Program-made: the position numbers and the translations under genes
In this document: one piece after another, positions 1-64,000 of the stretch
Layout of the letters: each line of letters opens with the position of its first letter
How positions within the stretch are numbered: the first letter of the stretch is position 1
From: an uncultured Chloroflexia bacterium
GTDB taxonomy: Bacteria > Chloroflexota > Limnocylindria > Limnocylindrales > CSP1-4
Reading direction: 5' to 3'
NCBI GenBank assembly: GCA_963734535.1
Contig: CAVTHS010000007.1
Location: forward strand, 209,936 to 273,935
DNA: 64,000 nt
The notes under the pieces: generated by a model
Told to the model about the DNA's origin: nothing
Database searches by the model: none
Seen by the model: only the letters and a program-made list of their open reading frames with translations

Positions 1-252
1 GCCCCGCGCGCGGTTGCGCGCCCACACGAAGTCGCCGGCGACGGCGAGATCCTCGATCGTGAGGCTGAAATCCGACATCCAGCGATGGAGCGTGCGGATG
101 ACCTCCTTTGTGCCGTCCACGCCCGAGCGGTTGCCACGCTGGTGCTCCACGCATTCCGGGGAGACAAGCTCGTCGACCACGTCCAGGTTCCCGCCCGTGA
201 ATCCCTCCTCGATCAGCCTGCGGAATCGCTCCACGTTGCTGCTGCCGGACAT
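1..252 (-). CDS. SnoaL-like ester cyclase (NTF2 fold), 3' end outside window
   Basis: Manual translation from ATG at 252: MSGSSNVERFRRLIEEGFTGGNLDVVDELVSPECVEH...FSLTIEDLAVAGDFVWARNRARG; not in the ORF track because it runs off the edge. Confidence 0.8.
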   Translation of the reverse strand, partial: MSGSSNVERFRRLIEEGFTGGNLDVVDELVSPECVEHQRGNRSGVDGTKEVIRTLHRWMSDFSLTIEDLAVAGDFVWARNRARG

Positions 253-291
253 CTCGTCCCCCCATCTTCTCGCCTGCGTCCTGATCGTTAG

Positions 292-329
292 ATAGAGTCA
301 CACTCTATTGAGATGGAGTGATACTCTAT
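292..329. promoter_or_regulatory. Two tandem palindromic operators, probably bound by the adjacent TetR
   Basis: ATAGAGT-cac-ACTCTAT (292-308) and ATGGAGT-gat-ACTCTAT (313-329) in the AT-rich gap between divergent genes. Confidence 0.75.
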
Positions 330-333
330 CGAC

Positions 334-960
334 ATGGATCCTGTCAAGCCCGAGCGGCCGCAGCCCCGGCTGACTCTGCGTGCCGAGCGCGCCGAGGTAA
401 CCCGCAGCCGGATCGCGACGGCGGCGCGCCATCTCTTCGCGCGCGACGGGTACGGCGCCACGACGCTCCGGGATGTTGCCGCCGAGGCCGGCGTCGCCGT
501 CCAGACGGTGTATGCGGTCTACGGGTCGAAGGCCGGGATCCTGAGGGCGCTCCGGGAGGGCGCGGTACGCCAGCCCGAGGCCGAGGCCGCACTGCGCGAG
601 GCGATGCGCCAGGAATCCGCCGCGGCGAGGCTGGATCTCTTCGCTCGCTCCATCCGCCATCGCTGGGAGCTCGCGGGCGACATCGTCGCGATCAACCACG
701 ACGCATCGATGTCGGATCCGTCGATCCGGCCCGAGGTCGAGGCGGTGATGGCCATCCGTCGGAATGGGATCGCCGCCCTGGCGCGCTCGCTCGAGGCGCA
801 CTACCGACCGCCGATGGACGTGGCCCGCGCTGGCGCGATCCTCGACACCCTGACGCTCCCGGAGGTCTACGCGGAGCTCGTCGGCGCCCAGGGCTGGACA
901 CCGGACCAGTTCGAGGCCTGGCTCGCCGCGACGCTGCGCCACCAGCTCCTGGGAGGCTGA
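334..960 (+). CDS. TetR/AcrR family transcriptional regulator
   Basis: N-terminal HTH: AARHLFARDGYGATTLRDVAAEAGVAVQTVYAVYGSK. Confidence 0.92.
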   Translation: MDPVKPERPQPRLTLRAERAEVTRSRIATAARHLFARDGYGATTLRDVAAEAGVAVQTVYAVYGSKAGILRALREGAVRQPEAEAALREAMRQESAAARLDLFARSIRHRWELAGDIVAINHDASMSDPSIRPEVEAVMAIRRNGIAALARSLEAHYRPPMDVARAGAILDTLTLPEVYAELVGAQGWTPDQFEAWLAATLRHQLLGG

Positions 961-1036
961 GCCTTCCGGTCCGGGTCGCGACGACATCCTCTCCCGGAGC
1001 GCCCGGGCCGGATCGCGACGCTATCCTTGCCGTACC

Positions 1037-1555
1037 ATGCCCGCCGATCCAGCTCGACGACACCGGACAGCATCCCCGACCGCTCCCAGCACGGACGCCG
1101 ACATCGCGCCGGACGAGGTGGAGGCTGCCGACCACGAGTCCGGGCCGATCGCCTCGGGACTCGACGAGTCGGGCCAGCCGGTCCACCGCGGTTGGGCGCC
1201 GATGGGCGGACACCGACGCTGGATGGAACCGTTCGTGCTCGCCATGGTCGGGGCCACCGGCGGGCACGGCTACGCGCTCCAGGCCCAGCTCGACGAGATC
1301 GGCCTCGCGAACGGCAAGGTGGATGTCGGCCAGGTCTACCGGACGCTGCGCGACCTGGAGCGGGCGGGGCAGGTCGTCTCGACGTGGTCCTCGGACCGGG
1401 CTGGGCCACAGCGCCGTGACTACGTCCTGACGGACGCGGGCTTCGCTGCGCTCCACGAGTGGGCGGCCGTGATGCGGGAGCGGACGCGGCTGATCGCCGA
1501 GTTCGACGATCTCCACGGCATCGTGCACCTCCCGTGGAGAGAGCATCCAGGGTAG
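1037..1555 (+). CDS. PadR family transcriptional regulator (start may be ~1202)
   Basis: HGYALQAQL...VDVGQVYRTLRDLERAGQVVSTW...GPQRRDYVLTDAG. Confidence 0.85.
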   Translation: MPADPARRHRTASPTAPSTDADIAPDEVEAADHESGPIASGLDESGQPVHRGWAPMGGHRRWMEPFVLAMVGATGGHGYALQAQLDEIGLANGKVDVGQVYRTLRDLERAGQVVSTWSSDRAGPQRRDYVLTDAGFAALHEWAAVMRERTRLIAEFDDLHGIVHLPWREHPG

Positions 1556-1572
1556 GGAGGCGGGTTTCCCGG

Positions 1573-4215
1573 CTACGCGGGTGCATGCGCGGTCAGCCAG
1601 CTCTCGCTGAACCGCTTGACCGTCTCGACGAGCGCGAGGTACGCCACCACGATCCCGACGAGCAGGATCCAGTAGAGCGGCGGCAGCCCGGCGAACGCGA
1701 GGAGCGTGCCGAGCGGGCTGGCGGGAATCAGGACAGCAGCGGCGAGGGCAAGGACGATCGCGACGACCAGCTCGCGGCTGGGCCGGCTGCGCCAGAACGG
1801 GCTTCGCCGCGTCCGGATCACGAGAACCACGAGGATCTGGGTGAAGAGCGACTCGATGAACCAGCCCGTGTGGAACGCCCGCTCGTCGGATCCGAGGACC
1901 AGCAGCAGGAGGCCGAACGTCAGGAAGTCGAAGAGCGACGAGATCGGGCCGAACACGAGCATGAAGCGCTCCACGCCGCGGATATCCCAGCGCGCCGGCT
2001 TCGCCTCCACCTCCGGGTCGACGGCGTCGGTGGGGAGCGCCGTCTGCGAGGCGTCGTAGATCAGGTTGTTGAGCAGGATCTGGCCGGGCGTCATGGGCAG
2101 GAACGGGAGCACGAGTGCCGCGCCGGCCATGCTCAGCATGTTGCCGAAGTTGGAGCTGGTCCCCATCCGGATGTACTTGAGCGTGTTCGCGAACGTCCGG
2201 CGCCCTTCCGTGACACCCTGGCCGATCGCGGCGAGGCTCGGCTCCAGCAGGATGATGTCCGCGGCGGAGCGGGCCACGTCGGTGGCGTTGTCGACGCTGA
2301 TCCCGACGTCGGCGACGTGGAGCGCGGGCGCGTCGTTGATCCCGTCGCCGAGGTAGCCGACCACGGCACCGGACTCGCGCAGCGCCCGGATCACCTGGAG
2401 CTTCTGGTCGGGATCGACCCGGGCGAAGATCGTCGTGCCCGGCACGCGGGCGACCAGCGCGGGGTGCGTCAGCGTCCGCATCTCGTCGCCCGTCAGGACG
2501 CCGGCAACGTCCAGCCCGACTTCGCGGGCGGTATGGCGGGCAACCAGCTCGTTGTCGCCGGTGACGACCTTCAGGGCGACGCCCTGGCGGGCGAGGTCGG
2601 CGATGGTCGACGCGACACCCTCCTTGGGCGGATCGCTGAACAGGATCACGCCCTCGAACACGAGGTCGCGTTCCAGCGTGTCGGCGGCCGCCAGCCCGAC
2701 CGTGCTCCCCGGCGCCGCGAGTGACGCGAGCTCGTCGGGCGAGGCGATGCGCGACGCGACGGCGACCAGGCGGAAGCCGTCCGCCGACGCCTCATCGACC
2801 AGCGCCGCCAGGCGGGCATGCTCCGTCGCATCGATGGGCCGTGCCGCGTGATCCTCGCGGACGCCGGTGCAGCGCGTGACGACCGACTCGGGCGCCCCTT
2901 TCGTGACGACGAGCGGCGCGTCGTCCGCCCGCTGGACGACCACGCTGAGCAACCGACGATTGAAGTCGTAGGGAAGCTCGGCGAGCTTCCGATAGCTCGC
3001 AAGATCGGATGGTGCGGCCGCCTGGGCGAGGACCGCGGTGTCGAGCGGGTTGGCGAAGCCGGCCTGGAAGTGGCTGTTGAGGTAGGCGAGCGCCAGGGCC
3101 GCAGCGGCCTCTGTCGCGTCGTCGCGGTCGATCCCGGCCGATCGAACGAGTCGCAGCTTGCCTTCGGTGAGCGTACCGGTCTTGTCCGTGCAGAGGACGG
3201 TCACGCCGCCCAGGTTCTGGATAGCCGGCAGGCGCTTCACGAGCACGCCGTGGGCGGCGAGCGCGCGGGCGCCGCGCGTGAGGTTGAGCGTCACGATGGC
3301 TGGCAGCAGCTCGGGCGTCAGCCCGACCGCGAGCGCGACGGCGAAGAGGAGCGAGTCGAAGAGCGGGCGCTGGAGCGCCACGTTGATCGCGAAGACGCCC
3401 ACCACGAGCAGCAGCGTGACTCTCGCCACCAGCAGGCCGAACGCCCGGATGCCCACCTGGAAGTCGGTCTGGGGCGCCCGCTCGGCAAGGCGTCGCGCGA
3501 TCGCCCCGTAGCTCGTGCGCGTCCCGGTCGCCGTGATCATCGCGCGGCCGGTGCCGCTGACCACGCTCGTGCCGAGGAAGACGAACGCGTCCCGGTCGGC
3601 GTCGTTCGCGGGACCGGCGTCTCCGACGCGGGCTGCGCCCGGCGCGCCCGCTGGTGCGCCGTCCGGGGCCTGCTCGCGCGGGAACTTGAGGGCGGCCGCC
3701 GACTCCCCGGTGAGCGACGACTCGTCGACGTACAGGTGGTTCGCCGCCAGGATCCGGCCGTCGGCCGGCACGATGTTGCCGGCGGCCAGCTCGACCACGT
3801 CGCCGCGCACGACGTCGTGGACCGGAACCTCCTGTGCACGGCCATCGCGGATCACCGTGGCTCGCAGCGTCAGGCGCGCCTGGAGGGCGGCGACCGATGC
3901 CTCGGCACGGGCCTCCTGGACGAAGCCGAGCCCGGCGCTGAGGCCGACGATCGCAAGGATGATCCCGGCCTCGACCGGATCGCCCACGGCGATGCTGACG
4001 AGGCTGGCGGCGACGAGGATGAGCACGAGCGGGCTCGCGAACTGGCCGGCGAGGATCCGGGCGCGCGACCGCCGCCCTTCGCCGCCCAGCGCGTTCGGCC
4101 CATCGGTCCGCAGCCGCGCGGCGGCCTCGCCCGCGGTCAGGCCCGTCGACGGGCCAACCGGCGGCGTCCGCTGCGCGGTCACGCGAGCCGCCCCCAGGCT
4201 GCCCACCTGCGTCAT
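1573..4215 (-). CDS. mgtA: Magnesium-translocating P-type ATPase
   Basis: LTGES, GLTPELLP, DKTGTLT phosphorylation motif, GDGINDAP, KYIRMGTSSNFGN, FHTGWFIES. Confidence 0.9.
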   Translation of the reverse strand: MTQVGSLGAARVTAQRTPPVGPSTGLTAGEAAARLRTDGPNALGGEGRRSRARILAGQFASPLVLILVAASLVSIAVGDPVEAGIILAIVGLSAGLGFVQEARAEASVAALQARLTLRATVIRDGRAQEVPVHDVVRGDVVELAAGNIVPADGRILAANHLYVDESSLTGESAAALKFPREQAPDGAPAGAPGAARVGDAGPANDADRDAFVFLGTSVVSGTGRAMITATGTRTSYGAIARRLAERAPQTDFQVGIRAFGLLVARVTLLLVVGVFAINVALQRPLFDSLLFAVALAVGLTPELLPAIVTLNLTRGARALAAHGVLVKRLPAIQNLGGVTVLCTDKTGTLTEGKLRLVRSAGIDRDDATEAAAALALAYLNSHFQAGFANPLDTAVLAQAAAPSDLASYRKLAELPYDFNRRLLSVVVQRADDAPLVVTKGAPESVVTRCTGVREDHAARPIDATEHARLAALVDEASADGFRLVAVASRIASPDELASLAAPGSTVGLAAADTLERDLVFEGVILFSDPPKEGVASTIADLARQGVALKVVTGDNELVARHTAREVGLDVAGVLTGDEMRTLTHPALVARVPGTTIFARVDPDQKLQVIRALRESGAVVGYLGDGINDAPALHVADVGISVDNATDVARSAADIILLEPSLAAIGQGVTEGRRTFANTLKYIRMGTSSNFGNMLSMAGAALVLPFLPMTPGQILLNNLIYDASQTALPTDAVDPEVEAKPARWDIRGVERFMLVFGPISSLFDFLTFGLLLLVLGSDERAFHTGWFIESLFTQILVVLVIRTRRSPFWRSRPSRELVVAIVLALAAAVLIPASPLGTLLAFAGLPPLYWILLVGIVVAYLALVETVKRFSESWLTAHAPA

Positions 4216-4342
4216 CTACGACCCTCGATCACGACCCCGAGGCATTGTGACCCGGAGCGGGACCTCGCCTCGCGCGCGGTCCCTCGCGCGCGGTCTCTCG
4301 GGCCTGTGCCCGATCCGTCTCATCCCCGCCCCCCGGGGAAAT

Positions 4343-4375
4343 GAGGGAGGCGGGCTCACCCAGCCAGCCTCCCTC
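4343..4375 (-). terminator. Hairpin between the YCII gene and mgtA, possible terminator
   Basis: GAGGGAGGC (4343-4351) pairs with GCCTCCCTC (4367-4375); only a short ATTT tail on the minus strand. Confidence 0.4.
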
Positions 4376-4409
4376 GAAGCTTGCCACCCGCCGAGCGCGG
4401 CGGCCATCG

Positions 4410-4724
4410 TCACATCGCTTCGAACGTCTCGCAGACCTCGATCGTCGCGCCGCTCGAGAGCACGGGGCAGGCCTTTGCCATGGCGATCGCCGCGTCCAGG
4501 CTGTCCGCGCTGATGATGCTGTAGCCGCTCAGCGAGCTGTGCCCGTCGCCGGCCACGGAGCCGTCGGCGTTGATCGTATTCGCCTTGCCGATCGGGTTTC
4601 CGGGGTCCGCGACCGCTGCGCCGAGCTGGCCGAACCAGGCGCCCCAGGCGGCCATCACCCTGGCTCCCTCCTCAGGGCTCTCGGGCATCCCGCCGCCACG
4701 GTACGCAAGCAGGTACTTCGCCAT
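4410..4724 (-). CDS. YciI/YCII-related protein
   Basis: MAKYLLAYRGG...WGAWFGQLG...SGYSIISADSLDAAIAMAKACP...IEVCE. Confidence 0.8.
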   Translation of the reverse strand: MAKYLLAYRGGGMPESPEEGARVMAAWGAWFGQLGAAVADPGNPIGKANTINADGSVAGDGHSSLSGYSIISADSLDAAIAMAKACPVLSSGATIEVCETFEAM

Positions 4725-4793
4725 CGCCAGGCTCCTCTCAGGGGGACAACATCGGAGCAGCGGCTGCTGCCCTCGTGATGGCGACGAAGCGGG

Positions 4794-7238
4794 TCAGGCG
4801 GAATCGACACCGTCCGAGACCGAGACGCTGAAGTCACGGCCCTCCCAGTGCCCGGCCTCCGGCCACCAGACCGTGAACACGACAGCGTCGCCGCGCCGAA
4901 GCCGGTCCGATCCCGGCACGTCGGCCACCCAGATCCCGACACCGGTGTCGCGCGCGTCGATGTCGACCCAGGTCCGCCAGCCGTCGAGGGAGCAGTGCAC
5001 GCGGGCGGGCTCGAGCAGCTCCACGCGAAGGAGTCGCCCCGCAACCATCGTCGGGCGTGGCGCTTCGAATCGCCAGGTCGCGCGCGTGGCCCTTGGTGCG
5101 ACGCCGTGGTAGCGGTGCCAGGCCGCCGCGGGACGGTCGATCGCGTGCCCGAGGGCGATGGACCGGACGAGCTTGACGTACTCCGCATGGGCCCACGCGA
5201 GCGGCATGGCGGAGCCGCTCGGGCGACCCGGGGCCAGGCCGCGGGCGGGGATGGCCTCGGCGTCCCAGACCTGCTCGGGCAGCATCCCGCCCGAGGACCC
5301 CATCCGCCGCATCGCCTCCAGGTACGGGCGCGCGTCGCGCCCGGCCTCCAGCTCGTAGTGACCACGCTCGCCGACGAGGAGCGGCCAGCCCCGGCCGATC
5401 CCTGTGCCATCGAAGGCGCTGCCATCCTCGTGCTCGCCGTAGCCGTCGCCGCTGTAGCGATGCCAGACGGGCCCGCTCGGCGTCTCGGTTCGCAGCTCCG
5501 CGTCGGCCACCGCGACGGTCGCGAGGATGCGCGGGTCGCCGGCCATCCGCAGGCCGAAACGCACGAGCGCCAGGAAGTCCGTGCCGACCATCTCGTCCGC
5601 CGGGACCAGGGATGCGTCCGGCGGCCGGTTCCGGACCGGGACGGGAGTCGAGATGGGGGCACCGGCGAGCACGTCGGGCGACGCGATCCGCACGTAGTGG
5701 CCGTCGACGCCATGCTCCCGGGCGAGCCGCGTCCCGCGAGCGTAGGTCCACTCCTCGATCGAGGCGTTCCAGTCGTCCGCGAGCTCGCGCAGGTAGGTCG
5801 CGGCGGGCTCCGGGTGGTGATCCGCTGCCACGACCAGCGCGGCCACGACCGGGGCCAGGGTCGAGGGCGTCAGGCCCGCGTCCTCTTCCCAGCGATCCTG
5901 CTGCGTCGCGGGCCCGGTCCGGGCGATGAAGCGCGCGGCCGACGCGATCATGCGCTCGAGCGCGTCTTCCGTGAGCAGGTGCGCGAACCCTGCCGCGGCG
6001 GGCCCCGACATGCCGTGCAGCTCGACGCCCCCGCCCCTCCGGAGGGCGCCGGCCAGGAGGATCGGGTAGGCGGCCTCGTCGAGCTGGACGCCCGACCAGT
6101 ACGCGACCCCGTCCACCCACTGGTTCTGCACCCACGATCCATCGGGCTCCTGGGTTGCCACGAGGTATGCCAGCGTGCGACGCGCCGTGCGCTGCGCGCC
6201 AAGGGCGACGAGCGCGCCAGCGGACTCGACGAGATCCCGCGACCAGACCAGGTGGTAGCCCCCGAGGTCGTTGCGCGTGTTGCCCCACGGGATCGAGAGG
6301 CTGGCCACGATGGCCCCGGGGACCGTCCGGTCGGCGTGCGTTCGCAGCACGGCCGCCGACGCCAGGTAGAGCGCGCGATCCTCCGCCGGAAGATCCTCCG
6401 ATGGGCTGCTGACCGTCCGCAGGAACCCGTGCCAGTTCCCGACGTACTCGTCCCAGGCGTTCTCGAAGTGGCCGGCAAGCGCGGCGCACGCCTCGAGGCC
6501 CGCCTCCTCCGGCCGCGTGCCGAAGCCGAGGGCGAGCCGCGCGATGCCGTCCACGAGGATCAGCTCCGTCATGCCCGCGACGTTGCCGGCGTCGGTGGTC
6601 CCGTACGTCCACGTCATCCGTCCGTTCGCCGCGAAGTCCTGCCAGCCGTCCGACGTGCCCACGTACCCCACGCTCTGCCGGGCCGGGCCAGGATCCGAGG
6701 CGAGCGCCAGGGCCGACGGACCCGCCTGGGCGAACAGCATCGCGCGGCCCTTGTAGGTGCCGGTCCACGCGCGGTTGTGGAGCCCGCTGAATCCGAGGTG
6801 CGGGGCAAGCAGCGGGTAGAGGCGCAGCGGGTGGGCCAGGCGCTCCGGGTCCGCGGGATCCCGCGGGTCGTCGAGGCGCGCCTCGATATGGACCACGTCG
6901 GCGTGGTCATCCGCGCAGATCCGCAGCGTCAGCATGTAGCGCGGATGACGGTGCGTCGCGATGATCGCGGGGATGCCGGGCTCGAGGGCGCGCACGTCCC
7001 GGCTGGCATCGCGTTTCACCTCGCTCCAGAACCCGTTGTCGTCCGCGACGATGAAGCCGAGGTCGCGGACCTGGGGCCGGTCCACGCGGGGCCAGTAGAT
7101 CTCGTTCAGGATCCCGTGGCCGATCGTGAACCAGATCCGGCTGGAGAAGTGCGAGGTCCCGACCGCGTCCTTCTCGCTGCTCGACCACGTTGGCGGAGCA
7201 CCGGGCGCGCCCGGCGCATGGCTCGGGTCGAGCGTCAT
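4794..7238 (-). CDS. Glycoside hydrolase family 15 (glucoamylase/glucodextranase-like)
   Basis: GYHLVWSRD, QDRWEE, GRGWPLLVGERGHY, GMLPEQVWD, SAMPLAWAHAEY. Confidence 0.9.
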   Translation of the reverse strand: MTLDPSHAPGAPGAPPTWSSSEKDAVGTSHFSSRIWFTIGHGILNEIYWPRVDRPQVRDLGFIVADDNGFWSEVKRDASRDVRALEPGIPAIIATHRHPRYMLTLRICADDHADVVHIEARLDDPRDPADPERLAHPLRLYPLLAPHLGFSGLHNRAWTGTYKGRAMLFAQAGPSALALASDPGPARQSVGYVGTSDGWQDFAANGRMTWTYGTTDAGNVAGMTELILVDGIARLALGFGTRPEEAGLEACAALAGHFENAWDEYVGNWHGFLRTVSSPSEDLPAEDRALYLASAAVLRTHADRTVPGAIVASLSIPWGNTRNDLGGYHLVWSRDLVESAGALVALGAQRTARRTLAYLVATQEPDGSWVQNQWVDGVAYWSGVQLDEAAYPILLAGALRRGGGVELHGMSGPAAAGFAHLLTEDALERMIASAARFIARTGPATQQDRWEEDAGLTPSTLAPVVAALVVAADHHPEPAATYLRELADDWNASIEEWTYARGTRLAREHGVDGHYVRIASPDVLAGAPISTPVPVRNRPPDASLVPADEMVGTDFLALVRFGLRMAGDPRILATVAVADAELRTETPSGPVWHRYSGDGYGEHEDGSAFDGTGIGRGWPLLVGERGHYELEAGRDARPYLEAMRRMGSSGGMLPEQVWDAEAIPARGLAPGRPSGSAMPLAWAHAEYVKLVRSIALGHAIDRPAAAWHRYHGVAPRATRATWRFEAPRPTMVAGRLLRVELLEPARVHCSLDGWRTWVDIDARDTGVGIWVADVPGSDRLRRGDAVVFTVWWPEAGHWEGRDFSVSVSDGVDSA

Positions 7239-8758
7239 GGCACCGGCTGCTCGGCGGCTGACGGCTGCGCTGCCGTCGTCGGCCGTGCCGCCACGATCGG
7301 GACGGCAGCTGGGACGGCGGTGACAACCGGGTCGTGCCAGCGATCGCCCCGCGCGAGGATGCCGGACGCGGCGTCCGGGCCCCAGGTGCCGGGCTCGTAC
7401 TCGTGCAGTGGTGTCCGGTCGTCCAGGATCCCGTCGACCACCCGCCAGGCGGCTTCCACCGCATCCTCGCGCGCGAAGAGCGACTGGTCACCCTGCGTGG
7501 CGTCGCCGATGAGGCGCTGGTATGGCGGGCGCTCGGTCCCGCTCTCGTGGGAGGCGTAGAGCTCCACGGCCTCGCCGACCATCGCCTCGCCGGGCTTCTT
7601 GGCGCGGCCGCCCAGCGAGATGGACATGTCGGGCGCCAGCCGGAACCGGAAGTAGTCCGCGTCGGGCGGCTGGGCCTCGCCGAAGACCGACAGTGGCGGG
7701 CGCTTCATCTCGACGAGGACCTCGGTGGCGGTCACGGGCAGGCACTTTCCGGTCCGGATGTAGAACGGCACGCCGCCCCAGCGCCAGGTATCGACGCGCA
7801 GGCGTAGCGCCGCGAACGTCTCGACCGTGGAGACCGGCGCCACGCCCGTGACGGAGCGGTAGCCACGGTACTGGCCCCTGACAACGTCCTTCGGCGAGAT
7901 CGCCCGGATCGAGTCGAGCACCTTGAACTGCTCGTTCCGGACGGCCTCCGGCGTGTTCCCGGAGGGCGGCTCCATCGCGAGCAGGCTCACGACCTGGAGG
8001 AGGTGGTTCTGGACCACGTCGCGGATCGCACCGGCCCGGTCGTAGAACGCGCCCCGCGTCGCGACGTCGAACGCCTCTGGCATGTTGACCTGGACACTCG
8101 CGACGTGCGCCCGATTCCAGAGTGGCTCGAGGAACGAGTTGGCGAAGCGGAAGTAGAGCAGGTTCTGCACCGGCTCCTTGCCCAGGTAGTGGTCGATGCG
8201 GAAGATCGCCGACTCGGCCAGGACCTCGTGGACGGTGGCGTTCAGGGCGCGCGCGCTCGCCAGGTCGCGTCCGAACGGCTTCTCGAGGATGACCCGTGCC
8301 CCGTCCGCGCAGCCCGATGCGCCGAGGTTGGTGATCACCTCGGTGAAGAGCGCCGGCGGGATCGCGAGGTAGTGGAGCGGATGCCCGGCCCCTCCGAGCT
8401 CGCGGCGGAGCGCGTGGAAGGTCTCGACGTCGTCGTCGGAGCCCTTCACGTAGCGCAACCGCGCAGCGAGCGCATCGATCGCAGCGCCGTCGACGATACC
8501 GGCCGCCGCGAGGCTCTGGCGCGCCCGCTCCCGGAGGCTGTCCAGGTCGCCCGAGCGCGCGACACCGATGATCGGCATGTCGAACCCCTCGTCGCGGATC
8601 AGCCCGAGGAGCGCGGGGAAGATCTGCTTGAAGGCGAGGTCGCCGGTCGCGCCGAAGAACACGAACGCGTCGGATCGCTCGGCGGCCACTCGGTCGCCTG
8701 CGTTCCCACGGGATGAGCGCGTCGTCGGCCGGGCGGCCGGTGCAGCTTCGAGCGGCAT
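7235..8758 (-). CDS. zwf: Glucose-6-phosphate 1-dehydrogenase
   Basis: FFGATGDLA, EKPFGRD, RIDHYLGKE, RDVVQNHLLQ, RWGGVPFYIRTGK. Confidence 0.95.
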   Translation of the reverse strand: MPLEAAPAARPTTRSSRGNAGDRVAAERSDAFVFFGATGDLAFKQIFPALLGLIRDEGFDMPIIGVARSGDLDSLRERARQSLAAAGIVDGAAIDALAARLRYVKGSDDDVETFHALRRELGGAGHPLHYLAIPPALFTEVITNLGASGCADGARVILEKPFGRDLASARALNATVHEVLAESAIFRIDHYLGKEPVQNLLYFRFANSFLEPLWNRAHVASVQVNMPEAFDVATRGAFYDRAGAIRDVVQNHLLQVVSLLAMEPPSGNTPEAVRNEQFKVLDSIRAISPKDVVRGQYRGYRSVTGVAPVSTVETFAALRLRVDTWRWGGVPFYIRTGKCLPVTATEVLVEMKRPPLSVFGEAQPPDADYFRFRLAPDMSISLGGRAKKPGEAMVGEAVELYASHESGTERPPYQRLIGDATQGDQSLFAREDAVEAAWRVVDGILDDRTPLHEYEPGTWGPDAASGILARGDRWHDPVVTAVPAAVPIVAARPTTAAQPSAAEQPVP

Positions 8759-8892
8759 GTGACCCCCGATCAGGCGTGCGTAGCGGTGCGACGATCGAGC
8801 ACGATCGCGGGGCCCGCCGCCGCTAGCCTAGCGCGATCCGCGTCGATGGGCGCCCGCGCTGGATCGCCGACTCGCGGGTTCGCCGTGACCTT

Positions 8893-9017
8893 GGGGAGCC
8901 AGCCGGCATGTCTCCCCGGCCGCGCAGGGATCGCGTCCCCGGGCCGCTTCTCGTAGTCCTTCTGGCGGGGTCCGGTGCTGGGCCCTTTGGGTCGCTGGGC
9001 AGCGCCCTCACGGCCAG
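8893..9017 (+). promoter_or_regulatory. Candidate structured 5' leader of the SpoIID-domain gene
   Basis: Nested pairings CTGGC/GCCAG, GGTGCTG/CAGCGCC, GGCCC/GGGTC plus GGGGAG/CTCCCC, ending just before the GGAGG RBS. Confidence 0.35.
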
Positions 9018-9043
9018 CCACGCTTGGAGGTACTGTGAACACC

Positions 9044-11647
9044 ATGACGTTCGTTCCCGAATCGGGCCGGACGCGCCTCGGGACCAGTGCCCGCCCGGTG
9101 GCGATCGTCCTCGCCGCGCTGCTTCTCGGCGCGTTCGCATTCGCACCGGCCTCGGTCCAGGCGGCCTCTGCGACGATGGCGCCCGCATGCAGTGGCGCGA
9201 ACGTGCGGTCCGGCCCCTCGACGACGGCCGCGGTCAAGGCCAGGCTCTCGACGGGCACGAAGGTCACGACCGTTGCGCTCGTCGCCGGCGGCGCCTGGAA
9301 GGCGGTCTGTGCCGGCGCGAAGTCGGGCTCGAAGTGGTACCGGATCAGCGCCGTCAACGGGAGGGCAGTCCGGTCGCTGTACGGCGTCGCGTACCTCTAC
9401 GCGGCGAGCGGCGTCCTCAAGGGCGTGCCGCCTACCTCCACCGTGCCGCCAACATCGACCGTGCCGCCACCGCAGACCGACGCGGCGGCCGATACCAACG
9501 GCGCCGAGCTCATGCGCCTGATCAATCTCGACCGCACGGCGCTTGGTCTGCCCGCGTACCCGATCGATGCGGGGCTGGCCGCCATCGCCCGGGATGCGCC
9601 GTTCACCTGCCCGACCGACCCGACCCTGGTCCTCCGCGGCCGGGCCGCGGACATGGCCGGCCGCTCGTATTTCGGGCACACGGTCGCGGGGTGCTTCCTG
9701 GCGGGAACCGCCACGCCGTACCCATCCCTGGCGATCGTCCAGACCGTCTTCGGCTACTCGCTGGCGCGGAGCGAGATCCTGCACTGGAACCAGGTCGGAT
9801 CCGCGGCCACCACCTACACCCTCGGCTGCGACATCAACGGGACCGGCTGCACGGGTGGCACCACGATGGCACCCGCCTCCGTCGTGATCGCCCAGCGCAA
9901 TTTCATGGGCTCCTCGTCACATCGGACCTCGGAGCTGGGCGCATTTGGGCGGTTCGGGTGCGGCTCCGCGACGGTGCCCGGCACGACGGCCACCTACTAC
10001 GCTTGCCTCTTCTCCGACAGCGGGTCCAGCTGGACGCCCGGATCTCCACCTGCCGCGCCACCGACCGCCCCGCCGGCGCCCAGCCCGGTCCCGCCCGGCA
10101 CGACGCCGTCTTCCGCCGGCCAGCAGATGGTGCCGGCGTGCGGCGGCGTCAACATCCGGACCGGCGCCTCGACGGGTTCCCCGGTCGCGACGACGCTCGG
10201 CACCACCGACGCGCTCACCGTCGTGGCGACCGTCCCCGGGTCCGGCTGGAGCACCAGCTGCCCGGGCGCGACGTCCGGCTCGACCTGGTACCAGGTCAGC
10301 CAGGTCAACGGGCAACCCGTCTCGACGATCTACGGGGTCGCCGCCCTGTATGCCGCGACCGGCGTCCTCGCACCGGCGCCGACCGCCGTTCCGCCCGTCC
10401 CGGCGCCCGCGACTGGCCCCGCGCCCGTGGGCGCGCCAGCCGCCGGTCCGACGGTGCTCGGCGCGAGCGTGACGTTCTACGGCCGCGGCTCGGGTCACGG
10501 CGTCGGGCTCTCCCAGTACGGTGCCCGCGGCCGAGCGCTCGCCGGCCAGGACGCCGCGACGATCCTCGCCCACTACTACGCCGGGACCACGATCGGGGCC
10601 ATCGATCCCGCGACCCCCATCCGGGTCCTGCTCCTCGCCGGCGGCGCGTTCACGGCCGACAGCCCGCTGATCGTGTTCGGCAGGGGCGGTTCGTGGACCG
10701 TGGACGGCATCGCAGCCGTCTTCCCGGCGGACGCCCGCCTCCGCCTGGTCCCGGTGACCTCCGGGATCGCGACCGCGTGGCGCGTGGTTGTCGACGACGC
10801 CGCCGGGGCCGTCCTCTTCGACGGTGCCGCGCCGGCCGACCTTCGAATCCGCGGGGCGACCCCGGACACGACCCTCCAGCTTCCGGCACGCGCCGCGTCC
10901 TACAACCTCTACCGTGGCAACCTCCACGTGATCACGACAGGCGCGAAGGCTGACGTCGTGAACGAGGTGCGCGTCGAGGATTACCTGCGTGGCGTGGTCC
11001 CGGCCGAGATGCCGTCGACCTGGCCCGCCGCGGCGCTCACAGCCCAGGCGATCGCGGCCCGATCCTACGCGGCCTATCAGCTCCGTCCCGGCGTCTCGAC
11101 GTTCGACGTCTATGACGACACCCGGTCCCAGGTCTACCTCGGCGTCCGCACGGAGGCGCCGGCGATCGACGCCGTCGTTGCCGCGACGGCAGGCCAGGTG
11201 CTCTTCAGCGGCACGCGGATCGCGAACGCGCTGTTCCACTCGGCCGACGGCGGCGCCACGGAGAACAACGAGAACGTCTATGTGAGCGCAACCGGGGCGA
11301 AGGTCGGGACGCCGGTGGCTGCCCTCCGCGGGTCGCCCGACCGGGATCCGAACGGCATTCCCTACGACGCCACGTCCCCGTATGCGACCTGGCAGACGCG
11401 GACGTACACGCCGGCCCAGCTCTCGGCGATCTTCGCCGTCGACGCCCGCACCAACGTGGGAACCCTGTCCGCGCTCGACCTCCACGACCGCGGGGTCTCG
11501 GGCCGCCTCGTCAGCGTCACGCTGGTCGGCTCGGCCGGCACGAGGACGGTCTCGGGAACGGTCTTCATCGCGGCCTTCAACGCGGGGCGGCCCGCGGGGG
11601 ACCCGATGGCCAGGAGCACGCTGCTCGACCTCGTCCCGATCCCCTGA
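9044..11647 (+). CDS. Secreted SH3b-CAP-SH3b-SpoIID/LytB multidomain cell-wall enzyme
   Basis: Signal peptide; two SH3-like repeats (NVRSGPST, NIRTGAST); CAP-like LMRLINLDR...FMGSSSHR; SpoIID motifs GSGHGVGLSQYGA, EDYLRGVVPAEMP, AQAIAARSYA; alternative GTG start at 9035. Confidence 0.85.
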   Translation: MTFVPESGRTRLGTSARPVAIVLAALLLGAFAFAPASVQAASATMAPACSGANVRSGPSTTAAVKARLSTGTKVTTVALVAGGAWKAVCAGAKSGSKWYRISAVNGRAVRSLYGVAYLYAASGVLKGVPPTSTVPPTSTVPPPQTDAAADTNGAELMRLINLDRTALGLPAYPIDAGLAAIARDAPFTCPTDPTLVLRGRAADMAGRSYFGHTVAGCFLAGTATPYPSLAIVQTVFGYSLARSEILHWNQVGSAATTYTLGCDINGTGCTGGTTMAPASVVIAQRNFMGSSSHRTSELGAFGRFGCGSATVPGTTATYYACLFSDSGSSWTPGSPPAAPPTAPPAPSPVPPGTTPSSAGQQMVPACGGVNIRTGASTGSPVATTLGTTDALTVVATVPGSGWSTSCPGATSGSTWYQVSQVNGQPVSTIYGVAALYAATGVLAPAPTAVPPVPAPATGPAPVGAPAAGPTVLGASVTFYGRGSGHGVGLSQYGARGRALAGQDAATILAHYYAGTTIGAIDPATPIRVLLLAGGAFTADSPLIVFGRGGSWTVDGIAAVFPADARLRLVPVTSGIATAWRVVVDDAAGAVLFDGAAPADLRIRGATPDTTLQLPARAASYNLYRGNLHVITTGAKADVVNEVRVEDYLRGVVPAEMPSTWPAAALTAQAIAARSYAAYQLRPGVSTFDVYDDTRSQVYLGVRTEAPAIDAVVAATAGQVLFSGTRIANALFHSADGGATENNENVYVSATGAKVGTPVAALRGSPDRDPNGIPYDATSPYATWQTRTYTPAQLSAIFAVDARTNVGTLSALDLHDRGVSGRLVSVTLVGSAGTRTVSGTVFIAAFNAGRPAGDPMARSTLLDLVPIP

Positions 11648-11662
11648 GGCGCGGGCGGCGCG

Positions 11663-12670
11663 TCAGCGATCCGGCGCGGGACCTCCAGCCCGATCGTCCG
11701 GGGCGGGATCGGGCGCGCCCGACAGTCGGACCACTGCCTCCCACAGGCGGCGGCGATCGGCCGCGCCGAGACGGGTTCCGGGGATGCGGTCGAACGGACG
11801 CGGCCGGCGATCCAGGTAGAGCGCCCCGCTCGTCGCAGCCCCGGCCGGGTCCGCGGCGAGCCAGACGATGGTGTCGGCCCCTTGCGCGGGCGTTCGGAGC
11901 AGCGGCCGCATCGCGCGGTGGAAGCCCGGCAGCGTCTCCGCCAGGCCCGGCGTGTCGGCCCAGCCCGGGTGCATGGCGCTGAACGTGATGCCGGTCCCGC
12001 GCAGGCGGCGAGCCCACTCGCGGACGAGGGCCGTCTGGGCGCGCTTCGCCCGAGCGTAGGCCCGGGAGCCGGAGAACGGCCCGCCCGACGATTGCAGGTC
12101 GTCGAGGTCCAGCTTCTGGCTGTACATGCCGCCGGACGTCACGGAGATCACCCTCGCGGCCGGCGTGCGTCGAAGCAGGGGCAGGAGCCCCGAGACCAGG
12201 ACGAACGGGCCCACGACGAGGACGGCCAGGGTCGCCTCGATCCCGTCCGGCCCGAGGCGCCGCTCGGGGAAGATCGCCCCCGCGTTGTCGATCAGCACGT
12301 CGAGCCTGGCCTCGGTCGCGTCGACGCGGCGCACGGCGTCGCGAATGGAGTCGAGGGATCCCATGTCGGCCACGACGATCGGGAAGCGGTCCTCGCCGTG
12401 CCGTGTGACCAGGGCATCGCGGACGGCCGCGAGACGCTCCTCGCTCCGGCCGACGAGGACGATCCTCGCGCCGAGCGCCGCGAGCGCATCGGTCGCCGCT
12501 CGCCCCAGCCCCGACGTGGGCCCGGTCACGAGGACCGTCCTGCCCTCGAGCGCGCCATCCGGCGGCGGCTCCCATCCGAATAGCTGTCGACGGAGCGCGA
12601 TTCCCACCCGGGAGAAGCTGCCGGCGATCGAAATCTCGAGGCAATCGTCGACCAGCGACGCGACATCCAT
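11663..12670 (-). CDS. SDR family oxidoreductase (DHRS12-like)
   Basis: VLVTGPTSGLG, DNAG, YARAK catalytic YxxxK, MHPGWADTPG; start taken at MDVASL. Confidence 0.88.
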   Translation of the reverse strand: MDVASLVDDCLEISIAGSFSRVGIALRRQLFGWEPPPDGALEGRTVLVTGPTSGLGRAATDALAALGARIVLVGRSEERLAAVRDALVTRHGEDRFPIVVADMGSLDSIRDAVRRVDATEARLDVLIDNAGAIFPERRLGPDGIEATLAVLVVGPFVLVSGLLPLLRRTPAARVISVTSGGMYSQKLDLDDLQSSGGPFSGSRAYARAKRAQTALVREWARRLRGTGITFSAMHPGWADTPGLAETLPGFHRAMRPLLRTPAQGADTIVWLAADPAGAATSGALYLDRRPRPFDRIPGTRLGAADRRRLWEAVVRLSGAPDPAPDDRAGGPAPDR

Positions 12671-12764
12671 GAAGCACCCTCCAGGTTGGTGGCTGCGGTC
12701 CGGGCGGCGGATGCCCGCCCCGGGTTCCAGGCGCCGACCTGGCCTCCCCGCATCGGAGCCGAAG

Positions 12765-13247
12765 ATGACCAGGTTGCACCAACAGATCGAAACTCGACTG
12801 CCGCTGGATGCCGCGTTTGCGTTCGTCGCCGATTTCGCGAACGCCATGCACTGGGATCCCGGAGTCGCCACGTCCGAGTCCATCGACGCGGCGCCGACCG
12901 GGCTCGGCGCCCGGTACCGGCTCGGCGTTCGGATGCGCGGACGGGTCACCCCGATGGAGTACCGGATCACGACGTTCGAAGCGCCCCGCCGGGTGGTGCT
13001 CACGGGCACGGGTCCCGGGATCTCCGCGATCGACGAGATCCGTTTCGAGGCTGTCGGGACCGTCACCCGGATCGACTATACGGCCGACATCCGGCTCGGT
13101 GGCTTGCCGCGGCTCGCGCAGCCCTTCCTGGGCGGGGCCTTCGCGAGGCTTGCGCACGAGGCGATCGACGGGATGCGGCGGGCGCTGGACGCGCGCGCGG
13201 TCGAGCGTGATGCTGCGCACGCCAGCGCGGCCACGTCGCCTCGATGA
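12765..13247 (+). CDS. SRPBCC (START-like) family protein
   Basis: [18 protein letters not shown]...GLGARY...[16 protein letters not shown]; overlaps next gene (ATGA). Confidence 0.85.
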
Positions 13248-14518
13248 AGGTCGCCGTGGTCGGGTCCGGGGTCAGCGGGCTGACCGCCGCCTATGCGCTC
13301 CACCGGGACGGGCACCAGGTCCACCTCTTCGAGCGTGAGCCGGCGGTCGGCGGCCACGTCCGGACGGTCGTGGTTCCAACGGACCGCGGTCCGGTCCCTG
13401 TCGACACCGGGTTCATCGTCTACAACGAGCGGACGTACCCCCAATTCGTCGGCCTCCTCGCCGAGCTGGGCGTGGAGACACAGCCAAGCGACATGTCGCT
13501 TGGCTCGGCCTGTCGCGACTGCGGCGTCGAGTTCAGCTCGCGCGGCGCGCGCGGCCTGTTCGCCATCCCGGCGTCGGTGGCCCGCCCGGGGCACTGGCGG
13601 ATGCTCGTGGACGTGGTCCGCTTCTACGCGGACGCACGACGGATCCTCGACACGAACCCGCCGTCCGGCCTGACGCTGGGCGAGTACCTCGACGCGGGTG
13701 GTTACGGGACGGGCTTCCGCAACCATTTCCTCGTCCCGATCACCGCGGCGGTCTGGTCCACTGCCCCGCAACGGGCGCTCGAGTTCCCGTTGGACTACCT
13801 GCTCCACTTCCTCGACAACCATGGGCTGATCGGCCTGGGCCGCGCGCCCCAATGGCGGACGATCCGAGGCGGCTCCCACGAATACGTGGCGCGGATCATC
13901 GCGTCCCTCCCCGCGGGTGCCGTGAGCACCGACGATCCGGTGCTCGGCGTCAGCCGGGACCAGGCAGGCGTCACGATCCGGACCGCGCGCCGGCCGCCGC
14001 AGCGCTTCGACGCGGTCGTGCTCGCCTCGCACGCGGACGATGCCCTGCGCACGCTCGGGGATGCGGACGACGCGGAGCGGGCGGCACTGGCCGGCTTCGA
14101 CTACACGCCGAACGAGGTGGTGCTGCATACGGACGAGCGGGTGATGCCGCGGAGCGGGAACGCATGGGCGTCGTGGAACGTGGAACAGCCCGCCTGTGCG
14201 CGCCCCGGCGGTGCCGTCACGATGACCTACCACATGAACCGCCTGCAGACGCTCCCCGGCCCCGAGCAGTACTTCGTGTCGCTCAATCCTGGTGCGCGCG
14301 TCCGGCCCGAGCGGGTGATCGTGACGCGCGAGTTCACCCATCCGCTCTACACGTTCGGGACGCTCGGGGCCCAGCGCGCCGTCGGGGCGCTGCAGGGACA
14401 TCGGAGGACGTACTACGCGGGGGCACACCTCGGCTACGGCTTCCACGAGGACGGCTGTCGATCGGGCTACGAGGTCGCCGCGATGCTGTCGTCGGCCGCG
14501 GAGGAGCGAGCCGCATGA
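13244..14518 (+). CDS. FAD-dependent oxidoreductase (COG2907; UfaD-like fatty acyl desaturase)
   Basis: [44 protein letters not shown]. Confidence 0.88.
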
Positions 14519-15297
14519 ACTCACACCTGCTCGAAGGGAAGGTCACCCACCGCCGCACGCGCCCGTTCACGTACCGGCTGGACCACGCGGTCTTCTACGT
14601 TGCGCTCGACCTCGGCGAGCTCGACGAGGCGGCACGAACGCTCCGGCTGGTCAGCCGCAACCGCCGGAACGTCCTTTCCTTCCGGGACGGCGATCACCTC
14701 GACCCGCCGGCGGTCGACCTCGCCGCTCGGATCCGGCAGCACCTCCGCGACGACGGCGTGGAGCCCGACGGATGGGAGGTGACCCTCGTCACCAGCCTGC
14801 GGGTCTTCGGCTACGTCTTCAACCCCGCCAGCTTCTACCTCTGCCGCGACGCGGACGGCCAGCTCCGCGTGGTCGTCATCGAGGTCCACAACACGCATGG
14901 CGAGCGGCACCTGTACACGCTGCGGACCGAGCGGCGCGGCGCCTGGCACGTCGCCTCGATGGCCAAGGCGTTCTACGTCTCCCCCTTCATCGAGATGGAG
15001 GGCCGGTACGTCGTTCGCGTGCGCGACGATGCGCACGGTCTCCGGATCGGCATCGACGAGAGCCAGGACGGAGCGACGGTGCTCCACACCAGCCTGGTGC
15101 TCGCGCGGGTCCCGCTCACCGACCGGGCGATCGCCCGGATGCTGGTTCGCCACCCGTTCGTGACCCAGAAGACGATCGCGGCGATCCACCTGCACGCCTG
15201 GCGGCTCTGGCGTCGTGGGGCCCGCTTCCATCGTCACGGGGAGGCCACGCGCCGCGACGGGGACGTGCTGCGAAGCCCGGCGGAGGCGCCTCGATGA
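14515..15297 (+). CDS. DUF1365 family protein (UfaO-like)
   Basis: [44 protein letters not shown]. Confidence 0.9.
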
Positions 15298-16536
15298 GCG
15301 AACGGCAGGCAGCCCGGAACCGGCCGGGCGCGGCAGAGCCGATCCTGGCGGGCGTCGCGCAGCGGATCGGGCTCGCGGCCGCGGAGCGGATCCGGACCGG
15401 CTGCCTGGTCGTCGTGCTTCCCGATGGGTCGCGCCGCGTGTTCGGCAACGCCCAGTCGGCGCGTCGCGGCGAGATCCGGATCCACGATTCGCGAGCCCTG
15501 GTTCGCGCCCTCGTGAACGGCGAGACCGGGCTCGGCGAGGCGTATGTCGACGGGCTCTGGTCGAGCCCGGACCTCGTCGCCCTCATCGAGCTCGCGGCCC
15601 TGAACCGGGCGTCGCTCGCGCTGTCCGCCGGCTGGTGGCGAGCGCCGACCCAGCTCGCCCGGACGCTGGCCCACCGGGCGCGGCGCAACACGCGGAGGCA
15701 GAGCCGTCGCAACATCGCGGCGCATTACGACCTGGGCAACGACTTCTACCGGCTCTTCCTCGACGAGACGATGACGTACTCGAGTGCGGTCTTCGCCTCG
15801 CCCGACCAGCCGCTCGCCGACGCCCAGCGCAACAAGTACCGGCTCATGGCCGAGCGCGCCGGCCTCGTCCGCGGCATGCACGTGCTGGAGATCGGCACCG
15901 GGTGGGGCGGGTTCGCGCTCTACGCCGCGGGCGAGCTCGGTTGCCGCGTGACGACGATCACGATCTCGCAGGCCCAGGCGGACGCTTGCCCGGGAGCGCG
16001 TCCGGGACGCGAGCCTCGACGGGCTCGTCGACGTCCAGCTGCGCGACTACCGCGAGATCGTCGGCACCTTCGACGCGATCGTCTCGATCGAGATGCTCGA
16101 GGCGGTTGGCGCCGAATACCTCGCCACGTTCTTCGAGGCGTGCGACCGCGCGCTGGCGCCAGGCGGCAGGCTCAGCCTCCAGTCGATCACGTTCCCGGAC
16201 GCCGCCTACGAGACCCAGCGCCGGGGCGCCAACTGGATCCAGCAGTACATCTTCCCGGGTGGCCTGTGCCCATCCCTGGCCGTGATCGAGCGGGCGACGC
16301 GGGCTACGAACCTCCGCATCACGCGGGTCGACGACATCGGCCAGCACTACGCGGCCACGCTCCGCGCGTGGCGCGAACGCTTCCTGGAGCGGGTGGCAGC
16401 GGTCCGCGCGCTCGGCTTCGACGGCCGGTTCGTGCGGACGTGGGAGTACTACCTGGCCCTGAGCGAGGCGGCGTTCGCCACCGGGACGACGCAGGACCTG
16501 CAGGTGGTGTTCGAGAAGGGTCGCAGGGTCGCGTAG
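15294..16536 (+). pseudogene. cfa: Cfa-family SAM-dependent fatty acid methyltransferase with +1 frameshift near 15984 (possible sequencing error)
   Basis: NIAAHYDLGNDFY, MTYSSA, LEIGTGWG in one frame; LRDYR, SIEMLEAVG, YIFPGG, WEYYLA continue in the +1 frame. Confidence 0.85.
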
Positions 16537-16707
16537 CGGCCCTTCCTCATCCCGGCGGCTCGAGCGGGACGCCGGCAGCTCACGGCTCCGCCGTCGCTGC
16601 TGGCACGCCTGTCAGCCGCGAGGCGGCGGGCAACGATCGGCCGTGGAACGCCACCGGCGTTGGCGGGAGTCTTCCGTTACGCTCCGCGCGCCCAGAAAGG
16701 AGCACTC

Positions 16708-17664
16708 GTGCCCCCAGATCCGTTCCCGCGCGCGGCGCTCGCGACGAATCGCTCCGGCCGCCTCACGCCCGACCAGACCGTCTTCTACCGCGAGGAGGCG
16801 GCTTCGGACCGTCGAAACCTGCTCATGGCCGGGCTGGTCATTGCGGCCCTGGGAACTGCGCTCGTCATCGGCTCGATCACCGGTCGGATCACGAGCGGGC
16901 GGCTGGAGTCGCTCGGGATCGGCGCGGCGCTGCTTGCGGTCGGCGCCGCGGTGGCGTGGTTCGGGGGGATCCGCGGATCGCGGGCCAAGGCCGCGGCCGC
17001 AGGCGCGGGACGCGTGACGTCCATCGATGGGCCGATCCGGCGGGAGCGGCGGGACCGGCGGGATGATGGATTGGGCGACTCGGGCCACATCAGCCCGGGG
17101 AACGAGTACGCGTACTACCTGCTGGTCGGCGACCGGAGCTTCTCCGTCTCCCGGGACCAGTGGGACGCCGCGCCCCAGGACGGCGTCGCGCGCGTCTACC
17201 TGCTGGGCGACTCGGACCGGATCGTCAACCTGGAGCGGATCGCCGACGGCCCACCGCCGCAGGTCCCCGGCCTCGTTCGCGCTGCTCTCGAGCTCGCGAC
17301 GAGCTCCCCGGACCCGGCCAGGGCGGAGGAGGCGCGGGCCATGCTGCGCCAGGCAGACGCGGTGTCGGCCGTCGCCGGGGGCTCGTCTGGCGCGCCTGCC
17401 CCGGGTCTGGCGCCCGCCGTCCCGCTCGAGCAGGCCATCCTCGGGACGTGGCAGAGCGACCTGGCCGGCATGACGTACGAGTTCCGGGCCGACGGTTCGG
17501 CCTCGGCGGGCTCCGCGCGCCATGGCGTCCGCGAGCAGCGCTGGTCGATCGCCGGTCCCGCCGCGATCCGGGTGGACGACTCGACGGTCCACGTCGCCGT
17601 CGATGGCGACGTCCTGTCGCTCGGCGAGCCGCCGCGGTCCCTCACGTTCCACCGCGTGGGCTGA
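16708..17664 (+). CDS. Hypothetical membrane protein (two TM helices plus soluble C-terminal part)
   Basis: AGGAG RBS before GTG 16708; two hydrophobic stretches; GC3-rich codons. Confidence 0.65.
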   Translation: MPPDPFPRAALATNRSGRLTPDQTVFYREEAASDRRNLLMAGLVIAALGTALVIGSITGRITSGRLESLGIGAALLAVGAAVAWFGGIRGSRAKAAAAGAGRVTSIDGPIRRERRDRRDDGLGDSGHISPGNEYAYYLLVGDRSFSVSRDQWDAAPQDGVARVYLLGDSDRIVNLERIADGPPPQVPGLVRAALELATSSPDPARAEEARAMLRQADAVSAVAGGSSGAPAPGLAPAVPLEQAILGTWQSDLAGMTYEFRADGSASAGSARHGVREQRWSIAGPAAIRVDDSTVHVAVDGDVLSLGEPPRSLTFHRVG

Positions 17665-17744
17665 CGCCGGGTCTCCAGGGCGTACCGGAGCCTCGGCATG
17701 GGGGTTCCAGCATGAGCGAACACGAGCGAAGGGTCCGGCGCGTG

Positions 17745-18869
17745 CTACCGCGCCGTCACCTCCACCGCGTAGCCCTCGGCCTCCTCGTCGTAGCCCCCGT
17801 GGTAGCCGGAGGCATCGGGCCGGCCGATCTGCGAGTGCGGGACCACGCGGCCGCGACGCAGACCCCGGAAGTCCGCGAGCGAGGTCCAGCCGCGATCGGC
17901 GTTCCGCTCGATGAACTCGGTCATCCCGCGCGCGAGGGCGGCGATCACGTTCGGTCCGATGGCATGGTCGAGCATCGCCGCGGTCGCGACCTGCACCGTG
18001 CCGCATCCCAGCAGGAAGTAGCTCAGCGCCTGGTCGAAGCCTGAGATGCCGCCGATGCCGGACAGCTCGCCGTCGGGGAAGGCCTGCGTCAGCTGGGCCA
18101 TCTTGGCCAGCGATTGGGGCAGGATCGCGGGGCCACCGAGGCCGCCCGATGCGACGTACCCATCCACGTTGATCTCGAAGTCGAGCGTCGCCGGGTCGAA
18201 CAGCGGCAGCGCCGGGAACGTGTTCGATGACGAGATCGCATCGGCCCCGCCGAGGAAGGTTGCCGTCGCCTCCTCGACGATGTCCGCTGTCGCCGGGGTG
18301 AGCTTCACCCAGACCGGCACCCGCGCCACGGCCTTGACGGCCTGCGTGGAGACGGAGCACAGCACCGGGTCCCTGCCGACGTTCGAGCCCATGTCCACCC
18401 GGTCCATGTGAGGGCACGAGAAGTTGAGCTCGATGGCGTCCACGCCCGCGTCCTGCACCGCCTGGGTCAGGACCTGCCAGTTGTGGAGCTCCTTGTCGGT
18501 GCCCGAGCCTGCCATGATCGAGGCGACGAGGACCCGGTTCGGCCAGGCCTTCTTGATGGCCTCGAGGCGTGGGACCCACCAGTCGAGCGTCTTGTCGGAG
18601 ATCAGCTCCCAGTTCCACGACGCCATGAGCGTCGTGTCCGGGCGCTTCGCCATCGACAGACTTCCCTCGAAGTCGGCGCGCAGGAACTTCGTCTTCGGGC
18701 CTCGGACGTTCGTCACCGGATGCAGGCCGATCGTCTTCGTGACCACGCCGCCCCATCCGGCTTCGTAGGCGCGCAGGATGTTCGACTCGGACTCCGCGGG
18801 TGGGGCCGACGCGAGCAGGAACGGGTTCTCGAACCGGATGCCCGTGAAGACGGTCGAGAGGTCGGCCAC
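17745..18869 (-). CDS. preA: Dihydropyrimidine dehydrogenase FMN subunit (PreA/PYD1-like)
   Basis: NPFLLASAPP, GWGGVVTKT, WNWELISD, ELNFSCPH, VWVKLTP, SGIGGI. Confidence 0.85.
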   Translation of the reverse strand: MADLSTVFTGIRFENPFLLASAPPAESESNILRAYEAGWGGVVTKTIGLHPVTNVRGPKTKFLRADFEGSLSMAKRPDTTLMASWNWELISDKTLDWWVPRLEAIKKAWPNRVLVASIMAGSGTDKELHNWQVLTQAVQDAGVDAIELNFSCPHMDRVDMGSNVGRDPVLCSVSTQAVKAVARVPVWVKLTPATADIVEEATATFLGGADAISSSNTFPALPLFDPATLDFEINVDGYVASGGLGGPAILPQSLAKMAQLTQAFPDGELSGIGGISGFDQALSYFLLGCGTVQVATAAMLDHAIGPNVIAALARGMTEFIERNADRGWTSLADFRGLRRGRVVPHSQIGRPDASGYHGGYDEEAEGYAVEVTAR

Positions 18870-18977
18870 GGGATACCCCCTTGCGAGACTCGAGGACCGG
18901 CGTGTCCGGCCGGCACGCGGCCGGACTAGGGTCCGTTCCCCGCGGCGGTCCGTCAAGCCCGGACCGTCAAGCCCCTC

Positions 18978-21040
18978 TCAATGGCGGGCGAGGATCGCGA
19001 GGATCTCGTCGCCGTAGCGGTCGAGCCGCGCCGGGCCCATCCCCTTGACCCGCCGCAGCGCGGCGACGGTCTCGGGCCGCTCCTCGACGAGCCCGGCGAG
19101 CAACGTGTCGGGGGCCACGACGTAGGCGGGGACGCCATCGTCCCGTGCACGCGCGGACCGCCACGCCCTGAGGTCGGCCATGGTCGGCTCGTCGGTGGAG
19201 CGACCCGTCGGTCGTGAGGACACGGGTGATCCCGGCAGGACGGTCACCCGCGACGAACGGTCAGCCCGGGATTTCGAAAGCGCGCGGCCCTCGCCGTCTC
19301 GCAGGCGGGGTCGCGGTCCGGCTCGGCCGTCATCGATCGCGCGCAGGAATCGACTCTGACGGCGAGGCGACTCGCGATCGCCCGGCCCGGTCCGACGCTC
19401 GGCCCACGAGAGGAGGAGATGGCGGCGTGCACGCGTCAGGCCGACGTACAGGAGCCGCCGTTCCTCGGCGAGCGCGTCGTCATCGTCGGTCGCCTGGCGG
19501 ATCGGAAGCGTTCCCTCCTCGAGCCCGGGGAGAAGGACCGCGTCCCACTCGAGACCCTTCGCACGATGGAGCGTGAGCAGGTTGACCCCGTCGGCCGAGC
19601 CCGCCGCTTCCGCCGCGGCCCGCGCCGCGAACTCGACGAGGAGCGCCCGCCTGTCGAGGCCCGTCGCCGGCGCGACACGCGCCGATTCGACCGCCGCCTC
19701 CCGGGCGATGTCGAGCACGAGTGTCAGGGATGCGGTCCGTTCTCGCGCCTCGGCGCCCGCCGCGTCGGCGTCCGGGTCGAAGCCGAGATCCGCCCGCAGG
19801 CTGGTCTCGAGCGCCTCGATCAGCGCTCGTCCGCGCGCCGTCTCCGGCAGCCGGCGCAGAAGCCGCAGGGCCTCCCGGACCTCGGGCCGCTCGAAGAAGC
19901 GCTGCCCGCGCACACGGAACGCGATCCCGGCCCTCGTGAGCGCGGCCTCGATCGGCGGGACCTGGGCGTTGATCCGCACGAGCACCGCGATCTCCGCGGG
20001 TGGGGTGCCGCCGTCGGTGAGCCGGCGAATGGTCGCCGTGAGCAGCGCGAGCTCCGCGTCGCCGTCCGGGCAGCGCCGGATGGTGGGCGGGGGGCCGGAT
20101 GGCAGCGTTGCCACGAGGCGCTTCCGCCGTCCGTCCGCCGCGAGGAGGCGGTTGGCGAGCGCGAGCACCTCCGGACTGCTCCGGTAGTTGCGGTCCAGGG
20201 TGACCTGGCGGGCCGCCGGGACCCGGTCGGCGAAGCCCGTGAGGAAGTCGGACGTCGCGCCCGCGAAGGTGTAGATCGTCTGGTCCTCGTCACCGACGAC
20301 GCACAGGTCGTCGCGATGGCCGAGCCAGAGCTCGAGGAGCCGCTGCTGGAGCGGGTTCGTGTCCTGGTACTCGTCGACGCTGAACCACCCGTACCGGGCT
20401 CGAACGGTCGCGGCGGCAGTCCCCTCCGACTCGAGCAGGTCGACGGTCCGGGTGAGCATGTCGTCGAAGTCGAGCCGGCCGGCCCGATCCTTCTCGCGCT
20501 CGTACGCCGTCCAGAGGCGAACGAACAGCTCCGCCGGGATGGGCGGGGTCCGGGTGCCGGCCCCGCTCGCGTACGTCGCCGGGCGGAGGCGCCGGCTCTT
20601 GGCCCACTCGATCTCGTCCGCGAGGTCCTTCGCCGTCGTGAAGCGATAGCCGCCCGGCAGCCCGCGGGCAAGGCGCCCGACGATCGGGATCTTCGAATCG
20701 AGCACGGCCGGCGCAGATGCCCCGTCGTGGTACGCGGGCCAGAAGTGCCGGAGCTGCGCCAGTGCGGCCGCGTGGAAGGTCCGGGCGGCGATGCCGGGCA
20801 GGCCGAGCTGCGAGAGGCGCTCCGCCATCTCGCCCGCCGCCTTGTCCGTGAACGTGACCACCAGCACGCGTCTCGGATCGACCGCGCCGGTCGCGACCGC
20901 GTAGGCGACGCGACGGGTGACCACCCGGGTCTTCCCCGATCCCGCCCCGGCATGGATGACGAGGGGCCCGCGCGTGATCCGGACCGCCTCGGCCTGGGCC
21001 GGATCGAGCCCCACGAGGAGATCCTCGGGATCCATCGTCG

Positions 21041-21044
<4 letters not shown>
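18978..21044 (-). CDS. uvrD2: ATP-dependent DNA helicase UvrD2 with C-terminal HRDC
   Basis: AGAGSGKT, VDEYQD, VGDEDQTIY, NYRS, TLHRAKGLEW, EERRLLYVGLTRA; HRDC LRAWRSARARDDGVPAYVV. Confidence 0.92.
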
Positions 21045-21664
<620 letters not shown>

Positions 21665-21763
21665 GCGGACTTCCCTCGTTGGACGCGATGGTCGGGCGGC
21701 TCAGGATGCGACAGGCCGCCAGCACGTGTCCAGCGCCACCCCGGCTGGTGCGGGTATGGCCTG

Positions 21764-21820
21764 TTGACAAAGCTAATGACCTTCGCCACAATGCTCACAG
21801 ACCAAGCTAATGACCATAGC
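21764..21820 (+). promoter_or_regulatory. Sigma70-type promoter with duplicated operator
   Basis: TTGACA (21764-21769), 17 bp, CACAAT (21787-21792); AAGCTAATGACC at 21770-21781 and 21804-21815. Confidence 0.75.
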
Positions 21821-21866
21821 CGAGTGGTCGTGGCCGGCCAGTCGGCAGAAACGCGCGGAGGTCACG

Positions 21867-22703
21867 ATGGCAGACACGATGACGCGAGAGCAGAACCCGA
21901 CCAGGTTCCTGGATCGCCCGGGTGGGAGGATCGCCTACGACGTCGCGGGAGCCGGTTCCCTCGTCGTGTGCATCCCAGGGATGGGCGACCTTCGCTCGAG
22001 CTACCGGTTCCTGGCGCCGGCGCTGGAGGCGGCCGGGTATCGGGTCGCGACGCTGGACCTGCGCGGTCACGGCGACAGTGACGCCACCTTCGCCGAGTAC
22101 GATGACGTTGCCGCGGGGTCGGACGTGGTCGCGCTGCTCGCCGAGCTCGGCGACGGGCCTGCCGTGCTCATCGGGAACTCGATGGGGGCCGGTGCAGCGG
22201 CATGGGCGGCCGCGGAGGCGCCCGACCTCGTCGCTGCGCTCGTGCTGGTCGGGCCCTTCGTCCGCAACCCTGCCGGCGGCAGGGCAGCCGCGCTGCTGTT
22301 CCGGCTGGCGCTGCTCCGCCCGTGGGGCCCGGCGGCCTGGAACGCCTGGTACGCGCGTCTCTTCCCGGGTCGGGCGCCGTCCGACCTCGCAGCCCACCGG
22401 GCGCGGATCCGCGCGAGCCTTCGCCGCCCCGGTCGCTGGAAGGCGTTCGCGGCGACGACGCACACGAGTCATGCGCCCGTCGAGGCGCGCCTGGGCGAGA
22501 TCGCGGCTCCGACCCTCATCGTGATGGGCGATCACGACCCTGACTTCGGCGATCCGCGGGCCGAGGCGGCGTTCATTGCCGGCAGGCTCGGGGCCGCGGT
22601 CGTGATGGTTCCCGGGGCCGGCCACTACCCCCATGCCGAGTACCCGGAGATCGTCACCCCTGCCATCCTCGGGTTCCTCGGCAACGGCACGAACCATGCC
22701 TAG
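21867..22703 (+). CDS. Alpha/beta hydrolase
   Basis: DLRGHGDS, GNSMG nucleophile elbow, GHYPHAE. Confidence 0.9.
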   Translation: MADTMTREQNPTRFLDRPGGRIAYDVAGAGSLVVCIPGMGDLRSSYRFLAPALEAAGYRVATLDLRGHGDSDATFAEYDDVAAGSDVVALLAELGDGPAVLIGNSMGAGAAAWAAAEAPDLVAALVLVGPFVRNPAGGRAAALLFRLALLRPWGPAAWNAWYARLFPGRAPSDLAAHRARIRASLRRPGRWKAFAATTHTSHAPVEARLGEIAAPTLIVMGDHDPDFGDPRAEAAFIAGRLGAAVVMVPGAGHYPHAEYPEIVTPAILGFLGNGTNHA

Positions 22704-23725
22704 GGCAGGCCTGACCCCCGCGATCGTTGTCGCGCGGGGAGCCGACCTCGCGGACGAGATCGGCCTGGACCACCTGACGCTCGCGGCCCTCGCGTCGCGC
22801 CTCGGGGTCGCCGTCCCGAGCCTGTACAAGCACGTCGACGGGCTCGACGCCCTGCGTCGCGGCATCGCCATCCTCGCGCTCGGCGAGCTGGGCGATGCGA
22901 TGGCCGGCGCGCTCCGTGCGGACATCGTCGGACGGCGGTCCGGACGACGGTTCGGACGGCGGTGCCCCGGTGCCGGCCCTGGCGAACGCCTACCGCGCCT
23001 ACGCCTCGGCGTATCCGGGACGGTACGCGGCCACGCTCCGTGCGGCTCCGCCCGGCGACGCCGAGCACGGAGCGGCGGGCGACGCCATCCTGCGGAGCGT
23101 GTTCGCGGTCCTCGCGAGCCGTGGCCTCGCGGGCGAGGATGCCGTCGACGCGACGCGCGCCCTGCGGGCGGCGCTCCACGGTTTCGTGGCGCTCGAAGCC
23201 GCCGGCGGATTCGGGCTCCCGCAGGACGTGGACCGCTCGTTCCGGGGGCTCGTCGAGGGGCTGGACCGCGGATTCGGTACCCTCGTGGGGGGCGATGCGA
23301 CTCCGGACGTTGGTGCTCGCGGCGCGGTCAGCGAGCTGCGACTCGCGCTGACGGTCGAGGACTACCCCCGCGCGCTCCGTTTCTACCGCGATTCGCTGGG
23401 CCTTCCCGTGCTCGAGTCGTGGGAGGACGGGAAGGCGCGCGGCGCGGTCCTCGGCGCGGGACGCGCCACGCTGGAGCTGCTCTCGCTGGAGCAGGCCGAG
23501 CTCATCGACCGGATCGAGGTTGGCTCGCGCGTCGCGGGCCCCGTCCGGGTGGCCCTGGCGGTCCTCGACTCGGCCGGTGTCGCCGATGCCCTGGTCGCCG
23601 CGGGCGCCGCACGCCTCGGCGGGCCAGTGGTCACGCCGTGGGCCCACCGCAATGTCCGCGTCGCGGCCCCGGATGGCCTCCAGCTGACGCTGTTCACCGA
23701 GCTGGATCCGCGACCAGGCGCATGA
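22696..23725 (+). pseudogene. TetR (WHG-type) regulator fused to a VOC/glyoxalase domain, +1 frameshift near 22915-22965
   Basis: HTH LASRLGVAVPSLYKHVDG in frame 1; ANAYRAYA...ALHGFVALEAAGGFG and VOC ELRLALTVEDYPRALRFYRD...TPWAHRNVRVAAPDG in frame 2. Confidence 0.75.
22928..22963 (+). repeat. 12-bp tandem repeat, three copies
   Basis: TCGGACGGCGGT CCGGACGACGGT TCGGACGGCGGT. Confidence 0.8.
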
Positions 23726-23925
23726 GTCGCGATCCCTGGGCCCGCCCGGCTGACCGAGGTCACGCGGCGGGCGGACCCTTCGGCACGTGACGGGACGCGA
23801 CGAGGTCCCCATCGTGCCCCTGACGGATCAGCAGAGGCTCGACGCCCGTCGGCTCGCCTGAGGGATCCCATGACCCGCCCATCGAAACGTCGCCACCGAC
23901 GGCGCGTCCGTGGCTCCTGCTCTCG

Positions 23926-24990
23926 ATGCTGACCGCCGGTCCGCGATCGAGCCCCTCGACCGGCGCACCGACGGAGCAGTCGGAGGCGCTCCTCCGCCGC
24001 CTCGCGAGCTCCACCGACCCCGGCGTGGCATATGCGGCCATGACGCTCGGGCTTGGCCGCCCCGTCGAAGCGCCCGAAGTTCGTGCGGCACAGGCCGCGA
24101 TCCCGGCGTCCGTGCGCGCTCGCGCGCTCCTGTCCGGGCGTTCGACCGATGGCACCATCCGGCTCGGTCCCTACGCGAAGTGGCAGGGTGCCCATTGGAC
24201 CCTCGTCCAGCTTGCGATGCTCGGCTACCCGCCCGGCGACAACGCGCTGGTGCCTCTCCGCGACCAGGTGATGGACTGGCTCCAGGGACGACGGCACACC
24301 GGCCCGCCCAGCACGGTGGTCTTCGACGACCAACCGGAGCGGGTCCGCCGATGTGCGTCACAGGAAGGCAACGCCGTCTGGGCGACCCTCCGGCTGGGGC
24401 TCGAGGATGAACGCACGGAGAGCCTCGTCGAGCGGCTCATCGGCTGGCAATGGCCCGACGGCGGCTGGAACTGCGACAGGCGCCGCGACGCGCGTCGGTC
24501 GTCCTTCCAGGAGACCGCGATTCCGCTGCGCGCCCTGTATCTCTATGGAATCGTGCACGACGACGCCCGCGCCCGGGGCGCCGCCGAACGCGCCGCGGCG
24601 CTGCTGCTGGAGCGCCGCCTCCTCTGGCGACGCTCGGACGGGCTCCTCATCCGACCCGATTGGGGCGGCCGCACGGACCTGATTCACTTCCCGATCCAGT
24701 TCTACGACCTGCTCTACGCGCTCGAGGTCATGGCCGAGACAGGCCACCTCGGCGATCCTCGGTGTGCCGACGCGCTGGACATGCTCGGCGCCAAGCGCCT
24801 CCCCGATGGCGGATTCCCGCGCGAGGACCGGACCGCGACGAAGCAGTCGCGGGTCGCGAGCCGCGGCACCTGGGCCGACTGGGGGCCGGCCGGGGCGCGG
24901 ACCAGCAACCCGTTCGTCACCGCGGCTGCGCTCGGCGTGCTACGGATCGCCGCGCACGCACGCGATGGAGGCGCCGGCCGCGCCGGGTGA
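23926..24990 (+). CDS. Hypothetical protein with prenyltransferase/squalene-cyclase-like repeats (start uncertain)
   Basis: PYAKWQGAHW, WQWPDGGWNC, KRLPDGGF (QW-like motifs). Confidence 0.65.
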   Translation: MLTAGPRSSPSTGAPTEQSEALLRRLASSTDPGVAYAAMTLGLGRPVEAPEVRAAQAAIPASVRARALLSGRSTDGTIRLGPYAKWQGAHWTLVQLAMLGYPPGDNALVPLRDQVMDWLQGRRHTGPPSTVVFDDQPERVRRCASQEGNAVWATLRLGLEDERTESLVERLIGWQWPDGGWNCDRRRDARRSSFQETAIPLRALYLYGIVHDDARARGAAERAAALLLERRLLWRRSDGLLIRPDWGGRTDLIHFPIQFYDLLYALEVMAETGHLGDPRCADALDMLGAKRLPDGGFPREDRTATKQSRVASRGTWADWGPAGARTSNPFVTAAALGVLRIAAHARDGGAGRAG

Positions 24991-25047
24991 GAGGCGAGCG
25001 ACCGCGGATCGGCGGTGCGGCCCGGTGCCGGAGCCGCCGGGCCCTGG

Positions 25048-25767
25048 TCAGCTGATCCGGTACGCCACCGTGACCGACACGACGAGCTGCTGCACGGTGG
25101 GTTCCATCGTGACGGGTGCCGGGGCGATGTTCGGCGCGTCTCCCGGCACGGCGCCCGGGGTCGAGCCCGCGGCCCCTGCTGCCATGGGCACGGCGTAGGC
25201 GCCGCCGCTCGAGACGCTCACGGAGAGGACCCCGGTGATCGTGACCCCTGCCGCACGCGCGACCACGTCCGCCTGCGCCTTTGCATCGGCGAGGGCGGCC
25301 TGGAGCGCGTCACGCTGCGCGCCCGCCTGGTCCGATGGGCCGGTCTTGACGTCTGCCCGGCCGACCCCGGCCACGACGATCGTGTGGTCCGGCGCGACGC
25401 CCGGGGAGCCTGGGTAGACCGGGTAGGGATAGGCAATTGCTGGGACCGACCCGCCGACGCCGACGCCGGACCCGCTCACGCCCGCACCGGGGGAGACGAC
25501 GCTGCCGCCCGACGTGGCGATCCCGCTGGGACCGACCTCCGTCGCGCCGGATGGCGCGAGCCCCGTCGTGCCGGAGCCCTGGCTCGGTGCACCCAGCGCG
25601 CCGCTCGCGGGCCGGCCGGTGGCTTCGACACTCCCCGTGCCGGGCGCGGCCGGGGTGGGCGGGGCTGCGGCCGTGGAGCAGCCGACGAGGACGACCACGA
25701 GCGGCACGAAGAGCAGGCCGGCGAGACGTCGTCGTCCGCTGGCCACGGTCGGGAGCTGAGCGCTCAT
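25048..25767 (-). CDS. Lipoprotein with SIMPL (DUF541)-like domain
   Basis: Lipobox LVGC; TIVVAGVGRA, ALADAKAQADVVARAAGV, VSVTVAY. Confidence 0.7.
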   Translation of the reverse strand: MSAQLPTVASGRRRLAGLLFVPLVVVLVGCSTAAAPPTPAAPGTGSVEATGRPASGALGAPSQGSGTTGLAPSGATEVGPSGIATSGGSVVSPGAGVSGSGVGVGGSVPAIAYPYPVYPGSPGVAPDHTIVVAGVGRADVKTGPSDQAGAQRDALQAALADAKAQADVVARAAGVTITGVLSVSVSSGGAYAVPMAAGAAGSTPGAVPGDAPNIAPAPVTMEPTVQQLVVSVTVAYRIS

Positions 25768-25931
25768 GGTGTGGGTCTCCTCGGGAGTCCGTTCGTCAGG
25801 TCGACGGGAGCCCGCCGTGCCCAGGGGACGCGAATCGCCGCGAATGGGTTCCCGGAGCTGTCGATTCGGGGCGTCCCCGTTCGTTGCTCAAGCGAGACCG
25901 GCAACCGGATCACGGAATGGAGAAAGACGCC

Positions 25932-26291
25932 ATGGGCAGCCCGATCGTGCACTTCGAGATCCGATCCACGGATCCCGATGCGAGTCGCGCCTTCTACGCA
26001 GAGCTGTTCGGCTGGACCTACCCCGCGGGCGGGTTCCCGGACTACACCTACGTCGACAGCGGCGTTCCCCAGGGAACGATCCCCGGTGGCATCAGCCCGC
26101 TCCAGGGCGGGAAGCCGATGGTCACGGTCTTCGCCGGCGTGGCGGACGTGGCGGCTGCGCTCGACAAGGCCGTCACGCTCGGGGGGACGATCGTGCAGCC
26201 GGCCACCAAGGTGCCGGGCGTGACGTTCGGCCTCTTCGCGGACCCGCAGGGCCACGTGGTCGGCGTTGCCTCGGACGATCACGACGGGTAG
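25932..26291 (+). CDS. VOC/glyoxalase family protein
   Basis: IVHFEI...SRAFYAELFGW...GLFADPQGHVVG. Confidence 0.88.
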   Translation: MGSPIVHFEIRSTDPDASRAFYAELFGWTYPAGGFPDYTYVDSGVPQGTIPGGISPLQGGKPMVTVFAGVADVAAALDKAVTLGGTIVQPATKVPGVTFGLFADPQGHVVGVASDDHDG

Positions 26292-26367
26292 ATCCGGCCG
26301 CAGAGCGCTGCGGGGTCGCTGACCGGGTGCGCGTCAGGGCCGCCTCCAGCGGGGCGGCTCGCGACCC

Positions 26368-27657
26368 TCAGCTTCCGGAAAGGACCCAGCTCGAGCCATC
26401 GGCGCCGTCGCGGACCTCCACGCCGGCAGCGACCAGCTGGTCGCGGATGAGGTCGGCCGTCGCCCAGTCACGGGCTTCCCGGGCGCGCGCCCGGAGCGTG
26501 AGAAGCGCCTCCACGAATGGGTCGACGGCCGAGCGCGGGTCGCCGCCAACGGTCCCCGCCGCTTCACCCAGCCGCGCGATCAGCGCGCGAAACGTGGAGC
26601 GCGCGTTGTCGAGGTCGGGGCTGTCCTCGCCGGCACGGATCCGGGCCTCGACCGCCGAGTCGATATCGAGAAGCGCAGCCACCGCTCCCCGGCTGTCGCC
26701 GAGGCCAAGGGCGTGGACGAACGCACCCTCGAGGTCGGCGACCTCGTCCTGAAGCGGCGTGGCCGGTCGCGGCGCCGGCTCTCCCGGGAGCTGCGAGCGC
26801 CCTGTCCCTCCCCAGCCGGGCTCCCACCCGATGTCGACCATGCCTCCCGCTGCCAGCTCGCGCGCGACCTCGGCCAGGACCTCGATCCCGACCTCGCTGC
26901 CGCTCGGGAAGACCGTGCCCCGGCCGTCGACCCTCACGGTGACACCGCCAAGGCCGGACACCGAGGCAGCCTGCCGGTCGAGGTCCAGGACGAGGGCGGT
27001 GTGGCTGTCGACGCCCAGGATGAACGTGCCCGTGGGCAGCTGGCGCTCGAGCATTCGCAGCCGCCGCTCGCCCATGTAGCAGAAGCGGGTGTCGTGGTTG
27101 CCACCCTCGGCGTTGTCGTAGTGGGGCACGACGGCGGCGCGCAGGCCGGTCGCGGGCCCGAGGATGTCGAGCCCGGGTAGCCAGGCCGGGTCCGCGCCGA
27201 CCTTGTAGATCTCGTAGACGGGGATCGTGACGGCACCGAGGGTGAGGGCCGCGGCGCTCGCCATCGTGAGGATGCCCCCGTCGCGGACGCGGTCGGCGAG
27301 CGCCGCCGGGACGGGACCGTCGACCCACTGCCGGAGGGCGTAGCTCGGGCTGCCCGGGCCCGCCATCACGTAGCGAGCCTCGCGGATCCGGGCGATCGCG
27401 GTGGCGGCCGTGAGCGCATCCACGTCCCGGGACCGGTAGACCGCGACGCCGACCTCTCGACCGACGCTCTCCGCGAAGAACCGGACCGTCCGGGCGCTGA
27501 GCTCGTCCGCGTTCTCCTGGAAGCCATACGGGGTGTCGAGGATGACGGCGGGGACGGCCTCCGGGCCCAGGCGCTCGAACAGCGCCCGGTGGACCTTGGC
27601 CATGGTCGGCGCCGTCTCCCCGGAGCCCATGATCGCCAGGATTCGCGGACCGCTCAT
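26368..27657 (-). CDS. Cyanophycinase/peptidase S51-like domain fused to a CysRS-type C-terminal domain
   Basis: IMGSGET, DTPYGFQEN, GPGSPSY, MASAAA, VPHYDN; C-terminus LRARAREARDWATADLIRDQLVAAGVEVRDGADGSSW. Confidence 0.7.
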   Translation of the reverse strand: MSGPRILAIMGSGETAPTMAKVHRALFERLGPEAVPAVILDTPYGFQENADELSARTVRFFAESVGREVGVAVYRSRDVDALTAATAIARIREARYVMAGPGSPSYALRQWVDGPVPAALADRVRDGGILTMASAAALTLGAVTIPVYEIYKVGADPAWLPGLDILGPATGLRAAVVPHYDNAEGGNHDTRFCYMGERRLRMLERQLPTGTFILGVDSHTALVLDLDRQAASVSGLGGVTVRVDGRGTVFPSGSEVGIEVLAEVARELAAGGMVDIGWEPGWGGTGRSQLPGEPAPRPATPLQDEVADLEGAFVHALGLGDSRGAVAALLDIDSAVEARIRAGEDSPDLDNARSTFRALIARLGEAAGTVGGDPRSAVDPFVEALLTLRARAREARDWATADLIRDQLVAAGVEVRDGADGSSWVLSGS

Positions 27658-28511
27658 CCGAAGAACCCGTCGACCGTCATCTCGTGTAGCACGTCTGCAA
27701 GTTCGGCCGGGCGCTGCGCATGGATGTCGTGATCGCCCGTGAACCAGCGCACCCTGGCGTTCGGGATCGTTCCCGCCGCTGCCTCGACCTCGCGGCGCTT
27801 GCGCCGTGTCCAGGCGGTCTCGCCGCCGTCGACGGGCACGAGCAGGGTCGGGGCGGTGATGTCGGCGTACCGCTCCGAGGGGTGGTGCTCCCAGAGCCCG
27901 CGGAGGACCGTGATGTGGTGATCGAAGGTGAGCCACGGCGCGACGGTGCCGTCGCCGCGGACCTGGAAGTTCGCGAGGGCGCCGCGAATCCCGCTCTCCG
28001 GCCAGTCGCCATGGGTCGAGCGGAGGTAGCCCTCGATCTCGCTGAACGGTCGCCCCGCGAGGCGCGGTGGGGCGAGCGCGGCCCGGCAGGCGTCCCAGTC
28101 CGCGAACTGGCGGCTCGGTTCGAGCCAGCCGCCGTCCACGCAGGCGATGCCCCGGATCCGCGCGGGATGTCGGGCCGCAAGCTCGAGCGCGACGTTGCCG
28201 CCCCAGGATTGACCGGCGACGACCGGCCGGTCGATCGCCAGCCGTTCGATGAGCACGGCGAGGTCGTCGGCGACGGTCGGCACCTCGTACGGAGCGTCCG
28301 GCTTCGACGAGCGACCGTGCCCGCGAAGGTCGACGGTGACGACGGGATGCCCCCGCGCCACGAGGCTCTCCGCGACACCGTCCCACAGCCGGGCGTTCGA
28401 GGCGAGGCCGTGGACGAGCAGGAACGCAGGCGGCGTGCTCGTCCCTGCCGGCGTCCACACGTCGGCCGCGAGCTCCACCCCTTCGGCAACCGGCGTCAGC
28501 TCCGTGCGCAT
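27654..28511 (-). CDS. Alpha/beta hydrolase
   Basis: LVHGLASN, DLRGHGRS, GQSWGG, GDHDIHAQ. Confidence 0.9.
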   Translation of the reverse strand: MRTELTPVAEGVELAADVWTPAGTSTPPAFLLVHGLASNARLWDGVAESLVARGHPVVTVDLRGHGRSSKPDAPYEVPTVADDLAVLIERLAIDRPVVAGQSWGGNVALELAARHPARIRGIACVDGGWLEPSRQFADWDACRAALAPPRLAGRPFSEIEGYLRSTHGDWPESGIRGALANFQVRGDGTVAPWLTFDHHITVLRGLWEHHPSERYADITAPTLLVPVDGGETAWTRRKRREVEAAAGTIPNARVRWFTGDHDIHAQRPAELADVLHEMTVDGFFG

Positions 28512-28612
28512 CCACCGGATGGTAGTCGGGCCGGCGCCGGCGAGCACCCGAATCCCGACGGACCTCGCAGACCGGCGGACCCGGGCGCCAGGACTTGGTG
28601 CATGATCGACGG

Positions 28613-29272
28613 GTGGACGTCCAGCCGCTCCGGGTCATCATCGCCGAGGATTCCGCGCTCATCCGGGAGGGCCTGGCGCGACTGATCGTCGACTCGGGCG
28701 GCGTCGTCGTCGCCAAGGTCGGCGACGGCCCGTCCTTCGTCGAAGCGGTCGTGGAGCACCGACCCGACGTCTCGGTGGTCGACGTGCGGATGCCCCCGAC
28801 CCAGCGCGACGAGGGGCTCCGCGCGGCGATCGAGGCGCGCCGCCTCGTCCCCGGCACCCCCGTGCTCGTCCTCAGCCAGTACGTCGAGCCGCAGTACGCG
28901 ACCGAGCTGCTCGCGGACCGGGCCGGGGGCGTCGGCTATCTCCTGAAGGATCGAGTCGCGGACATCCGCGAGTTCATGGACGCGCTGCGACGGGTCGCCC
29001 GCGGCGGGACCGCGCTCGATCCCGAGGTCGTCGCCCAGCTCATGGTCCCGCGCCGCGCCGACGACCGGCTCAATGCGTTGACCCCGCGCGAACGCGAGGT
29101 GCTCGCCGCAATGGCCGAAGGGCGGACGAACGTGGGCGTCGCGGCCCTGCTGGGCATCTCGGAAGGGGCCACCGAGAAGCACATCAGCAACATCTTCGGC
29201 AAGCTGGAGCTGCCCGACTCGGAGAACGACCACCGGCGCGTGCTGGCGGTGCTGACCTACCTCGGCTCCTAG
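28613..29272 (+). CDS. NarL/LuxR family response regulator
   Basis: IAEDSALIREG, DVRMPP, YLLKDRV, LTPREREVL...EKHISNIFGKL. Confidence 0.93.
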   Translation: MDVQPLRVIIAEDSALIREGLARLIVDSGGVVVAKVGDGPSFVEAVVEHRPDVSVVDVRMPPTQRDEGLRAAIEARRLVPGTPVLVLSQYVEPQYATELLADRAGGVGYLLKDRVADIREFMDALRRVARGGTALDPEVVAQLMVPRRADDRLNALTPREREVLAAMAEGRTNVGVAALLGISEGATEKHISNIFGKLELPDSENDHRRVLAVLTYLGS

Positions 29273-30648
29273 CTCGCTGTCGCCGCCTGGGCGGTCGCCG
29301 CCGGGGCGCTCGCCGCCGGCAGCTCGGCGCGAACGGTCGTCGGTCCGCCATCCGGGCTGTCGACGGACAGGGCGCCGTCGAGGGCCTCGACGCGACCGGC
29401 GAGGCCGGCAAGCCCGCCGGCGGGCAGGATCCGCGCGCCCCCGGCGCCGTCGTCCCAGACCTCCACCACGAGGCGGCTCGCCTCGCGCCGGCAGCGGATC
29501 TCGCAGCGGCCGGCCGACGCGTGCTTGGCGACGTTGGCAAGCGCCTCCGCCACCACGAAGTACGCCGCCCGCTCGGTCGCGTCCGGCAGCCGCTCGCCGG
29601 CGGCCAGCGTGCTCTCGACGAGCGTCGGCACCGGGCAGCGGCCCGCGATGTTGCTCAGCGCCGCGACCAGGCCGCGGTCGAGCAGGATCGGGGGTGCGAT
29701 CCCCCGCACGAGGTCGCGCAGCTCGGCGAGTGCCAGGCGGGCCTGGTCCTGTGCCTCGATGACGAGCGCGCGGGCGGCTGCCGGGTCGGTGTCGAGACGC
29801 TCCGCGGCAAGGCCGAGATCGATCGTCAGCATCACCAGGCGTTGTTGGGCGCCGTCGTGCAGGTCGCGTTCGATCCGGCGCAGCTCATCCGCCTCCACGT
29901 CGATGACGACCTTTCGGCTCTCCTCGAGCGTCTCGACGCGGCGCTGAAGCTGGCGCTGCTCCGAATCGCACAGCAACCCGGCCACGACCGCGCGATGAAG
30001 CGTCATCAGGCCCTGCGAGACGGAGGCGGCGATCGGGGCCACGATCAGGCCGGCCAGCCCGCCTGCGATGGCAACGGCGGCGGGGATCGTCGACGTCCCG
30101 GCCGCGCCGGGAGCGAGGCTCGAGGTGAGGAACCAGAGGGGCAGGGAGAGGAGCGCGAGGGAGGCCCCCCACAGCAGGACCGTCACGATGAACTCGAGGA
30201 TCGTGAGCGGAAGGGCGACGCCCACGTAGACGACGTCGAGCCAGCGGCTCGGATCGCCGAACTCGGCGAAGGCCAGGTCCCGCCAGCCGCTGCCGTACGG
30301 ACGGTAGGCGTGCGGTCGGAGCGGCCGTGGGTCGGCCAGGCCGGCCCGCCATCGCTCGATCCGGGCCAGCAGCCGAGACGCCTCGACCGCCAGGCCCATG
30401 ATCACCACGCCGATTCCGACGACGAGCAGGGATGCGCCCGTCGAGAAGATGCCGACGATCACGCTGAACGAGAAAAGCTCCACCCAGAACCCGAGCAGGA
30501 TCGAGAGAGTGGCGTACCAGGAGGATGGGTGGAGCGGCGAGAGGAGGAACGTGCCGATCGCGCCGCGGCTCCGCCCCCTGACCCGAGCGCCCAGGAGGGC
30601 GCTCAGGACCAGGAGTGATCCGAGGACGACGAACGGCGCGCCGATCAC
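29269..30648 (-). CDS. Membrane sensor histidine kinase (HisKA_3)
   Basis: RRIERDLHDGAQQRL, EALANVAKHA, DDGAGGA, DSPDGGPT; several TM helices. Confidence 0.92.
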   Translation of the reverse strand: MIGAPFVVLGSLLVLSALLGARVRGRSRGAIGTFLLSPLHPSSWYATLSILLGFWVELFSFSVIVGIFSTGASLLVVGIGVVIMGLAVEASRLLARIERWRAGLADPRPLRPHAYRPYGSGWRDLAFAEFGDPSRWLDVVYVGVALPLTILEFIVTVLLWGASLALLSLPLWFLTSSLAPGAAGTSTIPAAVAIAGGLAGLIVAPIAASVSQGLMTLHRAVVAGLLCDSEQRQLQRRVETLEESRKVVIDVEADELRRIERDLHDGAQQRLVMLTIDLGLAAERLDTDPAAARALVIEAQDQARLALAELRDLVRGIAPPILLDRGLVAALSNIAGRCPVPTLVESTLAAGERLPDATERAAYFVVAEALANVAKHASAGRCEIRCRREASRLVVEVWDDGAGGARILPAGGLAGLAGRVEALDGALSVDSPDGGPTTVRAELPAASAPAATAQAATAS

Positions 30649-31208
30649 GGCTGGAAGGAGCCGCGGCGGAGGGAGCCTGCGAGCAGGGCGAGACCCAGGC
30701 CCACGAGCAGCGCCGGGCCGAACCACGCGACGCCGGCCCAGCCGGGGATCACCGTGTTCGCCAGGGCGAACGCACCGAGGACGATCAGGAGGACGCCGGC
30801 ATAGAGGCCCCCGCGCCCGCCTCGGCGGTCCTCCGGACGCTGGTCGTGCCACGGGGCCTGCCACGCGGAGCCGGCCGGCCCGGCTCCGGGCTGCGCCCCG
30901 GTGCCGGGCTCATCGACGGCGCCCACTGCCGCGTCGCCCTGGTCGGGGACGGAGCCGGCGGCCGGAGGGGCGCCCCATGCGGGACCGGCCGGGTGCCACG
31001 ATCCGGGTCCGGGAAGCGTGCCCGGCTCGAGCGGCATGACGAAGGCGAGGATGATGTAGAGCAGGATCGTGAAGCCGCCGAAGAAGGCCGACACGATCCA
31101 CAGGATTCGGACGAGCGTCGGATCGAGCTCGAGGTATTCCGCCACGCCGGCGGCGACGCCCGCGAGCTGCCGGTCGCGACGGCAGCGATAGAGACGACGG
31201 GGGTTCAC
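30645..31208 (-). CDS. PspC domain membrane protein
   Basis: RRLYRCRRDRQLAGVAAGVAEYLELDPTLVRILW...LYIILAFVMP. Confidence 0.9.
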   Translation of the reverse strand: MNPRRLYRCRRDRQLAGVAAGVAEYLELDPTLVRILWIVSAFFGGFTILLYIILAFVMPLEPGTLPGPGSWHPAGPAWGAPPAAGSVPDQGDAAVGAVDEPGTGAQPGAGPAGSAWQAPWHDQRPEDRRGGRGGLYAGVLLIVLGAFALANTVIPGWAGVAWFGPALLVGLGLALLAGSLRRGSFQP

Positions 31209-32164
31209 TGGCAGCCTCCTGCAGGATTGATGTCCACGCTACCAACGTTGGCCGTGATGGTCACGTCCGCGTGGTGGTTTGCCATCGAATAGCCGGGGCT
31301 CTCCCACGTGTCACCGTTGCGGATGAGCCCCGTGTAGTGCGTCGCGGCCAGGACGTTGGTGGCGCGGACCCGCAGGCCCAGCTCGTTCGCCGCGCAGATC
31401 CTGAGCGAGCCGGCGCTGACCGAGAGGTCCGCGCCGAAGTCCGCGGCCGTCGGGAGGCGAACCGAAGCCGAGGCCGCGTTCACGCTCATCGAGAGGTCGG
31501 CCATCGTCGCCCCGGTCAGGTCGACCCTGGCTTCCCCGGCGTTCACGGCCAGCCGCACGTTCCCGAGCTGCGCGCCGGTGAGGTCGAACCGGCCTCGTCC
31601 CGCGTTCACCTCGGCCGTGAGGTCGAGCCTGCTGGCAGCCGGCAGCGAGAGTCGCCACACGTCGCCGCCACGGCTGAAGCCGAACGGCCGTCGCTGGCTC
31701 GAAGACGTCACCGAGAGCCGATCGGCCGAGACGTCGACCGCGGCGATCCCGCCCGAAGCGTTGCCGGCCTGGAGCTGCCAGCCGGTGCCCGGGGCGGTGG
31801 TGACCGAGAGATCGCCACACGCGAGCGTGAGGTCGACCGACGCGGCGCCGCCGAACGTACCCTGCCGCGTATCGAAGCTGGCGGGCTGGACACCACCGCA
31901 GTCCGGCACCATCCGCGGTACGGCGACGACCACTCCCCCGAGGAGGAGGCCGGGCATCGCGGCGGCGAGCATGCCGCCCGCCAGCCCGAACCTGGTTCGG
32001 CGCAGGAGCAGGCCGACGCCGAGGGCGATGACGGCCACGGGCCAGAGGCGCAGCGCCTGCGCCACGAGATCGTTGCTCATGGCGTCGCCCTGCGCGACGA
32101 GCGTCACGGCTCCCGCCGCGACGAAGAAGACCCCCCAGTAGAGGAACCGGCGATTCACGGTCAT
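31205..32164 (-). CDS. LiaF/LiaG-like membrane protein with beta-rich extracellular domain
   Basis: N-terminal TM segment LRLWPVAVIALGVGLLL; repeated VNAG beta motifs; in operon with pspC and kinase. Confidence 0.65.
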   Translation of the reverse strand: MTVNRRFLYWGVFFVAAGAVTLVAQGDAMSNDLVAQALRLWPVAVIALGVGLLLRRTRFGLAGGMLAAAMPGLLLGGVVVAVPRMVPDCGGVQPASFDTRQGTFGGAASVDLTLACGDLSVTTAPGTGWQLQAGNASGGIAAVDVSADRLSVTSSSQRRPFGFSRGGDVWRLSLPAASRLDLTAEVNAGRGRFDLTGAQLGNVRLAVNAGEARVDLTGATMADLSMSVNAASASVRLPTAADFGADLSVSAGSLRICAANELGLRVRATNVLAATHYTGLIRNGDTWESPGYSMANHHADVTITANVGSVDINPAGGCQ

Positions 32165-32508
32165 CGTGTGCTGCCTCCAGGCCGTCCATCGGTACGTGCG
32201 GTCGGCGGCTGCCGGGCATCGTGCCGGGCGCTGGCGCCGTCCCGCCCGGCCCACCAGTCGGGCCAGGTCCGATCGCGTTCGATGTCCACGACACTAGGGT
32301 TCGAGGAGGCGGCCGGCCAGCCGGGCACCCGGCATCTTCTGGGTGGGGCTAGCCCCCCGGTGCGCCAGCCGAGACGGACCGCGCGGTCGGCTCCGGGCCA
32401 CGGTGACGTCCCCGTCCGCCTCGTGACGAGTCGTCATGTCCGCGCCGCCATCCGGAGGGACGCTAACGCCGAACGTGGTGATGAATGGATACGAGGAGGA
32501 CACGCCAC

Positions 32509-33345
32509 ATGTCAACCGTCCGCACCGGTGCTGGTGCGATCGCCGCTGCCACGCCCATCCCGGCGCAGCGAGCCCGCTCCCTGCGTCGCTGGAACCGCTT
32601 CCTGGCCCTGGCTCACGGAGCGCAGTTCGTGCTGATGCTCCTGGTCTCGCGGACGACGGCGCTGTTCGAGCCCGTCGTGCCGACGGTTCGGCCACTCCTG
32701 ACGGATGGGAAGTTCACCGGACTCGAGCCTTCCAGCGTTCTCCTGGTCTCGTTCCCGCTGGCCTACCTCATCGCGAGCTTCCTGCTGATGAGCGCGGTTG
32801 CCCACGCCACGGCCGGCTGGGTCCTGCGAGGCCGCTACGAGGCCTGGCTGGCGCGGGGGATGAACCCACTGCGGTGGGTGGAGTACGCGTTCTCGTCGAC
32901 CGTGATGATCGTCGCCATCGCGTACCTCAGCTTCATCACCGACTTCCCCGCGCTCGTCGCAATTGCCGGCTGCAACGTCGCGATGATCCTGTTCGGGTGG
33001 AGCATGGAAGCGGCCAACGAGGGCCGCGAGCGGATCGACTGGAAGCACTTCGTCTTCGGCTGCATCGCCGGCGGCGTGCCGTGGATCGCGATCTTCTCCG
33101 TGCTGTGGGCATACTCGGCCCAGGCGGACCTGCCGGCCAAGGCGCAGATCCCGGGCTTCGTCTACGTGATCATCGCGAGCCTGTTCGTCGCCTTCAACAT
33201 CTTCGCCATCACGATGGTCCTCCAGTACCGGAAGACCGGCCGCTGGCGCGACTACCTCGTGGGAGAGAAGACGTACATGGTGCTGAGCCTGGTCGCGAAG
33301 TCGCTGCTTGCCTGGCAGGTCTGGTCCGGCACGCTCCGCCCGTAA
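32509..33345 (+). CDS. heR: Heliorhodopsin
   Basis: LRRWN...HGAQ, NPLRWVEYAFSSTVMI, GEKTYMVLSLVAKSLLAWQ with retinal-binding Lys; seven TM helices; GAGGAGG RBS. Confidence 0.95.
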   Translation: MSTVRTGAGAIAAATPIPAQRARSLRRWNRFLALAHGAQFVLMLLVSRTTALFEPVVPTVRPLLTDGKFTGLEPSSVLLVSFPLAYLIASFLLMSAVAHATAGWVLRGRYEAWLARGMNPLRWVEYAFSSTVMIVAIAYLSFITDFPALVAIAGCNVAMILFGWSMEAANEGRERIDWKHFVFGCIAGGVPWIAIFSVLWAYSAQADLPAKAQIPGFVYVIIASLFVAFNIFAITMVLQYRKTGRWRDYLVGEKTYMVLSLVAKSLLAWQVWSGTLRP

Positions 33346-33494
33346 CGCGCCAGGAGGCACGCGGCTGACATACCGCGCGAGCAGGTCGGTCAGCGAACGG
33401 CGCCCCGCGTGCGCGCCAGGCGCTGCTCGGCCATCATCGCGCCATGCCGGTCGCCAGCCGGATCGCTGGCACGTGCAAGAGAAGGGAAGGTCCC

Positions 33495-34463
33495 ATGCCG
33501 TCGTCGGGTGTCGTGCGCTGGGGGATCCTCGGGCCGGGCTCCATCGCGGCGCGTTTCATGCGCAACGCTCGCGAGGCAGCCCACTCCACGGTCGTCGCGG
33601 TCGGGAGCCGGACGCCCGAGCGAGCGGCGGCGTTCGCGGCGACGTTCGGGATCTCCCGCGCCCATGGCTCGTACGAGGCGCTTCTCGGCGACGCCGCGGT
33701 CGACGCCGTGTACATCGGCCTCCCGAACTCGCTCCACCATCCATGGACCATGCGCGCGCTCGCGGCCGGCAAGCACGTGCTGTGCGAGAAGCCGTACTCG
33801 CGGCACCCGGCCGAGGTGGCGGACGCGTTCGACGCCGCGGACGCCGCCGAGCGCGTGCTGATGGAGGCGTTCATGTGGCGCCACACGCCGCAGGCCCGGC
33901 GGTTCGTCGAGCTGCTTCCCGAGGTCGGCAGGCTTCAGGCGATCCGCGCCTCGTTCAGCTTCCGGATCGAGGACCAGGCCGACGTCCGACTCGCGGCCGA
34001 TCTCGACGGCGGAAGCCTGATGGACGTCGGCTGCTATTCGGTCAGCGGCGCCCGCCTGGTTGCCGGATCGGAACCGCTCCGCGTCCTCGGTGAGCAGACC
34101 CTGGCGCCCTCCGGGGTCGACATGACGTTCGCCGGCCTGCTGCGCTTCCCGGACGAGGTGATCGCCACGATCACATCGGGCTTCACGTCCGACGACGCAT
34201 CCCTCGAGGCGGTCGGGGATGCGAGCATTCTCGTGATGCGGTCTCCCTGGCAGGGCAAGGCGCGTGCGCTCTGGCTGGGAGATCGCGAGATCCCGGTCGC
34301 ACCGGTCGACCCCTACCCGCTGGAGCTCGAGAACATGAGCGCGGCGATCCTGGGCGAGGCCCAGCCCCTGCTGGGGCGTGATGACGCCATGGGCCAGGCG
34401 CGGGCGATCGCGGCGCTCTACGAGTCTGCGGCGTCAGGCGCGGCCGTCTCCGTCGAGCGCTGA
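33495..34463 (+). CDS. Gfo/Idh/MocA family oxidoreductase
   Basis: WGILGPGSIA, AGKHVLCEKP, GGSLMDVGCY. Confidence 0.92.
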   Translation: MPSSGVVRWGILGPGSIAARFMRNAREAAHSTVVAVGSRTPERAAAFAATFGISRAHGSYEALLGDAAVDAVYIGLPNSLHHPWTMRALAAGKHVLCEKPYSRHPAEVADAFDAADAAERVLMEAFMWRHTPQARRFVELLPEVGRLQAIRASFSFRIEDQADVRLAADLDGGSLMDVGCYSVSGARLVAGSEPLRVLGEQTLAPSGVDMTFAGLLRFPDEVIATITSGFTSDDASLEAVGDASILVMRSPWQGKARALWLGDREIPVAPVDPYPLELENMSAAILGEAQPLLGRDDAMGQARAIAALYESAASGAAVSVER

Positions 34464-34486
34464 TCGCGCCACCAGGGGAGCGGCCC

Positions 34487-34828
34487 TCACGTCTCCGCCC
34501 GGCCCGCCGTCACCGCCAGGACCGCGCCACGTGCGTCGCCGCTGGCGCCAAGCCGGACCTGCACGCCCATGGCAGCCAGCATCTGCAGCATCGGATCGCC
34601 CATGTGGTCCGCGACCACGACCTCGGTGCTCTTCTCGCGGAGGAACCGGGCGACACGGGCATGGTGGCCACCCTCGGAGCCCGTGTCGTGGAGCGCGTCC
34701 CAGCCGACATCGATCTCGTCCCAACGCGCGATCGCTCCATCCTGGACGTCCGCGACGGCGAGGCGCGCCGCACGGCCCCAGCGCGGGTCGATCTCACCGG
34801 CCGGCGTCACCGGCACACACACGATCAT
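34487..34828 (-). CDS. NifB/NifX family (FeMo-cofactor-binding domain) protein
   Basis: IDPRWGRAARLAV...HHARVARFL...VVVADHMG. Confidence 0.75.
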   Translation of the reverse strand: MIVCVPVTPAGEIDPRWGRAARLAVADVQDGAIARWDEIDVGWDALHDTGSEGGHHARVARFLREKSTEVVVADHMGDPMLQMLAAMGVQVRLGASGDARGAVLAVTAGRAET

Positions 34829-35013
34829 CAGGGTTGCTCCTCGCGCTGCCGTCATCCCGGGAAGCTGGCTGGGGCGACCGATGACCGGTGTCCCGGCGTG
34901 TCGGCCGTGGCCGGTCGATACCCACAGGCTACGGCAGAACCGCGGCTTCGACCCGGCGGGCCCCCGGTGGACCCCTTGCATCGAGATCGAGCGCCACCCT
35001 AGACTCCGCGCCC

Positions 35014-36234
35014 ATGGAGCATGCAGATGTCCTGGTCGTGGGGGGCGGGTCCGCCGGCCTCGCGGTGAGCCATGAGCTCGCCGGCCTTGGGATCGGCCAC
35101 GTCGTCCTGGAGCGCGGCCGGATCGGCCAGACCTGGCGGGATCGGTGGGACAGCTTCTGCCTGGTGACCCCGAACTGGTCCGTGCAGCTCCCGGGCGGGG
35201 TCTACGCGGGCGACGATCCCGACGGTTTCATGCACCGCGACGAGATCGTTGGCCATCTCGTTCGATACGCGGCCAATTCGGCGACGCCCGTCCGCGAGGG
35301 CGTCGCCGTCCGGACGATCGATCGCGGCCCTGGGGGCTTCGTCGCCCGGACATCGGCCGGCGACGTGCATGCCACCCGCGTTGTCCTGTGCACGGGAGCC
35401 TTCCAGCGCGCCCACCGTCCTGGCGGTGCCGGCTCGCTTCCGGCCGGCCTCCACCAGGTCGACATCGAGGGGTTCCGCAACGAAGCCAGCCTGCCGCCCG
35501 GGCCGATCCTGGTCGTCGGGAGCGGGCAGTCGGGCTGCCAGCTGGCGGAAGAGCTGCGGGAGGCCGGCCGCGAGGTCGTCCTTTCGTGCGGGAAGGCCCC
35601 CTGGGCGCCCCGCCGGCTGGGCGGCCGCGACCTCGTCTGGTGGCTTCTCGAATCGGGCTTCCTGGACCAGCCGGTGGCGGCCCTGCCTTCTCCTGCCGCC
35701 CGCCTCGCCGCGAACCCGCTGGCCACGGGCCATGGCGGCGGCCACGACCTGGACCTCCGGACCCTGCGGTCCATGGGGGTGGCGCTCGTCGGCCACTTCC
35801 TGGGGGCTGTGGGCACGCGCGCGCAATTCGCGGCGGACCTTGCCGACACGGTCGCCTGGGGCGATGCGCGGTACCGCGAGCTGATGGCGCAGGTGGTCCG
35901 GGTCGCCTCCGAGCGCGGGCTGCCGCGACCCGAGATCGCCGATCCCGGGCCGTTCGACGGTGCGGCGCCGGAGGAGGTCTCGCTCGAGGGTTTCGGGGCG
36001 GTCGTGTTCGCCGGCGGCTTCCGCCCTGACTTCCGGTCGTGGCTGCCCTGGGCCGACGCATTCGACGAGCTGGGCTTCCCGATCCAGGTCGACGGCGCCA
36101 GCACCGTGGTCGATGGCCTCTTCTTCGTGGGGACCCACTTCCTGCGGACGCGGAAGTCGTCGACCCTGTTCGGAGTAGGCGAGGACGCCGCGATCGTCGC
36201 GCGCGCGGTCGCCGCCCGCCTGACGGCCGGCTGA
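35014..36234 (+). CDS. Flavin-containing monooxygenase (CzcO-like)
   Basis: VVGGGSAGL, WRDRWDSFCLVTPNW, VVGSGQSGCQLAEEL. Confidence 0.85.
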   Translation: MEHADVLVVGGGSAGLAVSHELAGLGIGHVVLERGRIGQTWRDRWDSFCLVTPNWSVQLPGGVYAGDDPDGFMHRDEIVGHLVRYAANSATPVREGVAVRTIDRGPGGFVARTSAGDVHATRVVLCTGAFQRAHRPGGAGSLPAGLHQVDIEGFRNEASLPPGPILVVGSGQSGCQLAEELREAGREVVLSCGKAPWAPRRLGGRDLVWWLLESGFLDQPVAALPSPAARLAANPLATGHGGGHDLDLRTLRSMGVALVGHFLGAVGTRAQFAADLADTVAWGDARYRELMAQVVRVASERGLPRPEIADPGPFDGAAPEEVSLEGFGAVVFAGGFRPDFRSWLPWADAFDELGFPIQVDGASTVVDGLFFVGTHFLRTRKSSTLFGVGEDAAIVARAVAARLTAG

Positions 36235-36368
36235 CCGCGCACCCGCGCAGGGGCGGGCCACTCGCACCGCGGGGATTCCCCCGCCCGCGGGCCGGACGGC
36301 CCTTGATCGCGGTGGTCCGGCCGCGACGATTCGTCGAGCGTCCGCCCCCGACGAACCGGAGCACCTGG

Positions 36369-37484
36369 ATGAGCATGCGGCCACGGCTGCACTACCTCGA
36401 CAACCTGCGGGCCTTCGCGATCATCCTGGTGATCGTGCTGCACGCGGCGATCACCTACATGGCCGATCCGCCGTCATGGTGGTACGTCATCGACCCCGAC
36501 CGGAGCGTCGTCTTCACCTGGCTCGTCCTCGCCGTCGACGTCCCGATCATGCAGGTCCTGTTCTTCGTCGCCGGGTACTTCGCGGTTCGTTCGCTCCAGC
36601 GCCGCGGGCCCCAGGGGTTCATTCGCGAGAAGGTCCTGCGGCTCGCGGTCCCGTGGATCCTCGGGGTCGTGCTGCTGGCACCGCTCGCGACATACATGAG
36701 CTACGTCTCGCGGGGCGTGCCCACGGGCTACCTGCAGTTCTGGACCTCCGACTTCTGGGGGCCGATGTTCCAGCAGTCGGTCTACTGGTTCCTGGGCGTC
36801 CTGTTCGTCGCGTTCCTCGTCCTCGTCTACGCGTACGTCTACCCGGCACGATCGGCCCTGCAGGCCGAGTCGCCGCGAGTCGAGCAGCCGCGGGCCAGCC
36901 TGTTCCTCTGGTTCATCGTGCTGACGGCCGGCGGATCGCTCCTGGTGTCGCCGTACCTGGGACTCGACGACTGGCGGTCGCTCTCGTACCTGTTCGTCGT
37001 GCAGCCCGCCCGGGCCGCCTTCTACGTGGGGTACTTCGTCCTCGGCATCTACGCGGAGCGGCACGGCTGGTTCACGGAGGCCGGCTACCGGCCAGGGCTG
37101 GCGCCGTGGGGGGCGGGCTTTGTCGTCGCCGGCCTGGCCTACCTGTCCTTCCGGAATCTTGGCCCGGACCTGACCCTGCCGTCCAAGGCCCTCGAAGCCG
37201 CCCTGTTCAGCGCCTTCTGCCTGACCGGGCTCATCGCCGGCGTCGCCCTCTTCCGGCGCTGGGTCGACGGAGCCGGGCTGGCCTGGCGGACGCTCGCCGC
37301 CAACTCATTCGGCATCTATTACGTCCACCCGCTGGTGCTCTACCCGCTGGCGTACGTCCTCGTGGGAGTCGGGATCCCGGCGGTCGCCAAGCTCGCGATC
37401 CTCGTGCTCGCGACGCTTGTCGGGTCGCTCGTCGTGAGCGCGCTCGTCCTCAGGCGGGTTCCCGGGCTGCGGCGGATGTTCTGA
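36369..37484 (+). CDS. Acyltransferase family 3 membrane protein
   Basis: RLHYLDNLRAFAIILVIVLHA, FFVAGYF, YWFL, SFGIYYVH. Confidence 0.88.
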   Translation: MSMRPRLHYLDNLRAFAIILVIVLHAAITYMADPPSWWYVIDPDRSVVFTWLVLAVDVPIMQVLFFVAGYFAVRSLQRRGPQGFIREKVLRLAVPWILGVVLLAPLATYMSYVSRGVPTGYLQFWTSDFWGPMFQQSVYWFLGVLFVAFLVLVYAYVYPARSALQAESPRVEQPRASLFLWFIVLTAGGSLLVSPYLGLDDWRSLSYLFVVQPARAAFYVGYFVLGIYAERHGWFTEAGYRPGLAPWGAGFVVAGLAYLSFRNLGPDLTLPSKALEAALFSAFCLTGLIAGVALFRRWVDGAGLAWRTLAANSFGIYYVHPLVLYPLAYVLVGVGIPAVAKLAILVLATLVGSLVVSALVLRRVPGLRRMF

Positions 37485-37676
37485 CCGGACTCGCGGCGGA
37501 CTCGCGCCCGGCGCGACCGGGCGCACGCCGGCACCGCCGCGACAGGCGCATCTCGGGCGATTGGAGGCGGTGCTCCGATGCAGAAGCTCAACCGTTCGAA
37601 GCTCCGCGATACCTCAGAGGGTCGAACGCGACGTTGAGCCCTCGGGCGCTCCTGGTGCTGCCCCTGCCCGCCAACC

Positions 37677-38429
37677 TCATCTGGCGAAGAGCGTCAGCGC
37701 CACCATGATCCCGACCGTCACGACCACGCCGCGCAGTACGAGGGGCGACATCCGCCGTCCGATGACGGCGCCAACCTGGCCGCCCGCGATCGACCCGCCG
37801 GCGATGAGGGCCGCTGCCCACCAGTCGACAGGCGCGACGGCGATGAAGACGAGCGCGGCGACGGCATTCACGACCAGCGCGAGGACGTTCTTGAGTCCGT
37901 TGAGGCGCTGCAGGTCATCGGGGACGAAGCTCGCGAGCAGGGCAATGAAGAGCACGCTCTGCGCCGCCCCGAAATAGCCGCCGTAGATCGCGGTCAGGTA
38001 GACGAGCCCGACAAGCACGCGGGAGTGCTCCGCGCTCTGCCGGCGATGCCGGGCGACGAATGCCGCCAGTCGAGGCTGGATGGCCATGAGGACGCTCGCG
38101 ATGAGGATCAGGAACGGGACGATCCGGGAGAACGTGCTCGCGGGGAGCACCAGGAGGAGGAAGGCGCCGGTGATCCCTCCGAGCAGGGCGGCGACGCCGA
38201 GGCGAAGGACCCGTCGACCCTGTCCGGCGAGCTCACGCCGGTAGCCGACCACCCCGCTCGCCGATCCCGGGACGAGGCCGACGGTGTTGGAGACGTTGGC
38301 CACGAGGGGTGGGAAGCCGAACAGGAGCAGCGTCGGGAACGTGACGAGCGAGCCCGACCCGACGATGGTGTTGATCGTGCCCGCGGCGACGCCGGCCAGG
38401 ACGATCGCGACCGCCTCCGGGGGGTTCAC
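37677..38429 (-). CDS. TauE/SafE (TSUP) family membrane transporter
   Basis: AGTINTIVGSGSLVTFP, ANVSNT, IYGGYFGAAQ, NGLKN. Confidence 0.9.
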   Translation of the reverse strand: MNPPEAVAIVLAGVAAGTINTIVGSGSLVTFPTLLLFGFPPLVANVSNTVGLVPGSASGVVGYRRELAGQGRRVLRLGVAALLGGITGAFLLLVLPASTFSRIVPFLILIASVLMAIQPRLAAFVARHRRQSAEHSRVLVGLVYLTAIYGGYFGAAQSVLFIALLASFVPDDLQRLNGLKNVLALVVNAVAALVFIAVAPVDWWAAALIAGGSIAGGQVGAVIGRRMSPLVLRGVVVTVGIMVALTLFAR

Positions 38430-38493
38430 GACGCTTCAGCGTTGCGTCTGACGACCATCGTCCTGTTCGCGTGGGGCGCGGCCGAAGGCCGGG

Positions 38494-39465
38494 TCACGAG
38501 ATGTCGACCAGCACCTTCCCGGTGACGCGGCCTTCGACCGCTTCGTGCGCGGCGACGATCTCGTGCAGTGGGAAGTGGAGCTCGGGCAGCGGCACCAGGG
38601 CGCCGGCCTCCAGAGCCCGTGTGATGTCGGTCACGGCATCCATGATCTTCGACGGAGCGAGGTTGTAGACGAGGACGAACCGGAGCGTCGCATTGTTGAC
38701 CATCAGGCCCCGGACGGGCAGCGTCGGATCGGCCGCGTCGCTCGCGTACGCGACGATCACCCCGTCCCGCGCGAGCACCTGGAGGTCGGTCGCGAGGTTG
38801 GTGCCGATCGCCACGTCGACGACACGATCGACGCCAGCCGGGGCAGCCGAGCGAACGCTGGCCACGTGGTCGGGGGCGTGATAGTCGAAGACCAGCCGGG
38901 CTCCGGCGGCGAGTGCAAGGCGGCCCTTGTCCGCCGAGCTGACCGTCGCGAGCACCTCCGCGCCACCCCACGCCGCGAGCTGGATCGCGGCATTCCCCAC
39001 CGCGCCCGCGCCCCCGGTCACCAGGACGGAGCGACCGGTCACGGGTCCGTCGGCAAAGACGCAGCGATGGGCGGTGATGAAGGGAATGCCGAGTCCCGCA
39101 CCCTGCGCATAGGAGATGCCGGGGGGCAGGGGAACCGCCTGGTCGGCCGGCACGCAGGTGTACTCGGCCGCCGTGCCATTGGGTCGCCCGGCGGCCGCGT
39201 GATAGACCCACACCCGCTCGCCGGCTCGCGACGGGTCGACGCCCGCCCCGACCAGGTCGATGTCACCGGACCCGTCCTGGTTGGGGATCTGCCCGAATGT
39301 CGGTAGCTCGGGTCCTGCCGAGCGAACTTTCCAATCGGTCGGGTTCACTCCCGACACGCGGAGGCGGACACGCACCTCCCCGGGTCTCGGCATCGGGTCG
39401 GGCACGTCGATGATCTCCAGCACGCGCCGGGCCGGGCCCCGCTCGTGGTAGACGGCAGCTTGCAT
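38494..39465 (-). CDS. NADPH:quinone reductase (zeta-crystallin MDR family)
   Basis: GVNPTDWK, LGIPFITAH, VTGGAGAVG, GKVLV. Confidence 0.9.
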   Translation of the reverse strand: MQAAVYHERGPARRVLEIIDVPDPMPRPGEVRVRLRVSGVNPTDWKVRSAGPELPTFGQIPNQDGSGDIDLVGAGVDPSRAGERVWVYHAAAGRPNGTAAEYTCVPADQAVPLPPGISYAQGAGLGIPFITAHRCVFADGPVTGRSVLVTGGAGAVGNAAIQLAAWGGAEVLATVSSADKGRLALAAGARLVFDYHAPDHVASVRSAAPAGVDRVVDVAIGTNLATDLQVLARDGVIVAYASDAADPTLPVRGLMVNNATLRFVLVYNLAPSKIMDAVTDITRALEAGALVPLPELHFPLHEIVAAHEAVEGRVTGKVLVDIS

Positions 39466-39506
39466 CTCAGCCTCGCAGTCAATGCCCGGGTCGAGGGCGG
39501 TGGGAC

Positions 39507-40742
39507 TCAGGCGCCCGGGGCCGGGTCTGCCGATCGGGCGTCCGTCGGCTCGCGTGCGTCCGCTGACGATGCCGCGGCCGCTGCAGCGGCTCCGTGAACC
39601 CTGGCCAGGGGAACCCCAGTCTCCGCGGCCAGCGCGCGCACGGATTCGAACTCCGGCATCGCCCCGACGACACGGCCCCCCATGATCTTCTGCTTGACCA
39701 CGACCGGACCGTATGGCGTGGTCACCTCGACGAAGGCCCGGTCGGCTTCGTGACGGCGCACGGCGTGGACCCGGACCCCGAGGGTTGTTGTCTCGGCAAG
39801 GAGGATCCCGGCCAGCCGCGTCTCGTCCTCCATGCGAGCGACCACGGAGACCTGGACTCCTGCCCGGCCCTTCTTCATCTGGATCGGCGTCACCGTGACG
39901 TCGAGAGCCCCGGCGGCAAGAAGAGCCTCGCCGACCGGGGCCAGGAGCTGCGGGTTCATGTCGTCGATGTTGGTCTCGATCACGACATGGTCCCCCATGG
40001 GCGCCTCGTGCGCCGCCTCGCGTCCGCCGGCCGGGCGACCGACCCACAGGCGGAGCACGTTCGGCCAATCGAAGTCAGCATCGCCCGCGCCGTATCCCAC
40101 CCGGTCGACGATCATCGCCGGCTGGCCGACTCGGCCCAGCGTCGCGAGGATCGCCGCGCCGGTCGGGGTGACCAGCTCGCGACCGTCCCCGAAGTTGCGC
40201 GTCGGGATTCCCGCCTCGGCAAGGATCGCGAGCGTCGCGGGAGCGGGGGCGGGGAGCCGATGTCCGGACGAGGTGATCGAGCCGGTCGAGACCGGCACGG
40301 ACGAGACATGCAGCTCGTCGATACCCAGCAGCGAGAGCCCGAGCGCGGTGCCGACGATATCGACGATGGAGTCGATCGCACCGACCTCGTGAAGCTCCAC
40401 CGCGTCGGGCGGTGCGCCGTGGATGCGGCCCTCGGCAACGGCGAGTCGCTCGAGAACCGCGAGTGCCCGGTCGCGGACGATCGCGGCGAGCCCCGCCTCG
40501 GCGACGATGGAACGCACTTCGCGGAAGGGACGGTGATGCCGGCCCGGGTCGGCGATCACGTGGACCTTCGTTGCCCGGATCCCGGCCCGCTGGACCTCCT
40601 CGGACTCGAGCCGGAACTCGTCCCCCACCGACAACCCCGCGAGCTCGTCGCGCAGCGTCGCGAGCGGCACGCCCGCGTCGATGATCGCGCCCAGGAGCAT
40701 GTCCCCGCTGACGCCGGAATAGCAGTCGACGAAGCCGATCAC
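39507..40742 (-). CDS. larC: Nickel-pincer cofactor nickel insertase LarC (single ORF)
   Basis: DCYSGVSGDMLLGA, LHEVGAIDSIVDIVG, ELVTPTGAA, ETNIDDMNP, MKKGR, ETTTLGVR, PEFE. Confidence 0.95.
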   Translation of the reverse strand: MIGFVDCYSGVSGDMLLGAIIDAGVPLATLRDELAGLSVGDEFRLESEEVQRAGIRATKVHVIADPGRHHRPFREVRSIVAEAGLAAIVRDRALAVLERLAVAEGRIHGAPPDAVELHEVGAIDSIVDIVGTALGLSLLGIDELHVSSVPVSTGSITSSGHRLPAPAPATLAILAEAGIPTRNFGDGRELVTPTGAAILATLGRVGQPAMIVDRVGYGAGDADFDWPNVLRLWVGRPAGGREAAHEAPMGDHVVIETNIDDMNPQLLAPVGEALLAAGALDVTVTPIQMKKGRAGVQVSVVARMEDETRLAGILLAETTTLGVRVHAVRRHEADRAFVEVTTPYGPVVVKQKIMGGRVVGAMPEFESVRALAAETGVPLARVHGAAAAAAASSADAREPTDARSADPAPGA

Positions 40743-41560
40743 CTGCCGGCGACCGCGGACAGCCCCGTATCGCGGGCCGGGACGCAGTCCGGCGCGACCT
40801 CCGGGGTCGAGCCAAGCCGATTGACCAGGGCTGCCGCGAAGCCCGCCCCGAATCCGTTGTCGATGTTCACCACCGTGATGCCCGCGGCGCAGCTGGTGAG
40901 CATGGTCAGGAGGGCGGACAGGCCGCCGAAGGCGGCACCGTAGCCAACCGACGTTGGCACGGCGATCACCGGCACGTCCACGAGGCCACCCACAACACTC
41001 GGAAGGGCGCCGTCCATTCCCGCAACGACGACGATGACGCGCGCCCGGCGAAGGGCATCGAGCCGGTCGAGGAGTCGATGGATCCCGGCAACGCCGACGT
41101 CGTAGACGCGCTCGACCGAGTTGCCCATGACCGTCGCCGTCACCGCAGCCTCTTCCGCGACGGGGATGTCCGCCGTGCCTGCCGTCAGGACCAGGATCCC
41201 GGGTCGCCCGGGACCGGCATCCGGATCTGGCACCAGGATCGTCCGTGCGAGCCGGTTGTACTCGGCCGACGGCACGCGCTCGTGCACCGCCTCGTACACG
41301 GCGGGCGTGGCGCGCGTGGTCAGCACCGGACCCCCGTGGGCGACGAGACGCTCGACGATCGCCACCACCTGGTCGGTCGCCTTCCCCTCGGCCAGGACAA
41401 CCTCGGGCATTCCCTGTCGAACGCCCCGATGGTGGTCGAGGCGGGCGAATCCGCCAACTTCCTCGTAGGGCAGGTCGCTGAGGCGGTTGACTGCCATGCC
41501 CACGTCGACATCACCGTCTCGAACGCGCTCGAGCAGCGAAGCCAGGTGAGACCTATCCAT
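40739..41560 (-). CDS. larB: Nickel-pincer cofactor carboxylase/hydrolase LarB
   Basis: LDHHR...PEVV..EGK, AGTADIPVAEEA, DVGVAGIHRL, AGMDGALPSVVGG, PTSVGYG, VNIDNGFGA. Confidence 0.95.
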   Translation of the reverse strand: MDRSHLASLLERVRDGDVDVGMAVNRLSDLPYEEVGGFARLDHHRGVRQGMPEVVLAEGKATDQVVAIVERLVAHGGPVLTTRATPAVYEAVHERVPSAEYNRLARTILVPDPDAGPGRPGILVLTAGTADIPVAEEAAVTATVMGNSVERVYDVGVAGIHRLLDRLDALRRARVIVVVAGMDGALPSVVGGLVDVPVIAVPTSVGYGAAFGGLSALLTMLTSCAAGITVVNIDNGFGAGFAAALVNRLGSTPEVAPDCVPARDTGLSAVAGR

Positions 41561-42440
41561 CTCCGCCTCCCGTTCCCACGGCAGCCCGGCCCAGGTCGAA
41601 GCTGCCCGAACGATAGCCGTCGAGGTCGAACGTGACGTGGGCGTAGCCGGCTGCGCGGACCCCGGCCGACACTCGCGTCCGAAGGTCGGGTTCGAGGAGC
41701 CGTGGCAGGTCCCCGACGGGGACCTCGATTCGAGCGATCGCGCCGTGGTCGCGCACGCGCACCACCCCGAACCCCGCGTCGCGCAGGATGGCCTCGGCGG
41801 CACCGATCCGGCGCATCCGCTCGCGGGTCACGGGCTCGCCATAGGGGATCCGGGTGGCAAGGCACGGCGCCGAGGGCCGTTCGGAGTTCGGCAGCCCGAG
41901 GTCGCGGGCCAATGCCCGGACCTCGGCCTTCGTCACTCCCGCACGGGCAAGCGGCGCGATGGCGCCCGCCTCCTCCGCGGCCCGCGCACCCGGTCGATTG
42001 GCGGTTCCGTCATCTGCGTTCTCGCCGTGAAGGATCGCTTCCAGGCCCTCGGCGTCGGCGATCTTCCGAAGCGCCGCGAGGACGACGCCCTTGCAGTGGT
42101 AGCAGCGGTCGGGCGGGTTCTCGACGAACGCGGGCAGGACAAGCACGTCGATGGGCACGAGCCGGTGACGGATCCCGATCGCTGCGGCGACCGCCTGCGC
42201 CTCGCGAATCTCCTCGTCGGGCAGGAGCCCCGACACGATGGTGCAGGCAAGGGCGCGATCGCCAAGCGCCTCGTATGCCAGCGCGGCGACAACCGAGCTG
42301 TCGACGCCTCCCGAGAAGGCGACGACGGCGCCGCGGAGCCCGGCCATGACCGCCCTGACGGCGGCCGCCCTGGGGAACGCCGGGACGCCCGGGGCGGCCG
42401 GCTCGCCGGGGAGCCTCCGCGGCGTCGTCGCGAGGGTCAT
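41553..42440 (-). CDS. larE: ATP-dependent sulfur transferase LarE
   Basis: PP-loop AFSGGVDSS, NPPDRCYHCK, RPG, PSAPCLATRIPYG, RVRDHG, GYRSGS. Confidence 0.95.
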   Translation of the reverse strand: MTLATTPRRLPGEPAAPGVPAFPRAAAVRAVMAGLRGAVVAFSGGVDSSVVAALAYEALGDRALACTIVSGLLPDEEIREAQAVAAAIGIRHRLVPIDVLVLPAFVENPPDRCYHCKGVVLAALRKIADAEGLEAILHGENADDGTANRPGARAAEEAGAIAPLARAGVTKAEVRALARDLGLPNSERPSAPCLATRIPYGEPVTRERMRRIGAAEAILRDAGFGVVRVRDHGAIARIEVPVGDLPRLLEPDLRTRVSAGVRAAGYAHVTFDLDGYRSGSFDLGRAAVGTGGGDG

Positions 42441-43210
42441 CGGAGCAGGTATCCGCCGTCCACGAGGAGAGCGGCACCGGTGATGTAGGACGCGTCGGGA
42501 GACACGAGGAACGAGACGGCGGCGGCAACGTCCTCGGGCGTGGCGACCCGCCCGAGCGGGATCAGGGGAAGCGTCAGCTCCGCAACCGCGGGGTCGGCCA
42601 GGAGGTCACGAGTCATGCCCGTCTCGACGACGCCCGGCGCCACTGCATTCACGGTGATGGCGTGTTCCGCGAGCTCGACGGCCATCGCCTTCGTGAGCAT
42701 CCGGAGTGCCCCCTTCGAGGAACAGTAGTGCGACTGATACTCGATCGCGACCTCGCTCGTGATGGAGCTCATGTTCACGATCGAGCCCGGGATCTTTGCC
42801 TTGACCATGCGTCGCGCGGCAGCCTGGCCGCACAGGAAGGCGCCCTTGGCATTGACCGCCATGGTCCGGTCCCACTCCGCCTCGGTCAGGTGGAGGAAGG
42901 GCTTGTAGCCCATGATCCCGGCGTTGTTGACGAGGATGTCGACGCGCCCGAAGCGCGCCCACGCCGCGTCGAATGCGTCCTGGACCGCCACGGCGTTCGC
43001 GACGTCCACGACCACGGCGAGCGCTGCTGCCCCACTCCCGTCGAGCAGGGCAGCAGTCTCGTTCGCCATCTCCGACACGACATCCGCCACGACGACGGCG
43101 GCGCCGTCCGCGGCGAGGCGCACGCAGACCGCGCGCCCGATGCCCGAGCCACCCCCGGTGACGAAGGCGACTCGCCCGGCCAGCCGGCCGGGAGTGCCGG
43201 AGACAGTCAT
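42437..43210 (-). CDS. Classical SDR family oxidoreductase
   Basis: TGGGSGIG, NNAG, YCSSK, NAVAPG, YITGAALLVDGG. Confidence 0.93.
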   Translation of the reverse strand: MTVSGTPGRLAGRVAFVTGGGSGIGRAVCVRLAADGAAVVVADVVSEMANETAALLDGSGAAALAVVVDVANAVAVQDAFDAAWARFGRVDILVNNAGIMGYKPFLHLTEAEWDRTMAVNAKGAFLCGQAAARRMVKAKIPGSIVNMSSITSEVAIEYQSHYCSSKGALRMLTKAMAVELAEHAITVNAVAPGVVETGMTRDLLADPAVAELTLPLIPLGRVATPEDVAAAVSFLVSPDASYITGAALLVDGGYLLR

Positions 43211-43212
43211 CT

Positions 43213-43452
43213 CTACGTTCCTCCGACGATGATCTTGACCCGCCCGAGGGTCGCACCTGCCTCGGCCGACCCCCCGGCGGGAACGTCGATCGCCGCGAGC
43301 ACGCCGCTGCCGGGAGCCCGGAGGACGTCCTCGGCATCATCGACCCGGTACCGGAGCACCGGCTCCAGGCGAGCGACGAAATCTCCTTCGTCCTTCAGCC
43401 ACTCGACGACCGTGACCGCCTTGCCCGGCACTCCGATCCGGATCTCTGCCAT
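43213..43452 (-). CDS. Stand-alone lipoyl/biotinyl-like domain lacking the attachment lysine
   Basis: VTVVEWLKDEGDFV...PVLRYRVDDAEDVLRAPGSGVL...GATLG; DKA position reads DDA. Confidence 0.75.
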   Translation of the reverse strand: MAEIRIGVPGKAVTVVEWLKDEGDFVARLEPVLRYRVDDAEDVLRAPGSGVLAAIDVPAGGSAEAGATLGRVKIIVGGT

Positions 43453-43461
43453 TGGTCGACC

Positions 43462-44814
43462 TCAGACGTGGGCGAGGAGACCAGCCTCGGTGCCGAGGTC
43501 GATCAGGTCCGAGTTGATCTGGGCGAACACGTACACCGGTGCGCAACCCGGCCGCTCGATGACCTGGCGCGCAATCGTCAGGGCTTCGCGGATCTTCGGA
43601 GCGCTCGGGAAGTACTCCCAGCAGTCGCCGACAAGGAAGACGACCTTGTCGCGGCAGCTCTCGGGATCGAGGTCCGGCTGGCCGCCCGTGATGAAGACGA
43701 CCTCGCCGAGCTTGTCCTTGAACTCGTTGATGTCGAAGCCGCTGTGCAGCCCGAAGTTGTCGATCGCACCGCGGATGTTGATGTAGCAACCTGGGCAGGA
43801 CTGCTGGGTGAGCACTTCCAGGCCGGGCCAGACCCCGACAGGGTTGCCGTTGGCCCGCAGGAAGTGCCGCATGACGTCGTCGATCTTCTCCCCGACCACG
43901 TCGATCTTGTCGAGGTGGAACTCCCCGAGCCCGTCGTGGCCGGCGATCCGGACGGCCGGGATCTCCAGCGGGTCGAAGCCCATGCAGGCCCCGGTGACCG
44001 CGTCGACCGCGACGGTGTCCGTCCCGGCCAGGATGAGGTTCATCTCGATCGGAGAGCCGGCGTGCGGCCCCTGGCCCTCCATGCCGATCACCGCGTCGAC
44101 GATGACGAGGTCGGCGTGCCGCACGCGATACTCATCGACAACCTTCGCGTCGATGTCGTTGCGATGCTGGCCCTGCTGGTTGGTGTGGAGGCCCTTGCCG
44201 TCCTTACCATCGTCGGATGGATGTTCGTTGCGCAGGATCCCCTGCCAGTTCGCGAGCCCGAGGGTCACGGTCTTGGCGAGGTGGACCTTCATCTTTGGAA
44301 CGTTGATGACGACGTCGGCGTCGAGGAAGGGCTTCCAAACGTCCGCCTCGTGGAGGTAGCGGGCGCCCGGAATCTTCACGTGGACCGTCTCGGTCTCGTC
44401 GAAGTAGATGATCCGGTCCGCCCCACCCCGCTCGGCAGCGTCCTGCAGGCCGCTCTGGGCGAAGGCCGGCCGGGCCTTTCCGACGTGGAAGCCGAGGGAC
44501 GGGTTGTCGCCGACGGCGACCTCGCCGGCCTTGGACTCCTCCTTCAGGTACGCGACGATCGCCTCGAGGGTCCGGGGATCGACGACCGCAAAGCTCGTGG
44601 CCGGCGCCTGGAACGCGAGGTTCGGCTTGACCAGGACCTTCGCGCCAGGCTTGATGATCTCGTCGATGTTGCCGACGGCGAGCTCAACAGCGGCCTTGAC
44701 GGCCTTCTTGATCGCGGCCACGTCCTCGTCATAGCGGACGTACTCGCCCGCCATGAACTGGGCGTTGCCCTTCATCTCTCCGGTTTTTGCGATGGAAACG
44801 CGTGCGTTCGACAC
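43462..44814 (-). CDS. DUF362 domain protein with C-terminal 4-Cys Fe-S-type domain
   Basis: KVLVKPNL, ADVVINVPKMKVH, IVDAVIGMEGQGP, DTVAVDAV; CPGC...GDC...PGCAP; AGGAG RBS before GTG. Confidence 0.88.
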   Translation of the reverse strand: MSNARVSIAKTGEMKGNAQFMAGEYVRYDEDVAAIKKAVKAAVELAVGNIDEIIKPGAKVLVKPNLAFQAPATSFAVVDPRTLEAIVAYLKEESKAGEVAVGDNPSLGFHVGKARPAFAQSGLQDAAERGGADRIIYFDETETVHVKIPGARYLHEADVWKPFLDADVVINVPKMKVHLAKTVTLGLANWQGILRNEHPSDDGKDGKGLHTNQQGQHRNDIDAKVVDEYRVRHADLVIVDAVIGMEGQGPHAGSPIEMNLILAGTDTVAVDAVTGACMGFDPLEIPAVRIAGHDGLGEFHLDKIDVVGEKIDDVMRHFLRANGNPVGVWPGLEVLTQQSCPGCYINIRGAIDNFGLHSGFDINEFKDKLGEVVFITGGQPDLDPESCRDKVVFLVGDCWEYFPSAPKIREALTIARQVIERPGCAPVYVFAQINSDLIDLGTEAGLLAHV

Positions 44815-44897
44815 CAGAAACAGCTCCTGTGATGAGGCAGCCGGTCCTGGCTGGACGCCAGGACGACGACGATCGGTCAGATGGCGGCCGGTTCGGG

Positions 44898-45047
44898 CGC
44901 GGAGGGAGGGGCCGCAGCCGCGGCCTTTGCCACAGGCGCCTCTTCGGAGCGGGTCACGTGGCGGCCGGTCAGCGGATCTCCGTCGCAGCGACCAGCCACG
45001 CGTGCAACCCGGCCGGGTGTGTCAGTCGGTCGACACCTCCCTCCGCG
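44898..45047 (-). promoter_or_regulatory. Candidate multi-stem RNA leader closed by a perfect 12-bp inverted repeat
   Basis: CGCGGAGGGAGG (44898-44909) and CCTCCCTCCGCG (45036-45047) enclose further hairpins. Confidence 0.45.
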
Positions 45048-45148
45048 TACTCGCGGGACGGGGTTGGATGGGGTCGCACCAGGCAGCCGACGGCCGGATC
45101 CTCTCCCTCGAGACGAGGCTACGGCACCGGGCGTCGCGACCCCAATCC

Positions 45149-45168
45149 GATTTCAGATAGTGGGAATC
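45149..45168. promoter_or_regulatory. Possible IclR operator upstream of the DUF362-lar operon
   Basis: AT-rich imperfect palindrome GATTTCAGATAGTGGGAATC. Confidence 0.35.
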
Positions 45169-45220
45169 ACGGGCGCCGGGCATCGCCGGTGGGTCCGGGC
45201 GCGCGCCCCTGCGGGCCTGC

Positions 45221-46069
45221 TCAGGCCTGGGCGAGGAGCGCCCCGGCACGCCTGGCCGCGACGACGACGTGGGCGACGAGGCGCTGCGGCTCGAAGCGGA
45301 GGCGCTCGGGCTCGATACCGATCGCGATCGCTGCCCTCGGACGATCCGGCGGCGTGGCGATCGGCGCCGCAATACAGGAGAGGCCGGTCTCACCCTCTTC
45401 GACGTCGAAGGCATAGCCTCGCCGTCGGGCGACCTCGAGTTGGTCGAGAAAGCGGTGGCCCTCGGTGATGGTGCGCTCGGTCAGCGGCTCGAACGCCCAG
45501 TTCCGGATGGTGCCGAGCGCGGCGGCGGGCGGCAGAACCGCGACCAGGACCTTGCCCAGGGACATCGTGTGGACGGGTCCGCGCGCGCCGGCGCGAATAT
45601 GGTCGCCGTGCGCCGAGCCCGGCACGGCCGCGGCGCTCGTGACGATCACCTGGTTCCCGATCAGGCGCCCAATCACGGCGACGTCGCCGCAGGCGCGGGC
45701 GAGATCCTCGAGGATCGGTTGGAGCTCCGGGAACGGGTTCGGGCGGTGCTCGAGATGGGTGAGAAGCCCGGCGAGACGGTCGCCCAGGATGAGCCCGCCA
45801 TCGTGCATGCGCCACACGTACCCCTCGTGCACGAGCGTGCTCACGAGGTGGTAGGCCGTCGCCGCGGGCAGTCCGAGCCTCCGAGCGACCTCCTTCGTCG
45901 GCAGGCCCTCCTCGGCGGCGATCACCTCGAGCGCACGGAGGCCGCGCTGGACGGTGGACAGGACGCTGCCGGACGCCGTCAGCGAGCCAGTCGCCGACTC
46001 GGCGGGGCGGCGGAATGGTCCAGTTTCACGCGGGCCGTGGTGGGTGGTCGTCACGTCGCGAACCCTCAC
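45221..46069 (-). CDS. IclR family transcriptional regulator
   Basis: TVQRGLRALEVI...LGLPAATAYHLVSTL; HTMSLGKVL; GYAFDVEE...SCIAAPI. Confidence 0.92.
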   Translation of the reverse strand: MRVRDVTTTHHGPRETGPFRRPAESATGSLTASGSVLSTVQRGLRALEVIAAEEGLPTKEVARRLGLPAATAYHLVSTLVHEGYVWRMHDGGLILGDRLAGLLTHLEHRPNPFPELQPILEDLARACGDVAVIGRLIGNQVIVTSAAAVPGSAHGDHIRAGARGPVHTMSLGKVLVAVLPPAAALGTIRNWAFEPLTERTITEGHRFLDQLEVARRRGYAFDVEEGETGLSCIAAPIATPPDRPRAAIAIGIEPERLRFEPQRLVAHVVVAARRAGALLAQA

Positions 46070-46156
46070 GGGACGGGATGCAGGGTGGCCTCACCGTGGC
46101 GCGACCCGGTCCCGCAGAGAAGAGCCGAACGGCAGGTTCTGGCTGGGGACTCCCCG

Positions 46157-46295
46157 TCAGGCGCGATCCCGGGCTGTGGCGATGAAGTCGACCAGGTCGT
46201 TGTCGGCGTGATGCAGGTCCTCGAAGGCCATGACCACCGAGGCCTTTGCCGCGAGGCGCTCGAAGAAGGTCCGCCAGGCCGCGAAGAACTCGTCT
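46157..46295 (-). pseudogene. Internal fragment of an AAA-ATPase/adenylate cyclase-type regulator
   Basis: DEFFAAWRTFFERLAAKASVVMAFEDLHHADNDLVDFI (Walker B EDLHxAD) without the rest of the protein. Confidence 0.6.
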
Positions 46296-46468
46296 GCACT
46301 CAACCGGTGTCGAGGCCCAGGAGGACCTGCTCGCCGGTTCTCGGTGCCGCAGCCGCGTGCGGCGGGGGACACAGTTGGGAACGAGTGCGGAGAATATGAC
46401 GGCCGCATGGAGCGCGATGGCCGCGATCCGGCTACCTGCCCACGATTCCACCGGGAACCCGGCGGAAG

Positions 46469-47662
46469 CTACGGCGAGCCGCCGGGAGCGCCCGGGGGGA
46501 CCGGGGCGAGGGCCGCGAGGACGCCACCCGCCGTGGGTGCCGGCAGCCCGGGCTCCTCGACCTGCTCGGCGCGCCGGGCGTCGATCTCCGCGTCGAGCAG
46601 GGCGGCGAGCCTCGGCAGCCTGGCCGCGAAGATGTCCCGGTACACGGGCACGAGGCCATCCGCGATTGCGCGCTCCTTCGCCGTGGTGGGCGCCGCGTAT
46701 CGAAAGTGGATGGTGGTCCCGGAGGCGGTCGGCTCGAACTCGATCGTCTCGACCATCCGCAAGGGCCCGGATGGGCTCGCGTGCGTCCCTCGGTCGGTCA
46801 TGTAGTCGTAGGGCCGCCAGTCGAGGATCTCCTCCAGGACGCCGCCGTCGGCGCCGTGCGCGCAGTGGTTCGTGGCCCCAACGCTGCGCCGGCCGCCCGG
46901 GGCGTCGACGAGCGAGACCCCCGTCACCCCCACCTGCCAGGAGGGCCGCCGGCCAGCGGCCGTCACGAACTCCCAGGCGAGCTGGGGCGGCGCGGCGGTG
47001 GACACCGAGAACGTCAGCCACGCTTTCGCCGGCGAGACGAGCACGCGCCGGCGCGCCTCTTCCTCCTGCCAGCGCCGTTCGAGATCGTGGACCCACGTCG
47101 GCACCTCCCCGAGGTGCTCGTACGTCTCGGCCAGCGGCCGCATACCGAGCGCCGCCGGCTCGATACCCACGGCGTCGATCGTGGCCTGCGTGAACAGGGC
47201 ATACGCATCGATCCCGAGCCCTTCCACGACCTCGTTCTTGAGGAGCCGATGGACGACGATGACGTCCGGCCCCAGCAGCTCCTCGCGACCGGCGATGCGG
47301 TGGCGCAGCGCCATCCCGTGGTGGACCACGAACTTGAGATTGAGGTCGGGGATTCGAACGCAGGCGTTGCAGGTGCACGACGTCGCCTGGCGGACGTCGC
47401 GACGGCGCCGGCGGAACCCGAAGTAGCAGCGCTCGATCGTATCGAGCAGGAGCGAGCCGTCGAGCTTGCCGGTGGGTGCGAAGACGAACGCGGCGTCGCC
47501 CTCGAGCTTCGCGAGCCGGAAGGTCGGGCGCAGGGCCGTGACGATCGTGCCGATGAGATCGGCCAGGATGTCCTGCGAGTGATCGAGCTCGACGCCCGCG
47601 AGGTAGCTCGTGTAGCCGGAGATGTCGGCGATCAGGAGACAGACGGGCTCGGGCTGCAGCAT
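46469..47662 (-). CDS. DUF2652 (class III nucleotidyl-cyclase-like) plus SRPBCC domain protein
   Basis: LLIADISGYT, KLEGDAAF, CTCNAC, LKFVVHHG, DVIVVHRLLKN; C-terminal NHCAHG...EEILDWRPYDY. Confidence 0.8.
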   Translation of the reverse strand: MLQPEPVCLLIADISGYTSYLAGVELDHSQDILADLIGTIVTALRPTFRLAKLEGDAAFVFAPTGKLDGSLLLDTIERCYFGFRRRRRDVRQATSCTCNACVRIPDLNLKFVVHHGMALRHRIAGREELLGPDVIVVHRLLKNEVVEGLGIDAYALFTQATIDAVGIEPAALGMRPLAETYEHLGEVPTWVHDLERRWQEEEARRRVLVSPAKAWLTFSVSTAAPPQLAWEFVTAAGRRPSWQVGVTGVSLVDAPGGRRSVGATNHCAHGADGGVLEEILDWRPYDYMTDRGTHASPSGPLRMVETIEFEPTASGTTIHFRYAAPTTAKERAIADGLVPVYRDIFAARLPRLAALLDAEIDARRAEQVEEPGLPAPTAGGVLAALAPVPPGAPGGSP

Positions 47663-47781
47663 GTGACCCCCCTCGGTCGAATCTTAGGGCCTCGCCCCTG
47701 GTCGCGCCGCCGGCGGCCCGATTTCGCGGTGACCGGGCAGGACCGCGCCCCTGCCCGCGTGCGCCCCCGCCCCTCCTGCGA

Positions 47782-48945
47782 TCAGGCGCCGGCGCTGGCC
47801 GCGCCGACCGGGGCCAGCGGTCGAGACGGCTCCTGCCAGTGGCGGAGGCTACCGCGCGCGAGTGCCTGCTCGAAGTACGACCCGTCGGGCCGGATGCCGT
47901 CCAGGCCGCAGGCCGAGACCAGGCGCTCGAGGAGCGGCGCCAGCTGGGATCCGTAGACGTGCATGCACGGCTCGGGCCGGACGCCGGGCCACGAGTAGCA
48001 GGAGACCACGGTCCGCCGCTCGCTCGTCGGGACGCCCGGCGGCAGCGCATCCCAGGCGGGATCGCCCGGCGCGAACTCCCACTGGTCCAGGTTGCCCTGC
48101 GGGATGCCCTCGATGCCGCGCACGATGGGCGGCACGTTGTCGAGGAGGTACGGGTCCACGGCGAGGTCGCAGATGACGGCGTGCCCGGGCAGGACGCCGA
48201 TCCAGGCGTTCGGCACCACCGGCACGGACGGGTCGCGGCGCGCCGTGGCGTCGACGAGGACGTCCGTGACGGCCAGCCGGCCCTTGAGGTAGCCGGCGTC
48301 GCCGGTCAGATTGCGACCGACGGTGACCACCTCCACGCCCGGCAGCCCGGCCCGGCCGAAGGCGTCGTTGCGGGCATCGTCGCCGTACTTCGTCGCGAAC
48401 TCCACCGCGTGCCGGCCCACCCGCCCGGCGCCCAGGATCGTGACCTTGACCGTGGATCGGTGCGGGTTCAGCAGCGTGGGCCACGTCCGCTCCAGCGCCG
48501 CGAACGCCGAGGCGACGCCGTTCCACGCGACGCTGCGCAGGTTCTCCACCAGCCGCCGACCGTCCTCGTTCCTGATGAGGTCGAGGCTCAGCGCGTCGAT
48601 GCCGAGCTCACGCAGCATCGCCACGCGCGCCGGCCGGGTGGAGAAGTGGAGCATCGACACGAGCACGGCGCCCCGCCGGAGCAGCTCATACCGCCCCTCC
48701 GGCGCCCGCAGCACCACGACGACGTCCTGCCGGTAGCAGTGCTCCTCGTCCGTGATGTGCACGTGGGGCGAGACCGTGCTGTAGTCCGTGTCGCTGTAGC
48801 CCATCCCGGAGCCGGTCCCGGTCTCGACGTAGACCTCCGCGCCGTTCGATGCAAGCAGCCCGATCAGCGGCGGCAGGAAGTCGCGCCGCTCGCTGGCCTC
48901 CCGGTGCATCCGCGGGAACCCGACCGTGATGTGTCCGGCAAGCAT
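47782..48945 (-). CDS. Alanine dehydrogenase/PNT-superfamily protein, paralog 1
   Basis: GFPRMHREASERRDFLP, VETGTGSGMG, SMLHF, ILGAGRVG, CDLAVDPY, SCYSWPG. Confidence 0.8.
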   Translation of the reverse strand: MLAGHITVGFPRMHREASERRDFLPPLIGLLASNGAEVYVETGTGSGMGYSDTDYSTVSPHVHITDEEHCYRQDVVVVLRAPEGRYELLRRGAVLVSMLHFSTRPARVAMLRELGIDALSLDLIRNEDGRRLVENLRSVAWNGVASAFAALERTWPTLLNPHRSTVKVTILGAGRVGRHAVEFATKYGDDARNDAFGRAGLPGVEVVTVGRNLTGDAGYLKGRLAVTDVLVDATARRDPSVPVVPNAWIGVLPGHAVICDLAVDPYLLDNVPPIVRGIEGIPQGNLDQWEFAPGDPAWDALPPGVPTSERRTVVSCYSWPGVRPEPCMHVYGSQLAPLLERLVSACGLDGIRPDGSYFEQALARGSLRHWQEPSRPLAPVGAASAGA

Positions 48946-49261
48946 CCGAATCCTCCCGCCCGACGAGGGCGACTCAACGCCGTCCTGGTGAGGATTGGGG
49001 CGGTCGCCACGAAGCCTCGGACCGCGGCCGGGCGCGAGCAACTGCTGGCGAGCACGACCGGGCGGTCCACTTGGCCCCAACGAACGGCGACACGAGGACC
49101 TCGCCGGCGTCCGCAGCGCCGGGCTGAGAGGCGGACGGCACACCGGGTAGCGGTCCTTCGGGCCTTGACGAACCCGAGGCGGCAGCCGACTGTCGGTCCG
49201 TCGCCGCGTCGACGACCTCGCGGGCGCGAGGTTCCCAGGAACCGGATCCCAGAGGCAGGAC

Positions 49262-50398
49262 ATGTCCAGCGACCGCGGGCTCACGATCGGCTTCCCCCGC
49301 ATGTACAACGAGCCCGGCGAGCGGCGAGCCTTCCTGCCGCCCCTCATGGGTCTGCTGGCGAGCATGGACGTCGACGTCCACGTCGAGGCAGGGAGCGGGG
49401 CCGGCATGGGCATCTCCGATGACGACTACCTGGCCGCGTCGCCGCGCGTGCGCATCGTCGACGAAGCCACGGCATACCGCCAGGACATCGTGGTGGTGCT
49501 GCGGGCGCCCGAAGGCCGCTACGAGATGCTGCGACCCGGCGCGATCCTGCTCTCGATGCTCCACTTCACCACCCGGCCGGAACGCGTCGAGATGCTGCGC
49601 CGCCTGGGCATCGAAGCCGTCGCGATCGACATGGTCACCGGCGACGACGGACGTCGCCTGGTCCAGAACCTGCGGGACGTCGCCCGCAACGGGCTGGCCG
49701 CGGCCTTCGACGCGCTCGAGCGGCGCTGGCCACCGCTGCTCTCGCCCATGCGCCCGCCGATCAGCGTCACGATCCTTGGCGCCGGCGGCGTCGGCAAGCA
49801 CGCCATCGAGTGGGCCGCCAAGTGCGGCGACGAGGCGCGCAACGACCGATTCGTCCGCGACGGCCTGGCCGGGGTCGAGGTGGTGGTGGTCGAGCAGAAC
49901 CTGTCGGGCGACGAGGCCTACTTCCGGCGGCGCCTGGCCCAGACTGACATCCTCGTCGATGCCACCGCGCGACGCGACACGTCGCGTCCCCTCTTCCCCA
50001 ATGCCTGGCTTGGCATGTTGCCGGCCCACGCGATCGTCTGCGACCTGGCGGTCGATCCGTACCTGCTCGACGACGACCCGCCAGTCGTTCGCGGGATCGA
50101 AGGCATCCCCCAGGGCAACCTGGACCAGTGGGAGTTCGGCCCCCAGGACCCGGCCTGGGACCGCCTGCCGCCGGGGATCCCGACCGCACAGCGACGAACC
50201 GTCGTCTCCTGCTACTCGTGGCCGGGCGTCCAGCCCGAGGCCTGCATGCAGGCCTACGGCGCGCAGGTGACACCGCTCCTCAAGACGCTCATCTGGTACG
50301 GAGGGCTGCCGGCGATCGGACCGAACGGCTCATTCCACGGGCGGGCACTCTGGCGCGGCAGCCTGCGTCACTGGCTGGGCGAGGACCCGATCGCCTGA
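49262..50398 (+). CDS. Alanine dehydrogenase/PNT-superfamily protein, paralog 2
   Basis: GFPRMYNEPGERRAFLP, VEAGSGAGMG, SMLHF, ILGAGGVG, CDLAVDPY, SCYSWPG. Confidence 0.8.
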   Translation: MSSDRGLTIGFPRMYNEPGERRAFLPPLMGLLASMDVDVHVEAGSGAGMGISDDDYLAASPRVRIVDEATAYRQDIVVVLRAPEGRYEMLRPGAILLSMLHFTTRPERVEMLRRLGIEAVAIDMVTGDDGRRLVQNLRDVARNGLAAAFDALERRWPPLLSPMRPPISVTILGAGGVGKHAIEWAAKCGDEARNDRFVRDGLAGVEVVVVEQNLSGDEAYFRRRLAQTDILVDATARRDTSRPLFPNAWLGMLPAHAIVCDLAVDPYLLDDDPPVVRGIEGIPQGNLDQWEFGPQDPAWDRLPPGIPTAQRRTVVSCYSWPGVQPEACMQAYGAQVTPLLKTLIWYGGLPAIGPNGSFHGRALWRGSLRHWLGEDPIA

Positions 50399-50574
50399 CC
50401 TCGGCCGCTTCCGCGCGCGGGCGGAGGACCGGCTGCCCTTCTCTGGCGCTGGCGCCCGCGCGCCCGACTGGCCATCTCCCCCGAACGACGCGTCGATCGC
50501 CTGGTTCCCGACGGTCGTCGCCTGCGCAGGTATCGCGCGAGATCACGCCCTGCCAGACGGCACCCCGAGGTCGT

Positions 50575-51750
50575 TCAGGCGGTGACCATCGGGCGCCGCT
50601 CCCGTGCCAGCCGTTCGAGCAGGCCGATCGCCACGCCGGGGGAGGGGAGGGCGGCGATCTCGTCGGCGAGGCGGCCGGCGGCCTCGCGGTAGGTGGCATC
50701 GGCAAGCACCGAGGATGCCGCTTCGCGCACCTCGTGGGGCGTGGCCTCGATCGCATCCAGGGAGCGACCCACCCCGAGGGCGCGGATCCGCTCCGCGTTG
50801 AGCGGCTGGTCGGCGCCGATCGGGAGGACGACCATCGGCCGGCCATGGGCGAGCGCGCCAAGGACGCTGCCGGAGCCACCGTGCGACACGACGAGATCCA
50901 CGTGGGGCAGGATCTCGGCCTGGGAGACGAACCGCTCGATGCGCACGTGGGCAGGCTGAGGGCCGAGCGTCGCCGGGTCGATCTCGCGGCCGACCGTCAC
51001 GAGCAGGTTGATCGGGAGCTCGCGGAGCCCGGCCATCACCCGCCCGAACAGGTCGCCCAATTCGTGGTTGAAGACCGTTCCGAGAGTGAAATAGACCGAC
51101 GGCGCGCCCTCGATCGCGGTGGTCCAGTCCGGCATCGAGCCGACGGCGCGAGCGCTTCGATCGACATCGACGATCCGGATCCCGCGCGACGTGGGCGGGG
51201 CGGCGTTTCGCGGATCGCGCAGGCTCTCGGGAAACGGCGTGAGCACCAGGTAGCGGCTCATCATCTCGCCGGACGGATCCGGCTCCAGGCCATGCTCCTC
51301 GCGGACCGGGTTGTAGCCTAGCCTTGCGAACGGCGCGGCCATCATCCCGAACGCGAGCACGGGGACGGCGGCGTGCGGGATGCCAAGGCGCTCGGCGATG
51401 ATCGCGGCCGCCGGGTCGGTCTCCTCCCAGACGACCACGTCGGGCCGCCAGCTCTCGAACGTCGACAGGAGGTCGGGCGCCCGCGAACGAGCCACGACCT
51501 GCCCGAAGCCGATCATCAGGTCGCGTCCCTCACGCTCCATGTCGATCGGCACGAGCGGCCGGGTCACGGGCTCGAGGCCCTCGTCCGTGCCACCCGGGAA
51601 GCACACGAATCCGAGTGCCTCGACCCTGGGGACCATCCACGGCCGCCCGGCGAATGCCACGCTGTGGCCTGCCGCAGCGGCTGCCCGGGCGATCGGCACG
51701 AGCGGGTCCAGGTGACCCTGGCCCCCGGCGAACGTGAAGATGACGCGCAT
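50575..51750 (-). CDS. GT1 glycosyltransferase (MGT/EryCIII-like)
   Basis: GQGHLDPLVPIA, YFTLGT, VSHGGSGS, PIGADQPLNA. Confidence 0.9.
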   Translation of the reverse strand: MRVIFTFAGGQGHLDPLVPIARAAAAAGHSVAFAGRPWMVPRVEALGFVCFPGGTDEGLEPVTRPLVPIDMEREGRDLMIGFGQVVARSRAPDLLSTFESWRPDVVVWEETDPAAAIIAERLGIPHAAVPVLAFGMMAAPFARLGYNPVREEHGLEPDPSGEMMSRYLVLTPFPESLRDPRNAAPPTSRGIRIVDVDRSARAVGSMPDWTTAIEGAPSVYFTLGTVFNHELGDLFGRVMAGLRELPINLLVTVGREIDPATLGPQPAHVRIERFVSQAEILPHVDLVVSHGGSGSVLGALAHGRPMVVLPIGADQPLNAERIRALGVGRSLDAIEATPHEVREAASSVLADATYREAAGRLADEIAALPSPGVAIGLLERLARERRPMVTA

Positions 51751-52021
51751 CGGCCCCGGCCGCCTCCGCTACCCGGCGCTGCCGGGGCTCGGCCCGAAGC
51801 CGGGCGCGCGCCTGTCGACGCCTCGCGCCCCGGGCACGATCTTCTGTTGCAGGGCCGAGTCCATCGGCACGCTCCTCGAGCCAGCCCGTGTGTACGGGGC
51901 AGGAACGCCACCCATTCTGCCCCTCGAGCGGCTCGAGATCCGGGACGATCGTCGGTTCGGGCCGGCCGGCCTTGCCTCACGGGTGTAGAACGGGCCAACG
52001 GAACTCGCAGGCGGAGGTTCA

Positions 52022-52594
52022 ATGGCGCGCTTGCAGCTCGCTCTCGTGGCCGTCGCCGGTGTCGTCGCGGCTTGTGCGAGCCCAACCTCACCGAGCCCGA
52101 CTGCTGGCGTCGCGGTCTCATCGGCCCCCACCGCAGGGGCATCACAAGGCCCATCGGGGTCGCCGGTGGCGGTCGAGGGCGGCTGCGGTGCAACCCAGGT
52201 CCTCGCAGGGCCCGGCCCCGACGCGCGACTGGGTCTGGCGGACAACCCGTGGGCGTGGGCGACGCCTGCCGATTCCGGGATCGTCGCCTACTTCTGGTAT
52301 CCACCGCCGGGCGTCCTCTCGGCGCTGCGCGATCCGAACGACCCCAACACCGGCAACACCAAGATCCTGTGGATCACGCACGGAGCGGGCACCGGCCAGC
52401 TCACCGTCGCGGCGCGCCCGTCCGACGCGTCTTCGCCGGTCGTCCGGTTCACCTTCCCGCCGGCGGCGTCGCCGGCAGACAACTACCCGTCGTCGATCGG
52501 CCTGCCAAGCCCCGGCTGCTGGCATCTCGACCTCACGCTTGGGACGGTTCGGGCCGCGATGGACCTCACCGTTGCGACCGCCCCGCCGAAGTAG
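52022..52594 (+). CDS. Hypothetical lipoprotein
   Basis: GGAGG RBS; lipobox VAAC; NTKILW, YPSSIGLPSPGCWHLDL. Confidence 0.7.
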   Translation: MARLQLALVAVAGVVAACASPTSPSPTAGVAVSSAPTAGASQGPSGSPVAVEGGCGATQVLAGPGPDARLGLADNPWAWATPADSGIVAYFWYPPPGVLSALRDPNDPNTGNTKILWITHGAGTGQLTVAARPSDASSPVVRFTFPPAASPADNYPSSIGLPSPGCWHLDLTLGTVRAAMDLTVATAPPK

Positions 52595-52619
52595 CGGACA
52601 CGGCCAGGGACGATCGGGC

Positions 52620-52727
52620 TCGGATGTGGTCGTCCCGGACCTCGTCGTGCGCCGGGACCGACGCCTCGACCTCCGTGATCCGCAGGACCTCCGGGGGACC
52701 GTGGCGTTCGCAGACCGCTGCCTTCAT
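52620..52727 (-). pseudogene. Truncated N-terminus of an MDR alcohol dehydrogenase/quinone reductase
   Basis: MKAAVCERHGPPEVLRITEVEASVPAHDEV, then similarity is lost. Confidence 0.6.
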
Positions 52728-52732
52728 GCAGG

Positions 52733-53458
52733 TCACCTCGCGGCCGCGAGCGCGCCGGCCGTCCGGCCGGCTGCGACGCCGGCCGCGGGCGCGGCGGCGC
52801 GGACCGGGCTGAACCCCCGGGCGATCAGCCAGACCGCCAGGACCATCTCCTGCAGGAAGATCGGGATCGCCATGGGCACGTAGTCCGTCACGGGGCGACC
52901 GGCGAACAGCGCCAGCACGCTCGCGGCGGCCATCAGGCCGATCGCCGCGATCCCCCAGCCGGAGAGCCAGCGGGGGATGAGCCGGGACCGGAAGAAGGCC
53001 GCGTAGTACAGGAAGGCGCCGACGCAGAAGGCGAACACCCCGGCCAGGGCGGCGTGCTCGCGCAGGCCCAGGAGCAGGCTGCCGATGGCGCCGAGCGCGG
53101 TCCGGTCGGCGGCGCCTGCCGCGACGGATGCCTGGCCCAGCGTCGACAGGGACAGCAGGCTCACGATGGCGACCATGTACATGACCGCCTCCAACGTCCG
53201 GAAGACGACGGATCCGAGCGCAAGACCCGTGTCCGTCCTCTTCAGGACGGGGTACATCGCGATGGCGATCCCGGCGCACGCAAACGCCGCGACGAGCAGG
53301 AGCAGCGAGCCGGCCGCCACCCGGTCCGGTTCCGCGGACAGCCTGCTGAGGTAGTCCGCACCGGTCAGGCCTGGCCGGACCGCCGCGCCGAGCAGGTTCG
53401 CCACGGTCGCGATGATGAACAGCACGCCTGTGAGCCGCGCGGCCCTGAGGTCGCTCAT
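52733..53458 (-). CDS. DUF4386 family membrane protein
   Basis: AARLTGVLFIIAT, MYPVLK, FRTLEA, RSRLIPRWLSGWG, EMVLAVWLIARGF. Confidence 0.85.
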   Translation of the reverse strand: MSDLRAARLTGVLFIIATVANLLGAAVRPGLTGADYLSRLSAEPDRVAAGSLLLLVAAFACAGIAIAMYPVLKRTDTGLALGSVVFRTLEAVMYMVAIVSLLSLSTLGQASVAAGAADRTALGAIGSLLLGLREHAALAGVFAFCVGAFLYYAAFFRSRLIPRWLSGWGIAAIGLMAAASVLALFAGRPVTDYVPMAIPIFLQEMVLAVWLIARGFSPVRAAAPAAGVAAGRTAGALAAAR

Positions 53459-53605
53459 CTCTTCCTCCTTCGATCACGCGGGCCCCGTGCCCGCGTCGTC
53501 ATGCCCCCCAGCCTGCGGCGCGGCGGGCACGACGGCATCGATGGGTTTCGTGATTCGGTCATGAGCGAACCGGCCACGGGCCGCCGGAGTACCGTGCTGT
53601 GCACC

Positions 53606-55904
53606 ATGGCCAGGCCAACCCGTCGCCGAGGCAACCTGCCCGCCGAGGCGACCAGCTTCGTCGGCCGCCGCCGCGAGCTCGCGGAGCTGCGGAAGAAGCT
53701 CGGCACGGTTCGCCTGGTCACGCTCGTCGGCCCGGGCGGCGTCGGCAAGACCCGCCTCGCGATCCGGATCGGGACCGATCTCGCCCGCGCCTTCCCGGAC
53801 GGCGCATGGCTGGTCGAGCTGGCCGATGTCCGGGACCCCGACCTGGTGGGGAACGCGGTCCTCGCGGCCCTGGACCTGCGCGACCAGGCCGCGACCGAGC
53901 CGCGGGCTCTCCTGCTCTCCCACCTGCGGGACCGGAAGCTGCTGCTCCTGGTGGACAACTGCGAGCACCTGCTCGAGGCTGCCGCGCTGCTCGTGGCCGA
54001 CGTCCTCGGGGCTGCACCGGGCGTGCGGGTGGTCGCCACGAGCCGGGAGCCGCTGTCGGTCGCGGGCGAGCACGTCATCCCGATCACACCGCTGGAGCTG
54101 CCCCGCGCGCAGGGCGACGAGACCCTCGACCAGCTCCGCCTCAACGAGTCGGTCCAGCTCTTCACCGAGCGGGCGGCGGCGGCCTCCGGCCGGTTCGAGC
54201 TCACCACCTCCAACCGGATGGCGGTCGTGGACGTCTGCCGGCGGCTCGACGGCCTGCCGCTCGCGATCGAGCTCGCGGCGGTCAGGACGCGGGTCCTGTC
54301 CGTGGAGCAGATCGACGATCGCCTGTCGGACCGGTTCGGCCTGCTCACGGGGGGCAGTCGCGCGGCCCTGCCGCGCCACCAGACCCTGCGGACGGCCATC
54401 GAGTGGAGCCACGACCTGCTGAAGCGCGGAGGAGCGGGCGCTCTTCCGGCGCCTGTCCGCCTTCGCCGGTCGGTTCACCCTCGACGACGTCGGATCGGTG
54501 TGCGCGTTCGACGACGTGCCGCCGGCGATCGTCCTGGACGTGCTTTCATCGCTGGTCGACAAGTCGCTGGTGCTGAAGGACGACGTCCAGGGCATCGCGT
54601 GCTATCGGTTGCACGAGTCGATGCGCGAGTTCGCCGGCCTCAGGACGCGAGAGGCGGGCGAGGAGGAAGCCGTCGAGCTCCACTGCATCGACCACTACGT
54701 CTCGGAAGGTCGAAGGAACGCGGAGCAGGCCCGGTACCGGCTCGTCGCGTGGCTCGGATGGATGGACGTGGAGATCGACAACGTCCGCTGGGTCCTGCGG
54801 CGATGCGCGCAGCGCGGGGACGTCGCGCGCGGGACCGCTCTCGCCGTCGACGTCGGCTGGTACTGGATCACGCGGGCGACCACGGAAGGCGTGCGTTGGC
54901 TGGACGAGCTCCTCGCGATGGGGCCGGGCGACCCCGCGTCGCACGCCGGCGGCCTCTTCATGCGCGGGTTCCTCGCCCTGTTGCAGGTCGACCCGGTCGC
55001 GGCCCGGCCGCTCCTCGAGCGAGCTGCCGAGGCGCAACGGGAGGCCGGTCGTCGCCGCCCCCTGGTGAATGCACTGGCGATGGCCTCGATCGCGGCCGAC
55101 ATGACGGGCGACCGAGCGTCCGCGCGGAGGATGCGCGACGACGCGCAGGACGTGGCGGCGGGCTTCGAGGATGTCGAGGCCCGCGGCTCGGTGCTCCAGG
55201 CGCGGGCCTTCGAAGGGTTCCTCGGGGGCGACCTGGGGGCGGTCGCATCGGCCTCTTCGGAAGGCGCACGTCTCAGCCGGGAGTCGGGCGACCTGTACAC
55301 GCTCGACGTCTGGCTCATGAACCTGGGCATCGCCGCGTTGATGGCGGGCAGGCCCGACGAGGCAAAGCCGCTGTTCGCGGAGGCGCTGCCGATCGCGCGC
55401 CTGATCGACGACCGGGTGTCGCAGTTCCACCTGCTCGACGCATCGGCATGCCTGGCGGTGGGGTCCGGGCAGGCGCGCCTCGCGGCACAGCTCCTCGGGG
55501 CAGGTGCCACCGTCGGCGCCGGTGCCGGCGCGCGCGTCATGCCGTTCCTGGCGCCGTTCGTGGAGCAGGCGGAGTCGTCCGCGATGGCGACGCTGGGGCG
55601 ATCCCGGTTCGACGCCGCCTTCCTTGCCGGGAGTCGCCTGGACCGGCACGCCGCCGTGCGCCTCGCGCTCGGCGGATCCAGCGAGGCCGTCGTCGAGGCC
55701 GCCGAACACGCCGACGCCGGGCTGCTCTCGAAACGCGAGGCGGAGGTGGCCCGGCTCATCGCCGACGGGCTGACCAACAAGGAGATCGGGACGCGCCTGT
55801 TCATCTCCGAGCACACGGTCGACAGCCACGTCCGCGCCATCCTGAACAAGCTGGGGTTCGACTCGCGCGCGCGGATCGCCGCCTGGATGGCGGCGAACAC
55901 CTAG
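53606..55904 (+). pseudogene. STAND-type ATPase-TPR-LuxR regulator with +1 frameshift at ~54422 (possible sequencing error)
   Basis: GNLPAEATSFVGR, GPGGVGKT, DNCEHL, LDGLPLAIELAA, WSHDLL then shifted AEERALFRRLSAFAGRF; C-terminal LSKREAEVA...LTNKEIG. Confidence 0.85.
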
Positions 55905-56083
55905 CGGGGCCGTCGGCGAGCGGCCGGGGTGCGCCCCGCGGCGGCGACCGCCGCGCGACCAGGCGCGGGCCGTGCGCGACATTCCCGCTTCACTGCGGGC
56001 CCGAAGGCCACGCCGGGCGACTCGCTACCCGATCACGAATCCCATCGATGGCGGAGCCGCCGGGTACGCCCATGCTGATGGGC

Positions 56084-56347
56084 ATGGATGAGGAGCTGCG
56101 GATGCATCGGGTCGAGGTCGGCTTCGTGGGGACCCCTCCGACCCGGCAGGTCGAGCGGGCGTCGGGGGTCAGCGACGTGGCCGTCGAGGGCTCGATCCTG
56201 CGCTGCATCGTGTGCGGCAGCTTCCAGCCATTCCTCGAGGCGTTGCGCGGTCACGAGGTCGTCAGCCTCACCTCGATGTCGACCCAGCCACCAGGCCATC
56301 GACCCCCACCGCCGGCGACTCGGTCGGGCGGTCGCGACGGTATCTGA
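56084..56347 (+). CDS. Small hypothetical protein resembling an ABC ATPase C-terminal domain
   Basis: HRVEVGF...GVSDVAVEGSILRCIVCGSFQPFLEALRGHEVVSLTS. Confidence 0.5.
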   Translation: MDEELRMHRVEVGFVGTPPTRQVERASGVSDVAVEGSILRCIVCGSFQPFLEALRGHEVVSLTSMSTQPPGHRPPPPATRSGGRDGI

Positions 56348-56628
56348 GCCCGGGTGCGGTGCTCACCCGGAGCGCGAGCGACCCGACCGGGTCGTGGCCA
56401 GGATCACCTGGACGGCGGTCTCGCCTCCCGCGACAACACGTTGACGCGCTGCCGCTTCTCCTGGCGCGCACGCATACTCCGCCGATCCGGAAGGTGGCAG
56501 CGGACCGAGAGGTCCGACCAGTGCGGCGTCCCCATACGGTCGCCTCGACCGTCGCGCTGGGCGAATGGCGAGACCGAGCCGTCCGGTTGGGGCGCTGCCG
56601 CGCCCAGAAGGGTCACGGGGGCTCTGAG

Positions 56629-57021
56629 ATGTCAACCGAGCAGAACAAGGCGGTCGTCCGTCGGTTCATGAAGGAGACGCTGGCTGGTGGCAACGTCGAT
56701 GTGATCGACGAGCTGCTGGCCCCGAACTACGTGAACCGTGCGATGGCGGGCATGGACCTCGCGGGCTTCAAAGGGGCGTTGGCTGGGATGGCCGCGGCCA
56801 TCGCCCGTCGTGAGTTCGAGATCGAGGACCTGGTCGCCGAAGGGGATGCCGTCGTCGCACGCTTCACCTGGGCGTACACATTCCCCAGTGGCGAGAAGGT
56901 CGCGGGTCGGGGTCTCACCTACTACGGGCTGGCCAACGGCAAGATCACAGAAGACGACCCGATCACCACGCCGGACCTGATGCAGACGCTTGGCCCCCTG
57001 CTAGCGCCTCACAACGCCTGA
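56629..57021 (+). CDS. SnoaL-like ester cyclase
   Basis: MSTEQNKAVVRRF...VIDELLAPNYV...IEDLVAEGDAVVARFT. Confidence 0.88.
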   Translation: MSTEQNKAVVRRFMKETLAGGNVDVIDELLAPNYVNRAMAGMDLAGFKGALAGMAAAIARREFEIEDLVAEGDAVVARFTWAYTFPSGEKVAGRGLTYYGLANGKITEDDPITTPDLMQTLGPLLAPHNA

Positions 57022-57096
57022 GGCGTCCTGTTCGCCGTCATCCGCCAGCCGCTGGCGATGGTCGCAGGACGGCTGAGACCTTCAGAACCGAGGGAT

Positions 57097-57172
57097 TGGA
57101 GCGGGAGACGGGATTCGAACCCGCGACATTCTGCTTGGGAAGCAGACACTCTGCCAGCTGAGTTACTCCCGC
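57097..57172 (-). tRNA. tRNA-Gly (anticodon CCC), CCA encoded
   Basis: GCGGGAGTAACTCAGCTGGCAGAGTGTCTGCTTCCCAAGCAGAATGTCGCGGGTTCGAATCCCGTCTCCCGCTCCA; 76-nt cloverleaf. Confidence 0.97.
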
Positions 57173-57185
57173 TCGGGAGGATCCG

Positions 57186-57214
57186 ATTGTAGCGGAGCGC
57201 CGCTCCGGCGCCAA
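57186..57214 (-). promoter_or_regulatory. tRNA promoter
   Basis: TTGGCG, 17 bp, TACAAT on the minus strand just upstream of the tRNA. Confidence 0.6.
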
Positions 57215-57466
57215 GGAGCGAGACAGGCACTTCCATGATCGCTTGGCGAGCACCCTGACGCAATCGCCTCGACCTCAAGATGGCCGCGGCTGGCTCTCCA
57301 ACGCGATGCTCGAACAATATCCCCGCTGGGATCGGAAACCCCGTGCACGCGCGCCTGTGACCGTCTCGGCGGCCACCGGCGTTCCCGCCCCGGGAGCGCC
57401 AGCCTGAGCCGGGCACGTCCGAGCCGACCGGGAACCGGCGCCCTGCCGCGCCGCGATCGAGGCGGC

Positions 57467-58309
57467 CTGGCGGACGGCGTCACCCGGACGGCTCCGCCCC
57501 CCACGACTCCGGGGCGCGGACCGAGTGTCACCAGCAGGATCTTCGCGATTCTCGGCGCCTTCGAGCCCGGCGAGGCGCGTCTGACCCTGACCCAGATCAG
57601 TCGCCGGACCGGCCTGCCGATCGCGACGACCCACCGCCTGGCGACCGAGCTGGCCCGGTTCGGCGGTCTGGAGCGGGAGAAGGGCGGCACGTTCCGTGTC
57701 GGCGTCCGTCTTTGGGAGATCGGATCACTGGCGCCGATCCGGGGTGGTCTCCGCGAGATGGCCATGCCGTTCATGGAGGACCTGTACGAGGCGACCCACG
57801 GCAACATCCAGCTCGCGGTCCGGGATGGCGATGACGCCCTCATCCTCGAGAAGATCAGCGGCCGTGATTCCGTCGTGATCGTCACCCGCGTCGGCGGCCG
57901 GCTGCCGCTGTATGCGACCGGCGTGGGCAAGGTGCTCCTCGCCCACGCGCCCGGCGACGTCCTGGAACGCGTCATCGCCCAGGGCCTGGCTCCCCTGACG
58001 CCGCGGACGATCGTGGTGCCGGATGAGCTCCGGGCGTGCCTGGACGAGGTACGCCAGTCCGGGTTCGCCTGGACGCGCGATGAGATGACCGTGGGTGCCT
58101 CGTCCGTCGGCGCGCCGGTGTTCGGACCACGCGACGCGATCGTCGCGGCGCTCTCCATCGTCGTGGATACCCGGACGAGCGACCCTGGCCGCCTTGCGCC
58201 GCCGGTGCGGACCGCCGCCCGCGGGTTGTCCCGCCAGGTGACCGACTGGTGGGACCGCATCGTCCCGACGGCCGCCGACCTCGTGGCGATCCCGCTCGCC
58301 GCCGGCTGA
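57467..58309 (+). CDS. IclR family transcriptional regulator (apparent CTG start)
   Basis: HTH SVTSRIFAILGAF...TGLPIATTHRL is in frame upstream of track ORF 57758; LPLYATGVGKVLLA. Confidence 0.85.
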   Translation: MADGVTRTAPPPTTPGRGPSVTSRIFAILGAFEPGEARLTLTQISRRTGLPIATTHRLATELARFGGLEREKGGTFRVGVRLWEIGSLAPIRGGLREMAMPFMEDLYEATHGNIQLAVRDGDDALILEKISGRDSVVIVTRVGGRLPLYATGVGKVLLAHAPGDVLERVIAQGLAPLTPRTIVVPDELRACLDEVRQSGFAWTRDEMTVGASSVGAPVFGPRDAIVAALSIVVDTRTSDPGRLAPPVRTAARGLSRQVTDWWDRIVPTAADLVAIPLAAG

Positions 58310-58376
58310 CGCGGCCCGCCCCCGGACGGTGGAGCCGGCGAGGGCAGACCCGCCTCGCGCAACGATCCCCCGCCGC

Positions 58377-58391
58377 TTCCACTGAACGGAA
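58377..58391. promoter_or_regulatory. IclR-type palindromic operator upstream of the ABC/pcaH operon
   Basis: TTCC-ACTGAAC-GGAA, 15 bp. Confidence 0.55.
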
Positions 58392-58524
58392 ACTCAATCT
58401 AGGCAGTGGTCGGGCCATTTGCTACCGTGCGGCAACCTTCGGGGTCGCCGGGCAATCGCACCGGGGCACGAGGCGTCACATCGACGCTGGCGCGTCTCGA
58501 CCGCCGGCAAGAAGGGGGGATTCG

Positions 58525-60021
58525 ATGGCAGAACTTCCGCGTCCCGGGCAGGAGGATGGGGCTTCCACCGAGGCGTCGCCCGGAGCATCGGGATCGAGCG
58601 CGGAGTCCGCCGCCAGCCGCCTGGAGGGTCATCCCTGGGGCCACTCCCTCAGCCGCCGAACGCTCCTGAAGGGCCTGGGGCTCGGTGCCGTCGGCGTCAG
58701 CGTCGCTGCGCTCGTCGAGGCGTGCAGCCCGGCTGCGAGCACCTCAACCGCCCCGGCATCCGCAGCCGCCAGTGCCGCCACGGCATCCGCGGCCGCGAGC
58801 ACAGCCGCGAGCGCTGTCGCGTCGGTGGCCGCGAGCGCCGGCACCATCACGATCGGGTTCATCACTCCGCAGACTGGGAACCTGGCCGGCTTTGCATCCG
58901 GCGACGGTTTCGTCGTCGACCGCGTGCGGGCAGCCGACGCGTATGCCAAGGGCTTCACCGTCGGCGGCAAGACGTACGACGTACAGATCGTCACCGCGGA
59001 CACCCAGTCCGACCCGAACCGTGCCTCCCAGGTCGCGCAGGACCTGATCCTCCAGAAGAGCGTCGACATGATCGTCACCACATCGACGCCCGAGACGACA
59101 AATCCGGTCGCGCAGATCTGCGAGGCCCAGGGGATCCCGTGCCTCTCGACGGTCGTGCCGTGGCAGGCCTGGTTCTTCGGTCGCCAGGCGGACGCGGCAA
59201 ACCCGAAGCCATTCAAGTACACGACGATGTTCTTCTTCGGGGCCGAGACGTTCGGCGGCTGCTTCGTCCCGATGTGGAACCGCGTCACAACGGACAAGGT
59301 CGTCGCCGGGATGTTCCCGAACGACGCCGACGGAAACGCGTTCCGAGGCGTGTGGCCGGGCGTGATCAAGCAGGCCGGCTACTCCTGGGTCGATGGCGGC
59401 GCCTTCCCGGACGGGACCACCGACTACACGGCGATGATCTCCAAGTTCAAGCAGGCGAAGGCCGACATCTTCATCAACGCGCCGCTGCCGCCGGACTTCA
59501 ACACGTTCTGGAAGCAGGCAGCCCAGCAGGGCTACAAGCCCAAGCTCGCCACGGTCGCCAAGGTCCTCCTGTTCCCGGCCGACACCGATGCGCTCGGCGA
59601 TCTCGTCAACAACATCGCGACCGACTGCTGGTGGGGCCCGTTCATGCCCTACAAGTCGTCGCTCACGGGCGAGACGAGCAAGCAGCTCGCGGACGCCTAC
59701 CAGGCAGCCAGCGGGAAGCAGTGGCTCCAGAGCCTCGGCTCCACCTATTCGCTGTTCGAGGTCGCCCAGGCGGCGTTCTCCGCGGTCGACGATCCGCACG
59801 CTCACGATGCGGTCGCGGCGGCGCTCGGCAAGGTCAGCTACACGGGAATCTGCGGTCCGCTCGACTTCACGAAGGGACCCTTCCCGGGCATCGGGATGAT
59901 GCGGCCCGTCGGCGTCCAGTGGCGCAAGGGCACGACCTACCCGTGGGAGATGGTCGTCGTCGACAACAGCCTCAACCCCGACGTTCCCGTCGGGGGTGAC
60001 CTTCAGCCCACGAACGCCTGA
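58525..60021 (+). CDS. HAAT (Liv-type) ABC substrate-binding protein, Tat-exported lipoprotein
   Basis: SRRTLLK twin-arginine motif, VEAC, IGFITPQTG, DTQSDPNRA. Confidence 0.9.
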   Translation: MAELPRPGQEDGASTEASPGASGSSAESAASRLEGHPWGHSLSRRTLLKGLGLGAVGVSVAALVEACSPAASTSTAPASAAASAATASAAASTAASAVASVAASAGTITIGFITPQTGNLAGFASGDGFVVDRVRAADAYAKGFTVGGKTYDVQIVTADTQSDPNRASQVAQDLILQKSVDMIVTTSTPETTNPVAQICEAQGIPCLSTVVPWQAWFFGRQADAANPKPFKYTTMFFFGAETFGGCFVPMWNRVTTDKVVAGMFPNDADGNAFRGVWPGVIKQAGYSWVDGGAFPDGTTDYTAMISKFKQAKADIFINAPLPPDFNTFWKQAAQQGYKPKLATVAKVLLFPADTDALGDLVNNIATDCWWGPFMPYKSSLTGETSKQLADAYQAASGKQWLQSLGSTYSLFEVAQAAFSAVDDPHAHDAVAAALGKVSYTGICGPLDFTKGPFPGIGMMRPVGVQWRKGTTYPWEMVVVDNSLNPDVPVGGDLQPTNA

Positions 60022-60023
60022 TC

Positions 60024-60797
60024 TTGACCGCACCACTTCTGGAGCTGCACGGCGTCTCGAAGCGCTTCGGGCGAGTGGTCGTCGCCGACGATCTCTCGCT
60101 CGACGTTCAGCCCGGCGATGCCCTCGGGGTCGTCGGGCCGAACGGCGCCGGCAAGACCAGCCTCTTCGGCATCGTGTCCGGCGACCTGGCGCCGGACACG
60201 GGCCAGGTCCGGCTGGGCGGCAGTCCCATCACTCACCTGGATGCCGCGGCCCGGTGCCGGCTCGGGATCGGCCGCACCTACCAGGTCCCGCGGCCGTTCG
60301 AAGGGATGACGGTCTTCGAGAACGCGTTGATCGCGGCCCAGCAGGGCGGCGCCACACGCGGCCGGGTCAGCCACCAGCTGGCCGCCGAGGTCCTGGCCGC
60401 CACGGGGATCCTCGCGGACGCGAACCGGCCCGCCGGCCAGCTCGGTCTCCTCCAGCGAAAGCGTCTCGAGCTGGCCCGCGCCCTCGCCACGCGGCCGCGG
60501 TTGCTTCTCCTCGACGAGGTCGCCGGTGGGCTCACCGATCCCGAGGTCGCCCAGCTCGTCACGATCGTCCAGCGGGCCCGCGAAGATGGGGCCGCGATCA
60601 TCTGGATCGAGCACGTCGTCCGTGCCCTCGTCGCCATCGTCGAGCGTCTCGTCTGCCTTGCCGGCGGGCGCATCATCGGCGATGGCGTGCCCGCCGCGGT
60701 GCTCGCGAGCCCGGCCGTCCGCGAGGTCTTCCTGGGGACCGAGGCCACGGCGGAGTCGTTCGCTGCCGCCGGGCCGGTCGTCGGGTCGAGGCCATGA
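60024..60797 (+). CDS. ABC ATP-binding protein (LivG-like)
   Basis: GPNGAGKT, LLLLDEVAGG, IEH. Confidence 0.92.
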   Translation: MTAPLLELHGVSKRFGRVVVADDLSLDVQPGDALGVVGPNGAGKTSLFGIVSGDLAPDTGQVRLGGSPITHLDAAARCRLGIGRTYQVPRPFEGMTVFENALIAAQQGGATRGRVSHQLAAEVLAATGILADANRPAGQLGLLQRKRLELARALATRPRLLLLDEVAGGLTDPEVAQLVTIVQRAREDGAAIIWIEHVVRALVAIVERLVCLAGGRIIGDGVPAAVLASPAVREVFLGTEATAESFAAAGPVVGSRP

Positions 60798-61561
60798 TCG
60801 CCGGCGATCCCGCCGCGGTGGATTCCCGGCAGGCCGCATCCAGATCGCCCGTCCTGAGCGTGCGCGACCTGACCGTCCACCACGGCCAGCTGCGGGCCGT
60901 CACGGACCTCAGCCTCGACGTCTACCAAGGGGAGATCTTCGCCATCATCGGCGCGAACGGAGCAGGCAAGTCCACCCTCCTCCGGACGATCGCCGGCCTC
61001 CACCGCCCGACGACCGGCACGATCTTGCTGGACGGGGCCGACCTCACCCACGCCGAGCCGGAGGACCGCCTTGTGGCGGGCATCGCCCTCGTCCCCGAGG
61101 GACGCCGTCTGTTCCCCTCGCTCAGCGTCGAGGAGAACCTGATGGTGGGCGCCCATCGGCGCCGGTCCGGTCCGTGGTCCATCGCGCGCGTCTACGAGCT
61201 CTTCCCGTGGATGCCCGAGCGTCGGCGCCAGCGGGCGGCCCAGCTTTCCGGCGGCGAGCAGCAGGCGGTCGCGATCGGCCGAGCTCTCGTGGCGAACCCG
61301 CGGGTGCTCCTGCTTGACGAGCTCTCCCTTGGCCTCGCTCCCCGGATCGTCGCCCAGATCTATGCCCTGGTGCCCGAGCTCCTGGCCACGGGCATGACGA
61401 TCCTGATCGTCGAGCAGGACGTGAGCCAGGCGCTCCGGGTGGCCGCCCGGTTCGGCTGCATCCTGGAGGGCCGGACCACGCTGTCCGGGCGGCCGGGCGA
61501 GTTTCGGCCCGAGGAGATCGAGGCGGCCTACTTCGGCCTCGGCACGGTGGCCGTCGGATGA
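60794..61561 (+). CDS. ABC ATP-binding protein (LivF-like)
   Basis: GANGAGKST, VPEGRRLF, LSGGEQQ, LDELSLGLAP. Confidence 0.92.
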   Translation: MIAGDPAAVDSRQAASRSPVLSVRDLTVHHGQLRAVTDLSLDVYQGEIFAIIGANGAGKSTLLRTIAGLHRPTTGTILLDGADLTHAEPEDRLVAGIALVPEGRRLFPSLSVEENLMVGAHRRRSGPWSIARVYELFPWMPERRRQRAAQLSGGEQQAVAIGRALVANPRVLLLDELSLGLAPRIVAQIYALVPELLATGMTILIVEQDVSQALRVAARFGCILEGRTTLSGRPGEFRPEEIEAAYFGLGTVAVG

Positions 61562-62427
61562 TCTGGGTCGGCGCGCTGGTCCAGGGGGTGCTCCTCGGCG
61601 GCCTCTACGCGCTGTCCGCCTGTGGCCTGTCGCTGCTCTACGGGGTCATGGGCGCGATCAACCTTGCCCACGGCGACCTGGCGATCGTGGCGGCCTACCT
61701 CGCGATCATCGTCATCCCGATCCTCCACCTGCCAGGCATCCTCGCCTTCGTCATCGTCGTCCCCGTCTTTGCGGTCCTCGGCTACTTCGGCCAGCGGACC
61801 CTGATCCAGGCGACCCTCGACCGCGGGCAGCTCACGACGCTGCTGGTGAGCTTCGGGGCCTCCATCATCATCCAGAACGCGCTGCTCGAGCTGTCCTCAG
61901 CGGACAGTCACTCGATCGACGTCGGCTCGCTGGTCACGGCCTCCATCACCGTCAACTCGGACATCTCGATTGCCGTCCTGTCGCTGGCGATCTTCGTGGT
62001 CGCGGTGGTCACCCTCCTCGGAATCGAGCTCGTGCTGTCGCGGACCACGATCGGTCGGCTCGTCCGGGCGGTTGCCGACGACCGCGAGGCCGCCCAGCTC
62101 TCGGGAACCCGCTACCGGCACGTGTTCGGGATCGCCGCGGCGCTCGCGATCGGCACCGTCGCGCTTGCCGGCCTGGCCTTCGGGATGTACTCATCGTTCA
62201 GCCCGACGAGCGGCTCGACCCGCCTGCTGTTCGCCTTCGAGGCAGTGGTGATCGGGGGTCTCGGCTCGCTCTGGGGCACGCTGGCCGGGGGGATCGTGCT
62301 TGGCGTCACGCAATCGATCGGATCGACCATCGATCCAAGCTACGGCGTGCTCGCGGGCCACCTCGTCTTCCTGGTCGTGCTGGCGGTCCGGCCCAGCGGG
62401 ATCGCCGGCGCGAGGCAGGCGGCATGA
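61558..62427 (+). CDS. ABC permease (LivH-like)
   Basis: GGLYAL...GLSLLYGVMGAINLAHG; VVIGGLGSLWG. Confidence 0.92.
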   Translation: MIWVGALVQGVLLGGLYALSACGLSLLYGVMGAINLAHGDLAIVAAYLAIIVIPILHLPGILAFVIVVPVFAVLGYFGQRTLIQATLDRGQLTTLLVSFGASIIIQNALLELSSADSHSIDVGSLVTASITVNSDISIAVLSLAIFVVAVVTLLGIELVLSRTTIGRLVRAVADDREAAQLSGTRYRHVFGIAAALAIGTVALAGLAFGMYSSFSPTSGSTRLLFAFEAVVIGGLGSLWGTLAGGIVLGVTQSIGSTIDPSYGVLAGHLVFLVVLAVRPSGIAGARQAA

Positions 62428-63494
62428 CGACGTCGACGGCCGCGCTCGACCGGCCGGCCATGGCCGCCTGGGTTCGCGTCACGCGCTCTCGTCGCCCGCG
62501 GCCCTTCCTCGGGCTCGTGGCGCTGGCCGTCGTGTCGGTCATGGCGGCCATGCCGGCCCTGGTTGGGGCAGGCATCACGGCGAAGCTCGTCGACGGCTTC
62601 ATCCTGCTCACGCTGGCCAGCATGTGGAATCTCCTTGCGGGATACGCGGGCCTCGTCTCCGTCGGCCAGCAGATGTTCATCGGGCTCGGCTCGTACGTCG
62701 TCCTCATCCTCGCCCAGTGGGGCCTCCAGCCGTATCTCGCGCTCCCGCTGGCTGCCATCGTCTGCGCAGCGCTCGCGCTGCCGGTCTCGTGGCTCCTTTT
62801 CCGGCTGCGGGGCGGCTACTTCGCGATCGCGACCTGGGTCGTGGCCGACACCGCACTGCTGGTCGTCAGCCACTTCCCGTCCCTGGGTGGCGGGACGGGG
62901 GCGATCCTTCCGGGCATCGCCGGGATCGCGCCGCTGACCCGGCTCGCGTGGACGTACTGGTCCGCGCTCGCCGTGGCCGTCGCTGCGCTTTCGGTGACCT
63001 ACCTGCTCCTCCGTGGACGGCTTGGCCTGGTCCTGACCGCGGTCCGGGACGACGAGATCGGGGCGCGAAGCGTCGGTGCCAACGTGGGCTGGGCGAAGCA
63101 AATCGTCTTCCTGGTCGCGGCGGCCGGCTGCGGCGCGGCCGGCGGCCTGCTGATCCTGAGCCAGCTCAACGTCCAGGCACCGTCGGTCTTCAGCGTCGAG
63201 TGGTCGGCCAAGATGATCTTCGTGACGATCATCGGCGGGATCGGCACGATCGAGGGGCCGATCGTTGGGACGATCGTCTTCGTCCTCCTCCAGGAGCTGC
63301 TGGCCGGGTTCGGGGCCTGGTACTTCATCGCCCTCGGGACCGTCGCCGTGGTCATCGCGCTCTGGTCGCCGCGCGGCCTCTGGGGGTTCGTGGCGAACCG
63401 GGTCCACCTGCGACCGTTCCCGATCGGCTATTGGCTGTGGGTCGACGACGACGCTGGGACCGGTGCAGGACGGCCCGAGAAAGGAGTCGAGTAG
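62424..63494 (+). CDS. ABC permease (LivM-like)
   Basis: WNLLAGYAGLVSVG, RLRGGYFAIAT, IIGGIGTIEGP. Confidence 0.92.
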   Translation: MTTSTAALDRPAMAAWVRVTRSRRPRPFLGLVALAVVSVMAAMPALVGAGITAKLVDGFILLTLASMWNLLAGYAGLVSVGQQMFIGLGSYVVLILAQWGLQPYLALPLAAIVCAALALPVSWLLFRLRGGYFAIATWVVADTALLVVSHFPSLGGGTGAILPGIAGIAPLTRLAWTYWSALAVAVAALSVTYLLLRGRLGLVLTAVRDDEIGARSVGANVGWAKQIVFLVAAAGCGAAGGLLILSQLNVQAPSVFSVEWSAKMIFVTIIGGIGTIEGPIVGTIVFVLLQELLAGFGAWYFIALGTVAVVIALWSPRGLWGFVANRVHLRPFPIGYWLWVDDDAGTGAGRPEKGVE

Positions 63495-63497
63495 GCC

Positions 63498-64000
63498 GTG
63501 GCAGACCGACCGCTCGGGGAGTATCGACGCGACTCCCACGTAGACCCACCCAACAACTTCCCCGCGTATCACGGATCGCAGGACCGGGCCCCTCGTCTTC
63601 CGCCCATCTTGCTGCCCCAGTCGCTTACCGAGCTGACCGGTCCCCTCCTGGGACCCGGGCGGGTGGAACCTGGCGACGCCGACCTGACGGCAGGCGGCCG
63701 AGGCGCGCCGATCGGCGAACGCGTGATCGTGCACGGACGTGTCGTCGACTCGGACGGCCGGGCAGTCCGAGACAGCCTGATCGAGATCTGGCAGGCGAAC
63801 GCGGCCGGTCGGTATGCCCATCAGGTCGACGACCACGACGCGCCGCTGGATCCCAACTTCCGCGGCATCGGACGTGTCATCACCGGCGCCGACGGGCGCT
63901 ACCGGTTCCTCACGATCAAACCAGGCGCCTACCCGTGGCGGAACCACCGAAACGCGTGGCGCCCGGCGCTGTTCCACTTCTCGCTCTTTGGTGAGGCCTT
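63498..64000 (+). CDS. pcaH: Protocatechuate 3,4-dioxygenase beta subunit-like, 3' end outside window
   Basis: Manual translation: SLTELTGP, PIGERVIVHGRVVD, IEIWQANAAGRYAH, PLDPNFRGIGR, TIKPGAYPWRNHRNAWRPALFHFSLFG. Confidence 0.88.
   Translation, partial: MADRPLGEYRRDSHVDPPNNFPAYHGSQDRAPRLPPILLPQSLTELTGPLLGPGRVEPGDADLTAGGRGAPIGERVIVHGRVVDSDGRAVRDSLIEIWQANAAGRYAHQVDDHDAPLDPNFRGIGRVITGADGRYRFLTIKPGAYPWRNHRNAWRPALFHFSLFGEA

Follow-up and report, generated by a model that had tools for sequence, protein, structure and literature searches.

A DUF362 protein encoded with larE, larB and larC is a candidate Fe-S-containing nickel-pincer enzyme related to LarA

Three proteins, LarB, LarE and LarC, convert NaAD into the nickel-pincer nucleotide. 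In L. plantarum, the lar operon includes the aquaglyceroporin larD, and His200 is the nickel-coordinating histidine of its LarA. According to PMC11770544, the LarA superfamily (Lar_N/DUF2088), with lactate racemase and other racemases or epimerases of 2-hydroxy acids, shares the Pfam clan CL0471 with DUF362. Lys184 tethers the cofactor in LarA (PMC11796402) and the catalytic histidines are His108 and His174 (PMC12611868). Divergent relatives of LarA that have one catalytic histidine and no assigned reaction (PDB 9Q3J and 9Q3K) still bind the cofactor (PMC12611868). About 15% of genomes carry larBCE without larA, with no client assigned there (PMC11796402). It was through such clusters that NphT, a nickel-pincer hydride transferase of the AKR fold (TIM barrel), and an NPAD-dependent ornithine cyclodeaminase of the OCD/mu-crystallin fold were found, the latter as cited in PMC13524815; the two show that use of the cofactor is not confined to racemases and that it can bind non-covalently, as it does in some LarA homologues (PMC13524815).

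The locus described here lies on the minus strand of a 64,000-nucleotide stretch of DNA (the window), where a nickel-pincer operon had been proposed. The gene run is real: Pfam and NCBIfam recovered every named gene in the order IclR, 406-bp gap, DUF362, lipoyl-like, SDR, LarE, LarB, LarC, MDR and TauE, and it is more than a chance arrangement because the order recurs in independent contigs. The 450-aa DUF362 protein (43462..44814), whose GTG start has an AGGAG 9 bp ahead of it, exceeds the PF04015 gathering score over residues 60-274 (4.8e-46, 157.8 bits against a cut-off of 24). It is followed by a 79-aa lipoyl-like domain protein (43213..43452), a classical NAD(P)-dependent SDR (42437..43210; adh_short_C2 4.7e-67), the ATP-dependent sulfur transferase LarE (41553..42440), the NaAD carboxylase/hydrolase LarB (40739..41560) and the nickel-inserting cyclometallase LarC (39507..40742; PF01969 2.7e-124). 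Curated NCBIfam cut-offs are exceeded by LarE (TIGR00268, 276.7 bits against 150), LarB (NF033503, 293.1 against 175), LarC1 (173.8 against 90) and LarC2 (135.8 against 50). This LarE is of the [4Fe-4S] type, defined by SGGXDS plus a CXXC-C motif in PMC9283937, and it carries SGGVDS, Cys113-x2-Cys116 and Cys193. That the genes from DUF362 to larC overlap or lie within 10 bp holds true, since the successive gaps are 9, 2, -4, -8 and -4 bp with the starts of LarB and MDR re-set to ATG 41560 (preceded by GGGAGGCGGAG) and ATG 39465; 41 bp then separate LarC from MDR and 64 bp MDR from TauE.

How does the DUF362 protein compare with LarA? Its predicted model (pLDDT 94.9) has the N-terminal cofactor-binding fold of LarA. 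The best 13 entries listed by Foldseek are all LarA-family structures with a probability of at least 0.99, and VIA-align superposed 12 LarA-family entries on the model with Z 14.2-17.4, an rmsd of 2.8-3.4 and 212-228 residues aligned, against Z 6.3 for the best unrelated structural match. The single-histidine enzymes 9Q3J and 9Q3K are among these matches (Z 15.1-15.4); unlike DUF362, they still belong to Lar_N and have both the covalent lysine and a C-domain of the LarA kind. The DUF362 protein itself gave no match to Pfam Lar_N at E≤10, and neither phmmer nor the A3 profile found a LarA chain among PDB sequences at E≤10. An hhalign comparison of 79 DUF362 with 14 LarA homologues spanned 173 columns with an E-value of 9.6e-6 and a probability of 82.6%, that is, under 95%; the link to LarA lies beyond the reach of sequence methods alone. 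Fold and alignment together indicate distant homology between the N-terminal domain of DUF362 and the LarA cofactor-binding domain.

This kinship changes how the missing larA is to be read. In the whole 3,199,878-base, 14-contig assembly (89.94% complete), Lar_N (PF09861) has zero matches at E≤1, and larB, larC, larE and the operon's DUF362 gene are each present in a single copy. The statement in the original prediction that there is no larA-like gene in the window stands for Lar_N, yet it is misleading because the DUF362 protein is itself a distant LarA homologue.

The residues that matter in LarA are largely kept. H110, H178, A188 and H217 of the DUF362 protein fall by hhalign on LarA columns invariant for H, H, K and H, respectively (H106, H169, K179 and H195 of LarA alignment A4), so that the two catalytic positions and the nickel-ligand position hold histidines and the tethering position an alanine. 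H110 is present in 20/20 sequences of the subfamily and sits in an insertion that is absent from 34/59 distant DUF362 relatives; most of these relatives resemble the 9Q3J/9Q3K enzymes in having only one of the two histidines. H178 is found in 20/20 of the subfamily and 50/59 of the distant relatives, and H217 in 20/20 and 58/59. Position 188 is Lys in all 59 distant relatives. Within the subfamily it is Lys in 11/20, and the nine sequences with Ala188 carry Lys181 instead. The missing tethering lysine counts against a nickel-pincer client.

The same data bear on a non-enzymatic role, in which DUF362 would serve to carry, store or mature the nickel-pincer cofactor, for instance by passing it to another protein. 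What appears to be kept of LarA is its cofactor-binding half and not its substrate-binding residues, since hhalign covers DUF362 residues 31-236 alone; some structural alignments reach residue 430, with 212-228 residues aligned. The loss of the tethering lysine in the window's clade points the same way. We nevertheless regard such a role as very improbable, given that both catalytic histidine positions are invariant in the subfamily, that conservation is very strong (about 60% identity across phyla), and that DUF362 is accompanied by genes for regulation, a channel and a dehydrogenase, as is usual for catabolic enzymes.

The C-terminal half appears to set DUF362 apart from LarA, being a four-cysteine flavodoxin-like domain where LarA has a substrate domain with a Gln/Lys pair. 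Its cysteines, C340, C343, C398 and C424, form a CxxC...C...C pattern and are conserved in 20/20 of the subfamily and 58/59 of the distant relatives. The Fe-S domain of the original prediction is upheld to the extent that this conserved domain fits an Fe-S site and probably holds a [4Fe-4S] cluster; it is not a Pfam Fe-S domain, as no Fer4 family matched the protein at E≤10 and the CxxCxxCxxxCP pattern is absent from it. In a search with the C-domain alone, none of the fold matches reached Z 8. Of the 50 listed C-domain matches, 13, at 12-22% identity, are small subunits of [NiFe]-hydrogenases or NuoB-type subunits, which have a flavodoxin-like [4Fe-4S] domain; a member of this group, 8poz_S, reached Z 6.3 in the full-length search. 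Homology to this group is not shown, because its C-domain Z of 5.3-6.8 is tied with unrelated flavodoxin-like folds; the cysteine spacing also differs from that of DUF362.

As larA does, DUF362 shares an operon with larB, larE and larC, and this linkage is conserved. Wherever the contigs leave room for it, the core of DUF362, lipoyl-like, SDR, larE, larB and larC is found again, in most cases behind a MIP gene. Within the window's DUF362 clade (80-95% identity), the genome loci L001-L008 have the lipoyl-like and SDR genes next in 7/7 with room, LarE and LarB in 6/6 and LarC in 5/5, and the metagenome loci have the lipoyl-like gene next in 9/9, SDR in 7/7 with room and LarE, LarB and LarC in 4/4 with room. 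Two further DUF362 lineages also have lar neighbours, in many cases along with LipB and a true lipoyl protein. Independent linkage is seen in two other genera, where a DUF362 subfamily at 26-28% identity comes immediately behind larB-(larE)-larC and has a polyferredoxin gene next to it on the far side. Across 398 genomes of Chloroflexi, DUF362 is present in 126/217 LarC-positive and 18/181 LarC-negative ones, against 147/217 and 21/181 for the known client LarA, and in LarA-less genomes the DUF362 figures are 32/70 and 9/160, all of them counts that ignore relatedness, both gene families being common in the same lineages. DUF362 tracks LarC about as tightly as LarA does.

Could the lar genes instead supply a client whose gene lies elsewhere, perhaps an AKR or a homologue of ornithine cyclodeaminase? 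DUF362 would then use only the metal site formed by its cysteines, or a different nicotinamide-like ligand, and its place next to the lar genes would reflect shared regulation. The genome has four AKR genes and a single OCD_Mu_crystall gene outside the cluster, which, going by published cases, could be clients. In the clade at 59-61% identity, larB-larC lies within 8 kb in 7/16 loci with room and no lar gene is nearby in the other 9; LarC and LarE are present in 5/5 genomes tested from this clade. Of the 144 genomes that have a strong DUF362 match, 18 give no LarC match, which is also consistent with a distant client; LarC may have been missed in these, as nine of the 18 carry LarA without LarC. 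Against this stand the translational coupling from DUF362 through LarC, lar adjacency that arose in three distinct DUF362 lineages, the preference of DUF362 for LarC-positive genomes among those that lack LarA, and the nickel-ligand histidine kept in 78/79 sequences, and we judge a client elsewhere unlikely. The DUF362 protein, proposed as the client in the original prediction, remains the best candidate, with its conserved lar linkage, LarA fold and retained histidines in an assembly without a Lar_N match.

The neighbouring genes differ in how closely they follow DUF362. The zinc-free MDR/quinone-reductase-like gene (38494..39465; ADH_zinc_N and ADH_N) and the TauE/SafE-family permease (37677..38429; PF01925 5.3e-40) had been counted in the run; they are present, but as neighbours outside the conserved core. 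MDR follows LarC only in L058 and L081, TauE is near the cluster only in L058, neither comes after LarC in L001, L002, L005, L007 or L008, and MDR scores 139.6 bits against TIGR02824, under the cut-off of 296.8. An SDR, in contrast, stands behind the lipoyl(-like) gene in each of the three DUF362 clades. This would fit a reading in which the SDR (or else the MDR) is the true nickel-pincer client, on the model of NphT, and DUF362 acts in their pathway as an Fe-S protein unrelated to the cofactor. According to PMC13524815, many enzymes with an NAD(P)H oxidoreductase annotation accompany larBCE where larA is missing, and one AKR binds the cofactor. However, the SDR keeps its full dinucleotide-binding and catalytic motifs (TGGGSGIG, NNAG and YCSSK), whereas NphT-like AKRs are described there as too tight for the AMP moiety; the MDR does not recur consistently behind LarC; and either choice leaves the LarA fold and the conserved His/Lys/His of DUF362 unexplained. 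An SDR or MDR client is, in our estimate, distinctly unlikely. NphT and the ornithine cyclodeaminase that depends on NPAD have folds unrelated to DUF362, the available part of PMC13524815 mentions no Fe-S domain for them, and its main text has 0 occurrences of "DUF" and "PF04015".

DUF362 also differs from LarA in its partners, an SDR and a lipoyl(-like) protein. The lipoyl-like assignment is borne out by the Biotin_lipoyl profile (1.2e-7, 31.9 bits against a cut-off of 22.1), not by an acceptor lysine, which is absent from the hairpin tip in the window, in 4/4 genome relatives and in 9/9 metagenome relatives; the tip reads VDDAED in the window and T[DEQ]K in LipB-linked homologues. In complex predictions, the DUF362 and lipoyl-like proteins had a median score of 0.52, a mark reached by 58/80 solved complexes and 2/110 mismatched pairs, against 0.01 for the best control, with at least 74% contact agreement between runs and a partner pLDDT of at least 78. 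These models hint that the 79-aa protein may be a partner or small subunit of the DUF362 enzyme.

Upstream, an IclR-family transcription regulator (45221..46069; IclR_C 3e-24, HTH_IclR 3.9e-13 in Pfam) is likely the operon's sensor, and a homologue lies upstream in genome loci L001 and L003-L007 and metagenome loci L054, L056-L058 and L060. The "leader" once assigned between IclR and DUF362 is there as 406 bp (44815..45220, minus strand) of plain intergenic gap, in which we found no Rfam match at E≤1, no promoter-like site, no inverted repeat, and terminator-like sites at chance level only. In relatives, a MIP channel gene fills this position (6/6 metagenome loci of the window's clade with room; PF00230 3.2e-40 for the MIP gene of L001), a likeness to the L. 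plantarum operon with its larD; tblastn with the L001 MIP as query found no remnant in the gap. Because relatives have this channel gene directly upstream, the substrate would probably be a small neutral hydroxy compound.

Going by homology and linkage, the DUF362 protein would bind the nickel-pincer cofactor, and the following scheme can be put forward. The cofactor made by LarB, the [4Fe-4S]-type LarE and LarC would be loaded into DUF362, the first gene product, where, going by the alignment, His217 would complete nickel coordination and His110 and His178 would act as acid/base above the pyridinium C4, which would take a hydride from a C-H beside a hydroxyl group. With Ala188 in place of the tethering lysine, the cofactor would be held non-covalently or via the clade-specific Lys181. 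The four-cysteine domain would replace the LarA substrate domain, and its putative [4Fe-4S] cluster may gate the hydride chemistry or else turn it into net redox rather than racemisation, as the original prediction had it; the lipoyl-like protein would probably be a partner subunit, and the classical SDR may carry out the next step. We consider it moderately probable that the operon is IclR-controlled and serves a new Fe-S-containing nickel-pincer enzyme of the LarA superfamily. The DUF362 protein is a strong candidate to represent a new class of such enzymes.

Pfam and NCBIfam searches bore out the minus-strand gene run that had been read from the sequence of the window (G+C 70–75%): an IclR regulator (45221–46069), the 450-aa DUF362 protein P0001 (43462–44814), a 79-aa Biotin_lipoyl-like protein (43213–43452), a classical SDR (42437–43210), LarE (41553–42440), LarB (40739–41560, with the start assigned in this analysis), LarC (39507–40742), a zinc-free MDR/quinone-reductase-like protein (38494–39465) and a TauE/SafE permease (37677–38429). 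LarE, LarB and LarC, the makers of the nickel-pincer cofactor, score above their NCBIfam curated cut-offs. From IclR through TauE the gaps are 406, 9, 2, −4, −8, −4, 41 and 64 bp, the five short ones between DUF362 and LarC suggesting translational coupling. LarE carries SGGVDS and the CXXC-C cysteine set (C113, C116, C193), a motif that, according to PMC9283937, denotes catalytic [4Fe-4S]-dependent LarE as opposed to the sacrificial L. plantarum type. About 4 kb from this cluster a heliorhodopsin gene (PF18761, E 5.8e-81; 32485–33345, plus strand) adjoins that of a GFO/IDH/MocA oxidoreductase.

Is the known client of the cofactor, the lactate racemase LarA, encoded in this genome? The assembly (3.2 Mb in 14 contigs, completeness 89.94%, contamination 7.1%; the window is G000:C7:209936-273935) has no match anywhere to the LarA profile Lar_N (PF09861) at E≤1, and the identical search readily detected LarA homologues in five other genomes. 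Around one tenth of the genome is unassembled, and the absence of larA is therefore likely, short of proof. The claim that no larA-like gene is present thus stands as far as Lar_N matches in the assembly go, but not for the cluster itself, whose DUF362 protein is a LarA homologue.

This relationship is invisible to sequence-only searches. Against the sequences of solved structures, phmmer of P0001 returned nothing at E≤10, and the profile of A3, an alignment of 20 subfamily members (58–100% identity) and 59 distant DUF362 proteins (27–40%), found only chance proteasome ATPase matches (E ~1.3). The structural comparison with LarA that the original prediction had proposed gave a different picture: a model built from A3 (pLDDT 94.9, pTM 0.94) has the LarA-family fold. 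The 13 best entries listed by Foldseek in the PDB all belong to the LarA family (E 3.8e-6 to 2.5e-4, probability at least 0.99), and for 12 LarA-family entries VIA-align gave Z 14.2–17.4 and rmsd 2.8–3.4 Å over 212–228 aligned residues, the score falling to Z 6.3 below them. DUF362 belongs to the same Pfam clan, CL0471, as DUF2088, which is the reason PMC11770544 gives for taking DUF362 sequences as the outgroup of a LarA tree.

To map the active site, A3 was aligned by hhalign with A4, an alignment of 14 LarA homologues from five genomes whose invariant columns include the expected D, R, H, H, K, H, Q and K (probability 82.6%, E 9.6e-6, 173 columns). DUF362 H110, H178, A188 and H217 fall on the A4 invariant residues H106, H169, K179 and H195, the last of which corresponds to the nickel-ligand histidine of L. 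plantarum LarA, presumably His200. The first three correspond to the catalytic His108, the catalytic His174 and the tethering Lys184, with roles as described in PMC12611868 and PMC11796402. Within A3, H178 is conserved in 20/20 subfamily and 50/59 distant sequences and H217 in 20/20 and 58/59, position 188 is a lysine in 59/59 distant and 11/20 subfamily sequences, and K63 and K176 are invariant; H110 is specific to the subfamily (20/20) and lies within a three-residue insertion missing in 34/59 distant sequences. Taken together, the mapped columns and these counts argue that the LarA cofactor-binding signature has been kept across the DUF362 family. Inside the subfamily there is a clean swap, 9 of the 20 sequences, the window's included, having Ala188 with Lys181 and the other 11 Lys188 with Gly181, which suggests that the cofactor tether has been moved or lost in the window's clade. 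Such a change would be compatible with the non-covalent cofactor binding that PMC13524815 reports for some LarA homologues and ornithine cyclodeaminase. The Lys181/Ala188 clade also has an extra loop of ~13 residues (P0001 residues 194–212, DGK.GKGLH-like), situated past the lysine position but before the nickel-ligand histidine and missing in the Gly181/Lys188 clade; model confidence is lowest there (block pLDDT 75–84).

The C-terminal part of P0001 (residues ~329–445) is modelled as a flavodoxin-like domain. Its cysteines C340, C343, C398 and C424 are present in all 20 subfamily members and in 58/59 distant sequences, which makes an Fe-S or other metal site likely. The Fe-S domain of the original prediction thus gains four conserved cysteines but no match to the Pfam Fer4 families, and the cluster itself is putative. 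The full-length structure search aligned this domain with small subunits of [NiFe]-hydrogenases (Z 4.7–6.3, 17–24% identity). Modelled alone (pLDDT 82.4) and compared with 48,161 chains, it reached a best Z of 6.8, none being 8 or higher, and hydrogenase-small-subunit or NuoB-type [4Fe-4S] subunits made up 13 of the 50 matches listed, tied with unrelated flavodoxin-like folds. Homology to these subunits is therefore unsupported, the fold being a generic flavodoxin-like one and the likeness only suggestive.

The linkage of DUF362 to larBCE, whose recurrence the original prediction had proposed to examine, is found again in genomes and metagenomes alike. The public genomes closest to the window are MAGs of Chloroflexi that carry the label Limnocylindrales or Chloroflexia, and a search with P0001 found 16 genome loci, eight of them 81–95% identical. 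Among these eight, counting loci with room, the lipoyl-like protein and SDR come next in 7/7 (locus L003 stops within DUF362), LarE and LarB in 6/6 and LarC in 5/5, and an IclR homologue lies upstream in 6/8. Nine further loci of the clade came from a metagenome scan, in which some contigs may be one population sampled twice; the lipoyl-like gene follows in 9/9, the SDR in 7/7 with room and LarE, LarB and LarC in 4/4 with room, and a MIP channel gene lies directly upstream in 6/6 with room. The quinone reductase (MDR) and TauE, by comparison, had been counted as parts of the operon and turn out to be bystanders: they are not conserved, following LarC only in L058 and L081, and we reject them as core members. 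In the relative L001 the cluster stops at LarC and is followed by a septum-formation-domain protein, GreA and a class-I lysyl-tRNA synthetase.

The leader proposed between IclR and DUF362 did not hold up either. In the 406-bp gap (44815–45220) Rfam has no match at E≤1, a search for promoter-like sites and inverted repeats found none, and terminator-like sites occur at chance level only, so that a riboswitch or leader RNA is rejected. Relatives have the MIP gene at this place (in L001 at 9109–9987, Pfam-confirmed), and the window alone lacks it between IclR and DUF362; tblastn with the relatives' MIP protein found no remnant in the gap, and the sole MIP homologue found in the window's genome lies on another contig (32% identity). 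The relatives' gene encodes only a generic MIP channel, and its identification as a LarD orthologue is rejected (55.9 bits against a LarD cut-off of 390).

A lipoyl-like gene does follow DUF362, as had been read, but its product is a lysine-less, probable partner, the acceptor lysine being missing in the window, four genome relatives and nine metagenome relatives. When DUF362 and the 79-aa protein were modelled as a complex, the median score was 0.52 (three runs at 0.65, 0.52 and 0.05; best control 0.01), on a scale whose mark is reached by 58/80 solved complexes and 2/110 mismatched pairs; the runs share at least 74% of contacts and partner pLDDT is at least 78, which hints at a pairing of the two proteins. 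In the sister clade, homologues 59–61% identical to P0001 with Gly181/Lys188, from MAGs labelled Firmicutes, Spirochaetes, Ignavibacteriales and others, the cluster consists of DUF362, a sigma-54 activator, LipB (over NCBIfam cut-offs), a lipoyl-domain protein and an SDR. Here the lipoyl protein carries the T-D-K lysine (13/13 metagenome loci, T[DEQ]K counted; also L012 and L015). After the SDR comes a fatty-acyl-AMP ligase fused to a carrier domain (L065) or a ketoacyl synthase (Geosporobacter), and LarB and LarC then follow in 7 of the 16 loci with at least 7 kb of room; L069, where the contig runs out, shows LarB alone. All five sister-clade genomes tested have LarC, LarE and, elsewhere, LarA. 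A stretch running from DUF362 through LarB and LarC is seen in L065 (8001–17089), with no LarE seen within it, and also in L059, L064, L075, L080 and L082. With pincer genes as neighbours, the sister-clade cluster looks like a pathway in which an acyl group is assembled on a lipoyl domain. Lys181/Ala188 also marks an intermediate clade represented by P0028 (62–66% identical to the window), in which L052 has MIP upstream. Two loci 82–86% identical to P0028, L076 and L079, whose contigs cover only the C-terminal part of DUF362 with residues 181 and 188 outside, have LipB and a lysine-bearing lipoyl protein after it, which makes a strict tie between the Lys181/Ala188 swap and the missing lipoyl lysine improbable. 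Synteny across the three clades therefore defines a conserved triad of DUF362, lipoyl(-like) protein and SDR. In the window's clade LipB and the lipoyl lysine seem to have disappeared while this triad was fused to larEBC.

The window's subfamily is rare (2/401 Chloroflexi genomes at E≤1e-80), and co-occurrence was therefore computed for the whole Pfam DUF362 family. The 401 genomes were searched for DUF362, LarC and LarA, and three unpublished ones were left out (N=398). In counts uncorrected for relatedness, DUF362 (E≤1e-15) occurs in 126/217 LarC-positive versus 18/181 LarC-negative genomes (odds ratio 12.5), and the known client LarA in 147/217 versus 21/181 (odds ratio 16). The association sought by the original prediction persists among the 230 LarA-less genomes, with DUF362 in 32/70 LarC-positive versus 9/160 LarC-negative ones (odds ratio 14.1, likewise uncorrected). 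LarA or DUF362 is present in 179/217 LarC-positive genomes. Fisher P values on these counts exaggerate the association, since whole families are uniformly positive or negative, with exceptions both ways: f21 has 25/25 for all three proteins, f23 has LarC in 12/12 and DUF362 in 1/12, and f6 has DUF362 in 2/2 and LarC in 0/2. Half of the 18 genomes with DUF362 but without a LarC match also carry LarA without LarC, and in these nine LarC may simply have been missed. More broadly, 22/401 genomes have a strong LarA match and no LarC match at E≤1e-10, several of them 91–99% complete with many DUF362 copies (e.g. G007, G017 and G020); either LarC was missed or nickel is inserted another way. Four of 14 control genomes have LarC and DUF362 together (Synechococcus elongatus, T. 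maritima, Haloferax volcanii and M. acetivorans), and S. elongatus and H. volcanii among them lack a Lar_N match over cut-off. At E≤1 the Lar_N profile matches six controls, the five holding DUF362 and Bacillus subtilis, as would be expected if the two families cross-match weakly.

LarC is present in 8/61 genomes of the window's own taxonomic family. Two from other genera, G183 and G394, have a different DUF362 (26–28% identical) directly after larB-(larE)-larC (L050, G183:C7, 6379–11455; L051, G394:C40, 4273–11497), followed by a polyferredoxin of ~515 aa with Fer4_5 and Fer4_7 domains and, in L051, by LipB 2.5 kb further on. This arrangement is a third, independent DUF362-lar linkage. In the same family, lar clusters L028, L029, L031 and L032 have neither LarA nor DUF362 adjoining. 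Those of L031 (G409:C4, 10850–13407) and L028 (G192:C2, 13231–14619) are followed by Pfam-less proteins of 425, 381 and 462 aa, which could be further nickel-pincer clients; in L028 a pyruvate:ferredoxin oxidoreductase and a DHO_dh-like protein precede the cluster.

The core of the original interpretation was right: DUF362 is the likely client of the nickel-pincer cofactor. Other users are candidates too. PMC13524815 describes the AKR-fold protein NphT and cites an NPAD-dependent ornithine cyclodeaminase. The SDR of the cluster might be a pincer binder of the NphT kind, but its TGGGSGIG, NNAG and YCSSK motifs are all intact and it looks rather like an ordinary NAD(P) enzyme. Proteins of the AKR or ornithine-cyclodeaminase families could also use the cofactor, the genome having four AKR genes and one ornithine-cyclodeaminase-family gene away from the cluster. 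For DUF362 itself a carrier or maturation role is an unlikely alternative to that of client. The main text of PMC13524815 makes no mention of DUF362, and full-text searches on DUF362 and, from 2025 onward, on the nickel-pincer cofactor found among the papers listed no proposal that DUF362 binds it, though the supplementary Pfam tables of PMC13524815 could list PF04015. According to PMC11796402, larBCE without larA occurs in ~15% of genomes, and the cyanobacterial client is given there as unidentified.

The DUF362 family is large, with 6663 representatives at 50% clustering matching at E≤0.001. That the whole of it forms a second, Fe-S cluster-bearing branch of nickel-pincer enzymes is a tentative reading, which we consider somewhat doubtful. 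If true, this branch would explain a large share of the genomes making the cofactor without LarA, such as the 32 of 70 LarA-less LarC-positive Chloroflexi genomes and, among controls, S. elongatus and H. volcanii. The window's subfamily may originally have acted on or with a LipB-loaded lipoyl-domain protein, in which case nickel-pincer chemistry would be connected with an acyl or lipoyl arm carried by a protein. To our knowledge, LarA racemases and epimerases were until recently the sole known users of the nickel-pincer nucleotide, a list that now includes two unrelated folds as well. Our analysis nominates as cofactor user in larA-less genomes a large family that is homologous to LarA, retains its cofactor-binding histidines and in most cases also the lysine, and has in addition a putative metal site formed by cysteines. 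DUF362 would thereby gain a function open to testing, pincer chemistry would reach towards electron transfer, and experiments could start from a compact eight-gene locus, regulator and channel included.

Follow-up and report, generated by a model that had tools for sequence, protein, structure and literature searches.

The DUF362 protein encoded in the 64,000-nucleotide stretch of Chloroflexota DNA analysed here (the window) is, according to its predicted structure, a two-domain member of the LarA superfamily, and we hold with moderate confidence that it is an enzyme that would use nickel-pincer nucleotide (NPN) as cofactor, with the lysine anchor of that cofactor relocated rather than lost. 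L. plantarum LarA carries a catalytic histidine (His174), a lysine that tethers NPN through a thioamide (Lys184), and a histidine that serves as nickel ligand (His200). The gene of the DUF362 protein and the segment under study comprise the following features:

43462..44814, minus strand: DUF362 gene (P0001), 450 aa, GTG start, match to PF04015
44160..44295, minus strand: segment under study, residues 174–218, aligned to the LarA stretch with His174, Lys184, and His200
44281..44283, minus strand: codon CAC of His178, counterpart of LarA catalytic His174
44272..44274, minus strand: codon AAG of Lys181, candidate relocated anchor
44251..44253, minus strand: codon GCG of Ala188, counterpart of the LarA thioamide tether Lys184
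44182..44211, minus strand: ten-residue insert DGKDGKGLHT, residues 202–211, found in the Ala188 clade only
44164..44166, minus strand: codon CAT of His217, counterpart of LarA nickel ligand His200
43543..43797, minus strand: stretch of the C-terminal domain with the near-invariant residues Cys340, Cys343, Cys398, and Cys424

The protein matches the Pfam DUF362 model over residues 60–274 (E 4.8e-46, 157.8 bits against a cut-off of 24), and its gene has a GC content by codon position of 0.68/0.38/0.90. The minus-strand translation of 44160–44295 is KMKVHLAKTVTLGLANWQGILRNEHPSDDGKDGKGLHTNQQGQHR, with the motif KMKVH178-LAK181TVTLGL-A188-NWQG...GQH217R, and re-translation agrees with the preliminary description in placing an alanine (GCG) ten residues after the first histidine. 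A search for longer, fused forms of the protein found none, a result of little weight, and a protein atlas search returned no usable match.

The likeness of this segment to the His-x9-Lys stretch of LarA, first proposed from the letters of the sequence, is borne out by profile–profile alignment. Alignment with hhalign of 128 diverse DUF362 proteins to 17 diverse LarA homologs gives an E-value of 8.2e-6 over 339 columns at a probability of 83.6%, which lies below 95%, and pairs His178 with His174, Ala188 with Lys184, Gly192 with Gly189, and His217 with His200, a register also obtained with hmmsearch. Significance was reached only once 11 diverse LarA homologs taken from plasmid records had been added: shallow profiles (A1 against 14 near-identical LarAs) gave no significant match (E 0.35), comparison in global mode gave no significant match, and the diverse DUF362 profile set against the shallow LarA profile placed the right segment top, weakly (E 0.047). 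The Pfam DUF362 model scores 23.2 bits on L. plantarum LarA and 25.7–26.1 bits on three other LarAs, the latter exceeding the cut-off of 24, and one Pfam clan, CL0471, contains both DUF362 and the N-terminal family of LarA, as stated in the available part of PMC11770544. The DUF362 protein differs from LarA in that the Pfam models Lar_N (PF09861) and LarA_C (PF21113) do not match it even at E 10. A PDB sequence search with the protein alone returned 0 matches, so no LarA, and a search with the subfamily profile likewise returned no LarA, its two matches (E 0.33 and 1.2) being attributable to chance.

Structural similarity to LarA is present in two predicted models, for which LarA-family structures are the best, and almost the only significant, Foldseek matches. 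The model of the window protein has a pLDDT of 81.7, falling to 45–64 over residues 180–220 of the motif region, and yields 12 matches at E ≤1e-3, 11 of them named as lactate/malate racemases or LarA-like enzymes and the twelfth being 4nar, an uncharacterised T. maritima protein. The model of an Acetobacterium protein with Lys188 (pLDDT 94.1, pTM 0.93) gives as the best 14 of its 19 matches at the same threshold 13 LarA-family structures and 4nar. Foldseek E-values reach 2.3e-7 (7s91) and 4.5e-7 (9eid) over 450–500 aligned columns, with low TM-scores of 0.31–0.39.

Conservation was assessed on 128 DUF362 proteins, three of them from the subfamily of the window protein and 125 being representatives at 50% identity; DUF362 representatives at E ≤1e-3 number 6663. 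Position 188 is lysine in 126 of the 128, with alanine only in the window protein and one clade-mate, so that Ala188 is a genuine rare exception and the rule given in the preliminary description, that DUF362 proteins usually read K-T-H...L-K-N, holds. His178 is kept in 109 and His217 in 127, whilst the four C-terminal cysteines, which have no equivalent in the aligned LarAs, are each cysteine in 123–125 of the representatives and probably form a metal or iron-sulfur site. The window protein is otherwise a typical member of the family, retaining 22 of the 24 positions with a conservation of 90% or more, its two departures being Thr78 to Val and Lys188 to Ala. Its subfamily is tight, with at least 55% identity across phyla and the next relatives at 43% (313 against 642 bits), and differs from generic DUF362 by the subfamily-specific histidines His110 and His198. 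Three histidines follow position 188 in the segment: His198 (NEHP), invariant only within the subfamily; His210 (GLHT), which sits in an insert exclusive to the Ala clade; and His217 (GQHR). Since only His217 is both conserved family-wide and aligned with LarA His200, His198 and His210 were rejected as nickel ligands, and residue conservation points to His217 as most probably the ligand.

The alanine is part of a remodelled site. Over the whole length of 14 Ala188 and 67 Lys188 proteins, only 11 positions separate the two groups, namely 181, 188, seven positions of the insert, 221, and 421. Position 181 is lysine in 14/14 Ala188 proteins and glycine in 67/67 Lys188 proteins, and within the insert Gly203 and the run Asp205 to His210 (D-G-K-G-L-H), which includes Lys207, are invariant in all 14. 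The Ala188 proteins, 80–95% identical, form one clade within Chloroflexota (SH-aLRT 99, or 97 with columns 176–222 removed), and on this tree the lysine-to-alanine change is an event that arose once. As the loss of Lys188 is always paired with the new invariant residues Lys181 and Lys207, relocation of the anchor appears at least as likely as its loss.

The alternative that NPN is held purely non-covalently, the tether lysine having gone and Lys181 and Lys207 having no anchoring role, appears rather unlikely to us. In its favour, alanine occupies the Lys184-equivalent column, and T. thermosaccharolyticum LarA offers a precedent for an NPN enzyme without a tethered cofactor, its non-covalent cofactor being lost on purification according to the available portion of PMC11796402. 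However, that protein is a true LarA that keeps its lysine, as do all its relatives in the set of 17 LarAs, so that the presence or absence of the lysine alone does not predict a covalent bond, whereas the window protein combines alanine with new lysines nearby; moreover, K188A is never seen without G181K and the Lys207 insert (14/14 against 0/67), a pattern that looks compensated.

The DUF362 gene comes first in a tight operon with the order DUF362, lipoyl-domain protein, short-chain dehydrogenase/reductase (SDR), larE, larB, larC, with spacings of 9 nt and 2 nt and 4-nt overlaps in window coordinates. These genes and their neighbours are:

45221..46069, minus strand: IclR-family regulator, upstream, also beside 6/13 Ala188 loci
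43213..43452, minus strand: lipoyl/biotinyl-type domain protein (BLP), 79 aa, Biotin_lipoyl 31.9 bits against a cut-off of 22.1
42437..43210, minus strand: classical SDR, 257 aa, adh_short_C2 E 4.7e-67
41553..42440, minus strand: LarE, sulfur-transfer step of NPN synthesis, TIGR00268 276.7 bits against a cut-off of 150
40739..41803, minus strand: LarB, NF033503 293.1 bits against a cut-off of 175, residues 122–329
39507..40742, minus strand: LarC, nickel-insertion step, Pfam Ni_insertion E 2.7e-124
38494..39480, minus strand: zinc-type alcohol dehydrogenase/quinone oxidoreductase, ADH_zinc_N and ADH_N

LarC also matches the NCBIfam models LarC1 (173.8 against a cut-off of 90) and LarC2 (135.8 against 50). 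The listed start of the larB reading frame overlaps larE, and the true start probably lies farther downstream; the zinc-type alcohol dehydrogenase directly downstream of larC possibly belongs to the operon. The SDR sequence shows TGGGSGIG, NNAG, and YxxxK, fitting the canonical motifs TGxxxGxG, NNAG, and YxxxK of NAD(P)-dependent SDRs. FabF genes adjoin the SDR in 12 loci, where the SDR may simply be FabG. The BLP of the window and of seven clade-mates carries D, G, or T in place of the modifiable lysine at the hairpin tip, which is present in the other 50 proteins; a five-residue loop is missing from it as well, and no gene for LipB accompanies it. No Lar_N or LarA was found among about 50 window reading frames scanned, an Rfam search over the window yielded only a tRNA, with no riboswitch preceding the operon, and a promoter and terminator scan gave nothing exceeding the shuffled expectation.

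Linkage to lar genes recurs well beyond the window, with such genes in the flanks of 38/80 related loci, which span eight or more phyla, and of 30/47 where at least 10 kb of downstream sequence is available. The preliminary description had further suggested that the lysine-to-alanine change tracks with lar adjacency and that the Ala form defines a lar-linked DUF362 subfamily. Neither suggestion survives: where the downstream flank reaches 10 kb or more, lar genes accompany 24/41 Lys188 loci as well as 6/6 Ala188 loci, and a 27%-identical Streptomyces DUF362 protein that carries His, Lys, and His is encoded ~4 kb from larE-larB-larC. As the substitution has a single origin, no statistical association with lar linkage can be drawn from these counts. 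No LarA gene was found in the locus flanks among 71 representative reading frames of 380–520 aa (out of 143 clusters), none of which came from the high-GC Chloroflexota loci or from the window, whose own separate scan is given above.

The wider neighbourhoods hint at the class of substrate. A gene for an MIP channel lies directly upstream in 12/12 testable Ala188 loci (Pfam checked on three) and is also carried by the L. plantarum lar operon; it is absent from the window and kept by a 95%-identical relative, L001. Other loci carry DhaR/PrdR-like sigma-54 activators, and still others combine a sugar-type ABC transporter with a zinc-type alcohol dehydrogenase. At 17/41 Lys188 loci with full flanks no lar gene is found nearby, and of the 43 Lys188 loci whose downstream sequence extends 8 kb or more, 10 lack every one of the usual partners and instead adjoin unrelated genes such as those for aconitase/isocitrate dehydrogenase or UPF0261. 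The channel, activators, transporter, and dehydrogenase may each reflect the kind of compound acted upon.

Taken as a candidate NPN user, the DUF362 protein most likely binds NPN made by LarE, LarB, and LarC of the same operon. Homology to LarA would make His217 the fourth ligand of nickel and would have His178 act as acid/base above the cofactor, which in nearly every DUF362 protein Lys188 would hold as Lys184 does in LarA. In the Chloroflexota clade a single event would have replaced Lys188 with alanine, placed a lysine at 181, and added the ten-residue insert with Lys207 and His210; in our reading the pocket was remodelled and the anchor moved within it instead of simply being lost, and the new lysine may form a thioamide or no more than a salt bridge. 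The enzyme probably acts on a small, neutral hydroxy compound by hydride transfer, which would either oxidise it or epimerise it through a carbonyl intermediate, and the NAD(P)-type SDR encoded next to it would be its working partner. Most relatives would have a further partner in a LipB-modified lipoyl-domain protein, which in the window clade has decayed to a lysine-less subunit. We found no description for LarA of a lipoyl-domain protein, LipB, or acyl-AMP-ligase/ACP fusion as partner, in which respect the two systems differ. The placing of the SDR after the enzyme gene is shared with a Paenibacillus plasmid operon that encodes a LarA homolog, SDR, LarE, LarB, and LarC.

It is unlikely that DUF362 makes no use of NPN and that the lar genes instead serve the SDR, the zinc-type alcohol dehydrogenase, or an enzyme from another part of the genome, be it a LarA or one of AKR type, with DUF362 working on another cofactor such as a metal or iron-sulfur centre at the four cysteines. 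NAD(P)-type folds can evolve NPN binding, the AKR-type NphT having been found through the neighbourhood of LarC (PMC13524815, in its available text), and the lar genes might serve a LarA or other enzyme encoded outside the window; the SDR, however, retains its canonical NAD(P)-dependent motifs, and in the Paenibacillus plasmid, which has the same layout, a true LarA homolog occupies the position of DUF362. Fusions of DUF362 to 4Fe-4S ferredoxin domains exist (for example L062:8499-9656) and, like the four near-invariant cysteines, suit a different cofactor, as do the 17 of 41 Lys188 loci that lack lar genes, whereas the linkage of DUF362 with lar genes recurs in two branches only 27% identical. 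The same alternative draws on two residues of LarA, Arg75, which binds the NPN phosphate, and the catalytic His108 (both from the available part of PMC11770544), that are unmatched at the aligned columns. For Arg75 the hhalign column holds Phe68, which shares a loop with the invariant residues Lys63 and Asn65; His108 aligns with Ser106, and the subfamily-invariant His110 follows four residues on, at a position that the profile models as an insertion. Against these mismatches stand His178, Lys188, and His217, conserved across DUF362 and in register with His, Lys, and His of LarA.

That the system is decaying, with K188A disabling cofactor binding and leaving a pseudo-enzyme or repurposed protein, is very improbable, for whilst the BLP of the window clade has lost its lysine and loop, no LipB gene accompanies it, and the window has lost the MIP gene, the 22 of 24 conserved positions kept in a clade of 80–95% identity, the invariance of Lys181 and the insert residues in 14/14, and a full larE-larB-larC set scoring above curated cut-offs are what a functional site under purifying selection shows.

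The finding bears on a question acknowledged as open in the available part of PMC11796402, namely which enzymes use NPN in organisms that make it but lack LarA; in ~15% of the genomes analysed there, larB, larC, and larE are present and larA is absent. Two non-LarA users have been reported so far, an AKR-type hydride transferase and an ornithine cyclodeaminase (PMC13524815, as far as its available text goes). The first of these, NphT, is a nickel-pincer enzyme of AKR fold in which a lysine tether and a histidine ligand are the diagnostic residues; its TIM-barrel is unrelated in fold to LarA and DUF362. The available text of that study set aside LarA relatives, and neither DUF362 nor PF04015 appears in that text or in 12 supplementary files. 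The presence of DUF362 genes near NPN genes points, on sequence grounds, to a candidate family of nickel enzymes, for which the window locus supplies a concrete, clonable third candidate among non-LarA NPN users, with diagnostic residues and natural partner genes.

The single-origin exchange of K188A, G181K, and an insert with lysine and histidine amounts to a natural experiment on the re-anchoring of a tethered organometallic cofactor, and if the partnership with the lipoyl protein is functional, NPN chemistry would reach beyond racemisation and free hydride shuttling. More tentatively, it is possible that all of DUF362 is a second, unrecognised branch of NPN enzymes that combines the LarA-like His/Lys/His with a four-cysteine, probably iron-sulfur, domain, the subfamily of the window protein having a dedicated lipoyl partner loaded by LipB and the Chloroflexota clade recording migration of the covalent anchor, with Lys188 lost and Lys181 and/or Lys207 gained. 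Were this so, hydride chemistry at NPN could be linked to one-electron carriers or a swinging arm in place of simple racemisation, and DUF362 would explain part of the ~15% of genomes in the available account (PMC11796402) that make NPN without LarA.

By its match to the Pfam model PF04015 (E 4.8e-46), the window protein is a clear DUF362 member, with codon-position GC contents of 0.68/0.38/0.90 assigning the coding frame to the minus-strand ORF; the long ORF antisense to it is the usual high-GC artefact. Its neighbours include LarE, LarB and LarC, the enzymes that make nickel-pincer nucleotide (NPN), with no LarA (lactate racemase) found among the ~50 window ORFs scanned:

Upstream of the DUF362 gene: IclR regulator
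43462-44814, minus strand: DUF362 protein, 450 aa, GTG start
43213-43452, minus strand: lipoyl/biotinyl-type domain protein, 79 aa, after a 9-nt gap
Downstream of the lipoyl-domain gene, minus strand: classical SDR, after a 2-nt gap
41553-42440, minus strand: LarE, 4-nt overlap with the SDR gene, above the NCBIfam equivalog cut-off
40739-41803 (listed ORF), minus strand: LarB, after larE, above its equivalog cut-off
After larB, minus strand: LarC, 4-nt overlap, above its equivalog cut-off
Downstream of larC, minus strand: Zn-type dehydrogenase, then a TauE-family membrane protein

The listed LarB ORF overlaps larE by ~250 nt and the LarB model covers residues 122-329 only, the true start probably lying well downstream. 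The window LarE carries a CxxC pair (Cys113/Cys116) and Cys193, where L. plantarum LarE has one sacrificial cysteine, and from a pairwise alignment only would match the three-cysteine, cluster-dependent type mentioned in PMC11796402. Elsewhere in the window lie a heliorhodopsin gene (32485-33345, plus strand; PF18761, E 5.8e-81), two divergently oriented, visibly similar paralogs that share an alanine-dehydrogenase/PNT N-terminal domain (47782-49413, minus strand, and 49262-50398, plus strand), whose listed 5' ends overlap, and a tRNA gene (57100-57172, minus strand), the sole Rfam match.

His178, Lys181, Ala188 (GCG, 44251-44253) and His217 are all evident from the window DNA itself, and the peptide given for 44160-44295 in the preliminary description, including the alanine at the lysine column, agrees exactly with the translation. 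HMMER, run in full against 1.84 billion representatives, found 6663 relatives at E ≤ 1e-3. Within an alignment of 128 proteins (three of the window subfamily and 125 of 149 listed DUF362 relatives, those 340-520 aa long), position 188 is Lys in 126, with Ala only in the window protein and one clade-mate; 127 of the proteins retain Lys176, 109 His178, 122 Asn189, 126 Gly192 and 127 His217, and 123-125 have each of Cys340, Cys343, Cys398 and Cys424. The window protein departs from only two (78 and 188) of the 24 positions conserved at 90% or above, so the K-T-H...L-K-N consensus given for the family in the preliminary description was right. Among NCBIfam models, the window protein scores best against the "Npun_F2552 family" (92.8 bits, far under the cut-off of 500), by its name a cyanobacterial DUF362-like family, which was mentioned in no paper found by literature search; cyanobacteria are named as NPN makers without LarA in PMC11796402.

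The proposal that this segment mirrors the LarA His-x9-Lys motif was supported by profile-profile alignment. L. plantarum LarA was taken from an annotated plasmid record, with other plasmids giving 10 annotated LarA homologs and one unannotated; His108, His174, Lys184 and His200 do not vary across the 17-sequence LarA set. His108 and His174 form the catalytic pair (PMC12611868), and Lys184, Arg75 and His200 bind the cofactor (PMC11770544). Shallow-profile comparisons of DUF362 with LarA were unsuccessful; hhalign of the 128-sequence alignment against the 17 LarA homologs gave a probability of 83.6% (E 8.2e-6) across 339 columns that cover both domains, pairing Asp167/Asp163, His178/His174, Ala188/Lys184, Gly192/Gly189 and His217/His200 (DUF362/LarA), and hmmsearch with a DUF362 profile reproduced this register. 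With the Pfam DUF362 model (cut-off 24 bits), L. plantarum LarA scores 23.2 bits, and three further LarAs reach 25.7-26.1. Both families belong to Pfam clan CL0471, with DUF362 serving as outgroup of the LarA tree in PMC11770544.

The window model (pLDDT 81.7 overall, only 45-64 across residues 180-220) yielded 12 Foldseek matches at E ≤ 1e-3, 11 of them named lactate/malate racemases or LarA-like enzymes and the other 4nar, an uncharacterised T. maritima protein. The model of an Acetobacterium Lys188 ortholog with a deeper alignment (pLDDT 94.1, pTM 0.93) agreed with this, yielding 19, with 13 LarA-family proteins and 4nar among the 14 matches listed; here strand 174-178 ends at His178, followed by a short strand (182-184) and a short helix (188-193) starting at position 188. 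TM-scores are modest (0.31-0.39), and the modelled relation is one of superfamily level. Several features count against full equivalence, with the LarA Arg75 column occupied by Phe68 in the hhalign alignment, the His108 column by Ser106 (a subfamily-invariant His110 lies four residues later), and the Lar_N and LarA_C Pfam models showing no match at all to the window protein.

The window subfamily is tight, with at least 55% identity over at least 8 phyla, the next DUF362 relatives falling to 43%. A scan of GTDB species genomes gave 245 loci, of which the best 80 were analysed: 13, all from Chloroflexota-labelled MAGs, have Lys181/Ala188 and an insert, and 67 have Gly181/Lys188 without it. tblastn searches of the flanks, using queries from the window and from Acetobacterium (E ≤ 1e-4, coverage at least 40%), placed lar genes at 9/13 Ala loci and 29/67 Lys loci, or 6/6 and 24/41 where at least 10 kb lies downstream. 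Lar linkage is therefore a property of the whole subfamily and not of the Ala form, which refutes the idea that K-to-A marks a lar-linked subfamily. Of 43 Lys loci whose downstream flank is 8 kb or longer, 10 lack all the usual partner genes, the six annotated ones adjoining unrelated genes. In a Christensenellales MAG, the gene directly upstream of the subfamily member (L062:8499-9656, plus strand) encodes another, distinct DUF362 paralog, one that is fused to a 4Fe-4S dicluster ferredoxin domain.

A second, independent lar linkage is found on the linear plasmid NZ_CP109481.1 of Streptomyces sp. NBC_01450 (locus L094:5275-13380), where a distant 418-aa DUF362 (27% identity, Pfam E 1e-33), retaining the His, the Lys at +10 and the His, lies ~4 kb from larE-larB-larC. 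With DAHP-synthase, chorismate-binding enzyme, cyclase and NRPS-module genes around it, this locus looks like a secondary-metabolite cluster and may use the nickel-pincer cofactor. On a Paenibacillus cellulositrophicus plasmid (L083:4320-9441) the layout is the same as in the window, except that a true LarA homolog takes the place of DUF362 ahead of SDR, LarE, LarB and LarC and follows a glucuronate isomerase gene; this homolog is divergent (Lar_N E 1.7e-8; DUF362 model E 1.4e-4), with a motif region that seems to fall between those of LarA and DUF362.

In the tree, the Ala188 proteins group as a single clade within the Lys188 proteins (SH-aLRT 99, or 97 without columns 176-222; the truncated row of locus L076 was left out), so K188A is one event. 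Across the full alignment, 14 Ala and 67 Lys rows have fixed differences at only 11 positions: 181 (K vs G), 188 (A vs K), seven insert positions (Gly203 and Asp205-Gly206-Lys207-Gly208-Leu209-His210 in Ala rows), 221 and 421. Nine of these fall in the segment aligned to the LarA cofactor site. LarA of T. thermosaccharolyticum binds NPN non-covalently (PMC11796402), and the window protein may do so too, as proposed in the preliminary description; since one lysine is lost and two are gained, always together, the sequences argue better for a lysine anchor that was relocated, not abandoned, and the new lysine may or may not bond covalently.

ORF clusters over the 80 loci and the window place an SDR in 56, a small lipoyl domain in 58, a LipB-type octanoyl/lipoyl transferase in 56 (184.9 bits, cut-off 155), LarC in 38, LarB in 30, LarE in 15, a sigma-54 activator in 26, a fatty-acyl-AMP-ligase/ACP fusion in 21 and FabF in 12. 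Of the 58 small lipoyl domains, 50 have the lipoyl lysine (T-x-K-I). In the window and the seven closest relatives whose loci reach this gene (L001, L002 and L004-L008), the domain has lost a 5-residue loop along with its modifiable lysine, and there is no LipB gene; the domain is still conserved within this clade (73-95% identity) and may therefore persist as a subunit with a structural role. The deeper Ala188 loci L009-L011 and L076 retain LipB, with the lipoyl lysine in L009, L010 and L076, and K188A is therefore older than the carrier decay. In 21 Acetobacterium-type loci (L042:13399-16989 and 20 others), a LipB-like transferase, a fatty-acyl-AMP ligase/acyl-carrier fusion and a sigma-54 activator lie between DUF362 and larB-larC, an arrangement suggestive of a dedicated route for loading acyl groups onto the small lipoyl domain. 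The annotated ORFs of the loci included no LipA-type sulfur-insertion gene.

An MIP (aquaglyceroporin-type) gene, its identity Pfam-checked on three loci, lies directly upstream of DUF362 in 12/12 testable Ala loci and adjoins it in four Lys loci. The window has lost this gene cleanly relative to the 95%-identical L001, with a gap of 407 bp (44815-45220) vs 1215 bp in L001 (8797-10010). Other loci carry DhaR/PrdR-like activators, or a sugar-type ABC transporter and a Zn-ADH, and together with the MIP gene these neighbours suggest a small neutral hydroxy substrate.

In full-text literature outside subscription journals, DUF362/PF04015 with LarA or nickel-pincer terms returned only the outgroup use in PMC11770544, DUF362 alone added only one clan-clustering paper, and nickel-pincer and lipoyl terms together returned nothing. 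The AKR-type NphT was found by LarC neighbourhood, with LarA relatives set aside (PMC13524815); DUF362 and PF04015 are absent from 12 of the supplementary files of that study. The window DUF362 subfamily is a strong candidate for a nickel-pincer enzyme family, as perhaps is DUF362 at large.
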